DNA of 64,000 nucleotides from a virus (Duplodnaviria > Heunggongvirae > Uroviricota > Caudoviricetes): the IMG/VR virus record IMGVR_UViG_3300016667_000484, positions 1 to 64,000 of that record; one strand, written 5' to 3'. The translations under genes and the position numbers were made by a program. The notes below the pieces were generated by a model. It saw nothing but the letters and a program-made list of their open reading frames with translations. It was not told the DNA's origin and did no database searches. This document shows, piece after piece, positions 1-64,000 of the stretch (position 1 is its first letter; the number at the start of each line of letters is the position of its first letter).

Positions 1-248
1 AACTTTGCTGTGACGATGTCTCTCATCACGTTGATCTTGACATCTTCCCAGTCTGTCCGCATAGTGATCGTCTGGCCAAGCCTCTTCACGGCACCAGGTG
101 AAGTGATCTCTGCAAACGCTCCGCGAAGATCTTTGTTGAGAGTCTTCGCGGCTTGATAGGCGTGCTCGGAAGAAGGGTAGACTATACCCTCGTATTCGAC
201 AGGAGCCATCCAGAAGTTAGACAGGAAGCGATACTCGCCATCGAATGA
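1..248 (-). CDS. NADAR (YbiA-like, DUF1768) domain protein, N-terminal part; the gene runs off the window edge
   Basis: Minus-frame translation from ATG at about 248 gives MITSFDGEYRFLSNFWMAPVEYEGIVYPSSEHAYQAAKT, which carries the FLSNF...SEHAYQA signature of the NADAR/YbiA family. The ORF stays open to position 1. Confidence 0.6.
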
Positions 249-253
249 GGTGA

Positions 254-904
254 TCATAGTTCTACGTCCACATAATCATGAATCCCAAGGCACTGAAACA
301 TTGTACGACCATACTTGTACTTCATCGAGTGGTGCCAGTGCCCAAAGTACCACTCTTCTGGTTGATGGATCGCGAGCATAGTGTTGAATGCGACACTTGT
401 CCGAGTCGGAATCGATTTAGCGTTGCCCTTGAACAAAGCGAGGCCGGACTGAATGAACATCTCAGTGCTCACATCACCAGGACAGTCGTGGGTGATCATG
501 ACACGAGGACGAACCTGATCATACACATCGATCAGTCGATAGAACTCTTCGATGGACAGTTCTTCATCTGGCCACCAAGAAACACCTTCAGTGCGGAAAG
601 CGTGATCGATCGACCAAGCTCCACCGATGAACATCACATCATTTTCGATACGACCATCCTGAATCCATCCCGGCATTTTCTTGCAACGTGCCGGATCATC
701 ATGGTTGCCACGGATGAACCTATGCGTTCCGTCCCAGTGAAATTCGTCAGCACGATCATGCCAATATGGGCCAGAGAATCCAACACCGAAGTCACCCACT
801 TGGATCGTTCGTTCGCATCCCGAGTTAATCGCATCAGTCGCCGTTTGATAATAGAGCTCCCACTCTCCATGAATGTCTCCAATGAGACGTGTCAGTTTAC
901 CCAT
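254..904 (-). CDS. calcineurin-like metallophosphoesterase (Ser/Thr phosphatase-like)
   Basis: 216-aa ORF with GDIHG, GNHD and GHWH motifs. TAA stop and ATG start are arranged TAATCATG with the upstream ORF. Confidence 0.8.
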   Translation of the reverse strand: MGKLTRLIGDIHGEWELYYQTATDAINSGCERTIQVGDFGVGFSGPYWHDRADEFHWDGTHRFIRGNHDDPARCKKMPGWIQDGRIENDVMFIGGAWSIDHAFRTEGVSWWPDEELSIEEFYRLIDVYDQVRPRVMITHDCPGDVSTEMFIQSGLALFKGNAKSIPTRTSVAFNTMLAIHQPEEWYFGHWHHSMKYKYGRTMFQCLGIHDYVDVEL

Positions 905-906
905 GA

Positions 907-1161
907 TTACTCTCTCGCCAATTCATATGCCAGTAGTCGGCCTTGTCTAGAAGATGTGAAGCAGACGCCGAGAAAGACACTCAGTAGAAACATACACCTT
1001 ATGATGAACATCGTCATCGGCAAATCGAATGTGAGCGGTTCTAAGCTCCACGTCAGAAACGCGCCAATCAGTGGAAAGAATAACACGAATCCACCCATAA
1101 GCACAAAACAGAAAACTGTTGCCATGGCAAAGCCGATTAAATGTCCGATAAACAGTTTCAT
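907..1161 (-). CDS. small hydrophobic membrane protein
   Basis: 84 aa and strongly hydrophobic. Its stop is coupled to the start of the phosphoesterase gene. Confidence 0.45.
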   Translation of the reverse strand: MKLFIGHLIGFAMATVFCFVLMGGFVLFFPLIGAFLTWSLEPLTFDLPMTMFIIRCMFLLSVFLGVCFTSSRQGRLLAYELARE

Positions 1162-1213
1162 TTGTCGAGTTCCTTCAAGCGGAAAGTGATTTCAAGATAG
1201 AAGTGTGTATTCG

Positions 1214-1221
1214 TATAAATA
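1214..1221 (+). promoter_or_regulatory. TATAAATA late promoter upstream of the GIY-YIG gene
   Basis: Exact TATAAATA, 25 nt before ATG 1247. Confidence 0.55.
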
Positions 1222-1246
1222 CTACCATATACAGAGGAGACTGTCA

Positions 1247-1921
1247 ATGGGTTTTATCTATATTTGGTACGACATGGTTAAGAAGAGGTTTTATTTGGGT
1301 TCTCACTATGGAACTCCTGATGATGGTTATGTCGGTTCTGGTACGTACTTCAAAAGAGCTTTCAACAAGCGACCTCATACCTTTAAGAGAAGAATCTTAC
1401 AACACATCGTTGGGTCAAAAGCTGATGTATTAGGTGCAGAACAATCTTGGTTAAACCTGATTGAAGACAAAGAATTAGGCAAAAAGTATTATAACCTAAA
1501 GAAAAGTGCTAAAGGTGGATCTGTGAAAGGTAGACCGTTCAAGCCAATCAGTGAAGAACAACGGCAGAAGTTACGAAAACCTAAATCTAACACTGTTAAC
1601 TACCACAGACCAAAGTCATCAACCCATAAAGAAAACATCTCAATCGCACTCAAAACTTCTTCGTTAGTAAACAATTCAGGTATTAATAATCCAAAACACT
1701 CTGGTATTACCAATGACGAATTTAGAGAACACTACATCCAGTGCTGCATTTCACTTGGGTACCAACCTGGCCTTAAACGATTCTCTAAATGGTTCAACGC
1801 GGCGACTGGGAAAGTATTCCCATCAAGTTTGTCTGCTCATCGATTCAACTTCGGAAAAGACTTATTCGCCGAAGTTGAACGTTCTTATGGGTTATTTCAC
1901 CGACGCAGCCAATCTGACTGA
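1247..1921 (+). CDS. GIY-YIG homing endonuclease (seg-like) with NUMOD-like C-terminus
   Basis: GFIYIWYD...YLGSHYG...GYVGSG GIY-YIG motif. RBS gaggag then ATG at 1247. TATAAATA at 1214-1221 upstream. It sits on the plus strand inside a minus-strand gene block. Confidence 0.75.
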   Translation: MGFIYIWYDMVKKRFYLGSHYGTPDDGYVGSGTYFKRAFNKRPHTFKRRILQHIVGSKADVLGAEQSWLNLIEDKELGKKYYNLKKSAKGGSVKGRPFKPISEEQRQKLRKPKSNTVNYHRPKSSTHKENISIALKTSSLVNNSGINNPKHSGITNDEFREHYIQCCISLGYQPGLKRFSKWFNAATGKVFPSSLSAHRFNFGKDLFAEVERSYGLFHRRSQSD

Positions 1922-2347
1922 AAGCTCCATGTAGAACCGATGGTACTTCTCCATCCGAGCGATGTCTTTTTCAGAGACACCTTTCAGGCGACGTACGTCA
2001 GTGTTGTGACGAAGATCGGCCAACTTGACTTTCATGGCGTCAACGTTAGCGAAGACACCTTCTTTGTATTCTTCGTAGGTCTGACCAGGGACTTTCGTCA
2101 GAGCACGGATACCGTCGATGATACGATCGGTCATGCCCGCTTCTTTCAAGTCCTTGTAGGTGACGTCAGTATCTTCGACGACGTCGTGACCGAGTGCTAT
2201 GCATTGAAGCTCTTCGTCTTCAGACTTGACGTAGTGCATCACCTTGATCGGATGCAGGATGTACGGATTGCCACCACGATCGAACTGACCGTGATGGGCG
2301 TTGGTGGCGATGTGAAGCATTTTGCTAAGGAGTTCGCCTTTTTTCAT
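1892..2347 (-). CDS. HD-domain small alarmone ((p)ppGpp) hydrolase-like protein
   Basis: HPIKV...ALGHDVVEDT is an HD motif typical of the SpoT/Mesh1 hydrolase fold. RBS GGAGG before MKKGE, so the start is placed at 2347 (the ORF track begins at 2365). Confidence 0.65.
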   Translation of the reverse strand: MKKGELLSKMLHIATNAHHGQFDRGGNPYILHPIKVMHYVKSEDEELQCIALGHDVVEDTDVTYKDLKEAGMTDRIIDGIRALTKVPGQTYEEYKEGVFANVDAMKVKLADLRHNTDVRRLKGVSEKDIARMEKYHRFYMELSVRLAASVK

Positions 2348-2396
2348 ACTATAGTCTCCTTCCATGGTTTCATCTTAAACCACGAGAATCAGAATG

Positions 2397-3155
2397 TCAA
2401 TTGGAAATGTTAGTCCAAACTGCAGGATCTGCTGGGCCTTCTTTGCTCTCATCGAGCTTGGGGAAGATGTTGAGTCCGGTGAGTTCCTCGACGTGATCAA
2501 CAGTCGTCAAGTACTTTGGCAGATCCTTTACTGGAAGCTCGGCGTTTGGCATGAGGTAAGCAATAGTCGAGTCGGTGGCTTTATCATAGACGACCTTCCA
2601 GAGGTACGTGGGGACACCTACCTTACCTTCACCAATAGTCTTATAGCCATCTTCATAGATCGTACCTGACACCACATACAGATCACGATTCTCGAGAGCC
2701 CAGTCTCGGACCTTCGTCTCAAGAATTCTCCAGATGCCACGATTGTTGTTCGGGACTTGAGGAACCATGTTCGACAGGAAGAAGCTCTCGCTCATCGTGA
2801 TAGGATCAGCTCTGTTGTCTGCACCTGGCACAAGATGCCCACGATCATATGGCTCTCCAGAGTAGTCTTCGAGTGTAGCAGAATGTTCTGGTGCAATCAG
2901 ATCATCTGGACGGAAGTCATCTTTACGTTTTGCCGGACCAGTGATGTCCGCATGGTCAAGATGCTCTACAACGTACTCGGCCGTTTTTGTATCAAAGCGA
3001 TAGTGGATCGCGTAGTTCGTGTGACATATGTACTGAGTACCTTCACTTAACGAAGTGACAGGCGCACCGAAGATCGTGTGCTGAGGGCAGTTATCATCAA
3101 TCGGATTCGCAAATGCGACTGATGGCAGGAAAGCAAGAATGTATAGTAAGCGCAT
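2397..3155 (-). CDS. secreted non-specific DNA/RNA endonuclease (Serratia-type, DRGH His-Me finger)
   Basis: YDRGHLVP motif. Signal peptide MRLLYILAFLPSVAFA. RBS GGAGGA before this Met, so the start is placed at 3155 rather than 3236. Confidence 0.8.
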   Translation of the reverse strand: MRLLYILAFLPSVAFANPIDDNCPQHTIFGAPVTSLSEGTQYICHTNYAIHYRFDTKTAEYVVEHLDHADITGPAKRKDDFRPDDLIAPEHSATLEDYSGEPYDRGHLVPGADNRADPITMSESFFLSNMVPQVPNNNRGIWRILETKVRDWALENRDLYVVSGTIYEDGYKTIGEGKVGVPTYLWKVVYDKATDSTIAYLMPNAELPVKDLPKYLTTVDHVEELTGLNIFPKLDESKEGPADPAVWTNISN

Positions 3156-3181
3156 GGAGTCCTCCAAATTTGGCTTACTAT

Positions 3182-3475
3182 TTATTCCTCTGGATGCGCG
3201 TACCAAAGGTAGCTTGGATGAGTGCGATTCTTCCACATTCGAGCTTGTGTTAGAAAAAAGTCAAGTCTCGAATCTTTCACTTCGACTATACCACGATTGC
3301 GTGCATCGCAGTACCAGTCGTGCAGTTTGTCATATTCAGAGGCGACTTGGTCGGCCGCCTCTTCGAGAGTGTTGTCGACATGCCCGCAGTCGTCGAGCTG
3401 ACGGCAAAAATGTTGCTCGACTGTGATCTCGTCTTCAGGGTAGAAGGCTATATCCCAGCCTTTGCAGTTGCACAT
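3182..3475 (-). CDS. hypothetical Cys-containing protein
   Basis: 97-aa ORF in the co-directional gene array. Confidence 0.4.
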   Translation of the reverse strand: MCNCKGWDIAFYPEDEITVEQHFCRQLDDCGHVDNTLEEAADQVASEYDKLHDWYCDARNRGIVEVKDSRLDFFLTQARMWKNRTHPSYLWYAHPEE

Positions 3476-3777
3476 CAGCGGGCTCCTTTACAAGGCTTTC
3501 GTAGAGTTCCCCACCCACCCGTGACATCGTCTGTTGCGCCACAATCGTCACAGATGAAGTCAAACGTTGATGCATCAGAGGATCGTACAGCTTTGTGACT
3601 TTCATGGATTTTGTCCGGCCATTCTTCTTTTGGTTTAGCTGCATCTCGGTACTCCTTGATTTCTCTCGCCATTGAGAGGATCATATCAGACATGCTGCTG
3701 CGAATAGTATTGCCTCTAAAGCCATCTTCGAGGCAATACTGAAGAAGATCGTCACTGATTTTCATATCAGTCCCCAC
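3475..3777 (-). CDS. hypothetical protein with C-terminal CxxC pair
   Basis: 100-aa ORF whose stop and start are coupled to neighbours. It is preferred over the overlapping 3435-3644 frame. Confidence 0.45.
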   Translation of the reverse strand: MGTDMKISDDLLQYCLEDGFRGNTIRSSMSDMILSMAREIKEYRDAAKPKEEWPDKIHESHKAVRSSDASTFDFICDDCGATDDVTGGWGTLRKPCKGAR

Positions 3778-4912
3778 CCTTCAGCAGGAACTGATTGCTG
3801 ATCGTCTTGAAGCTAAAGCTCGGGTCTTTGTTGCACTTCCAGACGAGACCTTCGCGGATCTTGTGATTGATGCTCGGACCTTCTGCAAGAGCAAGACCTT
3901 CTTCAACACTGTTTGGTGCTTTCCAATCAGTGCCGAGAATTGGTACATGATCAAATCCCCAAGAATTACATGCTACTCTGCGATCAAGGCTATTGATGTA
4001 CGTATGGCGGTCAATGTCGAAAACATCGAACACGAAGAACTTATGCTCAGAAAAACCTTCACGGTTACCTTGAATACCTGGACCCATTAGTTCGCCTTGG
4101 AAAGCAAAGCCATCAGGAATACGCTCGCCGATCTTGAGAGCCATAGCAACGAAGGTGTTGTCTTTGTTCTCTTCGTTGATCTTCATTTCAAGGTTTCGAC
4201 TGCACACACGAAGTTCATCTTCCCAGCGGAAGATCGTGCAGCTCGAGCCATCGAGCTTCATGGTGACTTCGTAAGTCGGCTCCTTGAAGTCTTCCGGTAC
4301 GACGACCGGATGCTCTTCAAGAGTCTGAGTCTCAGCGTTCCAGACCTTCTCAGTAGCAAACCGCTTGGCCCGCTTTTGGATCTCACCAAAGCAGTTCTGA
4401 ATCCGCTCCTGATCGGTCTTGGGAATGAGCGAAGTTGGGAACATTCCAGCAGCTTGGCCCTGAAGCTGAGCAGGAATAGGAGCTTCCCACTTTTGAATGC
4501 CGAGAATAGCAGTAACGTCAAGACCAATTACTTCATCGTCGGTCCAGTCTGACTGCCAATCCCAAGTATTTGCTTCTGGGAATTTATGGAAGTCGACGTG
4601 CTTTGTCCACACAGTATGGATCGGCAGCAAAAGCCCCTGTGAAACCTGTCCGCGAAGCTTGATCGTCCGCAGACGTTCACCCTTTACACCATTGTACTCA
4701 CGAGGCTCTTGTCCCTTCGATAGGAACGGAGCGAGTTCATGAGGAACCCACGAGTCAATTTCAATGTAGAGCGCAAGATCAGCGACCTTGAACTCGCCTT
4801 TCTTGACGACGACTTTCCAACCATCGATGGTAGCAACCACGATAGCGTCAGCACCTTCGATCGGTTGAATGTCGGCGATACGCCGAATGCTAGCAAGTTT
4901 ACGTTCAGTCAT
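3767..4912 (-). CDS. ATP-dependent RNA ligase family protein (second ligase, Rnl-like)
   Basis: 381 aa with nucleotidyltransferase motif I KLDGSS (TMKLDGSSCTIF). It is not the DNA ligase, which lies at 8807. Confidence 0.65.
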   Translation of the reverse strand: MTERKLASIRRIADIQPIEGADAIVVATIDGWKVVVKKGEFKVADLALYIEIDSWVPHELAPFLSKGQEPREYNGVKGERLRTIKLRGQVSQGLLLPIHTVWTKHVDFHKFPEANTWDWQSDWTDDEVIGLDVTAILGIQKWEAPIPAQLQGQAAGMFPTSLIPKTDQERIQNCFGEIQKRAKRFATEKVWNAETQTLEEHPVVVPEDFKEPTYEVTMKLDGSSCTIFRWEDELRVCSRNLEMKINEENKDNTFVAMALKIGERIPDGFAFQGELMGPGIQGNREGFSEHKFFVFDVFDIDRHTYINSLDRRVACNSWGFDHVPILGTDWKAPNSVEEGLALAEGPSINHKIREGLVWKCNKDPSFSFKTISNQFLLKGGD

Positions 4913-4921
4913 GTGATTTCC

Positions 4922-5371
4922 TTAGTATGACGAAGAGTCGTAAGACGAAGACGAACTCGAGTCATATGACGAAGAGCTCGAAGAGTCATGACTGTGATAA
5001 GAGCTACCAGAGTCATGCGAATGTGAATGACTATGCGAGTGCGAAGAACCCGAGTCATGAGAATGACTATGTGAGTGGCTGTGCGACTTCGGTTCTGAGT
5101 CAGGTTGATTCATCGGGTTCAAAGGAGAAAGCGGGTTCGTAGGATTAGTTAGATCCCAGACAGGATCGACTGCAGGGTACATCACGACAGGATCACTCGA
5201 ATAAGTCGAGTACTTGTTTCGACCAACGATGTCACCTTTCGCTTGAGCACCACGTTGGTTCACCACATTGGTTGTCTGAACAACTCGATTTCGTGAGCCA
5301 GAGACTTCAGCTTTCTGAACCACTTTCGTCAGTGACTCGACTTTCTTTTTTCCAAACAACCATCCGAACAT
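4922..5371 (-). CDS. protein with C-terminal His-Ser and poly-Ser tandem repeats
   Basis: 149 aa. The C-terminus reads HSHSHSHSHDSGSS twice and SSSSSSYD twice, encoded by DNA tandem repeats at about 4925-5070. Confidence 0.5.
   Translation of the reverse strand: MFGWLFGKKKVESLTKVVQKAEVSGSRNRVVQTTNVVNQRGAQAKGDIVGRNKYSTYSSDPVVMYPAVDPVWDLTNPTNPLSPLNPMNQPDSEPKSHSHSHSHSHDSGSSHSHSHSHSHDSGSSYHSHDSSSSSSYDSSSSSSYDSSSY
4925..5070 (-). repeat. coding tandem repeats (His-Ser dipeptide and poly-Ser units)
   Basis: Repeated catgactc/tgagtg units encoding HSHSHSHSHDSGSS twice and SSSSSSYD twice. Confidence 0.6.
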
Positions 5372-5399
5372 TCGTTTCTCCTTCTGTTATAGATACAGC

Positions 5400-6410
5400 T
5401 TACACCACAATCGTGCGAATGTCAATATCTTTTTCTGCGATGTAGTAAATAACCGCATCGTCAGGCACCACGTCGTCGCCACGAAGAATCATCGTCGGCT
5501 TCTCCTTCGAACCGTAACCGATCAGAGTCGCGTTCTGACGCAGCATGCTTTCGGCGAGATGTTTCACGTACCAGATGTTGTGTTTGTTGGTGTTGTTCAA
5601 CATGACCGATCGAAGAGAAGCGGGATCATCGGTCGAGACGAGGTTGCTGATCACATGAGAAGCGCCGGGATCATCGAGCGATCGTGCCAGTTGAGCGACA
5701 GAGTTGTCAGTGACTGCCTCAACGTTCTTGCAGTTCGCTTCGAGGATGTCAGCTGTCACTTGAGAGTCGAAGTATGCAACCACATGTCGATCTTTGTCGA
5801 CGAGAGAAGTCACTGCGAGTGCGGCAAGCAATGTCTCTTGATCATCCTTACCCATCACCACGATACGTTTAGCACCCTTGATCCCAGCACGGACAAGATC
5901 ATCTACACTCGCCAGTGACTCTGTTCGAACGATATGTACACCTTGGTCACTCGGACGACAATCACTTGAGGTTACCACAATCACTTCAGACTTGTCGATC
6001 TCTCGAATGAGTTTGTCGGTCTGCTTTGGATTACAACCCACGATGAGTGTATGGTTCTTAGTTTTGTGGAAGTCGCCGTAACCAGATTTGATCTTTTGGA
6101 TTTCGTTTGTCATAGTTGCGATAGCTTTCGTGACGAGTGCTGCGAATATCGAGACTGCGATGGGGATGAGGAACAGTGTTGCGAATAGTTGTCCATACTC
6201 AGACGAAGGGCTCATGTCACCGTAGCCGATCGTCGACGCAGTCACAGTGTAGTAATACACATAACTGATGAATGATGCCGTCAGATCTGCTTCACCAAGA
6301 TAGGCAAACCCAAAGTAAGTAAGGACAACGTGAAGAAGCGCAAGACCGAAGATCGTACGAAACCGAACGGTCTTAATCTTACGCGACAATAGCTTCAGGA
6401 TCAGGTACAT
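5400..6410 (-). CDS. potassium channel (GYGD selectivity filter) with C-terminal RCK/TrkA-like domain
   Basis: TVASTIGYGDMSP filter, two transmembrane helices plus a pore helix, and IVGCNPKQTDKLIREI Rossmann-like RCK. The start is ambiguous: ATG at 6410 (MYLILK) avoids overlapping the upstream gene, while the ORF track starts at a GTG at 6476. Confidence 0.75.
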   Translation of the reverse strand: MYLILKLLSRKIKTVRFRTIFGLALLHVVLTYFGFAYLGEADLTASFISYVYYYTVTASTIGYGDMSPSSEYGQLFATLFLIPIAVSIFAALVTKAIATMTNEIQKIKSGYGDFHKTKNHTLIVGCNPKQTDKLIREIDKSEVIVVTSSDCRPSDQGVHIVRTESLASVDDLVRAGIKGAKRIVVMGKDDQETLLAALAVTSLVDKDRHVVAYFDSQVTADILEANCKNVEAVTDNSVAQLARSLDDPGASHVISNLVSTDDPASLRSVMLNNTNKHNIWYVKHLAESMLRQNATLIGYGSKEKPTMILRGDDVVPDDAVIYYIAEKDIDIRTIVV

Positions 6411-6639
6411 TTTCGAGAATCTTTTCCAAGTTTGCGAGGACCCACTCTTTTGCGACGATGAGCTCAGATGGTTCACCTACCATCTTTTCACCTTCGAACT
6501 TAGCAGCTGTCAACACGAGGTTGTAGTCAGTAGGTTCACCAGCGTCGACCGCATAAACAGTCAAGTCTGTCTCCTTAGGTCGGCAATAGTGAAATAGAAG
6601 TGTGAAGGCAGGGAACTCGCCAAGTGCTTCGATTTTCAT
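6379..6639 (-). CDS. hypothetical protein
   Basis: 86 aa. Good RBS AGGAG 8 nt before the ATG at 6639. Confidence 0.55.
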   Translation of the reverse strand: MKIEALGEFPAFTLLFHYCRPKETDLTVYAVDAGEPTDYNLVLTAAKFEGEKMVGEPSELIVAKEWVLANLEKILENVPDPEAIVA

Positions 6640-6851
6640 TAGTATACTCCTAGTAGAAGTGCTTCAACTTCTGGGTGGGCGACCATAGGCTTCATGACCT
6701 TGACAGGTTTGTAGACGTGCTCGATCTTGTTGCAAGAAGTGATCATGATTGCAATCTCCGGACCAAGTACACACTTGATCCCAGGTGTGTACTTGACCGA
6801 GTCTGCTGTTTCAATATCTACCGTATAAGGCGTCATCATGCGCGCATCCAC
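6639..6851 (-). CDS. hypothetical protein
   Basis: 70-aa ORF with coupled stop and start. Confidence 0.4.
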   Translation of the reverse strand: MDARMMTPYTVDIETADSVKYTPGIKCVLGPEIAIMITSCNKIEHVYKPVKVMKPMVAHPEVEALLLGVY

Positions 6852-7960
6852 TCCATCAGTGCTTCGTACTTCGGCGTCGAGCCAATGTTCTTCTTGCAGT
6901 AGTCGAGCAGCAGGTCCCGCAGAACCGCACCGTCGATCAGCCGGAAGATGAAACCACCGTCGGCCTTGTTGATCAGGTTCGGCACCATCTCGAGCGCGAT
7001 GCGCTTCTTGTCAGCACCATAGATCGTCCGAGCCAGCATCTCGAGACCTTCAAGCCGACCTTCAGCGTTGCGGAAAGCTTCCCAGAAAGCAGCCTCAACA
7101 TTGTCGACGCGAACCAAGTCCGAAGGATCGAGCATAGCCCGAGTGTCGTCGATAGTCTCGTTCAGGACGAGCTCAACGATGTTACGATCAACGGCAACGA
7201 TGTCCTTGGTCTTGTGGATCTGCACGTACCAGTCATTTTTGCACTTAACCATCATACCATCATCGAAGCGGATAATGTCCCCTTCTCGATTAGTTTCTCC
7301 TCGCGAAAATGCAAGGTAAGCATCAAGATCATGAATGCTGGCATAAGTTGCAACAACCTCAAACGGGGTAAAAATCTCTCGTAGATCTACATATACCCCA
7401 GATACGGTCTCACGAACACCAGTCAGGATCAGCTTCGGCTCGACGTATTCAACCACGATCTTGTTGGTAGGAGCAATATACTCGAAGATCGGAGTGAAGC
7501 CATCAGCCATCATGTCGTCGAGCCAGTTGTACTGATCAACGTCAAGAAGCTTCTCAGCTTCCATCGCGATGTCGGTCACACCCATCTTGGTAGCAAGACG
7601 AACCATTCCATGCATACGCACAGGACGTATCATCGAACCATCGAGTTTGTCCATCACGACGTGATCACGAGTCAGGTCCAAACGATGCGACTGAGTTTCT
7701 TCCTTCTCGTTCACATTGAAGAACTTGTGATACGGGCGGGACATGATGTCGCCTTCGGGATAGAAGATCATACCACGACATTCGCGACGAATGGCACCCA
7801 TCACATCGTCAGGACCTTCCATCTTGAAGGTGTCGGGCATGGCGACGAGATAGTTGATCACGGTACCGAAGTCACGCTCAGCAACAACGAACTCGTCACG
7901 ACCAGCGATTGCCGGAAGAACGTCAGCGATCGTACGAATTTCAGGGAACTTGTAGTGCAT
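6836..7960 (-). CDS. rnlA: RNA ligase 1 (T4 RnlA-like)
   Basis: 374 aa, the same length as T4 Rnl1. Motif I is VVMDKLDGSMI. Early promoter at 7985-8013. Confidence 0.75.
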   Translation of the reverse strand: MHYKFPEIRTIADVLPAIAGRDEFVVAERDFGTVINYLVAMPDTFKMEGPDDVMGAIRRECRGMIFYPEGDIMSRPYHKFFNVNEKEETQSHRLDLTRDHVVMDKLDGSMIRPVRMHGMVRLATKMGVTDIAMEAEKLLDVDQYNWLDDMMADGFTPIFEYIAPTNKIVVEYVEPKLILTGVRETVSGVYVDLREIFTPFEVVATYASIHDLDAYLAFSRGETNREGDIIRFDDGMMVKCKNDWYVQIHKTKDIVAVDRNIVELVLNETIDDTRAMLDPSDLVRVDNVEAAFWEAFRNAEGRLEGLEMLARTIYGADKKRIALEMVPNLINKADGGFIFRLIDGAVLRDLLLDYCKKNIGSTPKYEALMEWMRA

Positions 7961-7984
7961 GATATGCCTCTTTGTTACTAGTTA

Positions 7985-8013
7985 GATATAAGCAATCTAC
8001 TCGAGAATGTCAA
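7985..8013 (-). promoter_or_regulatory. host-sigma70-type early promoter TTGACA-N17-TATATC within the extended motif TAGTTAGATATAAGCAATCTA...GAATGTCAAC
   Basis: Read on the minus strand it gives TTGACATTCTCGAGTAGATTGCTTATATC. The rnlA start is about 25 nt downstream. Confidence 0.7.
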
Positions 8014-8030
8014 CCCCTAAAGTGCACTTT

Positions 8031-8159
8031 CACTTATAATTTTCACAGTACCAGACGATGAAGTTCCAAGAGAGCTTCTCGATGGCAAGGCCAAGGAGGT
8101 ACAGCCCACCAAAGAGGGCGATGTTCGGGAGGATGTAGTACACGATGAGTTCGATCATG
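8031..8159 (-). CDS. small membrane peptide (42 aa)
   Basis: MIELIVYYILPNIALFGGLYLLGLAIEKLSWNFIVWYCENYK. RBS AAGGA. It is below the ORF-track length cutoff. Confidence 0.35.
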
Positions 8160-8308
8160 AGGGGTTTCCTTCTAAGACTCGGATACGTTGGTCGAGACGA
8201 TTAATCTCGAGAAAAGCGCGAAGAAGTATAATGTACACTTCTTCGTACGATGGAGGGTTATCACCTTTCTCCATCTCTTCAGTCATCTTGCCGATCTCTT
8301 CGGCGAGT

Positions 8309-8482
8309 TCAGATCTGGTAGTCACAGGGTTCACTCACAGCCATGCGATCGATGAGAGGCAGCAGCTCAGTCTTACGAACTGCATACTGTGCGATGCCGA
8401 GCTGGTTGCCTTCGACATCAAGCCAAAGCGCAGTCCAAAGACGAAGACTACGATCGTACCAGTATTCGATGCGATTGAACAT
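8309..8482 (-). CDS. small hypothetical protein (57 aa)
   Basis: RBS GAGG before ATG (MFNRIEYWY). It lies downstream of 8490-8678. Confidence 0.35.
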   Translation of the reverse strand: MFNRIEYWYDRSLRLWTALWLDVEGNQLGIAQYAVRKTELLPLIDRMAVSEPCDYQI

Positions 8483-8489
8483 GTGTACC

Positions 8490-8678
8490 TCAGACCTTTT
8501 GAGCAGAAATGATTTCGATGGAGGTGATCGCGTCAGGAGTGGAATCAAACTCGCGAATGAATTCGCACACATCATCGCGATGCTTGGTGTTGGTCATGGG
8601 GTTTTTGTAGTAGAACATGGTATCTTCGAAAACACTGTTGTCGGTGTAAGTGACTTTGAACGTGGTCTTGAAGCTCAT
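8490..8678 (-). CDS. small hypothetical protein
   Basis: 62 aa. RBS AAAGG. It is the first ORF after the early promoter at 8708-8736. Confidence 0.5.
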   Translation of the reverse strand: MSFKTTFKVTYTDNSVFEDTMFYYKNPMTNTKHRDDVCEFIREFDSTPDAITSIEIISAQKV

Positions 8679-8707
8679 GGTCTAACCTTTCGTTGCCTTA
8701 CTAGTTA

Positions 8708-8736
8708 GATATAAGCAATCTAACCGAGAATGTCAA
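8708..8736 (-). promoter_or_regulatory. early promoter, same family
   Basis: TTGACA-N17-TATATC; the ORF at 8678 follows. Confidence 0.7.
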
Positions 8737-8806
8737 CCCCTTATGCCAACATAAATGATGCCGGCCGCCAAAATAATCACCAAAAGCGTGAAGCCGTCGA
8801 TCATGA

Positions 8807-9931
8807 TCAATCCTCCCTCTTACCTTTGCCCCAGTCGATCACAACGGGGAACCGCGGAACCCCATCAGGAGTGGGCGTGAAGTAGCGCAGAGTGACCCAG
8901 TCAGGCTTCTCTTGTTTGGCCCACATCGCCTGCAGAGTTTCCATATCACCGCGAACACCGGCTTGAAAAGTCTTCTCCGAATTCAGACGCAGGACGAAGT
9001 GCTTCACACACCCATGCCAATTGCCTTGACCTTCGAGAACTTCGACCACTTCGAACTCGTCGGTCAAGAACTCTTTGCGCTTGAGCAGGTTCTTCGTACG
9101 CTTGTTCTCGTACGGTTTGTCGATACGAACCATTTGGCCTTCATAGCCATGCTCGAGGTAACCTTCGTACAGCGAGTCAAGCCCCGTGTGCGTAGGCACA
9201 TGTACAGTGGGTACGATCCGCACGTATTGAAGCGGCGCAGCATAACGAAGAAGCTCACGCTTGCTGAAGGGAAGATCGGGTTCATCAGTGACGATCACAT
9301 CGTACACATGGTATTGCACAAGTTCTTTCGACTTCACCAGATCTTCTGGTTTCGGCTTCGTCTTGCGAACCATCGAAGTGATGGAGTTGAAGTCGTCTTT
9401 GAGCTCATGATTGTAGAGCTCACCGTCGAGAATCATGTTCGGATGCTCTTCAAAGAAAGGCTGCAGGGACTCCCAGATATGAGGCACAGCAACGATCTCT
9501 TTGCCAGACCGAGTCCACAACCCGTCTTTACGAGCGATGCATCGGATGCCATCCAGCTTCGGCTGAGCGTACACATTACCGGCAGCGAAGTTCACTTCGA
9601 CGTCTTCGAACTTCTCGGCCAGCATAGGCTTGAACTTGTCGAAGGTGTCGACGTTCTTCAGGTCGGTGAAGTACCCACGGTCTTTCTTCTTCTGCACTTC
9701 AGAGGCCATCTCCGATGTGGCTTGCTCTTCAAGAGAAGTCTCATTCGAACGACCGACGTTCTTCTGTTCAACGAAGGTCCATTCCGAAGTCACCTTCTTC
9801 CCGTCTTCAAGGCCGGCGATCGAACGAAGACCCCAACGAGTCCCGTCGGTTCCAGTCTCAGCATACCACACTCGCACCTTGCCTTTGGAATCGAGTTTGT
9901 AGAGGGTTTCGCTAGTCAGTACAGTTTTCAT
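8807..9931 (-). CDS. ATP-dependent DNA ligase
   Basis: AQPKLDGIRC motif I and the DGELY motif. 374 aa. RBS GGAG. Confidence 0.85.
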   Translation of the reverse strand: MKTVLTSETLYKLDSKGKVRVWYAETGTDGTRWGLRSIAGLEDGKKVTSEWTFVEQKNVGRSNETSLEEQATSEMASEVQKKKDRGYFTDLKNVDTFDKFKPMLAEKFEDVEVNFAAGNVYAQPKLDGIRCIARKDGLWTRSGKEIVAVPHIWESLQPFFEEHPNMILDGELYNHELKDDFNSITSMVRKTKPKPEDLVKSKELVQYHVYDVIVTDEPDLPFSKRELLRYAAPLQYVRIVPTVHVPTHTGLDSLYEGYLEHGYEGQMVRIDKPYENKRTKNLLKRKEFLTDEFEVVEVLEGQGNWHGCVKHFVLRLNSEKTFQAGVRGDMETLQAMWAKQEKPDWVTLRYFTPTPDGVPRFPVVIDWGKGKRED

Positions 9932-9932
9932 G

Positions 9933-10481
9933 TTAGCTCCAGAATGTGACGAATTTTTGCCAGAAGGTTTGTTTGATCCCGCGAGTCTGATGCCACTTCT
10001 TCAGCATCTCAGCCGAGACTTGACGCGCCTCGACTTCCCACGGGAATGATCTGTATTCTTTATAAGATGGTTTGTTCAGTTTGTCAACCGAATAATGCAC
10101 ACCCTTGTACACTTCACTACCATCAGGCTGGCGTACGATGTCGCCACGAAGTTCTTGCATCACATGAGTCATCTCGTGGAAGATCGTCTCTATAACTTTG
10201 GTGAAGTCGCCTGCGGTGATGTTTAAGACAAATCTTTCAACTGAGACCTTTGTCCCATACTGTCGAAATTCAGTGATGCAACATCCTCGACTAACATCTG
10301 AGTTCAAACTCGAAGAAAGCGTTGAACTCAAATCAAGCTTCTTTGGAAACTTGATGTAGACTGGAACGTTGTACTTATGAAGTTCGTAAGTATCAACAAA
10401 GAACTCGAACGCATCATGAATCTTCTCCCACTCGTCTTCTGAGAAGATGTACTTTCCATCGAGATGCAGACGTACTTTCAT
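9933..10481 (-). CDS. putative Zn metallopeptidase (HExxH, SprT/WLM-like)
   Basis: HEMTHVMQ motif. Confidence 0.5.
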   Translation of the reverse strand: MKVRLHLDGKYIFSEDEWEKIHDAFEFFVDTYELHKYNVPVYIKFPKKLDLSSTLSSSLNSDVSRGCCITEFRQYGTKVSVERFVLNITAGDFTKVIETIFHEMTHVMQELRGDIVRQPDGSEVYKGVHYSVDKLNKPSYKEYRSFPWEVEARQVSAEMLKKWHQTRGIKQTFWQKFVTFWS

Positions 10482-11002
10482 TGGTAGTCCTTCAAGAAGT
10501 TGGTGACGTATTCATCAGAGGCTTCACCCATGTCTTTGCCATCATCCATCACATGAGCGACATGACCGCACTTAGCAAGCTTACGTCCAGCGCTATCGTT
10601 ATCACAAACAGCCACGACAGGACGGTGTCTCCTAACCGTCCAGAGCCATCTCGCGAGAGATGGATCCACGTCATTGCTAAGAGTAGCGACAGCTGAAAAG
10701 CCACGGCTAGTGAGACGAGCAGCATCGAAGACTCCTTCTGTTACAAACAGCGTGTTAGAGAAGTTCCAAGACTCGAGGCCCCAGACGCCGACGACTTTGT
10801 CTTTGCGCCATGAGAAGTAACGAGACTCACGAGGATGGTTATCCTTCTTCTTGGTAGCGCTTGGGCGATACTGCTGAAAGCCAACCATCTGACCGGTTAG
10901 GTTCCACAGAGGATAGGTTGCGACACCTTCGTCCTCGTCGACCCAGACGGTGTGCACATTCATGTCGAAGTGTCGCGACTTGAGATTTTCGAGAACTGTC
11001 AT
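10478..11002 (-). CDS. Toprim domain protein
   Basis: VTEGVFDA ... AVCDNDSAGRKLA gives the Toprim E and DxD motifs. Early promoter at 11027-11055. Confidence 0.55.
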   Translation of the reverse strand: MTVLENLKSRHFDMNVHTVWVDEDEGVATYPLWNLTGQMVGFQQYRPSATKKKDNHPRESRYFSWRKDKVVGVWGLESWNFSNTLFVTEGVFDAARLTSRGFSAVATLSNDVDPSLARWLWTVRRHRPVVAVCDNDSAGRKLAKCGHVAHVMDDGKDMGEASDEYVTNFLKDYQ

Positions 11003-11026
11003 AGTGTCACCTATGCTTACGGATTA

Positions 11027-11055
11027 GATATAAGCAATCTATCTACAGATGTCAA
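11027..11055 (-). promoter_or_regulatory. early promoter, same family
   Basis: TTGACATCTGTAGATAGATTGCTTATATC, upstream of the Toprim gene. Confidence 0.7.
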
Positions 11056-11062
11056 TGGCTAT

Positions 11063-11248
11063 TTAGCCATTCTTCCAGCAACGGCGGGGATCGACATTAA
11101 CGTCGACATCTTCACCTTCGTAGTCGTCCCAGACCGTAACGACAACCCAGCCACGGTCAAAACCCTTAACGCGGCCGTATTCTTCAATGTTGTTCTTGAA
11201 GCCAACGTAGGAGCCAACTTCGATTTTGTTGCCGTCCATATCAAGCAT
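11063..11248 (-). CDS. hypothetical protein
   Basis: Start placed at the RBS-preceded Met (AGGAGATGAAC then ATG, MLDMDGNK). Confidence 0.45.
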   Translation of the reverse strand: MLDMDGNKIEVGSYVGFKNNIEEYGRVKGFDRGWVVVTVWDDYEGEDVDVNVDPRRCWKNG

Positions 11249-11305
11249 GTTCATCTCCTGTTCTGATAGATTACTTCTATCTTGATTCGAGCTGAATGTC
11301 AATAG

Positions 11306-11761
11306 CTATTGTGCAGCTTCCATCAATTCTTTCACTGGAACGAACTTTCCTTCGCGGAAGATGTGAGTGACTTTATTGTATCCCTGTTCAGTCACTTGCC
11401 TGATGCTGGCCGACCACACTTTCTTGATGGCGCCATCCATCTGCTTCTCTTTGCGTTCAACTGCAACTCTTCCAAGGATGCCACCGTAAGTGAAGCCCGC
11501 GACCACTCGATACTTCCCAGCTCTGCTTCCCGTCACTTGAACAAGATCTCCGACCCTGAGCACTTGTGCTTTGTTCAACCACTCACCGGTCTTCTCAAGA
11601 AGTGCTTTACGATCCTTGTAAGCAGCCCGATTTCGTGCTTCGTCTTCCATCTCGAAGACCCGAAGCTTTGAAGTCAGATCTTTCATCGTCTCAGCGTGAC
11701 GCTTCTTCTCAGCTGCGATCGCGTCTTTGAGTTGTTGCTTGTTCATATCACACCTCATCAA
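11306..11761 (-). CDS. hypothetical protein, coiled-coil N-terminus
   Basis: 151-aa ORF. Confidence 0.5.
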   Translation of the reverse strand: MMRCDMNKQQLKDAIAAEKKRHAETMKDLTSKLRVFEMEDEARNRAAYKDRKALLEKTGEWLNKAQVLRVGDLVQVTGSRAGKYRVVAGFTYGGILGRVAVERKEKQMDGAIKKVWSASIRQVTEQGYNKVTHIFREGKFVPVKELMEAAQ

Positions 11762-11916
11762 ATGGTTTGTCGACAGGCCATGGCTCCCAACAGAACGCAG
11801 GGTAATCGTACTTCGTGCCCCACTCAGTCATGAGTTTCGCGAAGTCGGTGTAGACTGCGTGGAGTTTCCACCCACCGTCTACCATCTTAAAGACTGGAAA
11901 GCACATTCTTTTCTCC
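11758..11916 (-). CDS. small Cys/Trp-rich protein (52 aa)
   Basis: RBS GGAGAAAAGA before ATG. Its stop overlaps the start of 11306-11761. Confidence 0.4.
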
Positions 11917-12104
11917 TTAGATCAAACCAGTAACGACTTCAAGCACCACACGATTGATGGCGGTGCGAAGAGGATCGTATGTCGACGCAAGATGTACACA
12001 GTAGCAGATGATGATGGTGCTGATCACGATGCCGAAGGTTTTCATTGTGTCACTCGATGTTGCCTATAGTTATGTTCTATACACTTCTTCAAGTGATGTC
12101 AACA

Positions 12105-12135
12105 AAAAAGAGCGCCGAAGCGCTCTTTTTCTACA
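12105..12135. terminator. bidirectional intrinsic terminator
   Basis: aaaaaagAGCGCcgaaGCGCTctttttc with T-runs on both sides, downstream of the SPFH gene. Confidence 0.7.
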
Positions 12136-12150
12136 CTTTTTTCTTATGAC

Positions 12151-13014
12151 TTACTTCTGAGCCATGTCCATGAAGGGAACAGTCGAACCCGGGATCATAG
12201 TCGTCGGAAGCTTACCGTCCCACTTTTCAGCTTGAGTCAGGGCAATCAGACCGGCGTTATCACGAAGAGCGTCGGCCTTTGCACGAATAGCAGCAGCTTC
12301 AGCTTCACCTTTCAACCGAGTCGCTTCAGCAGCAGCTTTTGCTTGAGCCAACTGAGAGTCAGCCTGTGCTTGGGCCTGGATCACTGCGATCTCAGCCTGA
12401 ACTTTTTCACGTTCAGCGTTCTGTTTCACCTTCTGAACTTCAACTTCGGCGAGCATACGAGCTTCGATCGAGTCTTCATAAACATTCGAGAAGTCGATGT
12501 TTTCGATCTGGACCGACTCGATGATGATCGGGCCTTTCACGATACTCTGAAGAGCTGTTTGCACGTCGGCAACAAGACGACCACGATCGTTGATTGCGGT
12601 CACAGCGTTGTATTTACCGAAGACGTTCTTCACTTCGTTGTAGACCTGGCGGTCGAGAAGACGAGTCAGAACACCTTCTTCACCGCCGTATTCCGAGTAG
12701 ATCTGTTCAACCTGATCGGAAGGAAGACGATAGTTCACAGAGATAACGAGCTCAGCGGTTTGCTGGTCTTTCGAATAGGCAGCAACACCTTCATATCGCC
12801 GAGCATTTGCACGAACGGAGATTTCTTTCACCGAGTCGATGATCGGCAGCTTGAAGCCGAGACCGGGTTCAGCGGTACCAACAACTGCACCATTGCGCAG
12901 AAGAACACCGCGATCACCAGAGTCGATCGTATAGAAAGAACCACCGATCACGGTGAGGGCAAAAAGGCCAACAGTAGCAGCAACACCAGCACCAACAATA
13001 AAGCGAGCATTCAT
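12151..13014 (-). CDS. SPFH/band-7 (HflC/stomatin-like) membrane protein
   Basis: N-terminal transmembrane segment, a PHB domain and an Ala/Gln-rich coiled coil. Start placed at MNARF with RBS AAGGA. Intrinsic terminator downstream. Confidence 0.8.
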   Translation of the reverse strand: MNARFIVGAGVAATVGLFALTVIGGSFYTIDSGDRGVLLRNGAVVGTAEPGLGFKLPIIDSVKEISVRANARRYEGVAAYSKDQQTAELVISVNYRLPSDQVEQIYSEYGGEEGVLTRLLDRQVYNEVKNVFGKYNAVTAINDRGRLVADVQTALQSIVKGPIIIESVQIENIDFSNVYEDSIEARMLAEVEVQKVKQNAEREKVQAEIAVIQAQAQADSQLAQAKAAAEATRLKGEAEAAAIRAKADALRDNAGLIALTQAEKWDGKLPTTMIPGSTVPFMDMAQK

Positions 13015-13075
13015 GATTTTTTCCTTGGGTTTTTCAAAAGTAGGGGTACGTTGAGGACGACGATCGAATGGCGAC

Positions 13076-13219
13076 TTAATCATTTTCGTCGACCACCACT
13101 TCGTTGCCGTCTTTGTCGACTTCATAGCGATAGCTACGAATCTTCACACGGGTCAGAAGAGCATACACTCCGACGCCGATAAGCGTGGCAACAACACACA
13201 TTCCGATAAAGGTTACCAT
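13076..13219 (-). CDS. small membrane protein, possible NfeD-like partner of the SPFH protein
   Basis: 47 aa with a transmembrane segment. RBS GGAG. It lies immediately upstream of the SPFH gene. Confidence 0.4.
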   Translation of the reverse strand: MVTFIGMCVVATLIGVGVYALLTRVKIRSYRYEVDKDGNEVVVDEND

Positions 13220-13221
13220 GT

Positions 13222-13494
13222 TTAACTCCAATCCATGTCGATTTCTTGAGACTCTTGCCCAGGTTTCAGTACTTCTCCGCTGAGACAAATGGAACCTGGG
13301 CCGTTCCACGTCCAGTTCATTCCGGTACGCCAAGTGTTCTTCCTTGCCATACCGTTATCACGGAAGTCGCCGATGCAGAGGCCATAAGCGTAGTAGCTTG
13401 CGTCGACAAGAGGAACAATAACTCCGGCTTCCATGTCTTTGATAGCCGAGTTGCGAAGATTTGTACGTTCTTCCATCGTGAGTGTAGTATTCAT
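13222..13494 (-). CDS. hypothetical protein
   Basis: RBS before MNTTLTMEE. Early promoter at 13521-13548. Confidence 0.5.
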   Translation of the reverse strand: MNTTLTMEERTNLRNSAIKDMEAGVIVPLVDASYYAYGLCIGDFRDNGMARKNTWRTGMNWTWNGPGSICLSGEVLKPGQESQEIDMDWS

Positions 13495-13520
13495 CTGTTC
13501 CTCTTCTTCCTTACAAGATA

Positions 13521-13548
13521 GATATAATCTATCCTTCAGAAATGTCAA
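13521..13548 (-). promoter_or_regulatory. early promoter, same family (N16)
   Basis: TTGACA ... TATATC; the ORF start at 13494 follows. Confidence 0.6.
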
Positions 13549-13915
13549 CTATTTTTTTGTTGCGAACAGCAATTTTTACAGCCCAAGCTGCAGCACAGTA
13601 GAATGCATCACCGACTTCGAGTTGGAACCCATTGAACTCGAAACGCTTGAGTACACGATCACCGTTCCAGCATGGATACTCGGGAATCTCGATGTAGCCG
13701 CGAGCTTTCAAAAGTCTACGAACTTCTGCAAACGCAGGATGATCTTCTTGCGCTGCTGTGACTCCGTAGTGACCTTCAAACTCATAACGAATCAGGCAAT
13801 CAGTCACGAGTTCATCAGGAATCACGACCTTGGGGTTCTCTACTTCTTTCGGCAATCCTCTTGCCTCTATAGCCTTTAGAAGTAGTTCTGCGGGGATTAC
13901 GTTGTTCCACGACAT
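13529..13915 (-). CDS. hypothetical protein
   Basis: 128-aa ORF. Confidence 0.5.
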   Translation of the reverse strand: MSWNNVIPAELLLKAIEARGLPKEVENPKVVIPDELVTDCLIRYEFEGHYGVTAAQEDHPAFAEVRRLLKARGYIEIPEYPCWNGDRVLKRFEFNGFQLEVGDAFYCAAAWAVKIAVRNKKIVDISEG

Positions 13916-14475
13916 TAGTCGACAAACTCCTTGAGAAGCACCTTCGCTTGTGCGGTGATGTCTTCGAATGCTACAGGTGTGTAGTTGATCACTTCGACCG
14001 AGACGTTGATGTAGCGACCAACTGGTGTAGGGTTACCATGGATGTGTCCATGGATGTTGCAGAAGAAGTTCCTGCTTCCAGGTGCACCAACTTCATGTTG
14101 TGAAGGATGAAGCGGGATGTGCGAGAAGTGAAGCTTCTCATCGCGGAACTTGCGCTCGAGATGAACCTTCTGGAAGAAGCCACCTGACGTCAGATACTTG
14201 ATGTCGTCGTGATTGCCGACACAGAGACGCTTGCTTCCGTTCAGCTTCGGCCAGAGCTTCTCAAAGCGCTTAGTGTCACCAAACATTACGTCGCCGAGAT
14301 GCCAGACCTTGTCACCCTTCTTAACGACAGAGTTCCAGTTCTCAACCATACACTCGTCCATCTCATCGACATTGGCAAAGCCAGGACGAACCTTCAGACC
14401 AGTGCGAGAGTCGATGAAGTTCAGGATGTTCTCATGACCAAAGTGTGTGTCAGAGATTAGCCAAATGTTACTCAT
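13915..14475 (-). CDS. calcineurin-like metallophosphoesterase
   Basis: ISDTHFGH, GNHD and GHIHG motifs. Confidence 0.8.
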   Translation of the reverse strand: MSNIWLISDTHFGHENILNFIDSRTGLKVRPGFANVDEMDECMVENWNSVVKKGDKVWHLGDVMFGDTKRFEKLWPKLNGSKRLCVGNHDDIKYLTSGGFFQKVHLERKFRDEKLHFSHIPLHPSQHEVGAPGSRNFFCNIHGHIHGNPTPVGRYINVSVEVINYTPVAFEDITAQAKVLLKEFVD

Positions 14476-14495
14476 TGTATATCCTTTATGTAGAA

Positions 14496-14513
14496 GTGGG
14501 GCCGAAGCCCCAC
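14496..14513 (-). terminator. stable GC hairpin with tetraloop between nadV and the phosphoesterase gene
   Basis: GUGGGGC-cgaa-GCCCCAC. The U-tract is weak, so it may act as a terminator or an RNA-stability element. Confidence 0.35.
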
Positions 14514-14631
14514 TCTTAGTTTGGTTTCAGTCGCTCACACTCTTTGAGTTGCTTGAGGAACTGATTTCGAAGGTCGTTAGCCTTCCATACAGCAGACATC
14601 CACTCTACATATTCTTTTGAACGAGTGTCCA

Positions 14632-16047
14632 TTACACACCTTCCTTTGCACGTTCACGAATGGTTGCAAAGTCGTCTTCAACAAGGATAGCACCGTTGCG
14701 GAATACCGGACGAAGCATGTTCTTGACCGACAAGAACTCCCAGACATAGTCTTCAGGCACCGTGGAGATGTGTCCACCTTCATTTACCAGAGCCAGACGA
14801 CCCTGCTTCGACTTCTTACCGTGGTCTGTGATCGGGTCTTTTGCGAACCCCTTCCAAAGACCGTCAGCACCTTTGATCGCCGAAGCTTTCATCGCGTACT
14901 TCAAGGTGTCGCGGTTCCAAGCCTGCAGCAGACCACCACCCATACCAAAGGCGATGTTGTCGACAGAGATACCTTCGAGGATCAGGTTGCCGAGGATGAT
15001 CGGCAGCGACTTCTCGTTGATGCCGTCGCCCTGAATAACTCGGATGTGCGGAGGCAGGACCTTGAAGCCCTTGCTGTTGATGCTGTATCCGAACTTGTCC
15101 ATCAGGATCTTGATGACTTCGATCGGAACAACGGTAGGATCACCTGAGTCGGGACGTACCACCAAGGTGCCACCCGACAGAATGATCTTGTCTTTCAGGG
15201 CAGTGCCCCAAAGATCAGAACATGCTTTGTAGATGTCGAAGCTGTCAGACACACAGGCATAGAGTTTACCTGGGCCAGCAAACTTGTCGATCATATTCTC
15301 GAATGCGTTGACTTCGTTCTCGCGGCCCCAAGAGGTGATCGTCGAGTGTTCAGACGCAGGGATCGAGAAGCCAACCACTTCATCGGTGTTGTAGTATTCC
15401 ATAACACCGACAAGTGCTTCAGCAGTGTCAGTGCCCCAGAAGTTCACGAGGTGAGCCATGCCGCCAAGAACTGCAGTCTCACTCGAGGAAGCACCACGAG
15501 CACCGAAGTCATGCAACTTGAAGTTGATCTGAGCTTCGACAGGAACGTCGGAAGTCTTCTCGAGAGCGGCTTTGATGAACTTCTTCATCTTGCGGCTCTT
15601 GGTCGCGACAGTCGAAGGGTACCAGACGCCACGCAGAAGTGCAGTCTCGAGGTACGAAGTCAGCCACCACAGACGAGGATCGGTGTTAACCACCTGCACC
15701 TGTACGTTGTGAGTAGGCATAACCGTACCTTCAGGAACAGCCTCGATCTCAACAGGAAGCATACCGTTGTATTCGTTGACGATGATTTCCCAACCTTCGC
15801 GGTTGAAAGGCAGACCATGTGCGGTCACGATCTTCTCAGCACGATCGACATCCTTCATCGTGATAGGCGTCGTCATGTAATCTTTCATGAAAGCCTGAAG
15901 ACCGAAGAAGACCGATTCATCTTCACCACCACGCGACTCGATGTACGAAGACACGTGAGTCGTGCCAGCAGGGTATTGTACCCACTGAGAGAATTTGTAG
16001 CTGTCAGTGCGGATGATTGCAGAGATTAGATTTAGTACAGTTTTCAT
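14632..16047 (-). CDS. nadV: nicotinamide phosphoribosyltransferase (NAMPT)
   Basis: 471 aa with the typical NAMPT/PBEF sequence (RTDSYKFSQW ...). Confidence 0.9.
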   Translation of the reverse strand: MKTVLNLISAIIRTDSYKFSQWVQYPAGTTHVSSYIESRGGEDESVFFGLQAFMKDYMTTPITMKDVDRAEKIVTAHGLPFNREGWEIIVNEYNGMLPVEIEAVPEGTVMPTHNVQVQVVNTDPRLWWLTSYLETALLRGVWYPSTVATKSRKMKKFIKAALEKTSDVPVEAQINFKLHDFGARGASSSETAVLGGMAHLVNFWGTDTAEALVGVMEYYNTDEVVGFSIPASEHSTITSWGRENEVNAFENMIDKFAGPGKLYACVSDSFDIYKACSDLWGTALKDKIILSGGTLVVRPDSGDPTVVPIEVIKILMDKFGYSINSKGFKVLPPHIRVIQGDGINEKSLPIILGNLILEGISVDNIAFGMGGGLLQAWNRDTLKYAMKASAIKGADGLWKGFAKDPITDHGKKSKQGRLALVNEGGHISTVPEDYVWEFLSVKNMLRPVFRNGAILVEDDFATIRERAKEGV

Positions 16048-16141
16048 AATAGAGCTCCTCTATCGTTAGGTTGATGCCCAAACTCTCTGTTCGGGGCTTA
16101 AGTTGACACTACCACATTTCTGCAGCAGTGTCAATGGTTAT

Positions 16142-16690
16142 TTAGATGGCTTCAGTCAAGACGCGTACGCCTTCCCAAGCCCGAGCACCTTTGTGCTTCG
16201 TGTCGATGTTCTTGACGATCGCGAACGTGAAGTTATCAACACCACCTGCGGTGTACAGAAGGATGTCGCCTTTCTTCAACCTGCCAGCTTCACCAACGAA
16301 GTGCTGTTCGCGGCCGTTCATGCGAACACTGAAGGTGTAGGGCAGAACCTCTTCACACTTCTCCTTGGCCACGATCAAGATGCCACCGCCATCGCCGATG
16401 CGTTCCATCAGCCAGTTGCCGGCGCTGTCGGTACCGCGGTAGTTCGCGAAGATAGGTTTGACCGCCGAGTCTTCGTCAAGGTTCAGTTTGTAGATTGCGT
16501 CTTTCGTCATTGCTTGACCATCCTCTTCAACATATTTCAAACAAGTGTAGTGATCACGAGAGCTCTGACCACTGTGGTCATATCTCGACATGACGTAGTT
16601 ACCAGAGATATAAGTAACCGTCATCGTCTTCTTACCGTGCGCTTTGGTAACTTTGTCACCAACGCTGAAATGGTTTTCTTGCTTTGCCAT
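16142..16690 (-). CDS. hypothetical protein
   Basis: 182-aa ORF. Confidence 0.5.
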   Translation of the reverse strand: MAKQENHFSVGDKVTKAHGKKTMTVTYISGNYVMSRYDHSGQSSRDHYTCLKYVEEDGQAMTKDAIYKLNLDEDSAVKPIFANYRGTDSAGNWLMERIGDGGGILIVAKEKCEEVLPYTFSVRMNGREQHFVGEAGRLKKGDILLYTAGGVDNFTFAIVKNIDTKHKGARAWEGVRVLTEAI

Positions 16691-16716
16691 GATATACTCC
16701 TTTTCCTGTGGTTATC

Positions 16717-17730
16717 TTAACCGATGTTCAGGAAGTTGTCAATAATAAAGAAGTGATCCTCGAACATTTTTTCTTGTTTCACGTCTTTGAAGGGAACCCA
16801 GAATGCTTTCTCGGCGTCGTCAGATCCTTTCACCTTCGGCAGTTCACCGACGCCAAGATCGATGTGGAAAGCCTGAGTGATGGTGCGACCGCGAGACGAG
16901 CGGTTCGGAGCGTCGAAAGTCTTCGAGCCTTTGATGGAACCCTTCAGAACAGGAACAGGAACCTTGATCTTGGTTTCTTCCTTGAGTTCACGAATGGCAC
17001 CGTCAAGCATCGTCTCGTCTTGGTTCAAGAAGCCTCCCGGAAGAGCCCAGAGTCCTTTGCCAGGCATGTCACCACGCTTGACCAAAAGGATATGGCCGGA
17101 TTGAACTACAACTGCATCAACAGTCATGAAGGTCGGAGGGAACGGTGCAGCTTTCCAAGCTTCCTTGTACTTCTTGACCATCTGGTATTCGTTGTACAGA
17201 GTGTCCCAGTAACCGCCAATTCTGCCACCAGCAACGATGATCTTGTTCATCACGATCCGTGCATCATCAGGCATGTTGTCAAGCGCAGCGAAGTCACAGT
17301 TGCCGAACAAGCAGTTACGGATGTCAGTTGCATTGATACCACCGACATCTGCAACTTCTACGTGGTTCTTCCACTTTGGGAAGATGTTCAAGTAGTAGCT
17401 GGTGCTGTCCTTCGAGTGACCGATCAGTCCGACATCTTGTGCATGGGGAACGGTTTCGTCGACGATCTTCTGGATCGCGTTGACCCACTTGTTGTCGTCG
17501 TACGGGTAGTCAGAAACGGGAACGACTTTGACGCGATCTGTTGGGAACACCGCTTCGATCATCGCTTTGCGTTCTTGGAATGTGAAGGGATTTCGAATGT
17601 TGCGAGCTGCGAAACTGGAACCGACGACTACGACGACTTCCTTTGCTTGCTCAAGCGCGGCTTCGATGACCGCTTTGTGTCCATTGTGAAACGGTTGGAA
17701 CCGACCGATAAAGACGAGTGCGTCTCGCAT
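16717..17730 (-). CDS. natV: bifunctional NMN adenylyltransferase / Nudix hydrolase (NadM-Nudix)
   Basis: GRFQPFHNGH nucleotidyltransferase motif and the Nudix box GGFLNQDETMLDGAIRELKEETKI. Start at MRDALVF with RBS AAGGAG. TATAAATA at 17780-17787. Confidence 0.9.
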   Translation of the reverse strand: MRDALVFIGRFQPFHNGHKAVIEAALEQAKEVVVVVGSSFAARNIRNPFTFQERKAMIEAVFPTDRVKVVPVSDYPYDDNKWVNAIQKIVDETVPHAQDVGLIGHSKDSTSYYLNIFPKWKNHVEVADVGGINATDIRNCLFGNCDFAALDNMPDDARIVMNKIIVAGGRIGGYWDTLYNEYQMVKKYKEAWKAAPFPPTFMTVDAVVVQSGHILLVKRGDMPGKGLWALPGGFLNQDETMLDGAIRELKEETKIKVPVPVLKGSIKGSKTFDAPNRSSRGRTITQAFHIDLGVGELPKVKGSDDAEKAFWVPFKDVKQEKMFEDHFFIIDNFLNIG

Positions 17731-17779
17731 GCAAAAACTCCTTTTGCTATTTAGTAGGAGCCTCACTGGCTCCTACTTC

Positions 17780-17818
17780 TATTTATACCATCAGTTGATC
17801 AAATGTCAACTACTATTT
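17780..17818 (-). promoter_or_regulatory. composite promoter: TTGACA-N16-TATAAATA (sigma70-like and T4-late-like -10)
   Basis: On the minus strand TTGACATTTGATCAACTGATGGTATAAATAG, followed by a hairpin and the natV RBS. Confidence 0.5.
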
Positions 17819-18571
17819 TACGAAAGCCACTCTTTGTTCTAAAGTGAGGTCTCCGAAGTACCCAAGATCAACTGACTCAACACGAGTACGTTGAACTTTC
17901 AGGTCTGCAGGGCGTTTGTGCTCGGGAATTTTCTCAAGCTCTTCTTGAGTCAAGAATGTCTCACGAACCACGGGTTTCACATAAGTGCCATACTTCCAAA
18001 CATTCGGAAGATCTTCCCAATCGTTGTCGCGAAGGCTCAAGAGGTTTCTCATCTGCTCACCGTTGAGGTTCTGCATCTCTGCATGACCAACATTCCAACG
18101 GAAGTAAGAAGAGATGCTGTTCTTACGAGCGTCTTGTACACGCCATAGAAGAACGTTAGATGCCTCGACGTCGGTTGGAACTTGCCAGCCCCTGCAGTCA
18201 AAGTATGCATGCTGATCTGTGCCAGTGATATGATGGTTGAAGTGTGCAGTCGCCATCGATGCGAACACCGAGTTGATCTTCGACACCTTTCCACCAAAGA
18301 TTCGCTCACCTTCAGTCGGAGCGTAGATCAGAGTGATCTCGTCTGACTGAGTGTAACCAACCGAAGCATGGGTCTCTTTCACCAGCGCCTTAGTCGTAGT
18401 CACCATCGCGTTAGTCACTCGCCAATCGAACGGCTTAGTGAAAGGCCGCGTAAACTTGCTAAAGCCACGTCCGTCGATCCGAACACACATGAACTGAGTC
18501 GGATCGAGTTTCATCGAAGTGAAGGTGCTTTCATACGCCTTCATCCGATCGCCAAAGTCATCGTTCTTCAT
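17813..18571 (-). CDS. tRNA-His guanylyltransferase (Thg1)-like protein
   Basis: FMCVRIDGRGFSKFTRPFTKPFD ... GYTQSDEITLIY matches the Thg1/TLP N-terminal catalytic core (VVRIDGxxFxxF ... GESDE). Confidence 0.75.
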   Translation of the reverse strand: MKNDDFGDRMKAYESTFTSMKLDPTQFMCVRIDGRGFSKFTRPFTKPFDWRVTNAMVTTTKALVKETHASVGYTQSDEITLIYAPTEGERIFGGKVSKINSVFASMATAHFNHHITGTDQHAYFDCRGWQVPTDVEASNVLLWRVQDARKNSISSYFRWNVGHAEMQNLNGEQMRNLLSLRDNDWEDLPNVWKYGTYVKPVVRETFLTQEELEKIPEHKRPADLKVQRTRVESVDLGYFGDLTLEQRVAFVK

Positions 18572-19764
18572 TCGTCATCTTCTTTCGTCAGTTCAGCGAC
18601 AGCGCTGTCTTCATGGACATAAGTGATAGCCCCATGATAACCAGGTGTACGCTCGGTGTAGTAGTAACCTTTACGGTAATCGAGCGGCTTGAAGTAGTTC
18701 AGGAGTTCAGTGGCATCATATGTCTTAGCCATCGACTCAGCTTTCGTCTTGAACAGAACAGGAACAGTTTGTTCACCACAACTCATGTTCATATCTACAG
18801 TGTAGTTCGTGCGCTCGAGCACTTCGTCGGTACCGCGATGAGCATGTGTGTAGTCGACTTCACGAAGCATCTCTCCGAGAGGAATAACAAAGGATTTAGC
18901 GAAGTCACACTTCACTCGGTCTTCGTTAATCGGCATCAGGTCTTTGATCTCAGTCTTACGAATGACGATCTTGGCCTTTTGGATCTCAGGAACATCGGAA
19001 CGATAGTAGCACCGGCTCGTCTGAGTCACGCCATTTTCATCAAGGTGATACTCAGTGTAGACGAAAGCAGGCTTATCTTGCTTGCGGTTGACGATCGTCT
19101 TCACCTTTGTGGTCACGCCAGAGAAGTCAGTACGAGGATGACGATTCCAACTGTAGTAGTAATTGCGTTCATTCGGATCTTTGCGCCACACTTGCGCACC
19201 GACAAGGTTGTACGCGAGACGACCTTCGAAGCGATACAGGACGTTACCTGCCTTGTTCATGAACCAGTCACCTGCGTTCAGACCAACACGAACAGGGCCG
19301 TTCTTGTAGTGTTTGTACTCTTCAGTGTTGCTCGAGATGAGGTAGTTATTTCCACCGTATCGAGCCCAGACTAGCGGTTCCATGATCGTACCTTGAACGA
19401 TCGTGTGGTGTTCGATCAGATCAAGAAGGTTGTTCACGTCGATCTCAAGCTCAAAACCACGTGGGTCTTCAACACGGAAGAACTTATTCGACGTTGAATA
19501 ACGACTTACTGTGTCGACGATCTTGAAACCATGTGTCGGCTTGTTGTCAAGATCCATCGGAGCGAGGTCTTTTTCCGCCCAGCCATCGACAGTCGCTTTT
19601 CGCTTTTTGAATGCATAGTCACCTGTGTTCGGTGTTGCGAAGCCAAGCATACGAAATGCTTCATCGCGATTGTATCGGTTCTTCTGGAAACCAACGTAGT
19701 ACTTGTCGTGGAACTTGATGTCGCGCATAATGTAATCCTTGTTTGTGAAACGGGAGCCATTCAA
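18568..19764 (-). CDS. hypothetical protein
   Basis: 398-aa ORF. Alternative start at 19728, with an RBS at either. Confidence 0.6.
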   Translation of the reverse strand: MNGSRFTNKDYIMRDIKFHDKYYVGFQKNRYNRDEAFRMLGFATPNTGDYAFKKRKATVDGWAEKDLAPMDLDNKPTHGFKIVDTVSRYSTSNKFFRVEDPRGFELEIDVNNLLDLIEHHTIVQGTIMEPLVWARYGGNNYLISSNTEEYKHYKNGPVRVGLNAGDWFMNKAGNVLYRFEGRLAYNLVGAQVWRKDPNERNYYYSWNRHPRTDFSGVTTKVKTIVNRKQDKPAFVYTEYHLDENGVTQTSRCYYRSDVPEIQKAKIVIRKTEIKDLMPINEDRVKCDFAKSFVIPLGEMLREVDYTHAHRGTDEVLERTNYTVDMNMSCGEQTVPVLFKTKAESMAKTYDATELLNYFKPLDYRKGYYYTERTPGYHGAITYVHEDSAVAELTKEDDE

Positions 19765-19802
19765 GACTCCCGTTGTTATTCTATCACATGTTCAGGTAGG
19801 TG

Positions 19803-20381
19803 TCAATCCAATTTTACGTTCTTGCGAGCAGTATTCTTGCCAATCGCCACGAACATATCACCGAGAGTGTAGTAGACCGTTTCGAAGATCCAGATCAGAG
19901 GCTTATGGGAGAGCTCCCAACCCATCGCGAAAGGCCACATGAGAACCCAAGTCGACAGACGTTCTTTGTTTCGCGAAGGATGCCAAGAGGAGTAGTGTGC
20001 AGAATCAAGGAAGATCTCAAATGCTTCTTCTTTAGTCTTACCGGCAAGTTGCTTCTCATGCGAGGATCGCCAGTTCTCAAATGTAGACTTAATCACACTT
20101 GAGTGTTTACGAAGATGCGCAGGCCAACGCCAGAGTCCGGTGTAAGCAGCACCGATACCGATGTAGATCGCGAGAACTGCAATGACGAGAAGCGGGTTGG
20201 CGATCAGAATCGATAACACAGAAATTCCGATAAGGAACTCAAGGATACCTGCACCAGCCGCAAGGACAACGAGCGACCAGAACATGTTTCCGACAGTCGC
20301 GGTAAATGTACCACATGCCGCAAAGATGATGATGAAGAGGGCGAACCAAACGCCGCTAAATGCACCAAGAAAAGCTTCCAT
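19803..20381 (-). CDS. polytopic membrane protein
   Basis: 192 aa, multiple transmembrane segments. Confidence 0.55.
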   Translation of the reverse strand: MEAFLGAFSGVWFALFIIIFAACGTFTATVGNMFWSLVVLAAGAGILEFLIGISVLSILIANPLLVIAVLAIYIGIGAAYTGLWRWPAHLRKHSSVIKSTFENWRSSHEKQLAGKTKEEAFEIFLDSAHYSSWHPSRNKERLSTWVLMWPFAMGWELSHKPLIWIFETVYYTLGDMFVAIGKNTARKNVKLD

Positions 20382-20386
20382 GATAA

Positions 20387-20623
20387 TTATTCCTGTTCCA
20401 CAGAAGTTGTCTCAATCGCTTCAATTAGACGATCACCTGCGAGTTTAGCTTCTTCAGACATCGTACCGATGTCCCACCCGAGTGCATGTGCGGCTACGAG
20501 TTTTCCAAACAGATCACCAAGAAGTTCTTCTTCGGCCAGAAGGCCATCTTCGTACTGTTCAAGGACATTTGCCACGACACCGTGGGCAACCTCATTAATC
20601 TGTTGTGCGTTCAGTTCAGTCAT
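20387..20623 (-). CDS. hypothetical acidic protein
   Basis: RBS AAGG before MTELNAQQ. Confidence 0.45.
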   Translation of the reverse strand: MTELNAQQINEVAHGVVANVLEQYEDGLLAEEELLGDLFGKLVAAHALGWDIGTMSEEAKLAGDRLIEAIETTSVEQE

Positions 20624-21143
20624 TTTCAACCTTTTCAAACTGGATGTTGTTGCAGTCAGCGAGCTTTGCCCAGAACCGCGATTTCTTTTTTGAAGCATTT
20701 GCCGCTACAGGACCGGCTTTGCTCCAGACGTAGAAGGTGATAGAAGAATATTCGCTGACACCTTTGCGAATGTAAATACGGTCAACCTTCAACACCGTAT
20801 CTTTGAGAAGAGTCACAGGAGCCCATGATGGACGACCGTTGAGCGCGCTGAGTTCGTATTTGAAATTCCGATCGTTGTCTTTATCTTCTTGAGAAGCGTA
20901 GACCTTCACTCTGCTCGGCGCCCAACCATAACTGTTCTTGATCTCTTGAATAGTCACTCGACTTTCGATAGCTTTGATCTTTGCTTCAAGTTCGCGAACA
21001 GGAGTGGGATCAGGATCAACGATACGATCCCAGCATTTTTCTTCTCGCCACAGAGAGTCGTTGCGACCCTCTCGATACAGAGTGAACGACCAGTCTTGAG
21101 TCAGACGAATCATGTCACCAATTTCAGGGACGTAGAGTTGCAT
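20616..21143 (-). CDS. hypothetical protein
   Basis: 175-aa ORF. Confidence 0.5.
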   Translation of the reverse strand: MQLYVPEIGDMIRLTQDWSFTLYREGRNDSLWREEKCWDRIVDPDPTPVRELEAKIKAIESRVTIQEIKNSYGWAPSRVKVYASQEDKDNDRNFKYELSALNGRPSWAPVTLLKDTVLKVDRIYIRKGVSEYSSITFYVWSKAGPVAANASKKKSRFWAKLADCNNIQFEKVEND

Positions 21144-21544
21144 CAGTTCTTACCCGTCACTACTTGAGTTGCAGCAGAAGACATGTCTTTAGCAATAGTA
21201 TCAAGTTTGAGTGATACAATCGATTGGATGTCGCCGAGCATCTTTTGGCCACTTTCTGACGTCACAACCATCTCAGCGCTTTCAGATGCGATGATCAAGT
21301 AAACAGTGTTCTGACTCGGGAAAAGTAGTCCGAGAAGAGACACGAAGAAGGTGATGATGAGACCCTTTTGAAGTTTTGGACCTTGAGCAGCCCACGTATC
21401 AGTTACATCATGTTTGTTGGGAATCACCACAAACAGTGTAACGATTACAGCTGAGATTGCGGTGATAATGCTAATAAAGCCAAGCACACCGCCGACATTC
21501 TCAGACACTTCTGCGAAGTAGAGAAGCCAAGAGAGACCGTTCAT
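21143..21544 (-). CDS. membrane protein
   Basis: RBS AAGGA before MNGLSWLLYF. Transmembrane helices present. Confidence 0.5.
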   Translation of the reverse strand: MNGLSWLLYFAEVSENVGGVLGFISIITAISAVIVTLFVVIPNKHDVTDTWAAQGPKLQKGLIITFFVSLLGLLFPSQNTVYLIIASESAEMVVTSESGQKMLGDIQSIVSLKLDTIAKDMSSAATQVVTGKN

Positions 21545-22179
21545 TTCAGTTTTCCTTGAACAAATTGAGAGAGGGAGATGGTGTATAGAATACCATCGCA
21601 TACTTGCAGGTAGAAGTCTCGATGGTTTGGATCAGCAGTGATGTTGCCATTGACACGATGTAGCAACGTAGTCATGAACTTTTCTGAGTTCTCTGCGAAT
21701 GTAACCATGTCGATGTTGTAGAGTTTCATCGACTCTGACATGATTTTACCAAAGTTTTGGAAAGCTGTCAACTGATTTGTGAGGCCATGAAGATCTGCAC
21801 GAACAATAGCCGAAGCTCGTTCGCACGGTGTAACGACATGTTGTTCAGTGTGCAAGATTAGACGATACACCCTGTCTCTTTCCCAGATGTCAGGAGTGCA
21901 TCCTGTGTACTGGTCTGCCATATCGAGAAAAGCCTTCGCTGATCTAAGCTCTTTCTCTGGTTGATCGTCATAGACGATGTCGTGGAAGAGAACCGCCCAG
22001 TCAAGAGCTTCATCGTACGGTTCGTTCGTATCAGCAAGGTACTGATACATAGATTCGACATGTTCAAAGTTGTGATACGTACACCCGAACAATCCGTTCA
22101 ACTCGATCAGACCACGTGCTTCAAGAGCCAGAGGTGTGTCTTGGATTCGGCTCCAAGCAAGGCCTGTCCAATTAGTCAT
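21541..22179 (-). CDS. HD-domain phosphohydrolase
   Basis: YHNFEHVESM ... AVLFHDIVYD gives H..H...HD...D. Start at MTNWTG with RBS GAAGGG. The 65-aa N-terminal extension in the ORF track looks spurious. Confidence 0.6.
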   Translation of the reverse strand: MTNWTGLAWSRIQDTPLALEARGLIELNGLFGCTYHNFEHVESMYQYLADTNEPYDEALDWAVLFHDIVYDDQPEKELRSAKAFLDMADQYTGCTPDIWERDRVYRLILHTEQHVVTPCERASAIVRADLHGLTNQLTAFQNFGKIMSESMKLYNIDMVTFAENSEKFMTTLLHRVNGNITADPNHRDFYLQVCDGILYTISLSQFVQGKLK

Positions 22180-22699
22180 TCTTAACACCCTTCTCGGCAA
22201 GAGTGTTGCCGAACAGATCGACGATGAGGATGTAGTCGAAACCTTCATCGAGTTCAGGCTCAACGTAGGTCGAAGCCATTGCCTCGACGATGTGCATCGG
22301 GATGATTTTGCCAGGACGCGAATCGAGACGACGCTGCAGTTCAGCCCACTCCTCGTCAGTGCGAGGCGGAGCAATACAGCGACAGATCTTGCGATAGTTC
22401 TTCGGAACCTTCGCCAGGATACCGCGCCGCTTCTTGGCGCTCATGTTGGTCTGATCCCAGCAGACGCTGTAACCTTGCTTCAGGGCAAGAGCGAGCATCT
22501 CGTTCATGTGCTTCGTCGCCGGCTCGATGAACTCCTTGAACGCTTCATTGTACGTCCAACCGTTCATATTTGCACAGCGCTCGATGTAGTTATCGGTGCT
22601 GTAGACGAAGACGCCGGCAGGATCTTCACCGAACACGCTGTTCACAAACGTCGACTTACCTGAACCCGGCAAACCGACAAGAACTTCAACCTTAGACAT
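22172..22699 (-). CDS. P-loop nucleotide/polynucleotide kinase-like protein (Pnk kinase-domain-like)
   Basis: Walker A GLPGSGKSTF. Start at MSKVEV with RBS GGAAGGTG. Confidence 0.6.
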   Translation of the reverse strand: MSKVEVLVGLPGSGKSTFVNSVFGEDPAGVFVYSTDNYIERCANMNGWTYNEAFKEFIEPATKHMNEMLALALKQGYSVCWDQTNMSAKKRRGILAKVPKNYRKICRCIAPPRTDEEWAELQRRLDSRPGKIIPMHIVEAMASTYVEPELDEGFDYILIVDLFGNTLAEKGVKND

Positions 22700-22970
22700 A
22701 TTCACCTTCCACTTCATCTTTGAAGACTTCGGTGAAGACCGCTTCACCGTACTCACCGGTGGTGTACAGACCCAGTTCCCAGAGCCGAGCGACAAGCTTC
22801 GCGTCAGCTTCGTTCTTCATGAACATCGTATTCGCGAGTTCACCGTACTTCGAACCAGACAAGCTGATCCAAAAATCAACGATGTAGGTAACCTTGGTGT
22901 ACGAACCATCGTAGTCACCGTAGCAGACATCAATCTCAATTTCTTCAGTGCTCACGACCGCGGTCGCCAT
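22692..22970 (-). CDS. hypothetical protein
   Basis: 92-aa ORF. Early promoter at 22995-23024. Confidence 0.5.
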   Translation of the reverse strand: MATAVVSTEEIEIDVCYGDYDGSYTKVTYIVDFWISLSGSKYGELANTMFMKNEADAKLVARLWELGLYTTGEYGEAVFTEVFKDEVEGEYV

Positions 22971-22994
22971 GTTCTTCTCCGTTTCTTACTAGTT

Positions 22995-23024
22995 AGATCT
23001 AATCTAGCCTGTGCAGAATGTCAA
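22995..23024 (-). promoter_or_regulatory. early promoter, same family (-10 TAGATC variant)
   Basis: ttagatctaatctagcc...gaatgtcaacc. Confidence 0.55.
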
Positions 23025-23029
23025 CCGTT

Positions 23030-23191
23030 TTTTACGGTTCATCACACATTCCAGTGACAGCTGCATAAAACCCGGATTTTCCGAGGAACAACGCCGGACC
23101 CCAACAGCACTTATCAACGGTGTAGGACAAAGTAGCGACACCGCCGATCAAGCAGATCACGAACCAGATCGGGAAGAGAATACGCATCATG
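23030..23191 (-). CDS. small membrane protein (53 aa)
   Basis: RBS GGAGCCAAC then ATG. Early promoter at 23214-23242. Confidence 0.4.
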
Positions 23192-23213
23192 TTGGCTCCT
23201 TGCTTACTAGTTA

Positions 23214-23242
23214 GATATAAACAACGGAGCGGAAAATGTCAA
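23214..23242 (-). promoter_or_regulatory. early promoter, same family
   Basis: ttagatataaacaacgg...aaaatgtcaacc. Confidence 0.65.
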
Positions 23243-23943
23243 CCCTTTTCTTTAGGTTCTTGCACTTTTTTCTTCGAAGCAACTTTCTTCAGAACACCGA
23301 CGTTGATGATTTCGGGTTCAACTTCCTCGATGTCGTCAGCTTCTTCTTCGGCCTTCTGAGCTTCCATCTTAGCTTTCTTGACTTCGAGGCGCTTGATGAT
23401 CTCCTCACCATCCATCCACAAGTCCTTGTTGTTCAGCATGGCCCCGATTTCGTCTTCAGTCAGGAAGTCCTCATACACACTGCGCAGAAGTTTTTCCGAC
23501 CATACACGTTCGTGCTGCAATTGATCAAGCATCTCGCCGCCCTTGCCCATAACACCACCCGAGTAGTTGTGGAACATGAACATCGTGTGTTCTGACACCT
23601 CGAATTGATCGGCGCAGAGGAAGATCATGGTCGCAGCCGACATACAAGCACCTTCGACTGAGACGATCACAGTTGCTTCAGTCTCGCTTAGGACTCGCAT
23701 GAACTGAATCGCAGTGAACAGGTCACCACCATACGAGTTGATGAACAACCGAATGACGTCAGTTGGACCGGAGTGACGAATCACGTCGAACCACTCGATG
23801 TACTCATCAGCAGACTCAATGTTTCCGCACAGATAGAACTCATGGATGTTCACAGCGGCGCGGGATGTATAGCGATCCTGCTGTTTGTTCTTCTGTTGGA
23901 ACAAATCCATGATGTCGATCTGTTTCATTTTCTTTTGCATCAT
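23239..23943 (-). CDS. clpP: ClpP-family serine protease
   Basis: FINSYGGDLFTAIQF ... VEGACMSAATMIFLCAD is ClpP-like. Confidence 0.8.
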   Translation of the reverse strand: MMQKKMKQIDIMDLFQQKNKQQDRYTSRAAVNIHEFYLCGNIESADEYIEWFDVIRHSGPTDVIRLFINSYGGDLFTAIQFMRVLSETEATVIVSVEGACMSAATMIFLCADQFEVSEHTMFMFHNYSGGVMGKGGEMLDQLQHERVWSEKLLRSVYEDFLTEDEIGAMLNNKDLWMDGEEIIKRLEVKKAKMEAQKAEEEADDIEEVEPEIINVGVLKKVASKKKVQEPKEKG

Positions 23944-23956
23944 CGCTCCTTTTTCC

Positions 23957-23985
23957 TTGACACCTTTAAGAGGCTGAGTATAATA
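23957..23985 (+). promoter_or_regulatory. consensus sigma70 promoter TTGACA-N17-TATAAT on the plus strand
   Basis: ttgacacctttaagaggctgagtataat, pointing towards the plus-strand GIY-YIG gene at 24145. Confidence 0.5.
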
Positions 23986-24071
23986 GCTTTAAGGCTATCA
24001 AATAAGATATATTCTATTGTTAGAAATTCTGTAAGCTTAAGCCAAAGGCTTAAGGAATTATACTTCTCGTG

Positions 24072-24079
24072 TATAAATA
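24072..24079 (+). promoter_or_regulatory. TATAAATA late promoter upstream of GIY-YIG gene 24145
   Basis: Exact octamer. Confidence 0.55.
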
Positions 24080-24144
24080 GAACGTAGGTCGCGGGAGACC
24101 GGGAAGAATCCCCACCTACTCTAGAAACACAGGAGTTCCAGCAC

Positions 24145-24684
24145 ATGACTATTTATTACCTATACGTTAAGACGCATTTGGCGTCTGGGTTGAAATACCT
24201 CGGTAAAACTGAGAAAGATCCATACATCTACAAAGGATCTGGCGTACGATGGAAGAATCACATTCGAAAACATGGCTATGACGTTCATACAGATGTACTT
24301 CTTATGACCGATAACTATGATGAACTAGTAGAAACAGGATTATTTTTCTCTAAACTATTCAATGTCGTTGAATCCAAAGAATGGGCAAATCTTATCCCAG
24401 AGTCTGGCGAAGGCGTCGGTGGACTATTACACAGCGAAGAAACTAAGGCACATTTATCTAGGATAAAGACTGGTAAACACAGAACGCCACATGATGAAGA
24501 AACTAAGCGCAAAATTGCAGAATCATTGCGTGGAAGAAAACGACCACCCTTCAGCGAAGAACACAAACGGAAGACATCTGAAACACTTAAAGGCATAACG
24601 CGTAAACCACTCTCTGAAGAACATAAGAGAAAAATTTCGGAAGCAAAGACTGGTAAGCCTAGAGTGAAAACCATTCTTTGGTAA
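24145..24684 (+). CDS. GIY-YIG homing endonuclease with NUMOD3 repeats
   Basis: YLGKT...YIYKGSG GIY-YIG motif plus repeated EEHKRKISEA motifs. TATAAATA at 24072-24079. Confidence 0.7.
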   Translation: MTIYYLYVKTHLASGLKYLGKTEKDPYIYKGSGVRWKNHIRKHGYDVHTDVLLMTDNYDELVETGLFFSKLFNVVESKEWANLIPESGEGVGGLLHSEETKAHLSRIKTGKHRTPHDEETKRKIAESLRGRKRPPFSEEHKRKTSETLKGITRKPLSEEHKRKISEAKTGKPRVKTILW

Positions 24685-25012
24685 GAAGAACATTGGACGG
24701 TACGTCCAACTGCTTCAGCAGTGAGTAGATCTGTTCTCGTGAGTATCCGGCAAGACCGGTGCCGATCGGTGTAAGCATGAACGTATCTTCGGGATGCTCT
24801 TTCGCATGACTGATGAAGTCAGCTAAGTGACGACCAATAGCATCAAGCGTAAGAACTTTCAGAAGATAGTCTTTCGTTGGAACCGCGTACGAGTTCCCTT
24901 GGCGACCTACGCCTTCGCCATATTTCGCACCGTAATGCTGAAGCGCATAGAGTGCCGCACCTTTGCCGTGACGACCGGCGAGATTTGATCCAAACACAAA
25001 TACGTTTGCCAC
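24659..25012 (-). CDS. Rossmann-like SLOG/DprA-like domain protein
   Basis: VFVFGSNLAGRHGKGAALYALQH resembles the DprA/LOG-type glycine-rich loop. Function unknown. Confidence 0.5.
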   Translation of the reverse strand: MANVFVFGSNLAGRHGKGAALYALQHYGAKYGEGVGRQGNSYAVPTKDYLLKVLTLDAIGRHLADFISHAKEHPEDTFMLTPIGTGLAGYSREQIYSLLKQLDVPSNVLLTKEWFSL

Positions 25013-25084
25013 TCACTTCTCCATAAGAAAAGACTCCACAGACGTTAGTCCATGGAGTTACTATATATTAGTTTTGTGTGAATG

Positions 25085-25453
25085 TCAACTACGCTCGAGT
25101 CGATCCATCTCTGCTTTGCGCTCTTCAAGCCAAGCATCAGCTTCTTTTTCGTCGAGGAAGTAACCACTCCAGTGATCGGATTCATTGATGTTGCCTTCAT
25201 CGATCATATTACCATCATCGAGGTAATACTCATCGATGTGATCTTCCATGCTTGGCACAAGGCCTTCAACAGTCTTCAATACCCTGCCGACGATGGTGTA
25301 CTCTGTCTTCGTCTGCGTACGAAGTGGTTGATCATATCGAAACCACTCTACACCATTCTGGTCTTTGAAGTAGATCTTCTTACGATGAAAAGAGTTGTTG
25401 TCCTCTTCAACATAATAGACCTTTGTACCAATCTCTAGTCTTTCATCAATCAT
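25085..25453 (-). CDS. hypothetical protein
   Basis: 122-aa ORF. Confidence 0.5.
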   Translation of the reverse strand: MIDERLEIGTKVYYVEEDNNSFHRKKIYFKDQNGVEWFRYDQPLRTQTKTEYTIVGRVLKTVEGLVPSMEDHIDEYYLDDGNMIDEGNINESDHWSGYFLDEKEADAWLEERKAEMDRLERS

Positions 25454-25700
25454 CTGTTACTCTTATCCATTCCATTTCATCGTCGCCTAGATAATCCAAA
25501 TAGATGTTCGGATCGTTCTCTTTACCATACGCCATTACGATGGGGCCATCAGTCGAACTACCGATGAAGATCGTGTGAAAGATTAAGTCTTCGGCTTTAT
25601 CGAGCTCTTCCATCACCTTCTCGAGCTCCGGTAACACGTACATCAACGTGTCCTCGACTTGAGGAGTCTTTTCAGATGCCCAAACGATAGGAAACTTCAT
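25446..25700 (-). CDS. hypothetical protein
   Basis: 84-aa ORF. Confidence 0.5.
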   Translation of the reverse strand: MKFPIVWASEKTPQVEDTLMYVLPELEKVMEELDKAEDLIFHTIFIGSSTDGPIVMAYGKENDPNIYLDYLGDDEMEWIRVTDD

Positions 25701-25837
25701 AGCACAATCCTTTCTGATTCGGATCCATTCTAACTCAAGTCTTATCGGATGTCAACCATTGAATGCGTATATTGTGGTAAATCCTGCAATAGCGGAAATT
25801 ATGCACAATGGCATGGTGATAAATGTAAACACAAGCG

Positions 25838-26263
25838 TCACGAATTTGTCAACCATTTTGGATAGAACTCCCGTACGGGCACGCCCGCTCGTCTCGCGAG
25901 CTGAACCATCATTCTTGTTCCGACGCCGCCCGGGAACGCGACGACCGCGTGCGGCTTGCCTTCGTTGAGCATTTGGCTGTTTCGGATGAAGCCGGCTCGC
26001 TTTTTGTATCGATCCCAGTCGGCAGGGAAGCCTCTGACTTCGAGGCCTCTTTCTTCCGCCCACTCGCGAGCAAGGAGGTCAACGCCTCTTTGTTCTCCTT
26101 CGATAACAACGAGAGGTCGACTGATTGCGCTCCGAACAGTATCAAGGGTGTGCCAGATGTGGTCGACTTCTGGTTGGTACTTTTCTTTCTTGCCCGTTTC
26201 GGGGTTGATTCGGTAGCCGTAGTCTCGGCCTCCGCAAACCAAGAGTCTAAATTCGTCATTCAT
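25838..26263 (-). CDS. SLOG-family (DUF2493/YspA-like) Rossmann protein
   Basis: LLVCGGRDY N-terminal motif. The segment is locally GC-rich, which is why several overlapping frames are open; this frame carries the domain-like motif. Confidence 0.5.
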   Translation of the reverse strand: MNDEFRLLVCGGRDYGYRINPETGKKEKYQPEVDHIWHTLDTVRSAISRPLVVIEGEQRGVDLLAREWAEERGLEVRGFPADWDRYKKRAGFIRNSQMLNEGKPHAVVAFPGGVGTRMMVQLARRAGVPVREFYPKWLTNS

Positions 26264-26448
26264 TTTAACCCTTTGATCAAATCACTCAGTGCTTCATTTG
26301 TGCTTTTACCTACTGCCTCACAATAGAGCACAAATTTTATGCCAATCATGGCCATGGTTTTTAGCGATTCTTGATCCATATCAAAAGTAATGATTGAGTC
26401 GCCATCTTCTTGATCTTCAATACTTACTACTTCAATATTCAATCTCAT
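26260..26448 (-). CDS. hypothetical protein
   Basis: 62-aa ORF. Confidence 0.45.
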   Translation of the reverse strand: MRLNIEVVSIEDQEDGDSIITFDMDQESLKTMAMIGIKFVLYCEAVGKSTNEALSDLIKGLK

Positions 26449-26851
26449 ACCCTTTCGGAATCACTCCACCCTCACGAACGTATTGGGCGTTCATGATCTG
26501 ACGAACGTCATCGTCTGCTGGACCGAAGTCAGCGTTCTCGTAGAACCAACGAAGATACTTCAGTTCGTTGTCGGTGTCAGAACCTTTCGCCACGATGTAT
26601 GCCATCTCGACGACCTCGAGGTCTTTCGCATCGACATCAAACCGAAGGTTGCCTCGACGAACTGCAGGTTCACCTTTATAGTTCGTATAGTGAATGTCAC
26701 CATAGTTGTGACAGTTCCAAGCGTTCTTTGCAGCGCTCTTCGTCGACCAAGAGGTCTTACCATTTGGCGTCTGATAGAGTTCACCTGTTACCTTGTTACG
26801 AATGGCGTACACACACTTAAGTTTCGACAAGTCCATCGTGTTCTTAGTCAT
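26432..26851 (-). CDS. hypothetical protein
   Basis: RBS GGAG before MTKNTMD. Confidence 0.5.
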   Translation of the reverse strand: MTKNTMDLSKLKCVYAIRNKVTGELYQTPNGKTSWSTKSAAKNAWNCHNYGDIHYTNYKGEPAVRRGNLRFDVDAKDLEVVEMAYIVAKGSDTDNELKYLRWFYENADFGPADDDVRQIMNAQYVREGGVIPKGYEIEY

Positions 26852-27089
26852 CTTCAATCTCCATCGTTGCCTTCTTGAGGCGATACCCACGATCGAAGTA
26901 GAACCGAATGCGTCGGCTCTGCTCCATCTTATCTATGTCAGCTCTATATCCACCAAGGTGTCGCATCCATGCTTCATACGGTGATTTGGCGAATGATTGA
27001 AATGCTGTGTCGCCGATGATCTGTTCTCGATACTTTTCGTCCCAAGGTGATATTGGTCCAACAATCACATACCCTTCAACCTTGATCAC
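26844..27089 (-). CDS. hypothetical protein
   Basis: 81-aa ORF. Confidence 0.5.
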   Translation of the reverse strand: MIKVEGYVIVGPISPWDEKYREQIIGDTAFQSFAKSPYEAWMRHLGGYRADIDKMEQSRRIRFYFDRGYRLKKATMEIEDD

Positions 27090-27535
27090 TTTCGCACCTT
27101 CGTTGGATGCTTACATATATAGATCTCTCCAGTGAACTCTGTCCGGATCTGCGGGTTGTTAACTTGTTCTTTGATGTCGATAGCATCCCTTGAGAACTTT
27201 TCATCCCTCAGCATACATTCCCACATCCCACGCACTAATTCTTTGATCATGTGGTCTCGTGCTTGAGGTTCTTGTCTGAGAAAATACATGTCTGCATCAA
27301 CTTTATAAGAGAACTTCTCAATCGCACGTCGACGATAGCATTCGTTCAACAGATCGCGAGTGCTGACACCTGATAGATCAACACTTCTGTGCATAGAACC
27401 ATCACGATTTTTGTGCACCACAGTTTTGATCAAATCATCATACTCGGGTGCGAACGAATAATCCTTAGTCACCATCTTTTGAATTATTTCCTGTATCAGG
27501 TACGTATCTTCTGGTTCCATCGCGTTTTCCATCAA
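27086..27535 (-). CDS. hypothetical protein
   Basis: 149-aa ORF. Confidence 0.5.
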   Translation of the reverse strand: MMENAMEPEDTYLIQEIIQKMVTKDYSFAPEYDDLIKTVVHKNRDGSMHRSVDLSGVSTRDLLNECYRRRAIEKFSYKVDADMYFLRQEPQARDHMIKELVRGMWECMLRDEKFSRDAIDIKEQVNNPQIRTEFTGEIYICKHPTKVRK

Positions 27536-27665
27536 AAATCACTGAAGTGCTTGGTCTAACAATACCACAACCACTACAATATGTCAACCAACCTGTGAAA
27601 GTGAACCCGCCATCTTCAATGACGAGTTCCTTTATTACAGATTCACCTGTGGGGCAACATCTCAA
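27465..27665 (-). CDS. small Cys-rich (Zn-ribbon-like) protein
   Basis: 66 aa with CC and CxxC pairs. Confidence 0.4.
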   Translation of the reverse strand: MRCCPTGESVIKELVIEDGGFTFTGWLTYCSGCGIVRPSTSVIFDGKRDGTRRYVPDTGNNSKDGD

Positions 27666-28792
27666 AACAACGCCCCATAGGTCTTGAACGTAGTGTCAAT
27701 GCTAGTCACTCGCTCAACAGTCAGCTTCACTTCTACTCCTGCACGCTCAAGAGCATAGGTGAAGACATTCGTAGTCGAATCAAAGCTGATCAACTTCGAG
27801 GGATTGAAGTTGATGTCCTTGTTGCCATCGTAGTCTTCTTCGCCGAAGTTCTTCTCGATGAAAGCATACAGCTGAGGATTCTTCTCTGCGAGTTCCTTAA
27901 GCTCATCTTCCATGTTGACGTAGTACTCGAAGTTGTTCGGCGAGAAACCACGATGGTTCTTCTCCAGAACCTTAACGAAGTCTCCGACGATGAAGCGTAC
28001 CACATAGGTCTCAGACGACTTGTTCTCGGGAACGATGTTCAGGTAGTTCAGAACTTCCTGCAGAGACTCGCCGTAACGATTCATCTCTTCAACAGCAGCG
28101 GCCAACATGTCGAAGTTGAAGAACGAGAAGATCTGAGTGTACTTCAAGATCGACGGAATCTGTGACTTGTCGATGAGGTTGTCTTCGCAATACTCTTTGA
28201 TGAACTCTTGCGCCAGAGTGTCGAACTTGAACGAGTAGTAGATACGACCCGGACGATTCTTCAGGAAGCTGTTCACAGAGTGTGCGTCATTCGTTGTCAA
28301 GACGAACAACTTCTTTGTCGGATAGACGCCGTCAAACAACGTAAGAATCTTGTTCTGCGTCTGCCAGTCATAGACCTTCTCGAATTCGTCGAAGATCAGG
28401 ATCGCGGGCACATCGATGCTCTGCACAAAGGCGTTGAATTCATCACCACAGAAAGGTTGGTTGATAACGATGGATGCCACACCTTCTTTTTGAGCGATGT
28501 GCGACAGAGTCTTCGCCAGAAGCGTCTTACCCGAACCCTTAACACCATCAAGGTGAACACCAGTCGACAACGGGCGAGACTTGAAGGTGTTCAGGATGCG
28601 TTCAGCTTTGCGGACGGTGTCACCATAAAGCTTCTTCGGCATGACGAAGTCATCAACCGGCTCGAGGTAGAACTCCTTCGACATAGGGTTCTGCTTCACA
28701 GTGTAGTTCTTTGCGGGTAGTTTCTCGCACACTTCGATGTCTTGTTCAGACATCATGCGATAAGCGCTACCCATGCGGATCACGTAAGTCAT
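27662..28792 (-). CDS. AAA+ ATPase (MoxR/CbbQ-like)
   Basis: GVKGSGKTLLAKTL Walker A and ILIFDEFE Walker B. Confidence 0.7.
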   Translation of the reverse strand: MTYVIRMGSAYRMMSEQDIEVCEKLPAKNYTVKQNPMSKEFYLEPVDDFVMPKKLYGDTVRKAERILNTFKSRPLSTGVHLDGVKGSGKTLLAKTLSHIAQKEGVASIVINQPFCGDEFNAFVQSIDVPAILIFDEFEKVYDWQTQNKILTLFDGVYPTKKLFVLTTNDAHSVNSFLKNRPGRIYYSFKFDTLAQEFIKEYCEDNLIDKSQIPSILKYTQIFSFFNFDMLAAAVEEMNRYGESLQEVLNYLNIVPENKSSETYVVRFIVGDFVKVLEKNHRGFSPNNFEYYVNMEDELKELAEKNPQLYAFIEKNFGEEDYDGNKDINFNPSKLISFDSTTNVFTYALERAGVEVKLTVERVTSIDTTFKTYGALF

Positions 28793-28800
28793 TTTGTAAA

Positions 28801-29184
28801 TCAGTCCTTATGTTTCAGATAGTTGTTCAGCAAGCCTTCAATGTTTGCTTTGCCGATAGGATTTTGCGAGTGGACGTAGAAGTCGAAGTCATTCGAAAAC
28901 TTGTATTCACGACGAGAGTCTTTGTCACCCGAGATGATGTCATTCTCAACGAGTTGTTTCGCCAGTTCGTAGCCGGTGTACTTCTCATGACCAAGATCGT
29001 GGTCAAAGCTGACAAACTTGGGAAAGCCTCGGTTGAGAACTTCTATCATCGCGTCGCCATAACTACGGGCGATGACCCACTCTTCATCACGGTACTTCTC
29101 ACGAATCTGCCAAGGCGCCCAAGTGACGTCGGCCAGTTCACGTTCATCATCGAGGAAGAGGTTCCAAGTCATAGCATACTCCAT
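28801..29184 (-). CDS. hypothetical protein
   Basis: 127-aa ORF. Confidence 0.5.
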   Translation of the reverse strand: MEYAMTWNLFLDDERELADVTWAPWQIREKYRDEEWVIARSYGDAMIEVLNRGFPKFVSFDHDLGHEKYTGYELAKQLVENDIISGDKDSRREYKFSNDFDFYVHSQNPIGKANIEGLLNNYLKHKD

Positions 29185-29219
29185 CTATAATAGGATCTTA
29201 CACCATAGTTATGGAAATG

Positions 29220-29627
29220 TCAATTGATAAGTTGCACCAACACGATTATGATCGCAAACTGAAACATGATCAGAGGAAGCTTCCAAGTACCTTTTGGCCG
29301 AGCTTTCAAGCTACGAACTTCGGCTTCGAGATTAAGTTTATCGCGACGAAGTCGTATAGCATTTTCACGTTCGTACTCGTACATCCTGAAGAGGTGTTTT
29401 TGCTGATCATGGGTTAAGCCATCAGATTTCTCTTTGGCTTTCGCGTAGTACATCACTGCCTTTTCGTACCAATATTTGGCGCCATGGCCATTGTACTCTG
29501 AAGAAGAACTCGAGTCCTCGAGGCGACCACCCTTCTTTCGTGCCATGCGAAGACAAGCCATTGCCTCGTCTTCTGACGTAGTGCTCAGCGCTTTCGCGAG
29601 AAGTTGATTGATGTTGCTCATGACCAC
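29220..29627 (-). CDS. hypothetical protein with C-terminal transmembrane helix
   Basis: 135-aa ORF. Confidence 0.5.
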   Translation of the reverse strand: MVMSNINQLLAKALSTTSEDEAMACLRMARKKGGRLEDSSSSSEYNGHGAKYWYEKAVMYYAKAKEKSDGLTHDQQKHLFRMYEYERENAIRLRRDKLNLEAEVRSLKARPKGTWKLPLIMFQFAIIIVLVQLIN

Positions 29628-29848
29628 TCATCTCCGCGACGATTTGTTTCCCATTCACTGAAGCTTCCACTCATACGATCTGGGTTCAGTCGCCAACCCA
29701 TGTCTGAATTAGTATCCCGAAGACGCTTGATCTCTTCAGCAGAACGAAACAGCATCATGAGTAGTTCATCACCGCACATGATGTTTCTCACACCAGACTG
29801 AATCTCGCGCACTGCTTCGTTCAACTCAACGAGGATGTCTTTCATCAC
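29618..29848 (-). CDS. hypothetical protein
   Basis: 76-aa ORF. Confidence 0.45.
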   Translation of the reverse strand: MMKDILVELNEAVREIQSGVRNIMCGDELLMMLFRSAEEIKRLRDTNSDMGWRLNPDRMSGSFSEWETNRRGDEWS

Positions 29849-30126
29849 ATCACCTTTCCATCTTGATCAAGATGCTTTTCAATCTTGGGTCGACCAAGCC
29901 AAGTCTGCAGAGTTCCTAGGTACTCCTCATGCGACTTGATCGTTGCAGTCATACCGTAGAAGTGGCCGACACTGAGAACCTTTGAACCTTTGTACACGAA
30001 GTGATTGCCGAAGCGATCCTCGAGGAAGTTCATATGGGTATACCCAAAGCTGTTCTGAAAGGTGCGAGACTTCACACACTTGACGAACACATACTTCCGT
30101 TCACCAATGGTTCCAACATGTTTCAT
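29845..30126 (-). CDS. hypothetical protein
   Basis: 93-aa ORF. Confidence 0.5.
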   Translation of the reverse strand: MKHVGTIGERKYVFVKCVKSRTFQNSFGYTHMNFLEDRFGNHFVYKGSKVLSVGHFYGMTATIKSHEEYLGTLQTWLGRPKIEKHLDQDGKVM

Positions 30127-30314
30127 TAGAACAGCCCAAAGAGATACACACCAGGGATGATCCAGATAGCGAGACTGATGATCATCTCAACACGAGTGCG
30201 ATCCCAGTCAATGCGATTTGTACGCATCGTCACCATGGCACCTAATGTCCAAAAGAGGATGTTCCAGAAGGAAGCGAAAATGAACACGATCCAAGCGATG
30301 ATAGTCAGCATCAT
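30126..30314 (-). CDS. small membrane protein
   Basis: 62 aa, two transmembrane helices. Early promoter at 30337-30365. Confidence 0.5.
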   Translation of the reverse strand: MMLTIIAWIVFIFASFWNILFWTLGAMVTMRTNRIDWDRTRVEMIISLAIWIIPGVYLFGLF

Positions 30315-30336
30315 TCTCTCCGTTGCCTACATGTTA

Positions 30337-30365
30337 GATATAAGCAAAAGCTTAGCCAATGTCAA
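30337..30365 (-). promoter_or_regulatory. early promoter, same family
   Basis: gttagatataagcaaaag...caatgtcaact. Confidence 0.65.
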
Positions 30366-30390
30366 CTGGCTAAGCGCACTTTTTTGAACT

Positions 30391-31248
30391 TTATGCAACC
30401 CGGCAGCAAGTCACCGAAGCCAGCTTGCGCCAGTTCTTGCCGGTCTTGACGAGGTTCCCGATCTTCACAGCCATGCGAAGAGAGAGTTCACGAAGAACGT
30501 TTTGCTTCTCTTCGATGAAGCTCATCACCTCGACTTCCTGCTCAGCGGTCAGACCCTGTTCGCGAAGCATACCGTCGGCGACCACTTGACGAATGCGAAC
30601 CAGATAGTCACGTTTGGTCTTCATCGCAAGGTCGATGTAGTGAGAACGAGAAACCAGAGCCGACATGTGCGGAGCGAGTTTGTGGCCACGTTCGATCATA
30701 TCGTCGAAGTCGAGGTTGGTGATGAAGACGATCGTACCTTCGAAGATGAAGGACCGAGGAAGTTTCTCACCGTCGTCGGTCTCCATCCGAGTCTCAGCGA
30801 GCCAAGACACTTTGCGAATGTCGGTGGTGTCACAGACGCTCTTGAGAAGGTTCAGAGAGACGTCGTCGAAGAAGACCGAGTCGGCGTCGTCGAACACGAT
30901 CACTTGACCGGGTTCACGGAAGTCGTAGAGAAGCTTGTAAAGACCCGTCGGACGAATGAAGCCTTTGACGATCGTATGGTTGATCTGGTCAGGGTCCCAA
31001 GCCGAGAGTTGCTTGTCGACGTTGAAGGACTTACCTAGACCGGCGGGACCCGAGACGATCACCGATCGGGCGTCACCGAAGAGAGCAGCTTCAGTGAGAA
31101 CGTCGAGGATCTCAAAGCGTTCACGGAGACGAGCGTCAATCTCAGCGTCAGTCTCAAACTGAAGCTGAGGGATGGAACCCGACGTGAGCATGGCTTCACG
31201 AACTTTTTTCGTCATTCGGACACCGTTAGCAGGAACACCGCGAGGCAT
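30391..31248 (-). CDS. AAA+ ATPase
   Basis: GPAGLGKSF Walker A and VIVFDDADS Walker B. Early promoter at 31278-31306. Confidence 0.7.
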   Translation of the reverse strand: MPRGVPANGVRMTKKVREAMLTSGSIPQLQFETDAEIDARLRERFEILDVLTEAALFGDARSVIVSGPAGLGKSFNVDKQLSAWDPDQINHTIVKGFIRPTGLYKLLYDFREPGQVIVFDDADSVFFDDVSLNLLKSVCDTTDIRKVSWLAETRMETDDGEKLPRSFIFEGTIVFITNLDFDDMIERGHKLAPHMSALVSRSHYIDLAMKTKRDYLVRIRQVVADGMLREQGLTAEQEVEVMSFIEEKQNVLRELSLRMAVKIGNLVKTGKNWRKLASVTCCRVA

Positions 31249-31277
31249 GTTGATCTCTTTCTCTGTTTGACTAGTTA

Positions 31278-31306
31278 GATCTAATCAATCTACATGAGAA
31301 TGTCAA
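31278..31306 (-). promoter_or_regulatory. early promoter, same family
   Basis: ttagatctaatcaatcta...gaatgtcaact, upstream of the AAA+ gene. Confidence 0.6.
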
Positions 31307-31317
31307 CTGGTAAAATG

Positions 31318-31349
31318 AAAAAAGTGCCCCGAAGAGCACTTTTTCCGTT
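31318..31349. terminator. bidirectional intrinsic terminator
   Basis: aaaaagtgccccgaagagcactttttcc, a hairpin with U-tracts on both strands between convergent units. Confidence 0.65.
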
Positions 31350-31367
31350 ATGGGTACGTTGTTTCTG

Positions 31368-31877
31368 TTAAGCCGCTTCTTTCACACCGCGGCCGTGTGC
31401 GACACCGTCTGCACCGAAGGATGCAGCCCAGCTCTCTGGCTTGAGCTTTGGCTCAATACCAGTCATGCCGAGAACGTAACCAGCGGCTTCGTTCGCAGCA
31501 CAGTTCGAACCGAACTTAGGGTCGGTGTTGATGTCGAGGTGAATCTCTACGTCGAACTCGTCGATGAAAGGCGCGAGCTGGCTGTACAGCATACATACCT
31601 TTGAGACTTCGTTCATCATACGCATCTTCGGACGATTCTTCTTCAGATCGTAGTCAGGTTCGTGATCGACGTGGCTGAAGATGCGGCAACCATTCTTACC
31701 GTTCATGTGAACGATAGCCACGGTTGCATAGCGCGCATGCCAACGATCATTCTTGCGGTAACGAACAGAGTCGCAGCCGAGGTAGATCTTTGTCTCCTTG
31801 CCCAGAGTGTAGAGCAAGTTTACGATTTCTTCTACTTGTACTTGGGTGAACATCTTTGAACTCCATACTGTACCCAT
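31368..31877 (-). CDS. hypothetical protein
   Basis: 169-aa ORF preceded by a bidirectional terminator on its downstream side. Confidence 0.5.
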   Translation of the reverse strand: MGTVWSSKMFTQVQVEEIVNLLYTLGKETKIYLGCDSVRYRKNDRWHARYATVAIVHMNGKNGCRIFSHVDHEPDYDLKKNRPKMRMMNEVSKVCMLYSQLAPFIDEFDVEIHLDINTDPKFGSNCAANEAAGYVLGMTGIEPKLKPESWAASFGADGVAHGRGVKEAA

Positions 31878-31932
31878 AATCCAATTCTATCTATATTTCC
31901 GAGAATGTCAACTAATAAATAGTTGGTCGAGT

Positions 31933-31962
31933 TGACTACAAAGATCATGTGATACTATGCTA
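31933..31962 (+). promoter_or_regulatory. putative sigma70-like promoter for the plus-strand secreted-protein block
   Basis: TTGACT ... TACTAT about 20-45 nt upstream of ATG 31980. The spacing is uncertain. Confidence 0.35.
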
Positions 31963-31979
31963 ACCAGAGGAGTAATCAC

Positions 31980-32486
31980 ATGCTAAGAGTAGTTCTAACC
32001 ACGGTGTTGATGCTTGTAGCTACCGCTACGAGCGCAGAACCAATCGTGACTGAGTCGACTAGCACAGTCATATCACCACCACCTACAGCAGTATCTCCTG
32101 CGATAAACAACACGAACTCAGACCTATGTGTTGTCGCCGAGTCTGGAGCTGTTCAGACACAAATTCTCGGTGTATCAAGCGGAGCCGTAACAACTGACGT
32201 AAACTGTGAACGTCTTAAGATCTCTAAGACCTTGTACGACATGGGCATGAAAGTGGCTGCAGTTTCTGTTATGTGCCAAGATCCGCGGGTGTTCGACGCT
32301 ATGCTTAAAGCCGGAACGCCATGCCCAATCGAAGGTAAGATCGGAGAAGAAGCATTAGCGGCTTGGGAGAAGAACCCAGAGATGAAGCCGGAACAAATCA
32401 AGTCGGAGATGGGTCATGGTAAAGCTAACACAGGTATTCTTTTCGGCCTTGGTCTTATCATTCTTCTTAGTGCCGCAGGTAACTAA
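31980..32486 (+). CDS. secreted protein (signal peptide)
   Basis: N-terminal MLRVVLTTVLMLVATATSA. Its hydrophobic C-terminus overlaps the next ORF by 70 nt. Confidence 0.5.
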   Translation: MLRVVLTTVLMLVATATSAEPIVTESTSTVISPPPTAVSPAINNTNSDLCVVAESGAVQTQILGVSSGAVTTDVNCERLKISKTLYDMGMKVAAVSVMCQDPRVFDAMLKAGTPCPIEGKIGEEALAAWEKNPEMKPEQIKSEMGHGKANTGILFGLGLIILLSAAGN

Positions 32487-34215
32487 GGCAGAAGAATACC
32501 AGATCGGCGACGATGGGTATGCGCATGTTCCACTTGAGTTCGCGTTCCCGTATCAAGGACAAGTGTTCACAGATTCATATATGTTCTCGAATGGAGTCGT
32601 TGGATTTTTAAGTCCAACGTCTTCTTTCTGTTGCGGTGCATACGATCTATCTCAGCCAAACCCTTCGCTAAACTTTTCCCTTTTCGTCTTACAGACTGAC
32701 TTGATAGACAACGGTCCAGGTACATTCACAGCTGTTGGCGATGCTACGTCTATGACTTACTCGTGGAATAACATCGCTGAATATGGAACTGAAAACTACA
32801 ACACCTTCAGCGCTTCGATCTACGCAACCGGACAAGTAGACTATAACTACGCAAACATCAACCTAAGCTTTCATAACGCCACGATAGGTATGACTGGCGA
32901 TATAGCTGAGGGCCAAACGTCGACGTACGAAACAGTCCAACCGAACACACATCGTAATGAAGTAGGAAGCATCTCAGTCATACCAAGTGTCGACCTATGC
33001 CTCAGCGATCCACTGTATGATTCTTCTTGCCCAGGCTATCAGGAAGCATACTTACAACTTCAGTGTTCATACAACCCTTTATACGATCCACAATGTCAAG
33101 GATATGAAGATGCATACTACGCCCAGCAATGCTACAACAACGCACTCTATGATGAAGGCTGCCCTGGATACGCAGAAGCATATCTACAACAGCAGTGTAG
33201 CGTCAACCCTCTCTATGATCAAACATGTTCAGGATATGAATCAGCGTATTATGCTGAGCAATGTCGAGCAAATGTTCTCTATGATGCAGGATGCCCAGGA
33301 TACGAACAAGCGTATTATGAGCAGCAATGTTCTCTCGATCCTCTCTATGATCGAGGGTGCACAGGTTACGATGAGGCCTATCACTCTCTGCAGTGCTCGA
33401 TAGATCCGTTGTACGCAACTGACTGCTCAGGATATGATGTAGCCTATCACGATCAGCAGTGTTCTGTGAACCCCTTATACGCCACAGATTGTTCAGGGTA
33501 TGAACAGGCTTACTACAACCAACAGTGTTCGCTGAACCCACTTTACGACTACGGTTGTGAAGGCTATCAAAACACGTACTTCGAACAGCAATGTAGCCTA
33601 AATAGTCTATACAGCAATCAGTGCTTAGGTTATCCCGAGGCGTATTATGCTCAACAGTGTTCGCTGAACCCACTTTATGACACAGGTTGTGAAGGATACA
33701 AAGAGGCTTATGACGCATACATCTTGAACAAGGTGTGCACCGCAAACGTACAGGCTGATTCACGTTGCCAAGGATATTCTGTAGTTGACGTGTTGCAAAC
33801 ATCAGCGGGAAGCACTTTAGTAGTATCATTCACTGACCCTATCTCAGGTGGAGTTGAATCTTACTCGATGGGAACGCTTGAACCGACTACAAAAGAAGAG
33901 ACTAAGAAAGAGGAACCGCCAACCAAAGCTGAGGTGTCGAAGGAAGTAAAGAATGAAGCTAAGGCTGCAGCTAAAGAAGTCGCATCAGCTAAGACTCTCG
34001 AAGCTCAACAGAAAGCTCAAGAGAGTGTTCTCGCTATGCTAGGATACGTTCCAGGCTTTGGTGCTTACAGCGTCGCGATGGATGGTGGAACATATGAAGA
34101 CAACCTATTCTATAAACCAGAGGCTTTACCTGAATCGAAGAGTGGTGTACGAAACGGCCTCGCACAACAAGTACTACACACAAAGATGATCATGATGCAG
34201 TATGAGGAAAAATGA
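32416..34215 (+). CDS. secreted Cys-rich tandem-repeat protein
   Basis: Signal peptide MVKLTQVFFSALVLSFFLVPQVTKA, followed by about 13 tandem copies of a 20-aa unit Q-Q-C-S-x-N-P-L-Y-D-x-x-C-x-G-Y-x-x-A-Y, then a Lys/Glu-rich tail. Confidence 0.7.
   Translation: MVKLTQVFFSALVLSFFLVPQVTKAEEYQIGDDGYAHVPLEFAFPYQGQVFTDSYMFSNGVVGFLSPTSSFCCGAYDLSQPNPSLNFSLFVLQTDLIDNGPGTFTAVGDATSMTYSWNNIAEYGTENYNTFSASIYATGQVDYNYANINLSFHNATIGMTGDIAEGQTSTYETVQPNTHRNEVGSISVIPSVDLCLSDPLYDSSCPGYQEAYLQLQCSYNPLYDPQCQGYEDAYYAQQCYNNALYDEGCPGYAEAYLQQQCSVNPLYDQTCSGYESAYYAEQCRANVLYDAGCPGYEQAYYEQQCSLDPLYDRGCTGYDEAYHSLQCSIDPLYATDCSGYDVAYHDQQCSVNPLYATDCSGYEQAYYNQQCSLNPLYDYGCEGYQNTYFEQQCSLNSLYSNQCLGYPEAYYAQQCSLNPLYDTGCEGYKEAYDAYILNKVCTANVQADSRCQGYSVVDVLQTSAGSTLVVSFTDPISGGVESYSMGTLEPTTKEETKKEEPPTKAEVSKEVKNEAKAAAKEVASAKTLEAQQKAQESVLAMLGYVPGFGAYSVAMDGGTYEDNLFYKPEALPESKSGVRNGLAQQVLHTKMIMMQYEEK
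33000..33720 (+). repeat. about 13 tandem 60-bp coding repeats (Cys-rich 20-aa unit)
   Basis: Each unit reads cagcaatg ttct...aaccctctctatgat...tg...ggatatgaa...gcgtattat... Confidence 0.7.
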
Positions 34216-34526
34216 TAAAGAAGCTACAAATGGATTCGAAGTACAACGAATACGACAAGAACAAAGACGGCGTCGTCGATGATGAAGAACTTGCTCGCGA
34301 GAGTGCAGCCCGAGAAGCTGAGAATCGTGACAAGAAAGAAGACCAGCAGAGACGCATGGCTTGGATTGCGATGTTATCCATGATCGGATTCACCGCGGTC
34401 TTGTTCTCACCAATCATATCTGCAGAGCGTGTTGCTGCACTGTCAGATCTACTCAGCATGTTTTACATTGCTCAAGCGGGCGTGGTAGCAACGTTCTTTG
34501 GTGCGCAAGCATACATCAACAGATAA
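34212..34526 (+). CDS. membrane protein (two C-terminal transmembrane helices)
   Basis: ATGA start/stop coupling with the upstream gene. Confidence 0.5.
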   Translation: MIKKLQMDSKYNEYDKNKDGVVDDEELARESAAREAENRDKKEDQQRRMAWIAMLSMIGFTAVLFSPIISAERVAALSDLLSMFYIAQAGVVATFFGAQAYINR

Positions 34527-34535
34527 GGACAAAAC

Positions 34536-35051
34536 ATGTCAGAGGAAAACGAAGAAACCGGGAAGACTTCACTCGAGTTTGCCGGCATCAAATTCACGGG
34601 TGGTAAGATGTTTGCTGCCATCACTGCACTCACTACACTCGTAGGTGGTCTATATGGTGCGTTTGAAGTGTATAAGGACTACATGGACATGAAAGAACAA
34701 ATTCAGTCCTACGTGGCTCCAGACCTCTCTGGATTCCAAGAGCAACTCTCCGTTATCGAAGAGAAGCTTAAGGCGACTGAAGACTCGGTGATCGAAGCTC
34801 GTGACTACACACGTGACATCAAGACAGATCTTAAGACTGACATTGATCGCTTAGAGTCGGTTGTCGATCAGAACGAGCAACGAACAAAGAAGTCAGAAGA
34901 CGCCGTTCGTGAGATGATCGATCTCGCTAATCAGCGGTTCGACACAAAGCGTGAGTCACTCTCAACGGAAACAGATCGTAAGATTCAAGACCTAGAAGAT
35001 AGACTCAACACGAAGATTCAGACTGCGTTGGACAACCCACTCGCTAACTGA
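34536..35051 (+). CDS. N-terminally membrane-anchored coiled-coil protein
   Basis: Transmembrane segment at aa 25-45, then a long coiled coil. Confidence 0.5.
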   Translation: MSEENEETGKTSLEFAGIKFTGGKMFAAITALTTLVGGLYGAFEVYKDYMDMKEQIQSYVAPDLSGFQEQLSVIEEKLKATEDSVIEARDYTRDIKTDLKTDIDRLESVVDQNEQRTKKSEDAVREMIDLANQRFDTKRESLSTETDRKIQDLEDRLNTKIQTALDNPLAN

Positions 35052-35053
35052 CT

Positions 35054-35290
35054 CTATTTAACACTATTTAACAGTTGGTAGTTGAGCACGAAGTTCTCGA
35101 CGAGAAGTTTCGTAATAGCGGCAAGGGCTACAGCCTGGCGATCAGCTGGATTGTAGCTCTTCATCATTTCTAGGACTTGTATCGCCATCTGTCGATAGGC
35201 TACTTCTTCTTGAATGGGAACCATTCCCCAATCAATAGGATCTACCTTCTCGCCTTCTCGCGCGAGCTCTACGAGTTCATCAACAGTCAT
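35054..35290 (-). CDS. hypothetical protein
   Basis: 78-aa ORF. Confidence 0.5.
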   Translation of the reverse strand: MTVDELVELAREGEKVDPIDWGMVPIQEEVAYRQMAIQVLEMMKSYNPADRQAVALAAITKLLVENFVLNYQLLNSVK

Positions 35291-35637
35291 GCTGTGTAAT
35301 ACGTCGTATGGGCTGTATTGTTGTACTCATCGTCATGCATCATCTTTCCATCCACGTAGTATTCCCAAGAGTGGTCACCATTATCCTCTGGCGACGACTT
35401 CAGCGGAGAATTGAGCGCAGCAAGTCCTGCGTCTTTCATCAACTCGGTGTAGATCTGTTTGTATCTAAGGGGGTTCACGCCTCCACCAGAAGCTTTCATG
35501 CACTCTCCAATAAACTGACCTTCGGTCATCTCAAGGTACTTATCATCTGCGATGACTTTACTTACAGCAAGATAGGTTGCTTTCAGCGGCCGACACGCGT
35601 ACGGGATTCTCATGTTCTTCCTTTCTAGAAACGACAA
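35287..35637 (-). CDS. hypothetical protein
   Basis: 116-aa ORF. Confidence 0.5.
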   Translation of the reverse strand: MSFLERKNMRIPYACRPLKATYLAVSKVIADDKYLEMTEGQFIGECMKASGGGVNPLRYKQIYTELMKDAGLAALNSPLKSSPEDNGDHSWEYYVDGKMMHDDEYNNTAHTTYYTA

Positions 35638-35676
35638 AGCGGCTAGAGACGAATCTCTAGCCGCGAGTGGCTGGAT

Positions 35677-36066
35677 TCAACCAGCCGATCGAGTGATGAA
35701 GTTCACTCTCACTTTGGTAGGCTTAAAGTACTTCTCGATCATGTCTTGAGCAACACCGATGTCGACTGGTTTGCACGAGAAGATGTCGAAATATGCATCG
35801 CCGTTTGAGTCGACGAGATGACCGCTGATGTTGCTGGTCTCGATCATCTGACAGAAACTGATGCCTGCTTTGTCAGGTGCATGAGTGGCAAAATGTTCAA
35901 TCATTGGTTCACCAAACGCGACCATGTCGATCGCCGGAACAAGTTCTTTGATGAAGTTGTATACGTTTTCTTTGCTTGCAATCAATGCTTTGTCACAAGC
36001 ACCACAGTCAAACATCGCATGATAACCCCAGTACGCCATCTCACACCTCTCATTGTTGGTGCTCAT
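35677..36066 (-). CDS. S-adenosylmethionine decarboxylase proenzyme-like (SpeH class, pyruvoyl)
   Basis: IETSNISGHLV ... YFDIFSC resembles the AdoMetDC ESH cleavage region and DIFTCG motif. 129 aa. Confidence 0.55.
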   Translation of the reverse strand: MSTNNERCEMAYWGYHAMFDCGACDKALIASKENVYNFIKELVPAIDMVAFGEPMIEHFATHAPDKAGISFCQMIETSNISGHLVDSNGDAYFDIFSCKPVDIGVAQDMIEKYFKPTKVRVNFITRSAG

Positions 36067-36135
36067 AAGGTGAATCGAACACCTATCAACGGAGTACGAA
36101 ACCGTTGTAATGCCATTATACTATATGAGCGTTGT

Positions 36136-36211
36136 TGGTGCTGCAGGAGGGAATCGAACCCACGACCTGATGCTTACAAGGCAACTGCTCTACCGACTGA
36201 GCTACTACAGC
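36136..36211 (-). tRNA. tRNA-Thr(TGT)
   Basis: Hand-folded cloverleaf. Acceptor GCUGUAG/CUGCAGC, D-arm GCUC..GAGC, anticodon loop CUUGUAA, T-loop UUCGAUU, CCA encoded. Confidence 0.75.
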
Positions 36212-36217
36212 GTTATT

Positions 36218-36290
36218 TGGAGCGGGTAGCCGGAATCGAACCGGTCTCCTACAGCTTGGAAGGCTGCCTGGCTACCATAGCCTTACCCGC
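36218..36290 (-). tRNA. tRNA-Gly(TCC)
   Basis: Acceptor GCGGGUA/UACCCGC, anticodon loop CUUCCAA. It resembles T4 tRNA-Gly. TATAAATA at 36299-36306 lies just 5' of it. Confidence 0.8.
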
Positions 36291-36298
36291 GTTATTCT

Positions 36299-36306
36299 TA
36301 TTTATA
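36299..36306 (-). promoter_or_regulatory. T4-type late promoter TATAAATA immediately 5' of the tRNA-Gly/tRNA-Thr pair
   Basis: tatttata on the plus strand reads TATAAATA on the minus strand, 9 nt upstream of the tRNA-Gly 5' end. Confidence 0.5.
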
Positions 36307-36553
36307 CTTGATGCTTCCACTCAACACCATCGTAGTCAAGGTTTTTTGCGATGGTGGAATAGAATTGCCGTTGAGCGTCTTGGAACGCATCCTTGTCAGT
36401 ACTGAGTACAGTTACATTGATGGGTTCAAGGGAATTCTTTTTGTAGGGCATAGCGATAAACGTTCGCTTCTTCACACCCTTCTTCATCAGAAGTTTGCCA
36501 TAACCATATGGCTTGTTGTTCAAGATGTCTTCGAGTTCTTCACGGTTCAGCAT
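36302..36553 (-). CDS. hypothetical protein
   Basis: 83-aa ORF. Confidence 0.5.
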   Translation of the reverse strand: MLNREELEDILNNKPYGYGKLLMKKGVKKRTFIAMPYKKNSLEPINVTVLSTDKDAFQDAQRQFYSTIAKNLDYDGVEWKHQV

Positions 36554-36771
36554 TAGTACGATCCGATACCTTTTCGAGCTGGTTTCATTTCATTCCAAGA
36601 GAGATAGCTCTCGATGATCTTGCCTTTATAGTCGAAAGCATGCTTGACATCGAAGTTGTTCATCGCGTGTTCGACGATCGCCTTCTTTGTGATCTTGCCA
36701 TACTCAGCTTTGATCACTTCATCATCAACTTCAACCGAGATGGTAACAGTGACGTGGACGGCGTGCTTCAT
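36553..36771 (-). CDS. hypothetical protein
   Basis: 72-aa ORF. A TTGACA-type promoter lies upstream at about 36810-36830. Confidence 0.5.
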   Translation of the reverse strand: MKHAVHVTVTISVEVDDEVIKAEYGKITKKAIVEHAMNNFDVKHAFDYKGKIIESYLSWNEMKPARKGIGSY

Positions 36772-37241
36772 CTATGCTCTCTTCTATTGATAGAATCAGC
36801 TTACACCATATCCACGTCAATGTCAACTAGTTTATGCGCAGTTGGTTACTACATTTCCAACGACAGTGTTACGACCTGTCAGCAAGGATAGCCGGCATGT
36901 TCAGTTATCCTATACCCATCGGACGGTACATGCAAGTCCCGATGGAGCTCGTTGTTTCCTACGCAACGTCTGGTACATTTTAGATAGTAGATTTAGATTT
37001 ACTATGGTAGTCTTATATTACAGTAGTCTATTATAAGGTGACTTCTCATCTGTCGCGAAGTTTTCTCGTGGGACCAGTAGACCACGGTCTTTTCCAGCGG
37101 TGATCTAGCAGTGCCTGGACATCACAATTCTAAGTCGTACGCCAGATGCTAGATCACTTGAGATCTTTTTACCTTCGACCGAGACGATCGGTCTGACTAA
37201 TACAATTAGTCAACCCTAACCGATACGAAACCTTTATCGTA

Positions 37242-37613
37242 TCATACATCCGGGCCAGATGTATTCTTTAGCCACTTGTCAAACTGTTCGTCTGGAAGTG
37301 GTTTGTGCACAGTCATACTTGGGTAGACTCGAACTTCGGTCATTCCGAGAGCAGCTTTCGCTTTGATCACTGCTGATTGCTGGTCACTATCATTCTCATC
37401 GAATGGATTCTTCTCTGGCGCAGTGAATGGCTTTCCATTCAAGTAAGCGTACGCGATGAGAAGTCCACGTACTTCTGAGCGTTCTTTTACTAACGCGTAC
37501 TGCGCTTCAGCTTGAGGACCATAATGGTCAACATGCTTTCGTGCTTGACGCTTGCTGTCTTTGATGTCAATCGCCAGAGTCTTAAGTCGTGCTTTGATTT
37601 CTTGCTTGTTCAT
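37242..37613 (-). CDS. hypothetical protein
   Basis: RBS AAGGA before MNKQEIK. Confidence 0.5.
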   Translation of the reverse strand: MNKQEIKARLKTLAIDIKDSKRQARKHVDHYGPQAEAQYALVKERSEVRGLLIAYAYLNGKPFTAPEKNPFDENDSDQQSAVIKAKAALGMTEVRVYPSMTVHKPLPDEQFDKWLKNTSGPDV

Positions 37614-37956
37614 GATGCATTCCTTCTGAATTTTGTTTTCTTGTGAGATTAGTCGTAGTAGGTATCGGTACAACTGTCTCATGAAGGTGCATCCCGAATG
37701 GTGGCTAACCCATTCTCGATCAAAAGCGAACACTTACGAATCTTGATCGCCCCTTTCGTTGCAGGGTTATCAGGAGTCTCTTTCGTGCTCCAGCCTTTGA
37801 GGCATTCCACATGGTTCACGTAGAATGTTTGGCCTTTTGCTTTAAGAACCCACATAGGGATCGTAGCGTCTTCAAGGTGTTTCTTGTTGAAGTGAAATAT
37901 AACTTCAGTATTTTCGATAATCTAGGACATTTATATGCTCCATGTTGAAGTGTAAG

Positions 37957-37964
37957 TATAAATA
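37957..37964 (+). promoter_or_regulatory. TATAAATA late promoter upstream of homing-endonuclease gene 37981
   Basis: Exact octamer, 16 nt before the ATG. Confidence 0.55.
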
Positions 37965-37980
37965 TATGCAGGAGGTAACA

Positions 37981-38583
37981 ATGACAACACCATACACATA
38001 TCTAGTAGGATGGTCAAACTATGACCTTTGGTATTATGGCGTAAGATTCGCCAAAGGCTGTAACCCTAATGATTTATGGGTTACATATTTCACATCATCT
38101 AATCGGGTCAAGCACACCCGAGAACAATACGGTGAACCAGATGTTGTTGAGATTAGACGCGTTTTTAAGAATCAAGATTCTGCTAGAGTTTGGGAACACA
38201 AAGTGTTAAAAAGAATGAAAGTCATCAAAAATAGCAAATGGTTGAACCAAACAGATAATGTATCAATTGGGATGGATGTTCAAACTAGAATCAAAATCTC
38301 AAACACTAAGAAAGGCCGACCTAACAGCGAAAGCCATAATAGAAAGATAGGCGACTTTCATCGTGGAAAGATTGAATCCGCTGAAACAAGGCTCAAAAAG
38401 TCGTTGTCAAGAACAGGTAAAACCCATTCAGACGAAACTTTAAGAAAGCTATCAGAAAACTCCGGAAGAGCAAAACCTGTTGAAGTCAATGGTGTTATGT
38501 ATAGAAGCCTTAAACATGCTGCACAAACGCTATTCCCAGACTCTCCAGATATTCGAAAGGTTAAACGTTTACTCGCTACCTGA
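37981..38583 (+). CDS. homing endonuclease-like protein (GIY-YIG/Seg-like)
   Basis: YTYLVGWSNYDLWYYGVRFAKG N-terminus and NUMOD-like repeats. TATAAATA at 37957-37964. RBS aggagg. Confidence 0.6.
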   Translation: MTTPYTYLVGWSNYDLWYYGVRFAKGCNPNDLWVTYFTSSNRVKHTREQYGEPDVVEIRRVFKNQDSARVWEHKVLKRMKVIKNSKWLNQTDNVSIGMDVQTRIKISNTKKGRPNSESHNRKIGDFHRGKIESAETRLKKSLSRTGKTHSDETLRKLSENSGRAKPVEVNGVMYRSLKHAAQTLFPDSPDIRKVKRLLAT

Positions 38584-38606
38584 GTCAGTTTCCTTTGTTA
38601 AGTGAA

Positions 38607-38682
38607 TGGTTGCCCCGGCGGGAATCGAACCCGCAACCGAGTGGTTTAGAAGCACCTGCTCCACCAATTGAGCTACGGGGCC
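38607..38682 (-). tRNA. tRNA with anticodon CTA (amber-suppressor-like)
   Basis: Acceptor, D-arm (GCUC/GAGC) and T-arm (GCGGG UUCGAUU CCCGC) are good. The anticodon loop UUCUAAA is fixed by the flanking arms. G1.A72 and C31.C39 are mismatched. Confidence 0.55.
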
Positions 38683-39251
38683 AAGCTGGTTCTCACACTT
38701 TGAACCGAATGTCGTCTAGAACTGAGTGACCCGCCTTTCGGCTACTATACATAGGTATCTAGATCGAACAATAGTAAGGTGACAGGATTTATCCTCGATT
38801 CCTCCGACACTGAGATGACTGGATGGTCGTCGTCCTTGTCGAGGCATTACCTGTCTCTATGATCATGGTTTTTACACCAAGATTTGTTGCAGTACCCATC
38901 CGAAACTGGTAAGCGGCGGTTCTATTGCGAAAGTCAGTTGCAGGAACTTACCAAGAAAGATTACGCCGAACAGTAGTTGAAGTTAACAGAATGTTTGCCT
39001 ACTCTCTATTTTATGTGGGAGAATCGAAAGCCACGTGCGTTTACCAATTAAACAGTATGTTTTGATTGATTGCTGTACACATTCTAAATTCTGGTGTCGG
39101 CTTCAGGTTATCACATTAACTTAGCCCAATCTTCACGCGAAGGGTACCGACATATTGGTGGACCTGCACGGTTACGATCCGTGTCCTCTACATTGCAAGT
39201 GTAGAATGCTCCCATTATCACCACAGGCCCGTGTTGAGGTTACCCTGACCA

Positions 39252-39328
39252 GTCCATTTTAAGTTTGGACAAACTTGGTGTCACCACCGGGAGTACCAGT
39301 CCATTTTGAGTTTGGACAAACTTGGGGC
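39252..39328. repeat. two direct copies of a 31-bp unit containing the palindrome AAGTTTGGACAAACTT
   Basis: cagtccatttt(a/g)agtttggacaaacttgg occurs at 39252-39282 and 39298-39328. Confidence 0.6.
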
Positions 39329-39445
39329 TGAAAAGCCACTCCACCACCTGCTTTTACGAAAACAGGAAAATTCGTCAGGATCGTTTTTGTCCGCTAAGAC
39401 ATGCATTGATTTAGCGTTTTGGTTTGCTGAACCGATCCTATATTT

Positions 39446-39522
39446 TGGTCCGGCATGTAGGGATCGAACCTACGACCTCTTGATCCCAAATCAAGCGCGC
39501 TCCCAGACTGCGCTAATGCCGG
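39446..39522 (-). tRNA. tRNA-Pro(TGG)
   Basis: Anticodon stem CUUGA/UCAAG, loop UUUGGGA, T-loop UUCGAUC. Confidence 0.75.
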
Positions 39523-39585
39523 ATAATTCTAAAAGAAGAGGCACCGTTACTACAACGAGGCTGCCGTGTTTATCCTCTTCTCAAT

Positions 39586-39668
39586 TTGGCATACGTGGGA
39601 GGAATCGAACCCCTGGCGGACGGTTTTGGAGGCCGTTGTTAGCACCAGCTAACTATACGCTCCACGTA
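39586..39668 (-). tRNA. tRNA-Trp(CCA) with atypical D-arm
   Basis: Perfect acceptor AUACGUG/CACGUAU. Anticodon arm like E. coli tRNA-Trp (CUCCAAAACCG). 83 nt, because the D region forms an unusual 6-bp hairpin GUUAGC-UGGU-GCUAAC. Confidence 0.55.
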
Positions 39669-39685
39669 TATATTCTTTGGCTCCC

Positions 39686-39720
39686 AGTGTTGGGCTCGAA
39701 CCAACGACCCGGTGATTATA
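39686..39720 (-). pseudogene. tRNA 3'-half fragment (T-arm plus acceptor 3' strand), similar to the tRNA-Asn at 40374
   Basis: tggctcccagtgttgggctcgaaccaacgacccg matches the tggctcccagtgtagggctcgaacctacgacccg 3' end of tRNA-Asn. No 5' half. Confidence 0.5.
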
Positions 39721-39767
39721 TCCAGTCTAACTTTGGATGCGTTGGAGAGGATTTGAATAGTAATTTA

Positions 39768-40250
39768 TCAATCCCATATTTTTTTCCAGCTGTGTTCGTA
39801 AGCAGAATAATCCTGACCGTGAGATTTAGAAAGAGCATCTGCGTGCTCTGATGCTTCTTTGGCGTTTTTAATATGTGTTTTATGCTCAGCAGTGAGACGA
39901 TCAACAACTCGTTTACTGTAATCTCTAGATTCAGATCCAAGGGCAGGATTTTCAGATCGTTTTTTATGGAAATTGAGCTCTCTAACTCTTTCTCGTGAAT
40001 AACGTAAATGCGCCGAAACATGATGTTGCAAAGCTTTATGATGTGCATCAGATAATTCTACATGCATTTTATATTCTGGAGTTTTTTTCTTTTTGGCGTC
40101 AGCAAGACGACGCGCTCTTACATCGTGGATAGAACTTTTAACTTGATGTTCCTGAGCTTTTAGTATGTGGGCGTGTTCCTGAGCTTTTTCGTACTCAGAT
40201 CTATTATCAGTAACATAACTATCTGTTAATAATTGATAAAAATTTTTCAT
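39768..40250 (-). CDS. hypothetical His/Lys-rich protein in an AT-rich insert
   Basis: 160 aa. Local GC is markedly lower than the flanks. TATAAATA at 40277-40284. Confidence 0.5.
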   Translation of the reverse strand: MKNFYQLLTDSYVTDNRSEYEKAQEHAHILKAQEHQVKSSIHDVRARRLADAKKKKTPEYKMHVELSDAHHKALQHHVSAHLRYSRERVRELNFHKKRSENPALGSESRDYSKRVVDRLTAEHKTHIKNAKEASEHADALSKSHGQDYSAYEHSWKKIWD

Positions 40251-40276
40251 TAATCTTCCTTCCAGAGCTTATTGTT

Positions 40277-40284
40277 TATTTATA
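40277..40284 (-). promoter_or_regulatory. TATAAATA late promoter upstream of the AT-rich ORF 39768-40250
   Basis: Exact octamer on the minus strand. Confidence 0.5.
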
Positions 40285-40373
40285 AATTTACACCGTTATG
40301 TGGAACCAAAGGAACCTCCGATTTACTGGTTATGAGCCAGTCGAGATGCCTCTTCTCTACCCCGCAAAAATTT

Positions 40374-40449
40374 TGGCTCCCAGTGTAGGGCTCGAACCTA
40401 CGACCCGCGCATTAACAGTGCGCTGCTCTACCAACTGAGCTAACGAGGA
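40374..40449 (-). tRNA. tRNA-Asn(GTT)
   Basis: Anticodon stem GCGCA/UGCGC, loop CUGUUAA, T-loop UUCGAGC. Confidence 0.75.
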
Positions 40450-40454
40450 ACGAT

Positions 40455-40558
40455 CTCTGTTTCTAACTACACCGGCTAACTTCGGATCCTTGGCCTAGGC
40501 GTTCTAGTAGTTAGCAACTCACCCGTCGGTGTAGTTAGAAACAGAAACTCTACTTTTA
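40455..40558. repeat. nested inverted-repeat element (19-bp perfect outer stem)
   Basis: tctgtttctaactacaccg ... cggtgtagttagaaacaga encloses gctaact...agttagc and the ggatcc/cctagg palindromes. A third copy of tagttagaaacag lies at 40680-40697. TATAAATA at 40756-40763 points into it. Confidence 0.55.
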
Positions 40559-40900
40559 ACTAAACACAAGCCGCCCTGATTTCGCGTGTATTTTACACCG
40601 TTTGACCATCATTCGCACGTCTTGCTAGATGCGGCGCCCACCGTAGGTAAGTCTACTTTCAAGGCCAATTACGACAAGTGTTTAGTTAGAAACAGAGGTT
40701 GGAGTTTCCGCTTTCTTTAAGACCGCTACGGTGTGCGCTAAACACCAACTCTGTTCTATTTATACTCATCGGGTCTTACGGGTTTGTCCCACCCCGATCA
40801 TAATCTATCAATCAAGATTTACTGGTTCATCACCTACTTGATCTTCTCACCTTATAGAGACAATCTAAACCAACTCGATCTAGATGTCAACTACTTTTTT

Positions 40901-40995
40901 CTGTTTTCTTTTATACACCGAGGAATCGAACCTCCTTGCCTTGCCGTTGCGGGGCCTGTGCTTTCCAGTACACCAAGTGTATAAAAGAAAACAGA
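40901..40995 (-). pseudogene. degenerate tRNA-like element enclosed by a perfect 20-bp inverted repeat
   Basis: ttctgttttcttttatacac ... gtgtataaaagaaaacagaa flank a T-arm-like GGAGGUUCGAUUCCUC and a CCGCAAC loop. There is no proper anticodon stem. Confidence 0.45.
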
Positions 40996-41241
40996 AGCGG
41001 CCAGGGACTCGAGTCGACGAGTTTCTCTACCGGATGCACATGTTAGCTCATTTGTGCTTGCAGAGCTTTTGCTCTGGATGGTCGCCAGTCCATCTTTCCT
41101 TCAAGTAGCGCATTAGCGATATGCTATGGCCACCAGCTTCTGTTACCTGATTTTCAAAGAGCAAGGAAGCTCAGGTTGGTTACCGTCTGCGTTCCTTATA
41201 TGTACAATCTATACTGTTCTACAGGAATGTCAACCAGTATT

Positions 41242-41547
41242 TTAGTCGCGACCGTAATCTTTACGCATTTGTTTGTAACCGGCATGAGTATGAGGATACT
41301 CGTCATAGTTCATCATGTTGTGTGCTTTCATCACATGTTCTACACTACCTTTGATCCCAACGTTGTCTACTCCACCACCACCTTTGCCGATGTGATGGTG
41401 TGTAACAGTGATCGAGTTTCCGGCGTGTTTCTTAAGATAGTTCTCGATCCCAGCTTTACGCTTCTCTGGATCTTTGCCATTTGCGTCGATGTCGAGACTA
41501 TGTTCGACATGATCGGTCTGTTCGAATAGTTGTTTGAACGTTTTCAT
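41242..41547 (-). CDS. hypothetical His/Gly-rich protein
   Basis: 101 aa. RBS AGAGGAG. Confidence 0.5.
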   Translation of the reverse strand: MKTFKQLFEQTDHVEHSLDIDANGKDPEKRKAGIENYLKKHAGNSITVTHHHIGKGGGGVDNVGIKGSVEHVMKAHNMMNYDEYPHTHAGYKQMRKDYGRD

Positions 41548-41591
41548 GGTTTACTCCTCTGGTTAACCTAAATTCTATTTATTTAATGCCG

Positions 41592-41819
41592 TCAACCAGT
41601 ATTTTTCGATTTCCGTACTTTTTTCTTCTGATCACGCATGAGGTGTAAATGCTTTTGATACAGATGCTCTTCTTCGCGTTCTTGGCGAGACTCTCGAATC
41701 GCTTTAATGGCTTTGACCATTCGACGATGGGCTCGAGCCACGAGTGATCGTTGGAATCGATCTTTGCGAGAAGGTTTTTCGATACGAATTTCTGCTTCGT
41801 CTGCAGTTACGTCAGTCAT
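41592..41819 (-). CDS. small basic protein
   Basis: 75 aa, Arg/Lys-rich. Confidence 0.45.
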   Translation of the reverse strand: MTDVTADEAEIRIEKPSRKDRFQRSLVARAHRRMVKAIKAIRESRQEREEEHLYQKHLHLMRDQKKKVRKSKNTG

Positions 41820-41842
41820 AACATCACCTCATTGTTGTTATA

Positions 41843-41930
41843 TGGCGGATGGAGGAGGAATCGAACCCCATAGGTTTCCCTATGAACCGCTTTCCAGGCG
41901 GCCTCCCGCACCAGCTAGGAGACTCCATCC
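41843..41930 (-). tRNA. tRNA-Ser(GGA)
   Basis: Type II with long variable arm. Anticodon loop CUGGAAA, G73. Confidence 0.75.
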
Positions 41931-41949
41931 ATGCTTAGAGGTATGTTAT

Positions 41950-42037
41950 TGGCAGATGATAAGAGAATCGAACTCTCGACGAACTAACGCCGGACCTGTT
42001 TTCGAGGCAGGGTGTAGCACCAGCTACTCTATCATCT
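41950..42037 (-). tRNA. tRNA-Ser(CGA)
   Basis: Type II. Anticodon loop CUCGAAA, G73. D region has the GUAGC-UGGU-GCUAC hairpin variant. Confidence 0.65.
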
Positions 42038-42038
42038 A

Positions 42039-42128
42039 TGGCGGACACGGCAGGATTCGAACCTGCGGACCCCTTTCGGGGCCGACGGTTTAGCAAACCG
42101 CTGGTTTAAGCCACTCACCCACGTGTCC
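42039..42128 (-). tRNA. tRNA-Ser(GCT)
   Basis: Type II. Anticodon stem GCGGU/ACCGU, loop UUGCUAA, G73. Confidence 0.75.
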
Positions 42129-42134
42129 ATTGTT

Positions 42135-42211
42135 TGGTGCCCTTGGTCGGACTCGAACCGACACTTTCCGGAGTTTGAAGCCGGTGACTCTACCAATTGG
42201 CCTACAAGGGC
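42135..42211 (-). tRNA. class-I tRNA with leucine anticodon CAA (a UCA reading cannot be excluded)
   Basis: Acceptor GCCCUUG/CAAGGGC, A73, short variable loop, D region UAGGCCAAUUGGUAGAGUC. Anticodon region CCGGCUUCAAACUCCGG. The best 7-nt loop is UUCAAAC. Confidence 0.55.
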
Positions 42212-42213
42212 AA

Positions 42214-42480
42214 TTACTTGTCGAGCTGTTTCAGCACTTCTCGTGCCTTCTCTCGGAAGTCGGCGTCAGTGACACCTTCTTCGTCGACTTTGTTCTTGAG
42301 CGTATATTTGATGCCTTCGTATCGATACAGTGCTTCTTCCATCGCCGAAGCATGGAACTGAATCCGTTCAATCGCAGCCGGAAGCATCGAGAAGTCATGT
42401 GTAACAAGCATCTTACGAAGGTATTCGAGTTCAGTGCAGATGTAGCGATCAACGTTGATCGTGTACGGTACTTTCGACAT
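42214..42480 (-). CDS. hypothetical protein
   Basis: Start moved to MSKVPY (RBS GAGGATGAG) so it does not overlap the tRNA at 42500-42576. Confidence 0.5.
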   Translation of the reverse strand: MSKVPYTINVDRYICTELEYLRKMLVTHDFSMLPAAIERIQFHASAMEEALYRYEGIKYTLKNKVDEEGVTDADFREKAREVLKQLDK

Positions 42481-42499
42481 CTCATCCTCATTTTGAAAT

Positions 42500-42576
42500 T
42501 GGTGCCCATGGAGGGACTCGAACCCCCAACATGCGCGTTCTAAGCGCGCCGACTCTACCAATTGGCCTACATGGGC
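42500..42576 (-). tRNA. class-I tRNA with leucine anticodon TAG
   Basis: Perfect anticodon stem GCGCG/CGCGC with loop CUUAGAA. A73, short variable loop AUGUU. Confidence 0.7.
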
Positions 42577-42581
42577 ATGTC

Positions 42582-42656
42582 TGGTAGTCCGTGACGGGAT
42601 CGAACCATCGACCTTCTCCGTGTAAAGGAGTTGCTCTACCGCTGAGCTAACGGACC
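42582..42656 (-). tRNA. tRNA-Val(TAC)
   Basis: Anticodon loop UUUACAC, acceptor with G1.U72. Confidence 0.7.
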
Positions 42657-42663
42657 ATTATTT

Positions 42664-42737
42664 TGGCGACCGTGAAGGGAATCGAACCCTCAACCTCGGA
42701 TAGACAATCCGGTATGATACCACTTCATCACACGGCC
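42664..42737 (-). tRNA. tRNA-Asp(GTC)
   Basis: Anticodon loop UUGUCUA, G73. Confidence 0.7.
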
Positions 42738-42752
42738 AATTTCTTATTCAAT

Positions 42753-43022
42753 CTACACCGAATCTTTGTCGGTGTCAACCACCTTTTTCAAGTAGTCGTA
42801 AACTTCTTCGTAAGAGTAGAAGACCTTAGTTCCTTGCTTGCTCGCGACTCGTACGGTTGAGCCGAAACATTGCACAAGACCAAAGCCTGGGAATCTACCG
42901 TTACCTTTGATCCTTGCGTTCCAGCGTGTGCGGCGACGAACAGGATCGTGGAACTGATGCTCTATGTTTAAGATCGAGCTCACAGTGTCATAGAAGACAC
43001 GTTTCTCATCGTTTGTTTTCAA
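42753..43022 (-). CDS. hypothetical protein
   Basis: 89-aa ORF. Confidence 0.5.
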   Translation of the reverse strand: MKTNDEKRVFYDTVSSILNIEHQFHDPVRRRTRWNARIKGNGRFPGFGLVQCFGSTVRVASKQGTKVFYSYEEVYDYLKKVVDTDKDSV

Positions 43023-43242
43023 TACTCAACTTCTTCTGTTTGATGAAGTTTGCAAGGTCACTCGGTTTAATCTGAAACGAAATGTCCCGGTAACCCGGAT
43101 CATACCACTGTTGTGATCGGTTCACGTGATCGTTACCAACTTCTTCGTTCTTGAACGCTCCGACGTGGCGAATCTTGGTGTGAGTCTTTCCAATGGAATA
43201 CTCAAACACTTGACCATCTACTTCGAGCTTACGATACGACAT
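43006..43242 (-). CDS. hypothetical protein
   Basis: 78-aa ORF. Confidence 0.5.
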   Translation of the reverse strand: MSYRKLEVDGQVFEYSIGKTHTKIRHVGAFKNEEVGNDHVNRSQQWYDPGYRDISFQIKPSDLANFIKQKKLSIENKR

Positions 43243-43275
43243 TACAAATCTCCTTACGGGTGACTAGGCGTTGTG

Positions 43276-43349
43276 CCTATGAATTTGGAGCGGGTAACGG
43301 GAATCGAACCCGTGCGTTCTCCTTGGCAAGGAGGTAGGCTACCTCTACA
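43276..43349 (-). tRNA. tRNA-Gly(GCC)
   Basis: Acceptor GCGGGUA/UACCCGC, loop UUGCCAA, U73. Confidence 0.75.
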
Positions 43350-43354
43350 TCATA

Positions 43355-43430
43355 CCCGCATTAATGGTGGACCCTGTCGGGATCGAACCGACGACCTGAA
43401 GCTTGCAAAGCTACTGCTCTCCCATCTGAG
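43355..43430 (-). tRNA. tRNA-Ala(TGC)
   Basis: GGGCUCUUAGCUCAG with a G3.U70 pair, loop UUUGCAA, A73. Confidence 0.8.
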
Positions 43431-43601
43431 CTAAGAGCCCGTATTCGTTGACCAGAGGGGTGTGAGTCGCTATGCTCAGTGACCGTTTCTCTGGCCTTAT
43501 TCGACCGGAGGGGGACCTATTCCCTCGCGGTGAGTAGTGAGTGCGTATCCTTCAAAGACATAAGGTCGATAGTCTCTGGACAGTGGGACTTCACTACTAA
43601 T

Positions 43602-43691
43602 TGGCGGAGACGGTGAGATTCGAACTCACGGAACGCTTTCACGTTCGGCCGCTTTCAAGGCGGCAGCGATAGACCACTCTGCCACATCTCC
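43602..43691 (-). tRNA. tRNA-Ser(TGA)
   Basis: Type II. Anticodon stem GCCGC/GCGGC, loop CUUGAAA, G73. Confidence 0.75.
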
Positions 43692-43693
43692 AG

Positions 43694-44047
43694 TTATTTC
43701 TTCTTGATATTCCTAGCTTTGTATGTATCAAGTTGTGAATCACAGTTAGAACACACAAATCTTAAATTATCAAGACGATTATCATTATGAACACCGTTTA
43801 TATGATCAAGAATCAGAGGCATTGGTTTGCCATTCCATTCTGGTCCAATAGCGCAAATCGCGCATCGGTATTCTATCATGTTGTTTTGAATTATTCGCCT
43901 TTTCAGATTATGCCTAGCATATGTACTGTTTTCGACGAATACTTCATCATCAGTAAGTTTGATACCGTAACCATTCACCTTAGTGCCGGCACCTCTTGGT
44001 GGAACTTTCTTGCCTTTGTTCCAAGGTATCGAACCTTTAGATGTCAA
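43694..44047 (-). CDS. HNH homing endonuclease
   Basis: LDHINGVHNDNRLDNLRFVCSNCDS is an HNH motif. It sits between tRNAs. Confidence 0.7.
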   Translation of the reverse strand: MTSKGSIPWNKGKKVPPRGAGTKVNGYGIKLTDDEVFVENSTYARHNLKRRIIQNNMIEYRCAICAIGPEWNGKPMPLILDHINGVHNDNRLDNLRFVCSNCDSQLDTYKARNIKKK

Positions 44048-44063
44048 GTTACGTCTCCATATT

Positions 44064-44140
44064 TGGTTGCGGTGGGCAGGAATCGAACCTGCGTAATCGG
44101 CTTATGAGACCGTGCTGGAACCACCTCCAGTCTACCCCGC
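44064..44140 (-). tRNA. tRNA with anticodon CAT (Met or Ile2); acceptor pairing imperfect
   Basis: D-arm CUGG/CCAG, anticodon loop CUCAUAA, T-arm GCAGG UUCGAUU CCUGC. The acceptor has 2 mismatches. The shared motif ATTTTTGCGGGGTA lies at its 5' end. Confidence 0.5.
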
Positions 44141-44264
44141 AAAAATCGCCCGGTTTGTTTCTTCGTCCTCATGCGGTCTATTCGGCCCGCGAGCAACTAC
44201 CTACCAGCCGGAACTGGCGATTCTGTTTTGAGCGATACACCACCTCCAAGGTAACAACCGAGCC

Positions 44265-44375
44265 ACTAGTGGCGCAGGAGGGAATCGAACCCTACTTGAT
44301 GTATCCGTCAAAACAGAATTTCTGCGATTCTGTTTTCAGCTACATCAAGTGGACTACCACAAGCAATTACGCCAC
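44265..44375 (-). pseudogene. tRNA-like element interrupted by a long AU-rich hairpin
   Basis: T-arm-like AGGGUUCGAUUCCCU and a 3' CCA, but the body contains the nested hairpin CUUGAUGUA[GCUGAAAACAGAAU-CGCAGAA-AUUCUGUUUUGACGGA]UACAUCAAG. Confidence 0.4.
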
Positions 44376-44430
44376 CCAATGTTTCCCCACCAGGTTTTGA
44401 TGTATGTGAAAACAGAATTTCTTCTGTTTC
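44295..44430. repeat. recurring AAACAGAA-loop-TTCTGTTT hairpins
   Basis: aaaacagaatttctgcgattctgtttt at 44301-44329 and gaaaacagaatttcttctgtttc at 44408-44430. Related copies at 54807-54820, 54898-54922, 40901-40910 and 40985-40995. Confidence 0.5.
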
Positions 44431-44526
44431 TAAGTTTTCAAAGAACGTTGAGGTTTACCACCTCATGTATCCTATTTATACCATCTACTGAGCAATGTCA
44501 ACAACTTTTTTCGTCAGGATCGCTTT

Positions 44527-44590
44527 TTTGCCGCGGATTTGAACCGCACACTTTTCTTGGAAGGAAAATGCTCTACCGTTGAGCTATGCA
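44527..44590 (-). pseudogene. tRNA-like pseudogene (intact D-arm, anticodon arm with UCC, T-arm; acceptor stem disrupted)
   Basis: GCUC AACGGUA GAGC / UUUUC CUUCCAA GAAAA / UGCGG UUCAAAU CCGCG. No pairing acceptor and no CCA. Flanked by the repeated motif atgcaatttt(t/g)ttgctg. Confidence 0.4.
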
Positions 44591-44617
44591 ATTTTTTGCT
44601 GAAACGATCCTATAATC

Positions 44618-44995
44618 TTATAGGCTCTTGCCCGCGATGTCTTTCATCGCCATGTCGATCTTGTACACACGCTTCAGAGGAAGAATAGCACAACGAGTGG
44701 TGTCAGTGTACTGCCGAGTCTTGTAGTTGTACGACTTAGAAGGAACACCATCAACACGAACAGCTTTGACGTACTGCTTCATCTCGTGCTTAACGTTACC
44801 CTTTTCGTCTCGAATGTATTGACCATTCTCGTCTTTCAGATAGTGACGACCAATCGAGTAGTAAACGCCAGCGAACTTGCCAGTCCGGACTCGAACACTG
44901 TGACCGTAGCCGGTGCCAACATAGACGACTTCATCACCCGGTTGAATGGTCTGCCCGAGTTCGTTAGTAAATGCTTCTGCGACCAGATCGGCCAT
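44618..44995 (-). CDS. hypothetical protein
   Basis: 125-aa ORF. Confidence 0.5.
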   Translation of the reverse strand: MADLVAEAFTNELGQTIQPGDEVVYVGTGYGHSVRVRTGKFAGVYYSIGRHYLKDENGQYIRDEKGNVKHEMKQYVKAVRVDGVPSKSYNYKTRQYTDTTRCAILPLKRVYKIDMAMKDIAGKSL

Positions 44996-45301
44996 GTGAT
45001 TCTCCGTTGTTCATGATGTATATTCAGGTTGGTTGGTTACTTGTTTGTTGCCTTACCATTTGGCTATCTACGCAAGAAGCGTGGAATCGGATTCGAACCG
45101 ATAATACACAAAGTGTGTAAGTTTGCTGAACCCAACCTATATTCTTTCTGGATCAACTTTTTTGCTACGTGTGCATCTGTTACACCAATGCCCCATAGTG
45201 AAATTGGTGGGGCACCTAGGATTTGCACCTAGACCACGATCTCCGAATGATATGCAATTTTGTTGCTGTAATGATCCAATATTCGTTAGGCTATGCCGCC
45301 G

Positions 45302-46744
45302 TTAGACGGCATAGCGATCCTTAAGCAGAGTCTTCAGCATTACGTTGTAAGGCGTGAACTCTTCGAGGTCGTTCGCAAGGACCGACTTCATGATGGCAGG
45401 CGAGAAGCCCGAGACCAAGCAGACACCCTTGTCGTCGAAACGAACCGGAGTGTTGCTGTCGCCGTAAGGAGACAGGTTCCAGAAGACGATCTTCGGCACA
45501 GCGTAGCCGGCCTTAGCGTACTTCCGAGCAATCATCTCCTGAGCGGAGTCATCGTAGCGAACGCAGGAGTTGAACTGCATGTCCGAGAGGATCAGCAGCA
45601 TCTCCGGCATGTCCTCTTGCGAGACCTTGCCCTTGATTGCGATGTCGAGCAACATGTCGAACGCTGCATGCAGGTTCGTGCTACCCGCGACGATCTCAGG
45701 GATCGACTTCAGACGCTGAGTCAGCGAGCCCTTAGGCGTAACCAACTTCGGAGTCGAGTCGAAGATCATCATGAGGTCCTTGAAGTTGGACGTGTTCTTT
45801 TCAGAAACGTACAGACCCAGACCCAGTGCGACCTCGATAGGCTGAGGAGCACCGTTACCACCACGGTTCATACCGTAACGGTTGAAAGGCATGTAGCCCA
45901 TCGAACCAGAGGTGTCGACGATCGGGAAGATCTTCGCGTTACCGACGAAGTTAGGCAGAGCCTTCCACTGCTCGTCAGCAACAGCCGAGTTACCATTCGT
46001 CACCGAACGGATAACGTCGTACGGATAGACCGCACCAGCGTTGATCTTGACCTTCACGGTACGCTCAGCCTCAGGCTTCTGCAGCTCACGAATGTAAGCC
46101 GAGTAAGCTTCCTTAGCGTTGCGGCCGAAAGCCTTCTGATAGCGAGCCGATGCAACCGAAGGAACATGCGAGAAGTTAATCTCGTTCCAGTTCTTGGCAC
46201 ACATCTGGGTCTCGACGACCGAGGTCAGTTCGACAACCAGCTTACGATAAGACTTTGGCGACAGGCCGAGGAACTTGGTCAGTTCGACTGCGACTGGACC
46301 CTTACGAGGCATCCACTTCGCGCAGAGGCCGTTCTTGTCTTCGATGAGAGCCTTGCGGATCATCTCGAAAGCAGCCTTGCGGTTGAAGTGCTCGGTGTAG
46401 GCGAACAGGTCGTCCCAACGGCCAAGCTCAGGAATGCGAGCCATCAGCTTACCAGCGGTAGCAGGGTTCAACGTTTCCAGCTTCGACAGAAGGTTGCGGA
46501 ATTGAGCACGCTCACCGGCACCTTCGCGAATGTCGCGAGTCCACAGAAGAGCACGCAGTGCGTGCTCTTCGTTTTCGGCCAGAGCCGAGAGGAATTGATC
46601 GGTCATATCCTTACCACGGTAAGAACCGACCTTGCCGAAGAAGTCCAAGACTGCCGATGCCGAAGTAGCACGGGCCTTCATACCATTCGCGGTACGAGCA
46701 GGAGCTTCATTCTTGTAGTTGAGGGCTGCGTTTGCAAAAGACAT
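45302..46744 (-). CDS. vWA-domain protein (DUF2828 / Ro60-TROVE-like architecture)
   Basis: MIDAS motif IVDTSGSMGYMP in the C-terminal half and a long alpha-rich N-terminal half. 480 aa. tRNA-like motifs lie in its 5' leader. Confidence 0.7.
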   Translation of the reverse strand: MSFANAALNYKNEAPARTANGMKARATSASAVLDFFGKVGSYRGKDMTDQFLSALAENEEHALRALLWTRDIREGAGERAQFRNLLSKLETLNPATAGKLMARIPELGRWDDLFAYTEHFNRKAAFEMIRKALIEDKNGLCAKWMPRKGPVAVELTKFLGLSPKSYRKLVVELTSVVETQMCAKNWNEINFSHVPSVASARYQKAFGRNAKEAYSAYIRELQKPEAERTVKVKINAGAVYPYDVIRSVTNGNSAVADEQWKALPNFVGNAKIFPIVDTSGSMGYMPFNRYGMNRGGNGAPQPIEVALGLGLYVSEKNTSNFKDLMMIFDSTPKLVTPKGSLTQRLKSIPEIVAGSTNLHAAFDMLLDIAIKGKVSQEDMPEMLLILSDMQFNSCVRYDDSAQEMIARKYAKAGYAVPKIVFWNLSPYGDSNTPVRFDDKGVCLVSGFSPAIMKSVLANDLEEFTPYNVMLKTLLKDRYAV

Positions 46745-46852
46745 AGTGTATTCCTTTCTGGTTGGATTTACGGATTCGAACCGCTAAGTTTGTTTACAAG
46801 ACAAATTGGGAACCATTCCCGGTTTTTTGTTGCTGAAACCAACCGTTTAGTT

Positions 46853-47329
46853 TCAAGATTTAGATCTACCTTTACGAAAATTTTCTGGAATTGGATCAGT
46901 AGATCTTATTGATTTGGTGATCACACCATCAGTTATCCAGATTCTGCCCGATGATGCTTTATTGCCGATAGTACCTTTAGCAAATGTATTGCCTCTATTG
47001 CCTATCATGTGGCTATTTCCAATCAGATAGGAATAATCGATATTCTTACTGGCGTCTCCACCGTTTACGGCATTCTCCTCTATCAGATTTGCCCATTCAC
47101 TTGAATTGACTATATCATTGTTTTTAGAGAATGTCAAGGCAAAGTCTTTAGCCTCTTCAGTATTTTGATACTCTGCGATAACAACTGTATCTATGTCGTA
47201 CCCATGAACTTTAAGGTGTGCTTTCCAATACTTACCGCTTCCACGATATTTGTATGGATCACGAACAGTCTTGCCAAAATACTTCAGCTTTGTGACGCGA
47301 TGCGTCTTTACGTACAGATAAATAGTCAT
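46853..47329 (-). CDS. GIY-YIG homing endonuclease
   Basis: MTIYLYVKTHRVTKLKYFGKT...YKYRGSG is a paralogue of the 24145 gene. RBS gggag. TATAAATA at 47394-47401. Confidence 0.65.
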   Translation of the reverse strand: MTIYLYVKTHRVTKLKYFGKTVRDPYKYRGSGKYWKAHLKVHGYDIDTVVIAEYQNTEEAKDFALTFSKNNDIVNSSEWANLIEENAVNGGDASKNIDYSYLIGNSHMIGNRGNTFAKGTIGNKASSGRIWITDGVITKSIRSTDPIPENFRKGRSKS

Positions 47330-47393
47330 ATGCTGGAAACTCCCGTATGTTTCTAGAGCTAGCAGACATTGGCGTGTCGTGGCTAGCACTTTC

Positions 47394-47401
47394 TATTTAT
47401 A
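47394..47401 (-). promoter_or_regulatory. TATAAATA late promoter upstream of GIY-YIG gene 46853-47329
   Basis: Exact octamer on the minus strand. Confidence 0.55.
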
Positions 47402-47534
47402 CGAAAGTTTCATCTGGATGACGTTTGTCAGCTACTACAAATTATCAGTTTGTTGCTTGAGTTATTTGCGGAAGTCATCCAATTTTCTTCATAGTCTCAA
47501 TCTATACTAAGTTTGTATAGATGTCAACCACTTT

Positions 47535-48101
47535 TTACCAAAATGACCAAACGAGATAATCACCATCATGTTCGTTTGGATAAGGCAAGTGGTCGTAGTC
47601 TTCGTCCTTGAGAATCTTCTTCTCAAGGCGACGATTGCCAAGGCGAGTGACCTTAGCAGCAGCTTCTTTAAAACCAGTCTTCCAACCAGTTTCGCTCCAG
47701 TGACCGTCACGAGTGAACTTACGGTACTGAGTCTTCAGATCGTCGATCTCTTGTTCAATCGACCAAGGAATATCGACACGATGGTAGCGGCTGACATGAG
47801 GACGATGAATGTATTCGACATACATCGTGCGCTTACGTTCACACCAACTCCAGCCGTACTTCCAAGTATAAGGACGACCGTATTGATCGTACTCAGCCTT
47901 CTTCAGTTTTTCTTGGTATTCATCCCAAGCTACTTTGTATTCAGCTTCGTATTGATCTTCAGGCTTCTTGCGACGCACATACTTAGTGCTATAGTTGTCG
48001 CCTTTGTTCCAGCGACGATAGCGACTAGCGAGTTGACGCTTGATGTAGGTGTCTTCGTTCTCCTCAATGAGATGAAGAGGTTTACGATACGTACGAGACA
48101 T
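47535..48101 (-). CDS. hypothetical Trp/Tyr-rich basic protein
   Basis: 188-aa ORF. Confidence 0.5.
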   Translation of the reverse strand: MSRTYRKPLHLIEENEDTYIKRQLASRYRRWNKGDNYSTKYVRRKKPEDQYEAEYKVAWDEYQEKLKKAEYDQYGRPYTWKYGWSWCERKRTMYVEYIHRPHVSRYHRVDIPWSIEQEIDDLKTQYRKFTRDGHWSETGWKTGFKEAAAKVTRLGNRRLEKKILKDEDYDHLPYPNEHDGDYLVWSFW

Positions 48102-48174
48102 TTAGTTCTCCTTCTAAGGTGAATACCCTAGAAGTCGTCGTAAAACTTTCGATAGTGCATCTCGTGCCCTTTCT

Positions 48175-48366
48175 TTAAGCGGCGTTAAGGCGCCGAACTT
48201 CACCTTCGCGGATGTCTTTCATCGCGCGGAAGTAACCTTTGGTGTTGGCTTTTTCGATTTCGTTGAAGATGATTTTTGCAAGATCTTCAACACCGCAGAG
48301 AACACCGTTGTTGTCGGTGTAGTTCTCAATCATCACAACGATTTCTTCGCGAGTCATGTCGAACAC
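48175..48366 (-). CDS. hypothetical protein
   Basis: 63-aa ORF. Confidence 0.5.
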   Translation of the reverse strand: MFDMTREEIVVMIENYTDNNGVLCGVEDLAKIIFNEIEKANTKGYFRAMKDIREGEVRRLNAA

Positions 48367-48390
48367 CTTTTGTTTTCCGATAAGTAATAT

Positions 48391-48570
48391 CTATACCGAA
48401 TCAATGGTTGTGTCAACCGTTATTTGCTGGTTTTTCCAAAATTTGTTGTAGAAAAACACTTCTGCTGCGTCTTGCTGATAGTACCAGAAACGCTTCTTCT
48501 CTTCACATGGAAGAGAGTCGAACCAGTTCCAGAACGCGAGCTTAAATGTTTTGTCTTTATGAGTAGTCAT
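48391..48570 (-). CDS. hypothetical protein
   Basis: Start at MTTHKD (RBS GGAG), which avoids the overlap with tRNA-Leu that the longer ORF in the track would have. Confidence 0.45.
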   Translation of the reverse strand: MTTHKDKTFKLAFWNWFDSLPCEEKKRFWYYQQDAAEVFFYNKFWKNQQITVDTTIDSV

Positions 48571-48585
48571 AACCACTCCATGATT

Positions 48586-48669
48586 TGGTGTCCTCGGGGA
48601 GATTCGAACTCCCACGGCTTGCGCCACTAGCACCTCAAGCTAGCGTGTCTACCATTCCACCACGAGGAC
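48586..48669 (-). tRNA. tRNA-Leu(GAG), canonical type II
   Basis: Long variable arm. Anticodon stem CUAGC/GCUAG, loop UUGAGGU, A73. Confidence 0.75.
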
Positions 48670-48775
48670 ATGTTCTTTGAGCGACCTAACAGACGATCTG
48701 AATGGGCATCGGCTTACGCCTGAAGGTTCCTGGTTTGTCGCTCGCTACTACGAACCTTTTTTCGCATTATATTTA

Positions 48776-48847
48776 TGGCGCTCCCGGAGGGAATCAAACC
48801 CGTCCGTCATCGGCTTCGAAGGCCTAGTCCGTCTCAGCGGCGGGAGC
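48776..48847 (-). tRNA. tRNA-Arg(TCG)
   Basis: Acceptor GCUCCCG/CGGGAGC, loop CUUCGAA, G73. The T-stem is imperfect. Confidence 0.55.
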
Positions 48848-49495
48848 ATTTATCTTATGCCAAGCAGTCATACCTTTAGTCCATCCGTTAGGTATGGTTT
48901 CTTCGGTCCTGATCTTCTTATTCTCTTGGCCGTTTGTTATCCACATTGTGCCGAATTGTGAATTTGATGAACCCACATTTTTCGACTTCCGCATTTTCTC
49001 TTTGGTCTCTTCGGTATGCTTTCTACCGAGAAACGCCTTTGGATCTATGCGGTTAAGTGTTCCATTTGCTAATCTTTCACTAGCAGATCTGCTTCTTGCG
49101 CCATGCAAGTATTCCGCGAATTCTTGGTCGCTTAATCGTCTCGTGTTGGTGGTGTTGGCACCTTTAACCGAAACACTTCTTCTGTGATCATTCCCGATCA
49201 CAGCCACATTCACGTAACCCCAACCACCTTTACCTCCTGGGCAAAGATTGTAAGTATCTTCTCTTAAGCAGAACTCTTCAGTTACCAACTCGGCTTCTTT
49301 AGTGTTCATGTCGGCTTCATTGTCAAACTGGAAGAGAATCTCTTTCTTGAAGTTCTCGATTCCGTGTTTGGCTTGTGCCCTCTTAAGTTGCTTACCGGAA
49401 CCCATGTAACCATCATTCAAGTCTTTGGTCTGGTGTTTTCCGATGTAGATCTTACCATCAATCAAGTTGGTGATCTTGTAGATTGTGTAGAACAT
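48824..49495 (-). CDS. GIY-YIG homing endonuclease (SegD-like)
   Basis: YKITNLIDGKIYIGKH...GYMGSGK motif. TATAAATA at 49526-49533. Confidence 0.7.
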   Translation of the reverse strand: MFYTIYKITNLIDGKIYIGKHQTKDLNDGYMGSGKQLKRAQAKHGIENFKKEILFQFDNEADMNTKEAELVTEEFCLREDTYNLCPGGKGGWGYVNVAVIGNDHRRSVSVKGANTTNTRRLSDQEFAEYLHGARSRSASERLANGTLNRIDPKAFLGRKHTEETKEKMRKSKNVGSSNSQFGTMWITNGQENKKIRTEETIPNGWTKGMTAWHKINAPAAETD

Positions 49496-49525
49496 GAATC
49501 ATACTCATAGTTTTATTGGCATTAC

Positions 49526-49533
49526 TATTTATA
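49526..49533 (-). promoter_or_regulatory. TATAAATA late promoter upstream of GIY-YIG gene 48824-49495
   Basis: Exact octamer on the minus strand. Confidence 0.55.
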
Positions 49534-49551
49534 CGATCAATGTTCTCTATG

Positions 49552-49625
49552 TGCCGACGGTGGGATTCGAGCCCACAGGACCCACCTTCTGAGGATGGGA
49601 TGTCTTCCAGTTGCATCACGTCGGC
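49552..49625 (-). tRNA. class-I tRNA with leucine anticodon CAG
   Basis: Acceptor GCCGACG/CGUCGGC, A73, D-stem GAUG/CAUC, anticodon stem CCAUC/GGUGG, loop CUCAGAA, short variable loop. CCA not encoded. Confidence 0.6.
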
Positions 49626-49626
49626 A

Positions 49627-49703
49627 TGGTGTCCCTGAGAGGATTCGAACCTCCAACTTCGTGTTACTCAAACACGAGGCTCTACCAATTGGCCTACAGG
49701 GAC
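49627..49703 (-). tRNA. class-I tRNA with leucine anticodon GAG
   Basis: Same UAGGCCAAUUGGUAGAG D region as the 42135 and 42500 tRNAs. Anticodon stem CGUGU/ACACG, loop UUGAGUA, A73. Confidence 0.6.
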
Positions 49704-49708
49704 GTAAA

Positions 49709-49790
49709 TGGAGCCCTAGACAGGATTCGAACCTGCATCTTCCATCCAGTTACCTTACTCCTGTTTCGTAGACAGGGTGGATACTAGGGC
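49709..49790 (-). tRNA. aberrant tRNA-like gene with Arg(ACG)-type anticodon hairpin and a 20-nt insertion
   Basis: Perfect acceptor GCCCUAG/CUAGGGC and a good T-arm. The hairpin CCUGU-CUACGAA-ACAGG is followed by about 22 extra nt. There is no normal D-arm. Confidence 0.4.
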
Positions 49791-50128
49791 AAATATAGAC
49801 CTTCAGTGTGGTCGTCGACGATGTATTCAGGCATGTCGTCGATCCAAACATCGATTTTGATCTTGTGTACGTGCCACATGAAGTGGCGTTTGGGGCGTAG
49901 ACCTGTTCCAAAGCAATTCTCTGGACCAATGATCTGGCCGATAGTGCGTTTTGGATCGTCCATGTGTTGAGTGCCACGAGCAGATACGCAGTAGACTTGA
50001 TGTCCACGAGCGATCGCATCAGCGGCGAATCGATCCCACAGTTTTGGATCTTTGGTGTAGGTGTCGTCGAAGTCAATAGAGATCTTCATCTTGTTCTCCT
50101 CTACACCATCATAATCTAACTGTTCCAC
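49784..50128 (-). CDS. HAD-superfamily phosphatase-like small protein
   Basis: ISIDFDDTYT (motif I DxDxT), VYCVSARG (motif II) and KIDVWIDD (motif IV). Confidence 0.45.
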   Translation of the reverse strand: MEQLDYDGVEENKMKISIDFDDTYTKDPKLWDRFAADAIARGHQVYCVSARGTQHMDDPKRTIGQIIGPENCFGTGLRPKRHFMWHVHKIKIDVWIDDMPEYIVDDHTEGLYLP

Positions 50129-50143
50129 ATGTCAACTACTAAA

Positions 50144-50217
50144 TGGTGCTCCTAGAAAGAATCGAACTTTCTTCTCACCCGTACCAAGGGCGTGTAATAC
50201 CAGTATACTATAGGAGC
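50144..50217 (-). tRNA. tRNA-Thr(GGT)
   Basis: Anticodon stem CGCCC/GGGUG, loop UUGGUAC, A73. Confidence 0.75.
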
Positions 50218-50222
50218 GTTGT

Positions 50223-50296
50223 TGGTGTTCCCAGGAAGAATCGAACTTCCGCCTTCTCCATGTCACGGAGGTGAGCTACCATTACACCATGGGAAC
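50223..50296 (-). tRNA. tRNA-Val(GAC)
   Basis: Loop GUGACAU, A73. Confidence 0.6.
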
Positions 50297-50328
50297 ATAA
50301 ATACTTATACATCACAAGGAGGAGTCAC

Positions 50329-50688
50329 ATGCGTAAGCTACTCTTTGTCCTTTTAGTTATGTGTACGCCAGCTTCGGCTGACATCCGTGAGTGGGACACA
50401 GAAACTAAAATCCAGTTCGGCATATCAACAGCGTTGATAGTGTCTGACTTCATCACCACACGATATGCGATGCATCATACCGATCTGGTAGAAGCTAATC
50501 CAATCTTAGGCAAATACCCTTCAGACGCTGAACTCGCGGCGTTTACCGCCTTAAGCATCTATGGCAACTACGTAGCGTATGACCGTCTCAACGAGAAGCA
50601 AAGAGTTTGGTACTTCATCGGAAGCAGTCTTATACGTGGATGGGTAGTCAACCACAACATCAATCTTGGAGCACAGCTTAAGTTTTGA
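50329..50688 (+). CDS. secreted protein (signal peptide)
   Basis: RBS aaggagg. N-terminal MRKLLFVLLVMCTPASA. It is on the plus strand inside the minus-strand tRNA island. Confidence 0.55.
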   Translation: MRKLLFVLLVMCTPASADIREWDTETKIQFGISTALIVSDFITTRYAMHHTDLVEANPILGKYPSDAELAAFTALSIYGNYVAYDRLNEKQRVWYFIGSSLIRGWVVNHNINLGAQLKF

Positions 50689-50690
50689 AT

Positions 50691-50767
50691 TGGTCCCGCG
50701 TACGAGTTTCGAACTCGTTTCTCCGGCTTGAGAGGCCGGCGACCATCGCCAAGTAGTCCTACGCGAG
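50691..50767 (-). tRNA. tRNA-Glu(CTC)
   Basis: Anticodon stem CCGGC/GCCGG, loop CUCUCAA, T-loop UUCGAAA. Confidence 0.7.
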
Positions 50768-50768
50768 T

Positions 50769-50844
50769 TGGTGCTTCTGTGAGGAGTCGAACCTCATCAT
50801 CGACGGTTATCGGCCGTCTGCCTTTCCGATAGACAGTCAGAAGC
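50769..50844 (-). tRNA. tRNA-Ile(GAT) variant with C32-C33
   Basis: Standard 76-nt numbering fits. Stem GACGG/CCGUC. The loop CCGAUAA has C where the near-universal U33 should be. Confidence 0.55.
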
Positions 50845-50849
50845 GTTAT

Positions 50850-50926
50850 TGGTCCCCCAGAAGGGTTTCGAACCCTCTTCTCCGACTTGAAAGGCCGGCG
50901 ACCATCGCCAAGTAGTCCTCTGGGAG
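50850..50926 (-). tRNA. tRNA-Glu(TTC)
   Basis: Paralogue of the 50691 tRNA, with loop CUUUCAA. Confidence 0.7.
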
Positions 50927-50986
50927 TGATGAATTTCAGGGGCATGATTGCTTTGAAATGCCGAAGCCCAGCGGCATTGGGGTTAT

Positions 50987-51070
50987 TGGTGGGTTACCTT
51001 GGAATCGAACCAAGCGTGCTTTTCAGCGACGGATTTACAGTCCGCTGCCTCACCTTGAGGCGTGTAACCC
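50987..51070 (-). tRNA. tRNA-Tyr(GTA)
   Basis: Type II. Anticodon stem GCGGA/UCCGU, loop CUGUAAA, A73. Confidence 0.75.
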
Positions 51071-51075
51071 AATCT

Positions 51076-51150
51076 TGGTGGTGCTGGGTGGAATTGAACC
51101 ACCGACATAGGGTTTATGAGACCCCTGTTCTACCCCTGAACTACAGCACC
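51076..51150 (-). tRNA. tRNA-Met/Ile2(CAT)
   Basis: D-arm GUUC AGGGGUA GAAC, loop CUCAUAA, G1-C72 paired so elongator-type. Confidence 0.7.
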
Positions 51151-51156
51151 GTTATT

Positions 51157-51247
51157 TGGTGGGAGAAGGGTCGAGTTGAACGCCTTGCCTTTGCAGGGAA
51201 TGGTTTACAGCCACCCGATAGGACCGCCTATCCTTATTGCATCTCCC
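51157..51247 (-). tRNA. tRNA-Tyr(GTA)-like, 91 nt, atypical
   Basis: Loop CUGUAAA and long variable arm, but the D region forms a 6-bp hairpin (GGAUAGG-CGGU-CCUAUC) and the T-stem is imperfect. Confidence 0.4.
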
Positions 51248-51248
51248 A

Positions 51249-51322
51249 TGGTGTTCCTACAAGGTAACGATCCTTGGTCTCTCGCTTATCAGGCGAGTGC
51301 TCTACCTTTGAGCTATAGGAAC
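51249..51322 (-). tRNA. tRNA-Ile(GAT)
   Basis: D-arm GCUC AAAGGUA GAGC, anticodon stem CUCGC/GCGAG, loop CUGAUAA, T-loop variant AUCGUUA. Confidence 0.7.
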
Positions 51323-51392
51323 ATGTTAATCTACTTCTACAACAGTCGAAGACGAATGTCAACAACTATTTTCATACTGCTTGGGAGACACG

Positions 51393-51425
51393 TACGGGAA
51401 TCGAACCCGTCGTTCTAAGAAGAGT
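51393..51425 (-). pseudogene. partial duplicate of the tRNA-Cys 3' end (T-arm plus acceptor 3' strand)
   Basis: gggagacacgtacgggaatcgaacccgtcgtt almost repeats gggagacacacacgggaatcgaacccgtttgc at 51427-51458. Confidence 0.6.
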
Positions 51426-51429
51426 AGGG

Positions 51430-51510
51430 AGACACACACGGGAATCGAACCCGTTTGCTTGCGCAGCTTTAGTTTTGCAGACTAACCCCTTACCGGTCGG
51501 GCAGTGTGTC
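51430..51510 (-). tRNA. tRNA-Cys(GCA)
   Basis: Anticodon stem UUAGU/ACUAA, loop CUGCAAA, U73. The acceptor can extend to 10 bp. The variable region is unusually long (about 13 nt). Confidence 0.6.
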
Positions 51511-52116
51511 TCCGTACTTTTCTTTCCACAATTCAATTTCAGTTAGAAGTTGTTCTAGACTAATTGAAGAATTGCGGTTCTTCCTTGCATTATCAGTTTG
51601 TAATACTAGTTGGCAATTTGCCGGATGAGAAATGATTTTAGGATCAACCATAAGTGTAAACCCATCCTTCACCGATAGTCGATGATCACGTGATATACCA
51701 TTCAAGTTATTCCCACGATTTGAAGCAGAATACCAACCATTAGATTCCACTAAGCAAAGATCAAAGTAGTCCGGATAATCATACACATTAAAGATAAACC
51801 TACAGTCTAGCTTATATGCTTGATACGCTTCCATGCCGATTCTACGAAATTCGTCAAAACATTCTTTACAGCAAAACTTCTGTGATTTTGTCTTGAACGT
51901 GGAACCACAGTTAAGGCAATCAACCACATTGTATTCATGTTTTCTGTTGGCATTGCCGATATGCCTATTCGCAATCAATACCGAAGATGAATTTTTCGCA
52001 GAAAGCGATTTCTTTAACCTATCTTCTGGTGACCATGATCTTGAATTTGCACATTTACGCGAGCAATACACTCCGGACTTATCATGGATTGTATTGCACT
52101 TCGGACAAGTTTTCAT
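51490..52116 (-). CDS. HNH endonuclease with N-terminal Zn-finger pairs
   Basis: CPKCN / CSRKC / CLNCG / CCKEC zinc-finger pairs, then ISRDHRLSVKDG...HPANCQLVLQTDNARKN HNH motif. TATAAATA at 52139-52146. Confidence 0.65.
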   Translation of the reverse strand: MKTCPKCNTIHDKSGVYCSRKCANSRSWSPEDRLKKSLSAKNSSSVLIANRHIGNANRKHEYNVVDCLNCGSTFKTKSQKFCCKECFDEFRRIGMEAYQAYKLDCRFIFNVYDYPDYFDLCLVESNGWYSASNRGNNLNGISRDHRLSVKDGFTLMVDPKIISHPANCQLVLQTDNARKNRNSSISLEQLLTEIELWKEKYGDTLPDR

Positions 52117-52138
52117 AATCGAACTCCTCTAATATCTC

Positions 52139-52146
52139 TATTTATA
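52139..52146 (-). promoter_or_regulatory. TATAAATA late promoter upstream of HNH gene 51490-52116
   Basis: Exact octamer on the minus strand, then RBS gaggag. Confidence 0.55.
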
Positions 52147-52161
52147 AGAGTTCAATCTTTA

Positions 52162-52237
52162 TGGTGGGTGGTGTTGGTTACGATCCAACCTCTCATGCTT
52201 TTCAGGCACGCGCTTTCACCAGATTAGCTTACCACCC
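52162..52237 (-). tRNA. tRNA-Phe(GAA)
   Basis: Anticodon stem CGUGC/GCAUG, loop CUGAAAA, T-loop variant AUCGUAA, A73. Confidence 0.75.
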
Positions 52238-52304
52238 AAATAAGTGCTAGCCACGGGTTTGCCTGCTAGCAGTAGTAAGAGTCTCTTACCTTCTTACCAC
52301 AATG

Positions 52305-52375
52305 TCAGGATGGCGGGAATCGAACCCACGCCGGAAGCTTCCAAGGCCGCCACGCTACCACTACGCTACATCCTG
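52305..52375 (-). tRNA. tRNA-like gene, anticodon ambiguous (TGG/Pro-like)
   Basis: Good acceptor CAGGAUG/CAUCCUG and T-arm. The anticodon stem is weak. 71 nt. Confidence 0.35.
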
Positions 52376-52454
52376 TTTATGTGTTTGGCTCTACCCCAGT
52401 GCGTGAGGGTGACTTAGCTGCTATTCGCCGTAGCAGTACCGTGAATGTGTTTTG

Positions 52455-52534
52455 CTCGGTCGGCTGGGATCGAACCAGCGCCATATTGGGCTTCCGATTA
52501 ACAGTCGGGCGCATTACCACTCTGCCACGACCGA
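52455..52534 (-). tRNA. tRNA-Asn(GTT), second copy, with long variable region
   Basis: Loop CUGUUAA. The acceptor can extend to 10 bp. The variable region is about 13 nt. Confidence 0.5.
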
Positions 52535-52552
52535 GCAAAACACACTTTTGTT

Positions 52553-52628
52553 TGGCTGTCCCTCGTGGACTCGAACCACGGTTTCCTGTTTCAGAGACAG
52601 GCGTCCTACCGGCATAGACGAAGGGACA
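52553..52628 (-). tRNA. tRNA-Gln(CTG)
   Basis: U1-A72, G73, anticodon stem CCUGU/ACAGG, loop CUCUGAA. Confidence 0.75.
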
Positions 52629-52634
52629 ATATAT

Positions 52635-52709
52635 TGGCTGGGAAGGGTGGATTCGAACCACCGGCCTCCTGATTCAAAGTCAGTTATTCTACCGCTGAAC
52701 TACTTCCCA
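52635..52709 (-). tRNA. tRNA-Gln(TTG)
   Basis: U1-A72, G73, loop CUUUGAA. Confidence 0.75.
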
Positions 52710-52716
52710 ACATCTT

Positions 52717-52791
52717 TGGTCCTGGCGGTTGGTTACGATCCAACTCTACTGAGTCCACAGCTCAGTGTGCTACCATTATCACTACACCAGG
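52717..52791 (-). tRNA. tRNA-His(GTG) with A73 and no templated G-1
   Basis: Anticodon stem CUGAG/CUCAG, loop CUGUGGA. 3' end ...CGCCAGG-A-CCA. The genomic nucleotide at -1 is U, not G. Confidence 0.7.
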
Positions 52792-52797
52792 ATATTT

Positions 52798-52873
52798 TGG
52801 TGAACCAGGTGAGACTCGAACTCACGTTGTCGCGGATTAAGAGCCCGCCGCTAAACCCCTCAGCTACCGGTCC
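52798..52873 (-). tRNA. tRNA-Lys(CTT)
   Basis: Loop CUCUUAA, A73. Confidence 0.7.
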
Positions 52874-52961
52874 ATATTCATTACTTGGAAGATACACTCT
52901 ATGCTTCGAGAAGGATCACAGATCCTATCAGCAACTAGTACGGAGAGTATCGTCAAAGTAA

Positions 52962-53037
52962 TGGAGGGCCGAGTGGGACTCGAACCCACGTACTCCGATT
53001 AAAAGTCGGGTGCTAAAACCACCTCAGCTACCGGCCC
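52962..53037 (-). tRNA. tRNA-Lys(TTT)
   Basis: Loop CUUUUAA, U73. Confidence 0.7.
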
Positions 53038-53140
53038 ATTCCTGTCTCAGCGCCATCTTATCATCGCGGCGTTGAGCTTTCTTGCTCTTCTCGTGCACAC
53101 CTGAACCACGCTTGTTGATCAGGTGTTGGACGAAAGGATT

Positions 53141-53320
53141 ACGAGCTTTGGGAAGCTCCTTTTGTTTTCGCTTCATCTTCCTTCTCCATGAACTCTACGG
53201 TCATCTTACCGTCAGGCCATTGCTTGAGTTGCTTCATCCAGTAACGGTAGACACCATAGCCGCGATGAACTTTGTTGAGGTAACTCAGGTTTCCGGTGTG
53301 TATCAATCTTTGTTTCATGA
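53141..53320 (-). CDS. small hypothetical protein (59 aa)
   Basis: MKQRLIHTGNLSYLNKVHRGYGVYRYWMKQLKQW. A second, 50-aa basic ORF at 53024-53176 overlaps it out of frame, has a strong RBS (GGAGAAGGAAG) and runs into tRNA-Lys. Confidence 0.35.
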
Positions 53321-53396
53321 TTACTTCTACAACCGTTCTTGCCCGGTGTCAACCGTTATTTTCAACTTTTTTGAAAATTTTACAGAACGATTGAAG

Positions 53397-54200
53397 TTAT
53401 CTAGCCGCGATGTACCCGGTAGAAGTAGAGTTTACGTTTCCGTTGTTGAAGTTTGAAACACAGTCTACAGGTGTCACGCTAGCAGGATTTTGTATGTACA
53501 TATACAACCGTATTGCGTTGTTGCCATCGGTGTAATCAAGAATCGTCGACGTAGTCGGACTAAATGTCCCGCTTATGCCAGTACTCCAACTTCCCATGAC
53601 TGATACAGCGATTGTCGTTGCGTCAGCTTCGGCTAATGAAGTAGTGATAGTGTATGAAGGAGAATTGTTGATGCCGGCATATGATCCAGTGTCGACGGAT
53701 GTTGTGCTTCTTATGTCTCTCGATGGTCTTAAGATATACACTGCATACAAGCCACCAGAATTTACACTCCATCCACTTATTGTAGCGCCACTTTCGTTAC
53801 CTGTGGCCAGCGCATAAGACAGACTTGTGCCAGAGCTGCTATATAGTCCGTTATCGTTTCCCGCATAAGAAATCATCCTGAAGCCAGATCCAACTTCAGT
53901 TGGACTTGAATCACTAGCTCTCCATCCGACTATGATGATGTCGCCAAGTTTGATTCCGGTCGGCATTACTATTGAACCCGTGCTTGATCCAGTCTTTGAC
54001 GCAACTACACTAAAGTTAATCGCGTTCGCTGTTCCATAGAACATACTTAAAGACAGAGTGCCACTTGTTGGTATAGCTGTCACTGTTCTGTCTACAAGTC
54101 CAGCATTTCTATAGTAATCATTTAACTTAGTTGGAATCGATCCACCAAACTCAGATCTTAAGTCAGAAAGGGATATAGCACCGGTCGATGGTAAAGGCAT
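53397..54200 (-). CDS. Ser/Thr/Gly-rich protein (possible structural or fibre-like protein)
   Basis: 267 aa of low-complexity S/T/G-rich sequence with beta-rich repeats. Confidence 0.5.
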   Translation of the reverse strand: MPLPSTGAISLSDLRSEFGGSIPTKLNDYYRNAGLVDRTVTAIPTSGTLSLSMFYGTANAINFSVVASKTGSSTGSIVMPTGIKLGDIIIVGWRASDSSPTEVGSGFRMISYAGNDNGLYSSSGTSLSYALATGNESGATISGWSVNSGGLYAVYILRPSRDIRSTTSVDTGSYAGINNSPSYTITTSLAEADATTIAVSVMGSWSTGISGTFSPTTSTILDYTDGNNAIRLYMYIQNPASVTPVDCVSNFNNGNVNSTSTGYIAAR

Positions 54201-54318
54201 ATTTGATCACCTATTGGATTGTTGATGATCACAATTAGTCTTAGTGATGCATCAGAGTTGTGAAAGTATTTATATAGGTGATAGTCGTGTATAATTTCAT
54301 CTTTCCATAAATATTCGC

Positions 54319-54807
54319 ATGAAAAGAATCTTACCGTTACTCATTCTGCTCGGGTGTTCGAGTCACGTGACTCTTCACCGTGTCATGCCACCCCTGTCGC
54401 CGGTTGATACCGCAGCGGCTATGGTTGGCCTTGATGAACACTCATCGAGAGAACAGATTCACAACCTTATTGGTGTTGATCCTGTATCTTATCAATGGTG
54501 TGCGGCGTTTGTCAACTCAATTCTGAAGCTCCATAACATACCCGGATCAGAAACTGTAAGCGAACATCCATTGACTGCTCGTAGCTTCTTGAAGTGGGGT
54601 ATGCCGGTTTCAGAACCACGACTCGGAGACATAGTAGTCTTCGAACGCAATGGTAATGGTTGGCAAGGCCACGTTGGTTTCTATATCGAGACGACCGTCG
54701 TAGAAGGTGTCCCAAGTTACGTAGTCCTTGGTGGAAACCAAAACAACGAGATAGGATACGATACGTATCCGATCTCAAGGTTGCTTGGAATCCGAAGACT
54801 ACCCTGA
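54319..54807 (+). CDS. lipoprotein with NlpC/P60- or CHAP-like Cys-His peptidase domain
   Basis: Lipobox LLILLGCSS. YQWCAAFV supplies the Cys and GHVGFY the His. Confidence 0.6.
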   Translation: MKRILPLLILLGCSSHVTLHRVMPPLSPVDTAAAMVGLDEHSSREQIHNLIGVDPVSYQWCAAFVNSILKLHNIPGSETVSEHPLTARSFLKWGMPVSEPRLGDIVVFERNGNGWQGHVGFYIETTVVEGVPSYVVLGGNQNNEIGYDTYPISRLLGIRRLP

Positions 54808-55056
54808 CTCTGTTTTCAACTGCACAATCACGAATCGAACGTGTTTTCTTGTCACTGACTATATAGTCCACTACCCAGTAGCTACAATGGGTTATTGTGC
54901 ATGTGAAAACAGAATCGCTTCTGTTTCCAGTTCCATCATCGGGCATCCCCTAGGAACAAAGCTTAAATTTTCAATGAGCTGGGATGATTGATACGATCTC
55001 TTCGATCCCGAGTTTTTCTTCTATACTAGATCGACACGAATGTCAACCGTTATTTT

Positions 55057-55132
55057 TGGAGGGCTGCGAAGGACTCGAACCTTCATACACCGATTTGCGG
55101 TCGGCCCCGTAACCAGTTCCGAACAGCAGCCC
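55057..55132 (-). tRNA. tRNA-Cys(GCA) variant with C32-C33
   Basis: Acceptor GGGCUGC/GCAGCCC, U73, stem GCCGA/UCGGU, loop CCGCAAA. Confidence 0.55.
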
Positions 55133-55408
55133 AAATGGAAAACCCCTCCGAGACTTTCGTCTGGAGGGGTTGGTTTTCTCTAACCATGTACACCTGGCGT
55201 TAGCCGACGTACCCCCTCATGTTCATAATATTAAGCTGTTCACCGCGCATAATAAAGCGATAGCAAGGTAGTACCTGCTTATGCTTTACGACTGATGCGC
55301 TAGTGGGTTTCATTGAAGGAGAATCCTTGGTTAGTTTGTTCTGTTAAGACTATTTATACACTGGTTTCGGAAGATGTCAACAAAAAAGTGCGCTTTTCCG
55401 AAATTTTT

Positions 55409-55852
55409 TCAGGCAGAGAATGCCTTCAGTTGCCATGCCATCTTCTCGTGCCAGTCGATACGATCCTCGAGGTAGTTCACGAGACCATACTGCGAGTACT
55501 TCTCTGCGAGAGTGTGAGCGGCGTTGAGTTCTTCGAGAAGAGTGTCGTTGTCTGCAGCCAGACGAGCGATCATCGAGAGAGCATCAGGGATGTTGAGCTC
55601 ATCTTGAATGTGAGTCAGAGACATGAAGCGAGACAGCGAAGCTGGAGCAAATGCACCAAGTGCGCGGATGTGCTCAGCGATGTCGTCGATCGATCCGTGA
55701 ACTGCGTCGTAGTAATCACCGATGAAGTCATGGTACTGTGCGAAGTTTGGACCAGTGACGTTCCAGTGGAATCCGTGGGCTTTAAGATATAGGGTGAATG
55801 CCGACGCCAGTACGACTTTCATCTGATCAACAAGTTGTTCCATTATACTCAT
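55409..55852 (-). CDS. dps: Dps (ferritin-like DNA-binding protein)
   Basis: FTLYLKAHGFHWNVTGPNF is a Dps signature. TATAAATA at 55881-55888. Confidence 0.85.
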   Translation of the reverse strand: MSIMEQLVDQMKVVLASAFTLYLKAHGFHWNVTGPNFAQYHDFIGDYYDAVHGSIDDIAEHIRALGAFAPASLSRFMSLTHIQDELNIPDALSMIARLAADNDTLLEELNAAHTLAEKYSQYGLVNYLEDRIDWHEKMAWQLKAFSA

Positions 55853-55880
55853 CCTTATGGTTGTTGGTTGATTGTACGAG

Positions 55881-55888
55881 TATTTATA
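55881..55888 (-). promoter_or_regulatory. TATAAATA late promoter upstream of dps
   Basis: Exact octamer on the minus strand between tRNA-Met and dps. Confidence 0.5.
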
Positions 55889-55891
55889 TGT

Positions 55892-55967
55892 TGGTGCTCC
55901 CGGAGGGACTCGAACCCACGATCAAGGCGTTATGAGCGCCCGGCTTTAGCCGCTAAGCTACAGGAGC
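55892..55967 (-). tRNA. tRNA-Met/Ile2(CAT)
   Basis: D-arm GCUU AGCGGCUA AAGC, anticodon stem GGGCG/CGCCU, loop CUCAUAA. Confidence 0.7.
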
Positions 55968-56091
55968 ATACGTCAATATCCTGGTTGGTAGAAGTGCTTG
56001 GAGTTGAACCAAGTCGAGAACGCTGATCTGGCGCTAGAAGGTTTATAAGGCCTCCCTGTGTACCGACACCCACTTCCACAAAGCAGGATAT

Positions 56092-56168
56092 TGGTGCCCC
56101 CGGTCGGACTCGAACCGACACTGTAGAGATTTTAAGTCTCCTGCCTCCTGCCGTTGGGCTACGAGGGC
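56092..56168 (-). tRNA. class-I tRNA with leucine anticodon TAA
   Basis: Acceptor GCCCUCG/CGGGGGC, A73, anticodon stem GGAGA/UCUCU, loop CUUAAAA, short variable loop. Confidence 0.6.
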
Positions 56169-56173
56169 ATAAA

Positions 56174-56249
56174 TGGCGCGCCCGGAAGGAATCGAACCCT
56201 CATCGTAGAGTTTAGAAGACTCTTGCCTTATCCATTAGACCACGGACGC
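56174..56249 (-). tRNA. tRNA-Arg(TCT)
   Basis: Anticodon stem AGAGU/ACUCU, loop CUUCUAA, G73. Confidence 0.7.
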
Positions 56250-56264
56250 ATATTTGTATTTATA

Positions 56265-56465
56265 TCAGCTCTTGCTGAAGATCGCCGCAAAAATAAGGAC
56301 GATCAGGAAGATCACAATGACGAAAGCCAGAGGGCCCCACAGCGGCGCAAGAACCCACCACCACGACCAAGTGATGTAGCCCATCAGTTTCAAGGTGATG
56401 AAGACGATGGCGAGAAGGCCAAAGAAGCCGACGCCGCCCGATTGTGTTTGAGTGTTATTTGCCAT
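56265..56465 (-). CDS. small membrane protein
   Basis: 66 aa, Trp-rich transmembrane helices. Confidence 0.5.
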   Translation of the reverse strand: MANNTQTQSGGVGFFGLLAIVFITLKLMGYITWSWWWVLAPLWGPLAFVIVIFLIVLIFAAIFSKS

Positions 56466-56466
56466 T

Positions 56467-56700
56467 TCAGTTCAGCCTTTCATTCCAATAAGCTGCAGCT
56501 TGAGCTTTCAAAGTGTGATTTGCCATGCCGTTCTTATTGGCCCAGGCAATGACGTCGTCCCGAACAGCACGTTCATGTTCTGAGATGACCGGTTTAGCGA
56601 TGAGGCGAAGCATCTCATCTTTCACTGGAGCCCATTCAGTCATGATTCGTTTCTGAGAGGCAAACCATTCAGTGTCGTCGAATACCATCATACTTCCCAC
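56467..56700 (-). CDS. hypothetical protein
   Basis: 77-aa ORF. Confidence 0.5.
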   Translation of the reverse strand: MGSMMVFDDTEWFASQKRIMTEWAPVKDEMLRLIAKPVISEHERAVRDDVIAWANKNGMANHTLKAQAAAYWNERLN

Positions 56701-56891
56701 TTCCTCTTGTTCTTCAGCGCATCAGAGGCGCAATCGATATAGTCTTTGTCTTCGTCAGACAGGTGAGCCCAGTACATAGACAATCCTTCGATGGACTCGG
56801 CAACAGACGACGGCAACTCAAGATGCATCTGAGTATTCATCAGATGTTCTAGTGCAGCCATCTTACGTTCAACTTTTTCGGTGATAGTCAT
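56688..56891 (-). CDS. hypothetical protein
   Basis: 67-aa ORF. Confidence 0.5.
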   Translation of the reverse strand: MTITEKVERKMAALEHLMNTQMHLELPSSVAESIEGLSMYWAHLSDEDKDYIDCASDALKNKRKWEV

Positions 56892-57040
56892 GTTGCTTCC
56901 TCCATCGATGATTCGAGACGAGCGAACTCAGAAGCAAGACGCTGACGTTCTTTGCGAAGCATCTCCCGCATTTTGGCTGGATCGGTGCTTTCGCGAAGCA
57001 CTTCTTCGATGAAGTCAATCATGTCGATCAAATCAAGCAT
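56888..57040 (-). CDS. small acidic protein (50 aa)
   Basis: RBS AACGGAGGAAACGTGA before ATG. Its stop overlaps the next start. Confidence 0.45.
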   Translation of the reverse strand: MLDLIDMIDFIEEVLRESTDPAKMREMLRKERQRLASEFARLESSMEEAT

Positions 57041-57225
57041 TCACGTTTCCTCCGTTACAGTATAGATCTATACCAGTTAGATCGTGATGTCAACAGAAAA
57101 GTGCTGCTTATTCGTACATAGTTTCGACGAAGCGAACATCATCAACTCGCTTCAACCAAGCCCCTGCGGTCTCAGGAGAAACAAGAGCTGTCACGATGAT
57201 ACCGATGATCAGTGCAGCCAAGAGT

Positions 57226-57486
57226 TCACGCATTCTTCTTTCCTTTCGGTTTCTTTTTCGAGTCAGCAATAGACTTGGCCAGAGCTTTGCTCTTGTCCCA
57301 CATCTCTTGCACGTCTTTGTAACGCTGAGTGGTAATCCATGCACCGCTCATCGAACCCCAAGTCTGAATCGCCAAGGTTTTTGTGCGGTGGCTTTGGATG
57401 AGTCGTGCTTTCATGCCGACGGGTTCTTTGATCTCATCGATGATGTCGAACTGAACGCCGAAGTCGATGTTCTTGTCAGTCATCAC
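57226..57486 (-). CDS. hypothetical protein
   Basis: 86-aa ORF. A 41-aa membrane peptide ORF at 57108-57233 follows it. Confidence 0.5.
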   Translation of the reverse strand: MMTDKNIDFGVQFDIIDEIKEPVGMKARLIQSHRTKTLAIQTWGSMSGAWITTQRYKDVQEMWDKSKALAKSIADSKKKPKGKKNA

Positions 57487-57689
57487 TTGCTCCGTGCTTT
57501 GAGGTCGTTGAAGGAGAAGATGTTGCCCTTGAGGGAATGCTCACCACGAGTCAACGTAGCGAATGCCATCGGCCATTCGCCGAGTTCTTTGCAGACACGC
57601 TCTGCAACCTCTGAACCATGATTGGCGTCATTCGAGGAAGCAACGAGGTAAGAACCTTCACGAAACATCGCATACACGTCGTAAATCAT
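57483..57689 (-). CDS. hypothetical protein
   Basis: 68-aa ORF. Confidence 0.5.
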   Translation of the reverse strand: MIYDVYAMFREGSYLVASSNDANHGSEVAERVCKELGEWPMAFATLTRGEHSLKGNIFSFNDLKARSK

Positions 57690-57746
57690 GATCTTCTCCG
57701 TTGGTTACAAGAACAGTCTATACGGTATCTACGTAGATGTCAACCG

Positions 57747-58025
57747 TTATTTTTCGTCGCCGTGCCATTTTGCTTCGGGATCGTATTCGAACCCTTCGAA
57801 GCGCTCTTCGAGATGCTTGACATGACTCATGATTTGTGCTTTGAGCGTCTCAACCATCAACTTGCGGTCAATCTGCAGTTCAACACTGGATTGACCGACA
57901 GGTTTCGCCAGAAGATAAGCAGGGCCCGGTTTATCTTCAGAGTAAATATAGATGAGACGTTCCATCTTTTCGATGGCGTCAAGCGTAATGGCGATAGAGT
58001 TCAGACGAGCGAGATTCAGTTTCAT
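57747..58025 (-). CDS. hypothetical protein
   Basis: 92-aa ORF. Confidence 0.5.
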   Translation of the reverse strand: MKLNLARLNSIAITLDAIEKMERLIYIYSEDKPGPAYLLAKPVGQSSVELQIDRKLMVETLKAQIMSHVKHLEERFEGFEYDPEAKWHGDEK

Positions 58026-58052
58026 ATCAACCTCAGATGTTGTGTTCGTGAA

Positions 58053-58277
58053 TTAACCGCGAAAAACGGGGCGAATGTAGCTTTTTTCCATGATCTCGAT
58101 CATGGCCTTTTCACCGAGTGCTGCGTAGACATGATGCAAGACTTGAGCGAGCATCGACTCACAGACACCAAGCTTGTACGCTTCGGCATACTCCGGCGCA
58201 GCTTGGACAAAAGACGATTCACTCGCCATCTCAGTGAGACGACGTTCGATCGAGAGCATCACGTTGACTTCGGTCAT
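58053..58277 (-). CDS. hypothetical protein
   Basis: 74-aa ORF. Early promoter at 58305-58333. Confidence 0.5.
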   Translation of the reverse strand: MTEVNVMLSIERRLTEMASESSFVQAAPEYAEAYKLGVCESMLAQVLHHVYAALGEKAMIEIMEKSYIRPVFRG

Positions 58278-58304
58278 GGGCTAACTCCTTGTTGCCACAT
58301 GTTA

Positions 58305-58333
58305 GATATAAACAATCCCACCAGAGATGTCAA
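58305..58333 (-). promoter_or_regulatory. early promoter, same family
   Basis: gttagatataaacaatccc...agatgtcaact. Confidence 0.65.
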
Positions 58334-58352
58334 CTGGTGGGATGCACTTTTT

Positions 58353-58775
58353 TCAACTTTTTTGTAGATGCTTGAGGTGGTTCCTGTGGATCTTGCCTCC
58401 GACGAAAGCGTTGTAGTACTCGTTAGGCTTCAAGAGTACGTCTTTCTCAACTTGCTCTTTCATCTCGTAGTAGCTCATCTCAGCGGTGGTCTTACATAGT
58501 CGAAGGATTCTGCGCTCGAACCTCTCGGGACCAAACTCTTCGACCAAAGCCTTGACTTCTTCGCTTGAACCATAGTAGTCTAGCCAGTCAGACTCCGAGA
58601 CTACTTTGCGTTTACGTTTCTGACCTTTCAGCGGCTTAAGCGTTCTCGTCGCGCTCAGCTTCTTCTTGCCGATGTATTTCTTACCATTCAATGTGTCGGT
58701 GATTTCATAGACGAATCCAGCGTGGCCGTTAATGTCTTCCGAAGAGAATGGTTTCCCTTCGTAATACCAGGTCAT
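58353..58775 (-). CDS. small GIY-YIG domain endonuclease-like protein
   Basis: GFVYEITDTLNGKKYIGKKK GIY-YIG motif. 140 aa. Confidence 0.55.
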   Translation of the reverse strand: MTWYYEGKPFSSEDINGHAGFVYEITDTLNGKKYIGKKKLSATRTLKPLKGQKRKRKVVSESDWLDYYGSSEEVKALVEEFGPERFERRILRLCKTTAEMSYYEMKEQVEKDVLLKPNEYYNAFVGGKIHRNHLKHLQKS

Positions 58776-58938
58776 CGGTTTTCTTCATCGTCCCATTCAT
58801 CGATGTCGTCTTCATCTTCATCGTCTTTGAAGAGAGTCTCGCCACAGAATGGGCAAAATGCGACTTCATCTTCTTCGTAGTGCTTAACAGTGAATTCCGA
58901 GTCACATACTTCGCACACAAAATCTTCTTCTTCCATGA
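58774..58938 (-). CDS. acidic Zn-ribbon protein (54 aa)
   Basis: CEVCDS...CPFCG. RBS GGAGACC. Its stop is coupled to the start of 58775. It is preferred over the ORF-track frame 58729-58920. Confidence 0.45.
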
Positions 58939-59007
58939 ATGGTCTCCTAAAGTAAAGGGGCAGAAGGTTTCCCTCCCGCCCCTATTTATTCATCGTTTAT
59001 TCTGTGA

Positions 59008-60657
59008 TCAGGCTTCGCACACAGCGCAAGTCATTATGTCGCGGACGAGTTGCTGTGCTGGGTTCGTACCACGCTGATAGTAGAACGTCTTCACACCAAG
59101 TCTCCAGCCCTCGATGATCAGCGCATTGACATCCTTGACTGGAACGTCGGGAGAGATAAGAAGGTTCAAAGACTGGGCTTGGTCGATGTACTTCTGACGA
59201 GCTGCTGCTTGCTGAACGATGCTGATCGGTGCGATCTCCGAGAACGTCTTGAAGACGTCTTTCTCATGATCAGTCAAGAAGTCGAGGTGCTGAACCGAAC
59301 CGCCACGTTGCAGGATCGAGAACCAGACTTCGTCGGTGTTCTGACCATGAGCTTCGAGGACTGCCACGAGGTACGGGTTCTTATACGTGAACTTACCTTT
59401 CGCGAGGTCTTTCGTGAAATAATTCGAGGCAAGAGGTTCAATAGAAGGAGAAACCTGACCCAAGATGAAACTAGAAGAAGTAGTAGGAGCAATAGCACAA
59501 CGAGTAAGATTTCGTACACCATAACCAAGCAGTCCTTCTGGTTCACCATACTCTTCAGCAAGTTCTTTACTTGCAGCCAATGAACGGTCATCAATGAACT
59601 TCGAGATTTTGATCGCCAGCATATGCGCTTCAAACGACTCGAATGCAATCGACTTCGACTGAAGATACGAGTGCCAACCAAGTTGACCAAGGCCCAGAGC
59701 ACGCCAGTGACGAGCGAAGTTGTTCGAGGGCTCCATGTACTTCACGCCGTCGGTCTTCTCAATGTACTCTTCCATGACCGCGTCGAGGAACCAGATCATC
59801 ACTTCAACCGCGTCGGTATGGACCCACTCGTCGAACGTCAAGAGGTTCATCGAAGCGAGGTTACACACAAACGACCAATCACGTGAAGAAGGCAGAGCGA
59901 TCTCCGAGCAAAGGTTTGAAGCCCAGATCGGGATGTTCTTGTCTTTTAGAACTTGTGGTTTGTTGTTGTTCACAGTGTCGGTGAAGAACAAGTAGGGATA
60001 GCCAGTTTCCTTACGCTTACGTAGGACGCGTGCCCATACAGCACGCTTATCTGCATCACCAGCGATCATCTCTTCCATCCACTTATCGGTGATGGTTACA
60101 CCCATCGAGACGTTTTGGATCGGGCTTCCAACTTCGCGGATGTCGAGGAACTCCATGATGTCAGGATGTTCGATCGGCAGATACGCAGCGAACGAACCAC
60201 GACGAGTAGAACCTTGACTGATGACGTCTACACCAGTATCCCAGAGCGCGAGGTAGTACGCCGGACCATTTGCCTTACCATTTGCGCCGCCCTTGATGTC
60301 AGTCCCACGAGGACGGATCGAACCGAGATAGCCAGACGTACCCGCACCGAGTTTGCTCTGCGTACACACTTCGCCAAACTTGTCAAGGAAGCTCTCGACG
60401 GAGTCCTCGATGTAGACGCCGTTGCACGAGATAGGAAGTCCTTTGTTCGTACCAAAGTTCGACCACACAGGAGACGAAAGCGAGTAGTAACCTTTACTCA
60501 TGTAGTCATAGAACTTATCAGAAAAACCAGGCTTGTCAAGAATCTTTTCTGCTGCCTTTGCGATTTCCCGTACTCGTTCCTCGACTGTCATGTTACCATC
60601 AATGTAACCTCTCGAGAGGAAAGTTCGAGAGTCTTCGTTTGCCCATTCAAATCCCAT
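59008..60657 (-). CDS. nrdA: ribonucleotide reductase class I large subunit, ATP-cone-less
   Basis: NLCSEI active-site Cys and a C-terminal CAVCEA pair. Only 549 aa, with no N-terminal ATP cone. Confidence 0.9.
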   Translation of the reverse strand: MGFEWANEDSRTFLSRGYIDGNMTVEERVREIAKAAEKILDKPGFSDKFYDYMSKGYYSLSSPVWSNFGTNKGLPISCNGVYIEDSVESFLDKFGEVCTQSKLGAGTSGYLGSIRPRGTDIKGGANGKANGPAYYLALWDTGVDVISQGSTRRGSFAAYLPIEHPDIMEFLDIREVGSPIQNVSMGVTITDKWMEEMIAGDADKRAVWARVLRKRKETGYPYLFFTDTVNNNKPQVLKDKNIPIWASNLCSEIALPSSRDWSFVCNLASMNLLTFDEWVHTDAVEVMIWFLDAVMEEYIEKTDGVKYMEPSNNFARHWRALGLGQLGWHSYLQSKSIAFESFEAHMLAIKISKFIDDRSLAASKELAEEYGEPEGLLGYGVRNLTRCAIAPTTSSSFILGQVSPSIEPLASNYFTKDLAKGKFTYKNPYLVAVLEAHGQNTDEVWFSILQRGGSVQHLDFLTDHEKDVFKTFSEIAPISIVQQAAARQKYIDQAQSLNLLISPDVPVKDVNALIIEGWRLGVKTFYYQRGTNPAQQLVRDIMTCAVCEA

Positions 60658-60668
60658 GTGTGTTCTCC

Positions 60669-61643
60669 TTAGAATAGATCTTCTGCTGTAATTGCTTGGC
60701 CCTTTGAGTATTCAACAGGGCGTTTCTGGAAGAAGTCGGTCATGTTGGCGCCGAGCAGTTCTTCATCAAACCAGAATGATTTCTTCACGAGAGCTTCGTC
60801 GTATACGATAGCCGAGCTGTCAAAGCCAATTTGATCGATCGAGTCTTTCATGCGCTTAGCGATGAATGCTTTCAGGATAGACGCGTCGAGTCCAGGAACT
60901 GCGTAGTCACCCATGATCCAGTCGATAACCTTTGCTTCTGCTTTCAGCGAGTCGATGCACTCAGCTTCGATACGCTTCTGAAGCTCTTCATCAAACAGCT
61001 CAGGGTACTCTTCACGAAGAGTGTTGATGATCTTGATGCCGACTTGAGCATGGAGCATCTCTTCGTTACGAGTGTATTGAACCTGTTGAGCACAATCCTT
61101 CAACACAGCTTTGTTGCGATTGAAGTGCATGATGATGTAGAACTGTGAGAACAGTGATACGTTTTCAACGAACAACGTGAACAGAGTGATCGCATAAATG
61201 TATTGCTTCTTGTTGTCGTTCTTGTAAGCTTTGTTCAAGTACTTACGAAGGTAGTTGACTCGACCTTTGATCACCTCTTCGTTCAGGTTCTGTTCGAACA
61301 CGTGGGTCAGTTGAAGGACGTCGAGAAGCTTCTCATAAGCAAGGTTATGAATGACTTCCGAGTTTGCCATCGCGAACCCAAGGTCACGAAGCGAGGGATG
61401 AGGAAGATTGTCGCCCAGCTTCGCCCAGAAAGTCTTCACTGCGACTTCGATCTGGCCGATAGCCGACAGCGTTTTGACGATCACTTCTTGTTCTTGCGGG
61501 GTCAAATCGGTTTTGAACTGCGAGTAGTCTGATCGGAAGTTGAACTCATCGGGAGTCCAGAATCCTTGCCAGATCGCGTCGATGAACTGTTTGGTCCATG
61601 GATACAGATCGGGCTTTCGTGAAATTTGTTCTTCGAATAGCAT
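60669..61643 (-). CDS. nrdB: ribonucleotide reductase small subunit
   Basis: Ferritin-like di-iron ligand pattern with a C-terminal ...AITAEDLF tail. Confidence 0.9.
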   Translation of the reverse strand: MLFEEQISRKPDLYPWTKQFIDAIWQGFWTPDEFNFRSDYSQFKTDLTPQEQEVIVKTLSAIGQIEVAVKTFWAKLGDNLPHPSLRDLGFAMANSEVIHNLAYEKLLDVLQLTHVFEQNLNEEVIKGRVNYLRKYLNKAYKNDNKKQYIYAITLFTLFVENVSLFSQFYIIMHFNRNKAVLKDCAQQVQYTRNEEMLHAQVGIKIINTLREEYPELFDEELQKRIEAECIDSLKAEAKVIDWIMGDYAVPGLDASILKAFIAKRMKDSIDQIGFDSSAIVYDEALVKKSFWFDEELLGANMTDFFQKRPVEYSKGQAITAEDLF

Positions 61644-61659
61644 TTTTTCCTCTTTCTTC

Positions 61660-62526
61660 TTATACGGCCATCGGTGCTTTCAGCGAATCCATCGGCTCAT
61701 AGTCTAGTAACTCAAACTCTGAAGCGCGCAGTTCACGAATGGCGTGCACATCAAGTGACGTCAGTTCAGGCATCTTCAGTTTTGGTAATTTTCGCGGAGT
61801 TCGCTTGAGTTGTTCACGTACTACATCCTCATGAGTACTATATATATGGGCGTCGCCGATGGTATGTACCAAATAAGCCACTTCTAGCGAACAAATTTTT
61901 GCGATCATGTGAGTCAGCAGGGCGTACGACGCGATGTTGAACGGAACACCAAGAAACATGTCGGCTGAACGCTGATAAAGTTGGCAACTCAATTTACCAT
62001 TCATGACCCGGAACTGTGCCAATACGTGACAGGGAGGGAGTGCCATTTCGGAAAGTTGTAAAGGATTCCATGCCGAAAGGATAATTCTTCTTGAGTCAGG
62101 ATTGGTTCGTATCTGTTTGACGATTTCTTCGATCTGGTCGTAACCCTTTCTATTGAAGTCACGCCATTGGGCACCATAGACTGGCCCAAGAAGTTTGGTG
62201 AAGTCATCATTGTAGTGTCCAAGAGACTTCCCCTGAGCGTCGGCATTTGCTGTCCAAATCGTAGACTTATTGATGAGGTTGACTCGATGCTGTTCAAAAG
62301 TGATCTCAGCAAGTCTTCTTTCATCTGTAGAGCCCTCCAAAAACCAAAGTAGCTCGCCAACAACTGCTTTCCATGCGAGCTTCTTTGTCGTGACTGCAGG
62401 AAACCCTTCATTTAGATCAAACCTCATTTGATACCCAAAGACCGAACGAGTGCCTACACCAGTCCGATCGGTGCAGACTTCGCCATGGTCAAGGACGTAT
62501 TGAAGCGCTTCATGGTATTGCTTCAT
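61660..62526 (-). CDS. td: thymidylate synthase
   Basis: ThyA-type sequence (PPCHVLAQF ... ALLTHM). 288 aa. Confidence 0.9.
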   Translation of the reverse strand: MKQYHEALQYVLDHGEVCTDRTGVGTRSVFGYQMRFDLNEGFPAVTTKKLAWKAVVGELLWFLEGSTDERRLAEITFEQHRVNLINKSTIWTANADAQGKSLGHYNDDFTKLLGPVYGAQWRDFNRKGYDQIEEIVKQIRTNPDSRRIILSAWNPLQLSEMALPPCHVLAQFRVMNGKLSCQLYQRSADMFLGVPFNIASYALLTHMIAKICSLEVAYLVHTIGDAHIYSTHEDVVREQLKRTPRKLPKLKMPELTSLDVHAIRELRASEFELLDYEPMDSLKAPMAV

Positions 62527-63020
62527 AGTCTACTCCAAATACTAAACGAACAAAACTCAGATTGCTTGTCACCGGTCAGTTTCTGAAAGGGCTTGAGCAG
62601 AGACTTGTCGACAAATGTGTCACACCCGTAGGCCTGTTTGAACTTCGTCAGATACAAGTTGTTACAGAATGGAAGTGCTTGACGATAGATCTCACCTCCT
62701 CCGATGATCCATATCTTTTTCGTTGGGTACTCCATCTCAAGATTTTGTAGTACCTTGAGCATGTCATATTGGCCGACGTTGTAGACGATGTCAGGTTCAC
62801 CTTTGACGGACACAGTGTTTGTGCTCAAGACTACGTTAACACGGCCCTTGAGTTTGTTGTTGCCGAGAGAGTCCCATGTCTTGCGACCCATCACCACGAC
62901 ACCATCACGAGTGTTTTCTGCGAACCACTTCATGTCTTCCGGATTATGCGGCCACGGAAGCCCGCCGTTTTTTCCGATACCATTCTCAGTATCGCACGCT
63001 AAGATAGCATTGATTGTCAT
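62523..63020 (-). CDS. frd: dihydrofolate reductase
   Basis: INAILACDTENGIGKNGGLPW ... VVMGRKTWDSLG. Confidence 0.85.
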   Translation of the reverse strand: MTINAILACDTENGIGKNGGLPWPHNPEDMKWFAENTRDGVVVMGRKTWDSLGNNKLKGRVNVVLSTNTVSVKGEPDIVYNVGQYDMLKVLQNLEMEYPTKKIWIIGGGEIYRQALPFCNNLYLTKFKQAYGCDTFVDKSLLKPFQKLTGDKQSEFCSFSIWSRL

Positions 63021-63166
63021 GAATCACCTCATTGTTAAGCGCACTCTCTATGTATTAGCCATACTACCACATCGGGCGCAAGTGTCAACTTATAAATAGC
63101 CTTGGAACTACATATTGTAACACTTGACCTACACCATGATCTTACCATCAGAGAAAGGATAGGTCT

Positions 63167-63487
63167 ATGAAGATGGGACTTTTAGACATGTACAAATACC
63201 TGCCAGTTGTAGCGCTACTCGTCGGCATTGGAGTCGTGTTCTTCGCTGAAGACGTTTATCGCTATCCATGCCAAGACCCAGCGAATTGGTCTACACCTGA
63301 CTGCGAACCACCTATATGCACAGCTTCGGGTACGTGCACGTCAAATCTAATCACAATGGACGGATCACCAGTGACGTCCGAACAACTATCGGCGATGGTT
63401 CAAGAGATTGAAGCTGCTCAAGCTGCAGTCACGATTAAACCTCAAGTCGAATCAACTGATACGCCATTATATGAAGAGGTAAAATAA
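63167..63487 (+). CDS. membrane/secreted Cys-containing protein
   Basis: RBS gagaaagga. N-terminal transmembrane or signal segment. Confidence 0.5.
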   Translation: MKMGLLDMYKYLPVVALLVGIGVVFFAEDVYRYPCQDPANWSTPDCEPPICTASGTCTSNLITMDGSPVTSEQLSAMVQEIEAAQAAVTIKPQVESTDTPLYEEVK

Positions 63488-63765
63488 TGACTGCGAAGAA
63501 GGATACTATCGAAGAACTCAACGCTAAGCTTCGTTTCATCGTAGGTGTTTGCCTTGCATTCACGCTGACCGGAACGATCTTCGCGGTTCTTTACTCACTC
63601 ATTCATGTGACACAACCGATGTTTGTGTCTCCTAACGATCAGAAGTTCTTTGAACTGATTCAGCCGATCGCTACGTTCTTGACCGGTACGTTGTCGGGTA
63701 TCATGCTTTCAGGCACTGGAACTCGCTCTTCAAAGAAAGAAGACAAAGAAGACGAAGCGGCTTAA
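63487..63765 (+). CDS. membrane protein
   Basis: Two transmembrane helices. ATGA coupling with the upstream ORF. Confidence 0.5.
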   Translation: MTAKKDTIEELNAKLRFIVGVCLAFTLTGTIFAVLYSLIHVTQPMFVSPNDQKFFELIQPIATFLTGTLSGIMLSGTGTRSSKKEDKEDEAA

Positions 63766-64000
63766 GCTCGTCTCCACTCCGCTAACATGAGTCGACCAGA
63801 TAGACCTTCATAGGTGTTCTGGTCGATCATCAGCTCGATGTCTGCGGTTGTAAGCCCGCTGAGAACCATGTCGTTGATGTCTTTCACGTCAATCTTCGCA
63901 GGCCAGATACACACCTTGTATCCACGATCGAGCATCTTCTCCATACGACTCACGATCTCTTTGTTACGCGGTTCGTTGTCGAACACGAACACAGCGTTGT
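63762..64000 (-). CDS. C-terminal fragment of a Toprim/primase-like protein; the gene continues past the window end
   Basis: ...MFVFDNEPRNKEIVSRM contains a Toprim DxD-like FDNE motif. The ORF is open at the 3' window edge. Confidence 0.45.
   Translation of the reverse strand, partial: NAVFVFDNEPRNKEIVSRMEKMLDRGYKVCIWPAKIDVKDINDMVLSGLTTADIELMIDQNTYEGLSGRLMLAEWRRA

What the first reader, a model, noticed from the sequence alone, without database searches (positions are those of the whole stretch)
45302..46850. Ro60/DUF2828-like vWA protein with tRNA-like structures in its 5' leader and flanking pseudo-tRNAs: a possible Ro-Y-RNA-like module
The 480-aa protein has a C-terminal vWA domain with MIDAS motif DTSGS and a long alpha-helical N-terminal half, which is the Ro60/TROVE architecture. 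The 105 nt directly upstream (46745-46850) contain an anticodon-arm-like hairpin UUUGU-CUUGUAA-ACAAA and a T-arm-like GCGGUUCGAAUCCGU. Degenerate tRNA-like elements lie just downstream at 44527-44590 and 45085-45250. They share the motif atgcaatttt(t/g)ttgctg(a/t)aa(c/t)gatcc at 44585, 45255 and 46822. Bacterial and mycobacteriophage Ro60 orthologues are encoded next to Y RNAs whose effector domain mimics tRNA.
Basis: inference. Interest (0 to 1): 0.6.

Follow-up and report, generated by a model that had tools for sequence, protein, structure and literature searches.

The report
Phage Ro60-like protein with Y-like RNAs
Inside a phage tRNA gene array sits a gene for a Ro60-like RNA-binding protein, flanked by a previously undescribed family of small RNAs that share one probable protein-docking helix and carry heads imitating tRNA or just its anticodon arm; the pairing recurs in phages of four bacterial phyla, one of whose proteins is known to defeat a bacterial defence system.

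Summary

The "pseudo-tRNAs" belong to a modular RNA family with seven copies in the window, all on the gene strand. Each has a 7-bp covarying closing helix, an invariant 5' (U/A)CAGCAA segment and an A-rich 3' strand. The head varies: an anticodon-arm mimic, a D/anticodon/T tRNA-like module, or a permuted T-arm-to-D-arm module. One orthologue of the last type matches Rfam YrlA at E 7e-6, below Rfam's gathering score.

The same RNA sits beside DUF2828 genes in phages of Proteobacteria, Firmicutes, Actinobacteria and Campylobacter. In mycobacteriophage Chaser it lies next to the gene, not in the tRNA array 23 kb away.

Prior art: the Bas63 homologue gp130 was called Ro60-like, was shown to counter the Ppl defence, and was only guessed to use tRNAs as Y RNAs. 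I find unannotated copies of this RNA beside it.

Verdict: a new variant of the Ro60-Y RNA system. Binding and expression are untested.

The parts
45302..46744 (-). Gene for a 480-aa Ro60-like protein: helical-repeat N-terminal part plus a vWA/MIDAS domain (Pfam DUF2828 + DUF7788; PHROG 850 'RNA-binding protein').
46760..46844 (-). E1, the leader RNA element. Closing helix GGUUGG/CCAACC, UUCAGCAA segment, tRNA-like head (D-like, anticodon-like with loop CUUGUAA, T-like arms). The helix ends about 4 nt before the Shine-Dalgarno sequence of the Ro-like gene.
   Evidence: CM R1: 26.3 bits, E 0.0013. In relatives the helix and its distance to the SD are the same but the head is swapped.
47415..47481 (-). 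E0, a short-form element with the variant segment UUCCGCAA. Closing helix UGGAUGAC/GUCAUCCA, anticodon-arm-like head (loop CUGAUAA). A GIY-YIG gene insertion separates it from E1.
   Evidence: CM R1: 18.8 bits, E 0.067; sequence. The orthologue in L214 (2827-2887) scores 55.8 bits and lies directly next to the E1 orthologue.
45149..45278 (-). E2, a long-form element. Helix UGGAUCA/UGAUCCA, UACAGCAA segment, T-arm-like hairpin, V-stem, then D-arm-like hairpin (permuted, YrlA-like order).
   Evidence: Orthologues appear. The L005 orthologue matches Rfam YrlA at 41.4 bits, E 6.8e-6.
45027..45137 (-). E3, a long-form element. Helix GGUUGG/CCAACC, UUCAGCAA segment, T-arm (AUCGGUUCGAAUCCGAU), then V-stem, then D-arm.
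   Evidence: Rfam YrlA 23.4 bits, E 0.09, at 45039-45116. CM R1: 18.8 bits, E 0.065. Fold z-score -2.45.
44516..44611 (-). E4, a tRNA-like form. Helix AGGAUCG/CGAUCCU, UUCAGCAA segment, then D, anticodon (loop CUUCCAA) and T arms, with only a 4-bp acceptor-like stem.
   Evidence: Rfam tRNA 40.2 bits on the core; not called by ARAGORN. CM R1: 35.3 bits, E 1.1e-5. Fold z-score -3.5.
39377..39439 (-). E5, a short-form element 8 nt downstream of tRNA-Pro in the array (AGGAUCG...CGAUCCU).
   Evidence: CM R1: 40.6 bits, but this copy was in the training set. Fold z-score -2.5.
38988..39085 (-). E6, an element with helix AGAAUGU/ACAUUCU, a UACAGCAA segment, and a head of the UUUCGAUU-loop subclass.
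   Evidence: CM R1: 25.6 bits, E 0.0018.
44618..44995 (-). A 125-aa ORF of unknown function, conserved between the downstream RNAs in close relatives. It may belong to the operon; any role in the module is unproven.
   Evidence: No Pfam or PHROG match.
46853..47389 (-). GIY-YIG-type homing-endonuclease-like gene inserted between E0 and E1. It is absent from close relatives and is not part of the module.
   Evidence: PHROG 314 'homing endonuclease', E 1.6e-4. In L214 and L215 the E0 and E1 orthologues are adjacent.

Best explanation
The locus encodes a phage Ro60-Y RNA-type ribonucleoprotein module built from divergent parts.

The protein is a Ro60-like helical-repeat + vWA/MIDAS protein of the DUF2828/DUF7788 family.

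The RNAs are co-transcribed with it and with the surrounding tRNAs. They are probably released by the same processing enzymes, because the short forms sit in tRNA-sized gaps between tRNA genes. Each has a constant docking module: a 7-bp closing helix formed by its two ends, an unpaired (U/A)CAGCAA segment on the 5' side, and an A-rich 3' side. This takes the place of the GNCGAA stem that TROVE-type Ro60 recognises in YrlA.

On this docking module sits an interchangeable head that mimics a tRNA anticodon arm, a whole tRNA body, or the permuted tRNA-like domain of YrlA.

I infer three things. First, the protein binds the docking module. Second, the copy in its own leader, whose helix ends about 4 nt before the Shine-Dalgarno sequence, lets the protein repress its own translation. 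Third, the heads bring the protein to, or divert, proteins that recognise tRNA: processing, repair or decay enzymes, or host tRNA-cleaving defence nucleases.

The family has an experimentally shown counter-defence role in one member, Bas63 gp130 against Ppl.

Shown here: the fold similarity, the RNA structure and covariation, and the cross-phylum genetic linkage. Inferred: binding, autoregulation and the targets of the heads.
For: Protein.
- DUF2828 and DUF7788 match.
- The MIDAS residues are invariant.

RNA is real.
- In 102 of 113 motif instances, the element's own variable 7-mer has a complement with at most one mismatch downstream. With swapped 7-mers the figure is about 37 of 113.
- The apical helix was never used to select sequences, yet it is 84% paired, with CG, UA, GC and AU all common. 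The covariation score is 0.48 against 0.15 in shuffles (0 of 500 reach it), and it collapses when partners are slid.
- G.U mispairs number 85 and A.C 32, which points to pairing in RNA on the sense strand.
- 68 of 178 apical 7-nt loops have the anticodon-loop signature YU-NNN-RA, against 1.6 expected.

Linkage to the gene.
- In 65 distinct loci (473 kb) there are 107 motifs on the gene strand, none on the other strand and none inside the gene.
- The density is 0.77 per locus in the first 250 nt upstream, falling to 0-0.07 further away.
- All 30 CM hits in 145 kb of additional loci are on the gene strand.
- Tandem copies abut the gene in Listeria A511, mycobacteriophage Chaser, Campylobacter CP30A, Staphylococcus 6ec, Enterococcus ZJGS3, Bacillus BcoS-136, Ralstonia RSP15 and Felixounavirus.
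- In the complete Chaser genome the only hits lie next to the gene, not in the tRNA array 23 kb away.

Link to Y RNA. The E2 orthologue matches YrlA at E 6.8e-6 through its T, V and D arms. The YrlA binding stem is not matched.

Leader geometry. The helix and its distance to the SD are conserved while the head is swapped.

Context. The same window holds two RNA ligases. Chaser and Bas63 each encode a polynucleotide kinase, and Chaser also an RNA ligase.

Experimental anchor. Bas63 gp130 is Ro60-like and counters Ppl (PMC11482910). It is a 41%-identical homologue with four unannotated elements between the tRNAs just downstream.
Against: - No binding or expression data exist.
- The TROVE HMM does not match. 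Sequence searches of the PDB find no Ro60. The AF2 model has only moderate confidence (pLDDT 75.6; Foldseek TM 0.34-0.45).
- No element reaches Rfam's YrlA gathering score.
- Many copies lie far from the gene, in tRNA arrays. Some DUF2828 phages (Aeromonas PX29, Erwinia pEa44) show no copy within 3 kb, and KVP40 and DLP6 show only weak versions.
- gp130 alone, expressed from a plasmid or from T7, was enough to counter Ppl. At least that activity therefore does not need the phage RNAs.
- The closing helix was part of my detection rule, so its pairing percentage is inflated. The swap control and the apical helix are the unbiased evidence.
Confidence: 0.6

Rival explanations
1. The CAGCAA-helix elements are general RNA-processing or punctuation signals of phage tRNA-mRNA polycistrons. 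A host or phage ribonuclease would recognise them. They lie near the DUF2828 gene only because that gene lives in the tRNA region.
For: Well-formed copies fill tRNA-sized gaps between tRNAs in 31 of 31 arrays examined that had no DUF2828 gene in the fragment. The flanks are AU-rich. Copies precede several different ORFs.
Against: In Chaser the elements sit beside the gene and are absent from the tRNA array. Density falls 10- to 30-fold within 500 nt of the gene, although the flanks are also array sequence. The same motif accompanies the gene in hosts with different RNase sets: Firmicutes, Actinobacteria, Proteobacteria, Campylobacter. A cleavage signal would not need tRNA or anticodon-arm mimicry with a conserved loop signature.
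Confidence: 0.14
2. The elements are only cis-regulatory: operators or leaders that control translation or stability of neighbouring genes. The protein does its job, such as countering a defence, without any RNA cofactor.
For: The E1 helix ends about 4 nt before the SD in all relatives. gp130 alone rescues T7 on Ppl hosts.
Against: Most copies are not upstream of any ORF: they lie between tRNAs, or in tandem downstream of the gene. A YrlA-like permuted tRNA module and conserved anticodon-loop mimicry have no obvious use in a simple operator.
Confidence: 0.15
3. The tRNA-like pieces are decaying tRNA pseudogenes left by homing-endonuclease-driven rearrangement of the array.
For: HNH and GIY-YIG genes are interspersed in the array. 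One GIY-YIG gene did insert between E0 and E1. E4 scores 40 bits as a tRNA but lacks a proper acceptor stem.
Against: A non-tRNA motif and helix are conserved across phyla. Compensatory changes occur in both helices. Strand bias is absolute. Heads are swapped while the helix is kept.
Confidence: 0.03
4. The elements are mobile DNA repeats (MITE-like, with terminal inverted repeats) or recombination sites acting at the DNA level.
For: They are multi-copy, dispersed, short and bounded by inverted repeats.
Against: Orientation always follows transcription (107:0 and 30:0). G.U mispairs exceed A.C by 85 to 32. The inverted-repeat sequence is not conserved between lineages, whereas the asymmetric CAGCAA segment is. 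An internal hairpin also covaries.
Confidence: 0.03

Closest known systems
Bacterial and phage Ro60 (Rsr, TROVE family) with YrlA-type Y RNAs (Chen et al. 2014, PMC4201824; Thermus phage phiLo Ro60 with Yrl1/Yrl2, PMC12135203)
   Same: The protein is a helical-repeat + vWA/MIDAS protein whose best structural matches are Ro60 proteins. Small RNAs are encoded right next to the gene. Their 5' and 3' ends pair into a stem that carries a short conserved purine-rich 5' segment. Some heads are tRNA-like with the T arm before the D arm, and one orthologue is detectable with the YrlA model. There are several RNAs per locus.
   Different: The protein does not match the TROVE HMM. The conserved RNA segment is (U/A)CAGCAA, not GNCGAA/CGAA. 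No element reaches the YrlA gathering score. Heads are highly modular: anticodon arm only, standard-order tRNA-like, permuted, or none. Copy number is high, and copies are dispersed through tRNA arrays. Partners such as PNPase are unknown here.
Bas63 (Felixounavirus) gp130, a counter of the Ppl defence (PhageMaP preprint, PMC11482910)
   Same: Same protein family: 41% identity over the full length, E 3e-112. Same position at the head of a tRNA array. The authors noted the Ro60-like structure and suggested a Y RNA partner.
   Different: They proposed that some annotated tRNAs might be the Y RNAs. I find distinct, unannotated CAGCAA-helix elements in the gaps between those tRNAs. No defence-counter phenotype is known for the phage in this window.
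tRNA genes and tRNA-like structures in phage tRNA arrays (for example the stable RNAs C and D of the T4 tRNA cluster; from my own knowledge, not tested here)
   Same: They are co-located and co-oriented with tRNAs, of tRNA-like size, and some have D, anticodon and T arms.
   Different: They have no 7-bp acceptor stem or CCA end. ARAGORN does not call them. They carry the non-tRNA closing helix and the CAGCAA segment.

Membership tests
Pfam DUF2828 / DUF7788 (PHROG 850) | Score above the curated HMM cut-offs | tested here: met
   DUF7788 scores 131.2 bits (cut-off 27.1). DUF2828 scores 73.7 bits (cut-off 29). PHROG 850 matches at E 2e-130.
Ro60 / TROVE (Pfam PF05731) | Sequence match to the TROVE domain model | tested here: not met
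   No TROVE hit at E<=1. phmmer and profile searches against PDB sequences find no Ro60.
Ro60 / TROVE | Fold: alpha-helical (HEAT-like) repeat region followed by a vWA domain | tested here: met
Ro60 / TROVE | MIDAS motif (DxSxS) in the vWA domain | tested here: met
   D277-T-S279-G-S281 is present, and D277, S279 and S281 are invariant in 41 homologues.
Ro60 / TROVE | Binds Y RNA on its outer surface and misfolded RNA in its central hole | not testable with these tools
   Needs RIP/CLIP, EMSA or a structure.
YrlA (Rfam RF02553) | Score at or above Rfam's gathering threshold (69 bits) | tested here: not met
   E3 in the window scores 23.4 bits (E 0.09). The best relative, L005 4957-5057, scores 41.4 bits (E 6.8e-6).
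YrlA | tRNA-like domain with the T arm 5' of the D arm, enclosed by a stem made of the RNA ends | tested here: met
   Seen in E2 and E3 of the window, in orthologues in L219, L221, L003 and L005, and in the long forms of Chaser, Enterococcus, Bacillus, Felixounavirus and Bas63.
YrlA | Conserved 5' GNCGAAN0-1G segment (the proposed Rsr-binding site; PMC4201824) | tested here: not met
   It is replaced by (U/A)CAGCAA. In the YrlA alignment the basal stem positions are mismatched. Columns 11-16 of A3 (CAGCAA) are invariant.
YrlA | Encoded adjacent to a Ro60 orthologue | tested here: met
   The RNAs are adjacent to a Ro60-like (DUF2828) gene in the window and in at least nine phage lineages. The protein is a structural relative, not a TROVE-HMM member.
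tRNA | Cloverleaf with a 7-bp acceptor stem and a discriminator/CCA end | tested here: not met
   ARAGORN calls none of E0-E6. E4's core scores 40.2 bits with Rfam tRNA but has only a 4-bp acceptor-like stem.

The most novel reading that the evidence does not exclude
The RNAs are protein-mounted decoys. The Ro60-like protein would hold a panel of anticodon-arm and whole-tRNA mimics, most often imitating tRNA-Lys(UUU), then Thr(UGU), Met(CAU) and Tyr(GUA). These mimics would soak up or mis-direct host tRNA-cleaving defence nucleases, or feed damaged tRNAs to the phage's own ligase and kinase repair enzymes. That would make this a widespread RNA-based anti-defence system of tRNA-rich phages. Under this reading, the anti-Ppl activity of Bas63 gp130 would be one example or a side activity.
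Probability: 0.2. Interest if true: 0.9.

Novelty: new variant of a known kind. Interest (0 to 1): 0.76.

Why it matters
Ro60-Y RNA particles are known from animals, some bacteria and a few phages, and what their tRNA-like domains do is still open. This locus points to a second, much larger phage branch. The protein family occurs in 710 of about 50,700 deposited phage genomes, including workhorse phages such as the Felix O1 relatives, Listeria A511/P100-type, Campylobacter and cluster L mycobacteriophages.

The branch has its own RNA docking motif and a set of tRNA-mimicking heads. One family member already has a measurable phenotype (Bas63 gp130 against the Ppl defence) in a genetically tractable phage. 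The RNA elements found here give that system concrete candidate cofactors to delete, mutate and pull down.

It also flags unannotated small RNAs in many phage tRNA arrays. In Bas63 some overlap tiny antisense 'hypothetical protein' calls.

Tried and rejected
1. TROVE membership by sequence. Pfam gives no hit. PDB sequence and profile searches return only noise. NCBIfam gives nothing.
2. A near-identical known phage. Megablast of the locus against 50,697 phage records finds no match.
3. Promoter explanation for the motif. The position that would be the critical -11 A varies, there is no conserved -35, elements lie 12 nt apart, and the variable bases covary with a 3' partner. Promoter-like sites in the region are no more frequent than in shuffles.
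4. CAGC as the loop of a mini-hairpin. Only 61% of cells are paired and the outer pairs are mostly unpaired, so it is not supported.
5. An eighth base pair in the closing helix. It is unpaired in 70 of 92 scored rows (4 more are gapped), so it is rejected.
6. Thermodynamic stability as evidence. Single-sequence z-scores run from -0.45 to -3.5, too weak on their own.
7. Reverse scan with the Firmicutes-type 14-mer CTAACAGCAATTAC. Most hits are chance. About eight look genuine and only one has DUF2828 in the fragment, so it is inconclusive.
8. Rfam scans of distant loci. No family covers the elements.
9. The neighbouring 125-aa and 188-aa ORFs. No Pfam or PHROG match.
10. Two Ro60 reviews (PMC10870794, PMC6047535) are not held in the library.
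11. The 539-aa ORF on the plus strand (45293-46912) mirrors the real gene. I treat it as a by-product of the gene's codon bias, not as a gene.
Full report
SETTING

The window comes from a large tailed phage with no close sequenced relative; megablast finds no match. ARAGORN finds 42 tRNA genes, all on the minus strand, between 36 and 56 kb. HNH and GIY-YIG endonuclease genes are interspersed among them. Elsewhere the window encodes two RNA ligases (an Rnl2-like gene at 3767-4912 and an Rnl1-like gene at 6836-7960), a DNA ligase, NAMPT and a ribonucleotide reductase. The finding lies in the middle of the tRNA array.

THE PROTEIN

The ORF 45302-46744 (-) encodes 480 aa. It matches Pfam DUF7788 (E 4.4e-38, aa 275-459) and DUF2828 (E 1.7e-20). 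The match to the generic VWA_2 model is weak, and TROVE does not match at E<=1. PHROG 850, labelled 'RNA-binding protein', matches end to end (E 2e-130). Sequence and profile searches of the PDB find no Ro60.

An AlphaFold2 model was built from 41 homologues of 66-97% identity. It has moderate confidence (pLDDT 75.6, pTM 0.61) and shows helices over aa 31-262 followed by an alpha/beta domain.
- Foldseek against the PDB puts seven Ro60 or Rsr chains first (E 5.6e-7 to 6.8e-5), aligned over essentially the full length (514-573 columns). All later hits cover the vWA domain only.
- The MIDAS residues D277, S279 and S281 are invariant.

The protein is therefore a structural relative of Ro60 that fails the TROVE sequence test. 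The family is common in phages. tblastn finds it in 710 of 50,697 records, always below 60% identity. These include KVP40-like vibriophages, Felixounaviruses, Campylobacter, Listeria A511-type, Staphylococcus, Enterococcus and Bacillus phages, and mycobacteriophages, where SEA-PHAGES annotators call it 'Ro-like RNA binding protein'.

THE RNA ELEMENTS IN THE WINDOW

A regex-plus-stem scan and a covariance model (below) define seven copies, all on the minus strand:
- E0: 47415-47481
- E1: 46760-46844
- E2: 45149-45278
- E3: 45027-45137
- E4: 44516-44611
- E5: 39377-39439
- E6: 38988-39085

RNAfold gives the closing helix in every case except E6, where only the centroid structure has it. The heads differ:
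- E1 has D-like, anticodon-like (loop CUUGUAA) and T-like arms.
- E4 has D, anticodon (loop CUUCCAA) and T arms.
- E3 has a T arm, then a V stem, then a D arm.
- E2 has several hairpins in the same permuted order.
- E5 has a simple hairpin.

Rfam calls the core of E4 a tRNA (40.2 bits). It gives E3 a weak YrlA match (23.4 bits, E 0.09, model positions 17-92). No other Rfam family matches.

IS THE HELIX REAL?

I fetched 80 loci encoding homologues of 47-69% identity from IMG/VR. The motif recurs on the gene strand in nearly all of them.
- Among 113 non-redundant instances, 102 have a complement of their own variable 7-mer, with at most one mismatch, 30-230 nt downstream. When 7-mers are swapped between instances the figure is about 37.
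- I aligned 96 diverse short forms (A3). The closing helix shows all four Watson-Crick types at its inner pairs, but that helix was a selection criterion.
- The independent evidence is an apical hairpin that the alignment brought into register by itself. It is 84% paired; at one pair the counts are CG 20, UA 17, GC 14 and AU 13.
- The overall covariation score is 0.48 against 0.15 in shuffles (0 of 500 shuffles reach it). It falls to 0.10 or less when the 3' partners are slid by one column.
- An eighth closing pair and a mini-hairpin around CAGC are not supported.
- Single mispairs in the closing helix are G.U 85 times and A.C 32 times, as expected for pairing in RNA on the sense strand.

WHAT THE HEADS LOOK LIKE

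Among 178 apical hairpins with a 7-nt loop, 68 have the anticodon-loop signature Y-U-NNN-R-A. Of these, 66 are exactly C-U-NNN-A-A. Shuffling the interior gives 1.6. The commonest 'anticodons' are UUU (20), UGU (9), CAU (5) and GUA (5).

Longer forms add D and T arms around that hairpin. The covariance model aligns the anticodon arms of E4 and E1 to its apical hairpin and treats the D and T arms as insertions. Other long forms have the T arm before the D arm.

The orthologue of E2 in locus L005 matches Rfam YrlA end to end (41.4 bits, E 6.8e-6 for a 45-kb search), below the 69-bit gathering score. In that alignment the T arm, V stem and D arm match. The basal YrlA stem, which carries the GNCGAA segment, does not. 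The head is therefore YrlA-like and the docking module is different.

LINKAGE TO THE GENE

- In 65 distinct loci (473 kb), the strict motif occurs 107 times on the gene strand, never on the other strand and never inside the gene.
- There are 0.77 copies per locus in the first 250 nt upstream, 0.32 in the next 250 nt and 0.24 in the first 250 nt downstream. Elsewhere within 3.5 kb the figure is 0-0.07.
- Starting from the RNA motif alone, a scan of the viral collection returned 120 loci, about 35 of which contain the gene. In those, the motif often lies within about 500 nt upstream of the gene on the same strand.
- I examined 31 loci that had well-formed copies but no gene in the fragment. All are tRNA arrays, and the elements fill tRNA-sized gaps on the tRNA strand.
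- The same architecture appears next to the gene in annotated phages of unrelated families and hosts: three tandem copies upstream of Listeria A511 gp57, three downstream of the Chaser gene, two upstream in Campylobacter CP30A, three downstream in Staphylococcus 6ec, three upstream in Enterococcus ZJGS3, seven in Bacillus BcoS-136, five in Ralstonia RSP15 and three or more in a Felixounavirus. The opposite strand gives 0-1 hits per locus in these phages, and shuffles give 0.3-0.9, mostly long spurious pairs.
- Only CAGCAA and the general plan are shared between lineages. The helix sequences differ completely.
- Model R1 finds 30 hits at E<=0.1 in 145 kb of such loci, all on the gene strand.

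The clearest discriminator is mycobacteriophage Chaser. Its 13-tRNA array lies 23 kb from the Ro-like gene. Over the whole 76.7-kb genome, both strands, filters off, the model hits only the gap after the gene. Those two copies were in the training set, so the informative result is that nothing else is found. The independent regex-plus-stem detector finds the same three adjacent copies and none in the tRNA array; its only other hits are two low-quality pairs inside coding regions.

Exceptions: Aeromonas PX29 and Erwinia pEa44 have no copy within 3 kb, and KVP40 and DLP6 have only partial versions.

THE LEADER

I compared relatives of 66-97% protein identity. The element upstream of the gene keeps its helix, GGUU(G/U)G...C(A/C)AACC. 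It also keeps the following (A/U)GAAAGGAAUACACU-AUG, so the Shine-Dalgarno sequence starts about 4 nt after the helix.

The head between the helix strands is replaced freely. Relatives carry tRNA-like heads with different loops (CUUGUAA, CUUAGAA, CUUAUAA), entirely different arms, an anticodon arm only, or almost nothing: in L216 the whole element is 33 nt.

This geometry suggests, but does not prove, that a protein bound to the helix would occlude the ribosome-binding site. In the window a GIY-YIG gene has been inserted between E0 and E1, which are adjacent in relatives.

PRIOR ART

- Chen et al. 2014 searched only genomes annotated with TROVE proteins and defined YrlA by the GNCGAA segment (PMC4201824).
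- The phiLo work found two CGAA-type Y-like RNAs next to a TROVE Ro60 (PMC12135203).
- Iyer et al. 2021 note TROVE proteins with a tRNA-like partner in a few jumbo phages (PMC7824862).
- Searches for DUF2828, for 'Ro-like RNA binding protein' and for tRNA-like decoys found no description of these RNAs.
- The nearest work is the PhageMaP preprint (PMC11482910). [quoted passage not shown] Its deletion impairs growth on hosts carrying the Ppl defence, and gp130 alone rescues T7 on such hosts. The authors guessed that some annotated tRNAs might be Y RNAs.

I confirmed that gp130 is a 41%-identical full-length homologue (E 3e-112). Bas63 has four CAGCAA-helix elements in the gaps between the tRNAs just downstream. 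Three are hit by the model at E 5.9e-6, 4.3e-5 and 0.0079, although no Felixounavirus sequence was used in training. The fourth has a T-arm-to-D-arm head.

INTERPRETATION

What is shown:
- a Ro60-like fold;
- a structured, strand-specific, covarying RNA family with tRNA-mimicking heads;
- a genetic linkage between the two that holds across four bacterial phyla and does not depend on a tRNA array.

What is inferred:
- the protein binds the closing helix and CAGCAA segment, as Ro60 binds the Y RNA stem;
- the leader copy gives feedback control;
- the heads connect the particle to tRNA-recognising proteins.

The change of docking motif (CAGCAA here, GNCGAA for YrlA) alongside the change of protein family (DUF2828 here, TROVE there) fits a cognate pair.

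gp130 works alone against Ppl. The RNAs therefore cannot be essential for every activity of the protein, which keeps the 'cis-regulatory only' and 'processing signal' rivals alive. The decoy idea rests on the loop statistics and on the RNA-repair gene context: RNA ligases in this window, polynucleotide kinase plus RNA ligase in Chaser, and polynucleotide kinase in Bas63. It is the most novel reading, and I rate it at about 0.2.

VERDICT

I classify the locus as a new variant of the Ro60-Y RNA kind: a new RNA family paired with a divergent protein family. Interest is high for RNA and phage-defence specialists, because the hypothesis can be tested directly in Bas63. Everything on the RNA-protein relationship remains computational.

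Noticed in passing
window 38607-38682 (-): ARAGORN calls a tRNA with anticodon CUA (labelled tRNA-Pyl), which would be an amber-suppressor-type tRNA, inside the phage array. Similar CUA tRNAs occur in related loci L174 and L176. This might point to stop-codon read-through or recoding in this phage group.
   Followed up: no
window 44068-44500 (-): Downstream of E4 there is a TTGACA...TATAAA promoter-like sequence with a 15-nt spacer, so the scanner did not call it. It is followed by about 400 nt of structured sequence with two odd tRNA-like matches that ARAGORN does not call: Rfam tRNA 30.3 bits at 44068-44140, and tRNA-Sec-like 22.9 bits at 44270-44374 ending in ...GGUUCGAUUCCCUCCUGCGCCA. These could be intron-containing or long-arm tRNAs, or another tRNA mimic.
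   Followed up: partly
window 46853-47389 (-), junctions at about 47406-47410 and 46850-46854: A GIY-YIG-like gene is inserted between E0 and E1 relative to close relatives L214 and L215. The pentamer GAAAC is present at both junctions. The insertion also carries a strong sigma-70-like site inside it (47137-47109, 11 of 12 matches).
   Followed up: partly
window 3767-4912, 6836-7960, 8807-9931, 14632-16047 (-): Two RNA ligases (PHROG 968, and PHROG 562 'Rnl1/tail-fibre attachment'), a DNA ligase and NAMPT lie in the same window. Chaser has polynucleotide kinase, RNA ligase and NAD-salvage genes alongside its Ro-like gene, and Bas63 has a polynucleotide kinase. Part or all of this RNA-repair and NAD-salvage set recurs in these DUF2828-positive phages.
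   Followed up: partly
window 44618-44995 (-); L214 4624-5001; L216 4553-4930; L003 about 5120 onward: A small ORF of 125 aa (138 aa in L217 and L219), with no Pfam or PHROG match, is conserved just after the downstream RNA elements in relatives. It may be a further component of the operon.
   Followed up: partly
L203 (Cronobacter phage S13) 4357-4477 and 4487-4599: Two annotated 'tRNAs' of 121 and 113 nt each carry an insertion of about 45 nt in the anticodon region. The insertion contains GCAAACUGA(C/U)AAGUUUGUAUUCAGCA, a CAGCA-containing hairpin. They may be intron-containing tRNAs or hybrids with the element family.
   Followed up: no
L346 (Bas63, MZ501086) 6249-6401 and 6413-6523, minus strand: Two tiny annotated 'hypothetical protein' genes, bas63_0137 and bas63_0138. 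bas63_0137 lies antisense over two CAGCAA-helix elements (6195-6262 and 6282-6407) and is probably a mis-annotation; bas63_0138 lies just 3' of them in the same tRNA gap.
   Followed up: partly
L001 (KVP40) 592-615 and 3962-3985: KVP40 has two copies of A(A/C)GACAUU(G/U)UACAGCAA, one right after tRNA-Ser and one 20 nt before the start codon of its DUF2828 gene. Neither has a convincing 3' partner. This may be a helix-less version of the docking segment.
   Followed up: partly
window 45293-46912 (+): A 539-aa open frame on the opposite strand spans the whole Ro-like gene. It has no support as a gene and is probably a side effect of the gene's GC-rich third codon positions.
   Followed up: no
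L217, L219, L221, upstream of the Ro-like gene: In relatives of 71-77% identity, a very large PARP-domain protein (more than 1,200 aa) lies 1-3 kb upstream of the Ro-like gene, and a nucleoside deoxyribosyltransferase-like gene lies between them in L217 and L219.
   Followed up: no
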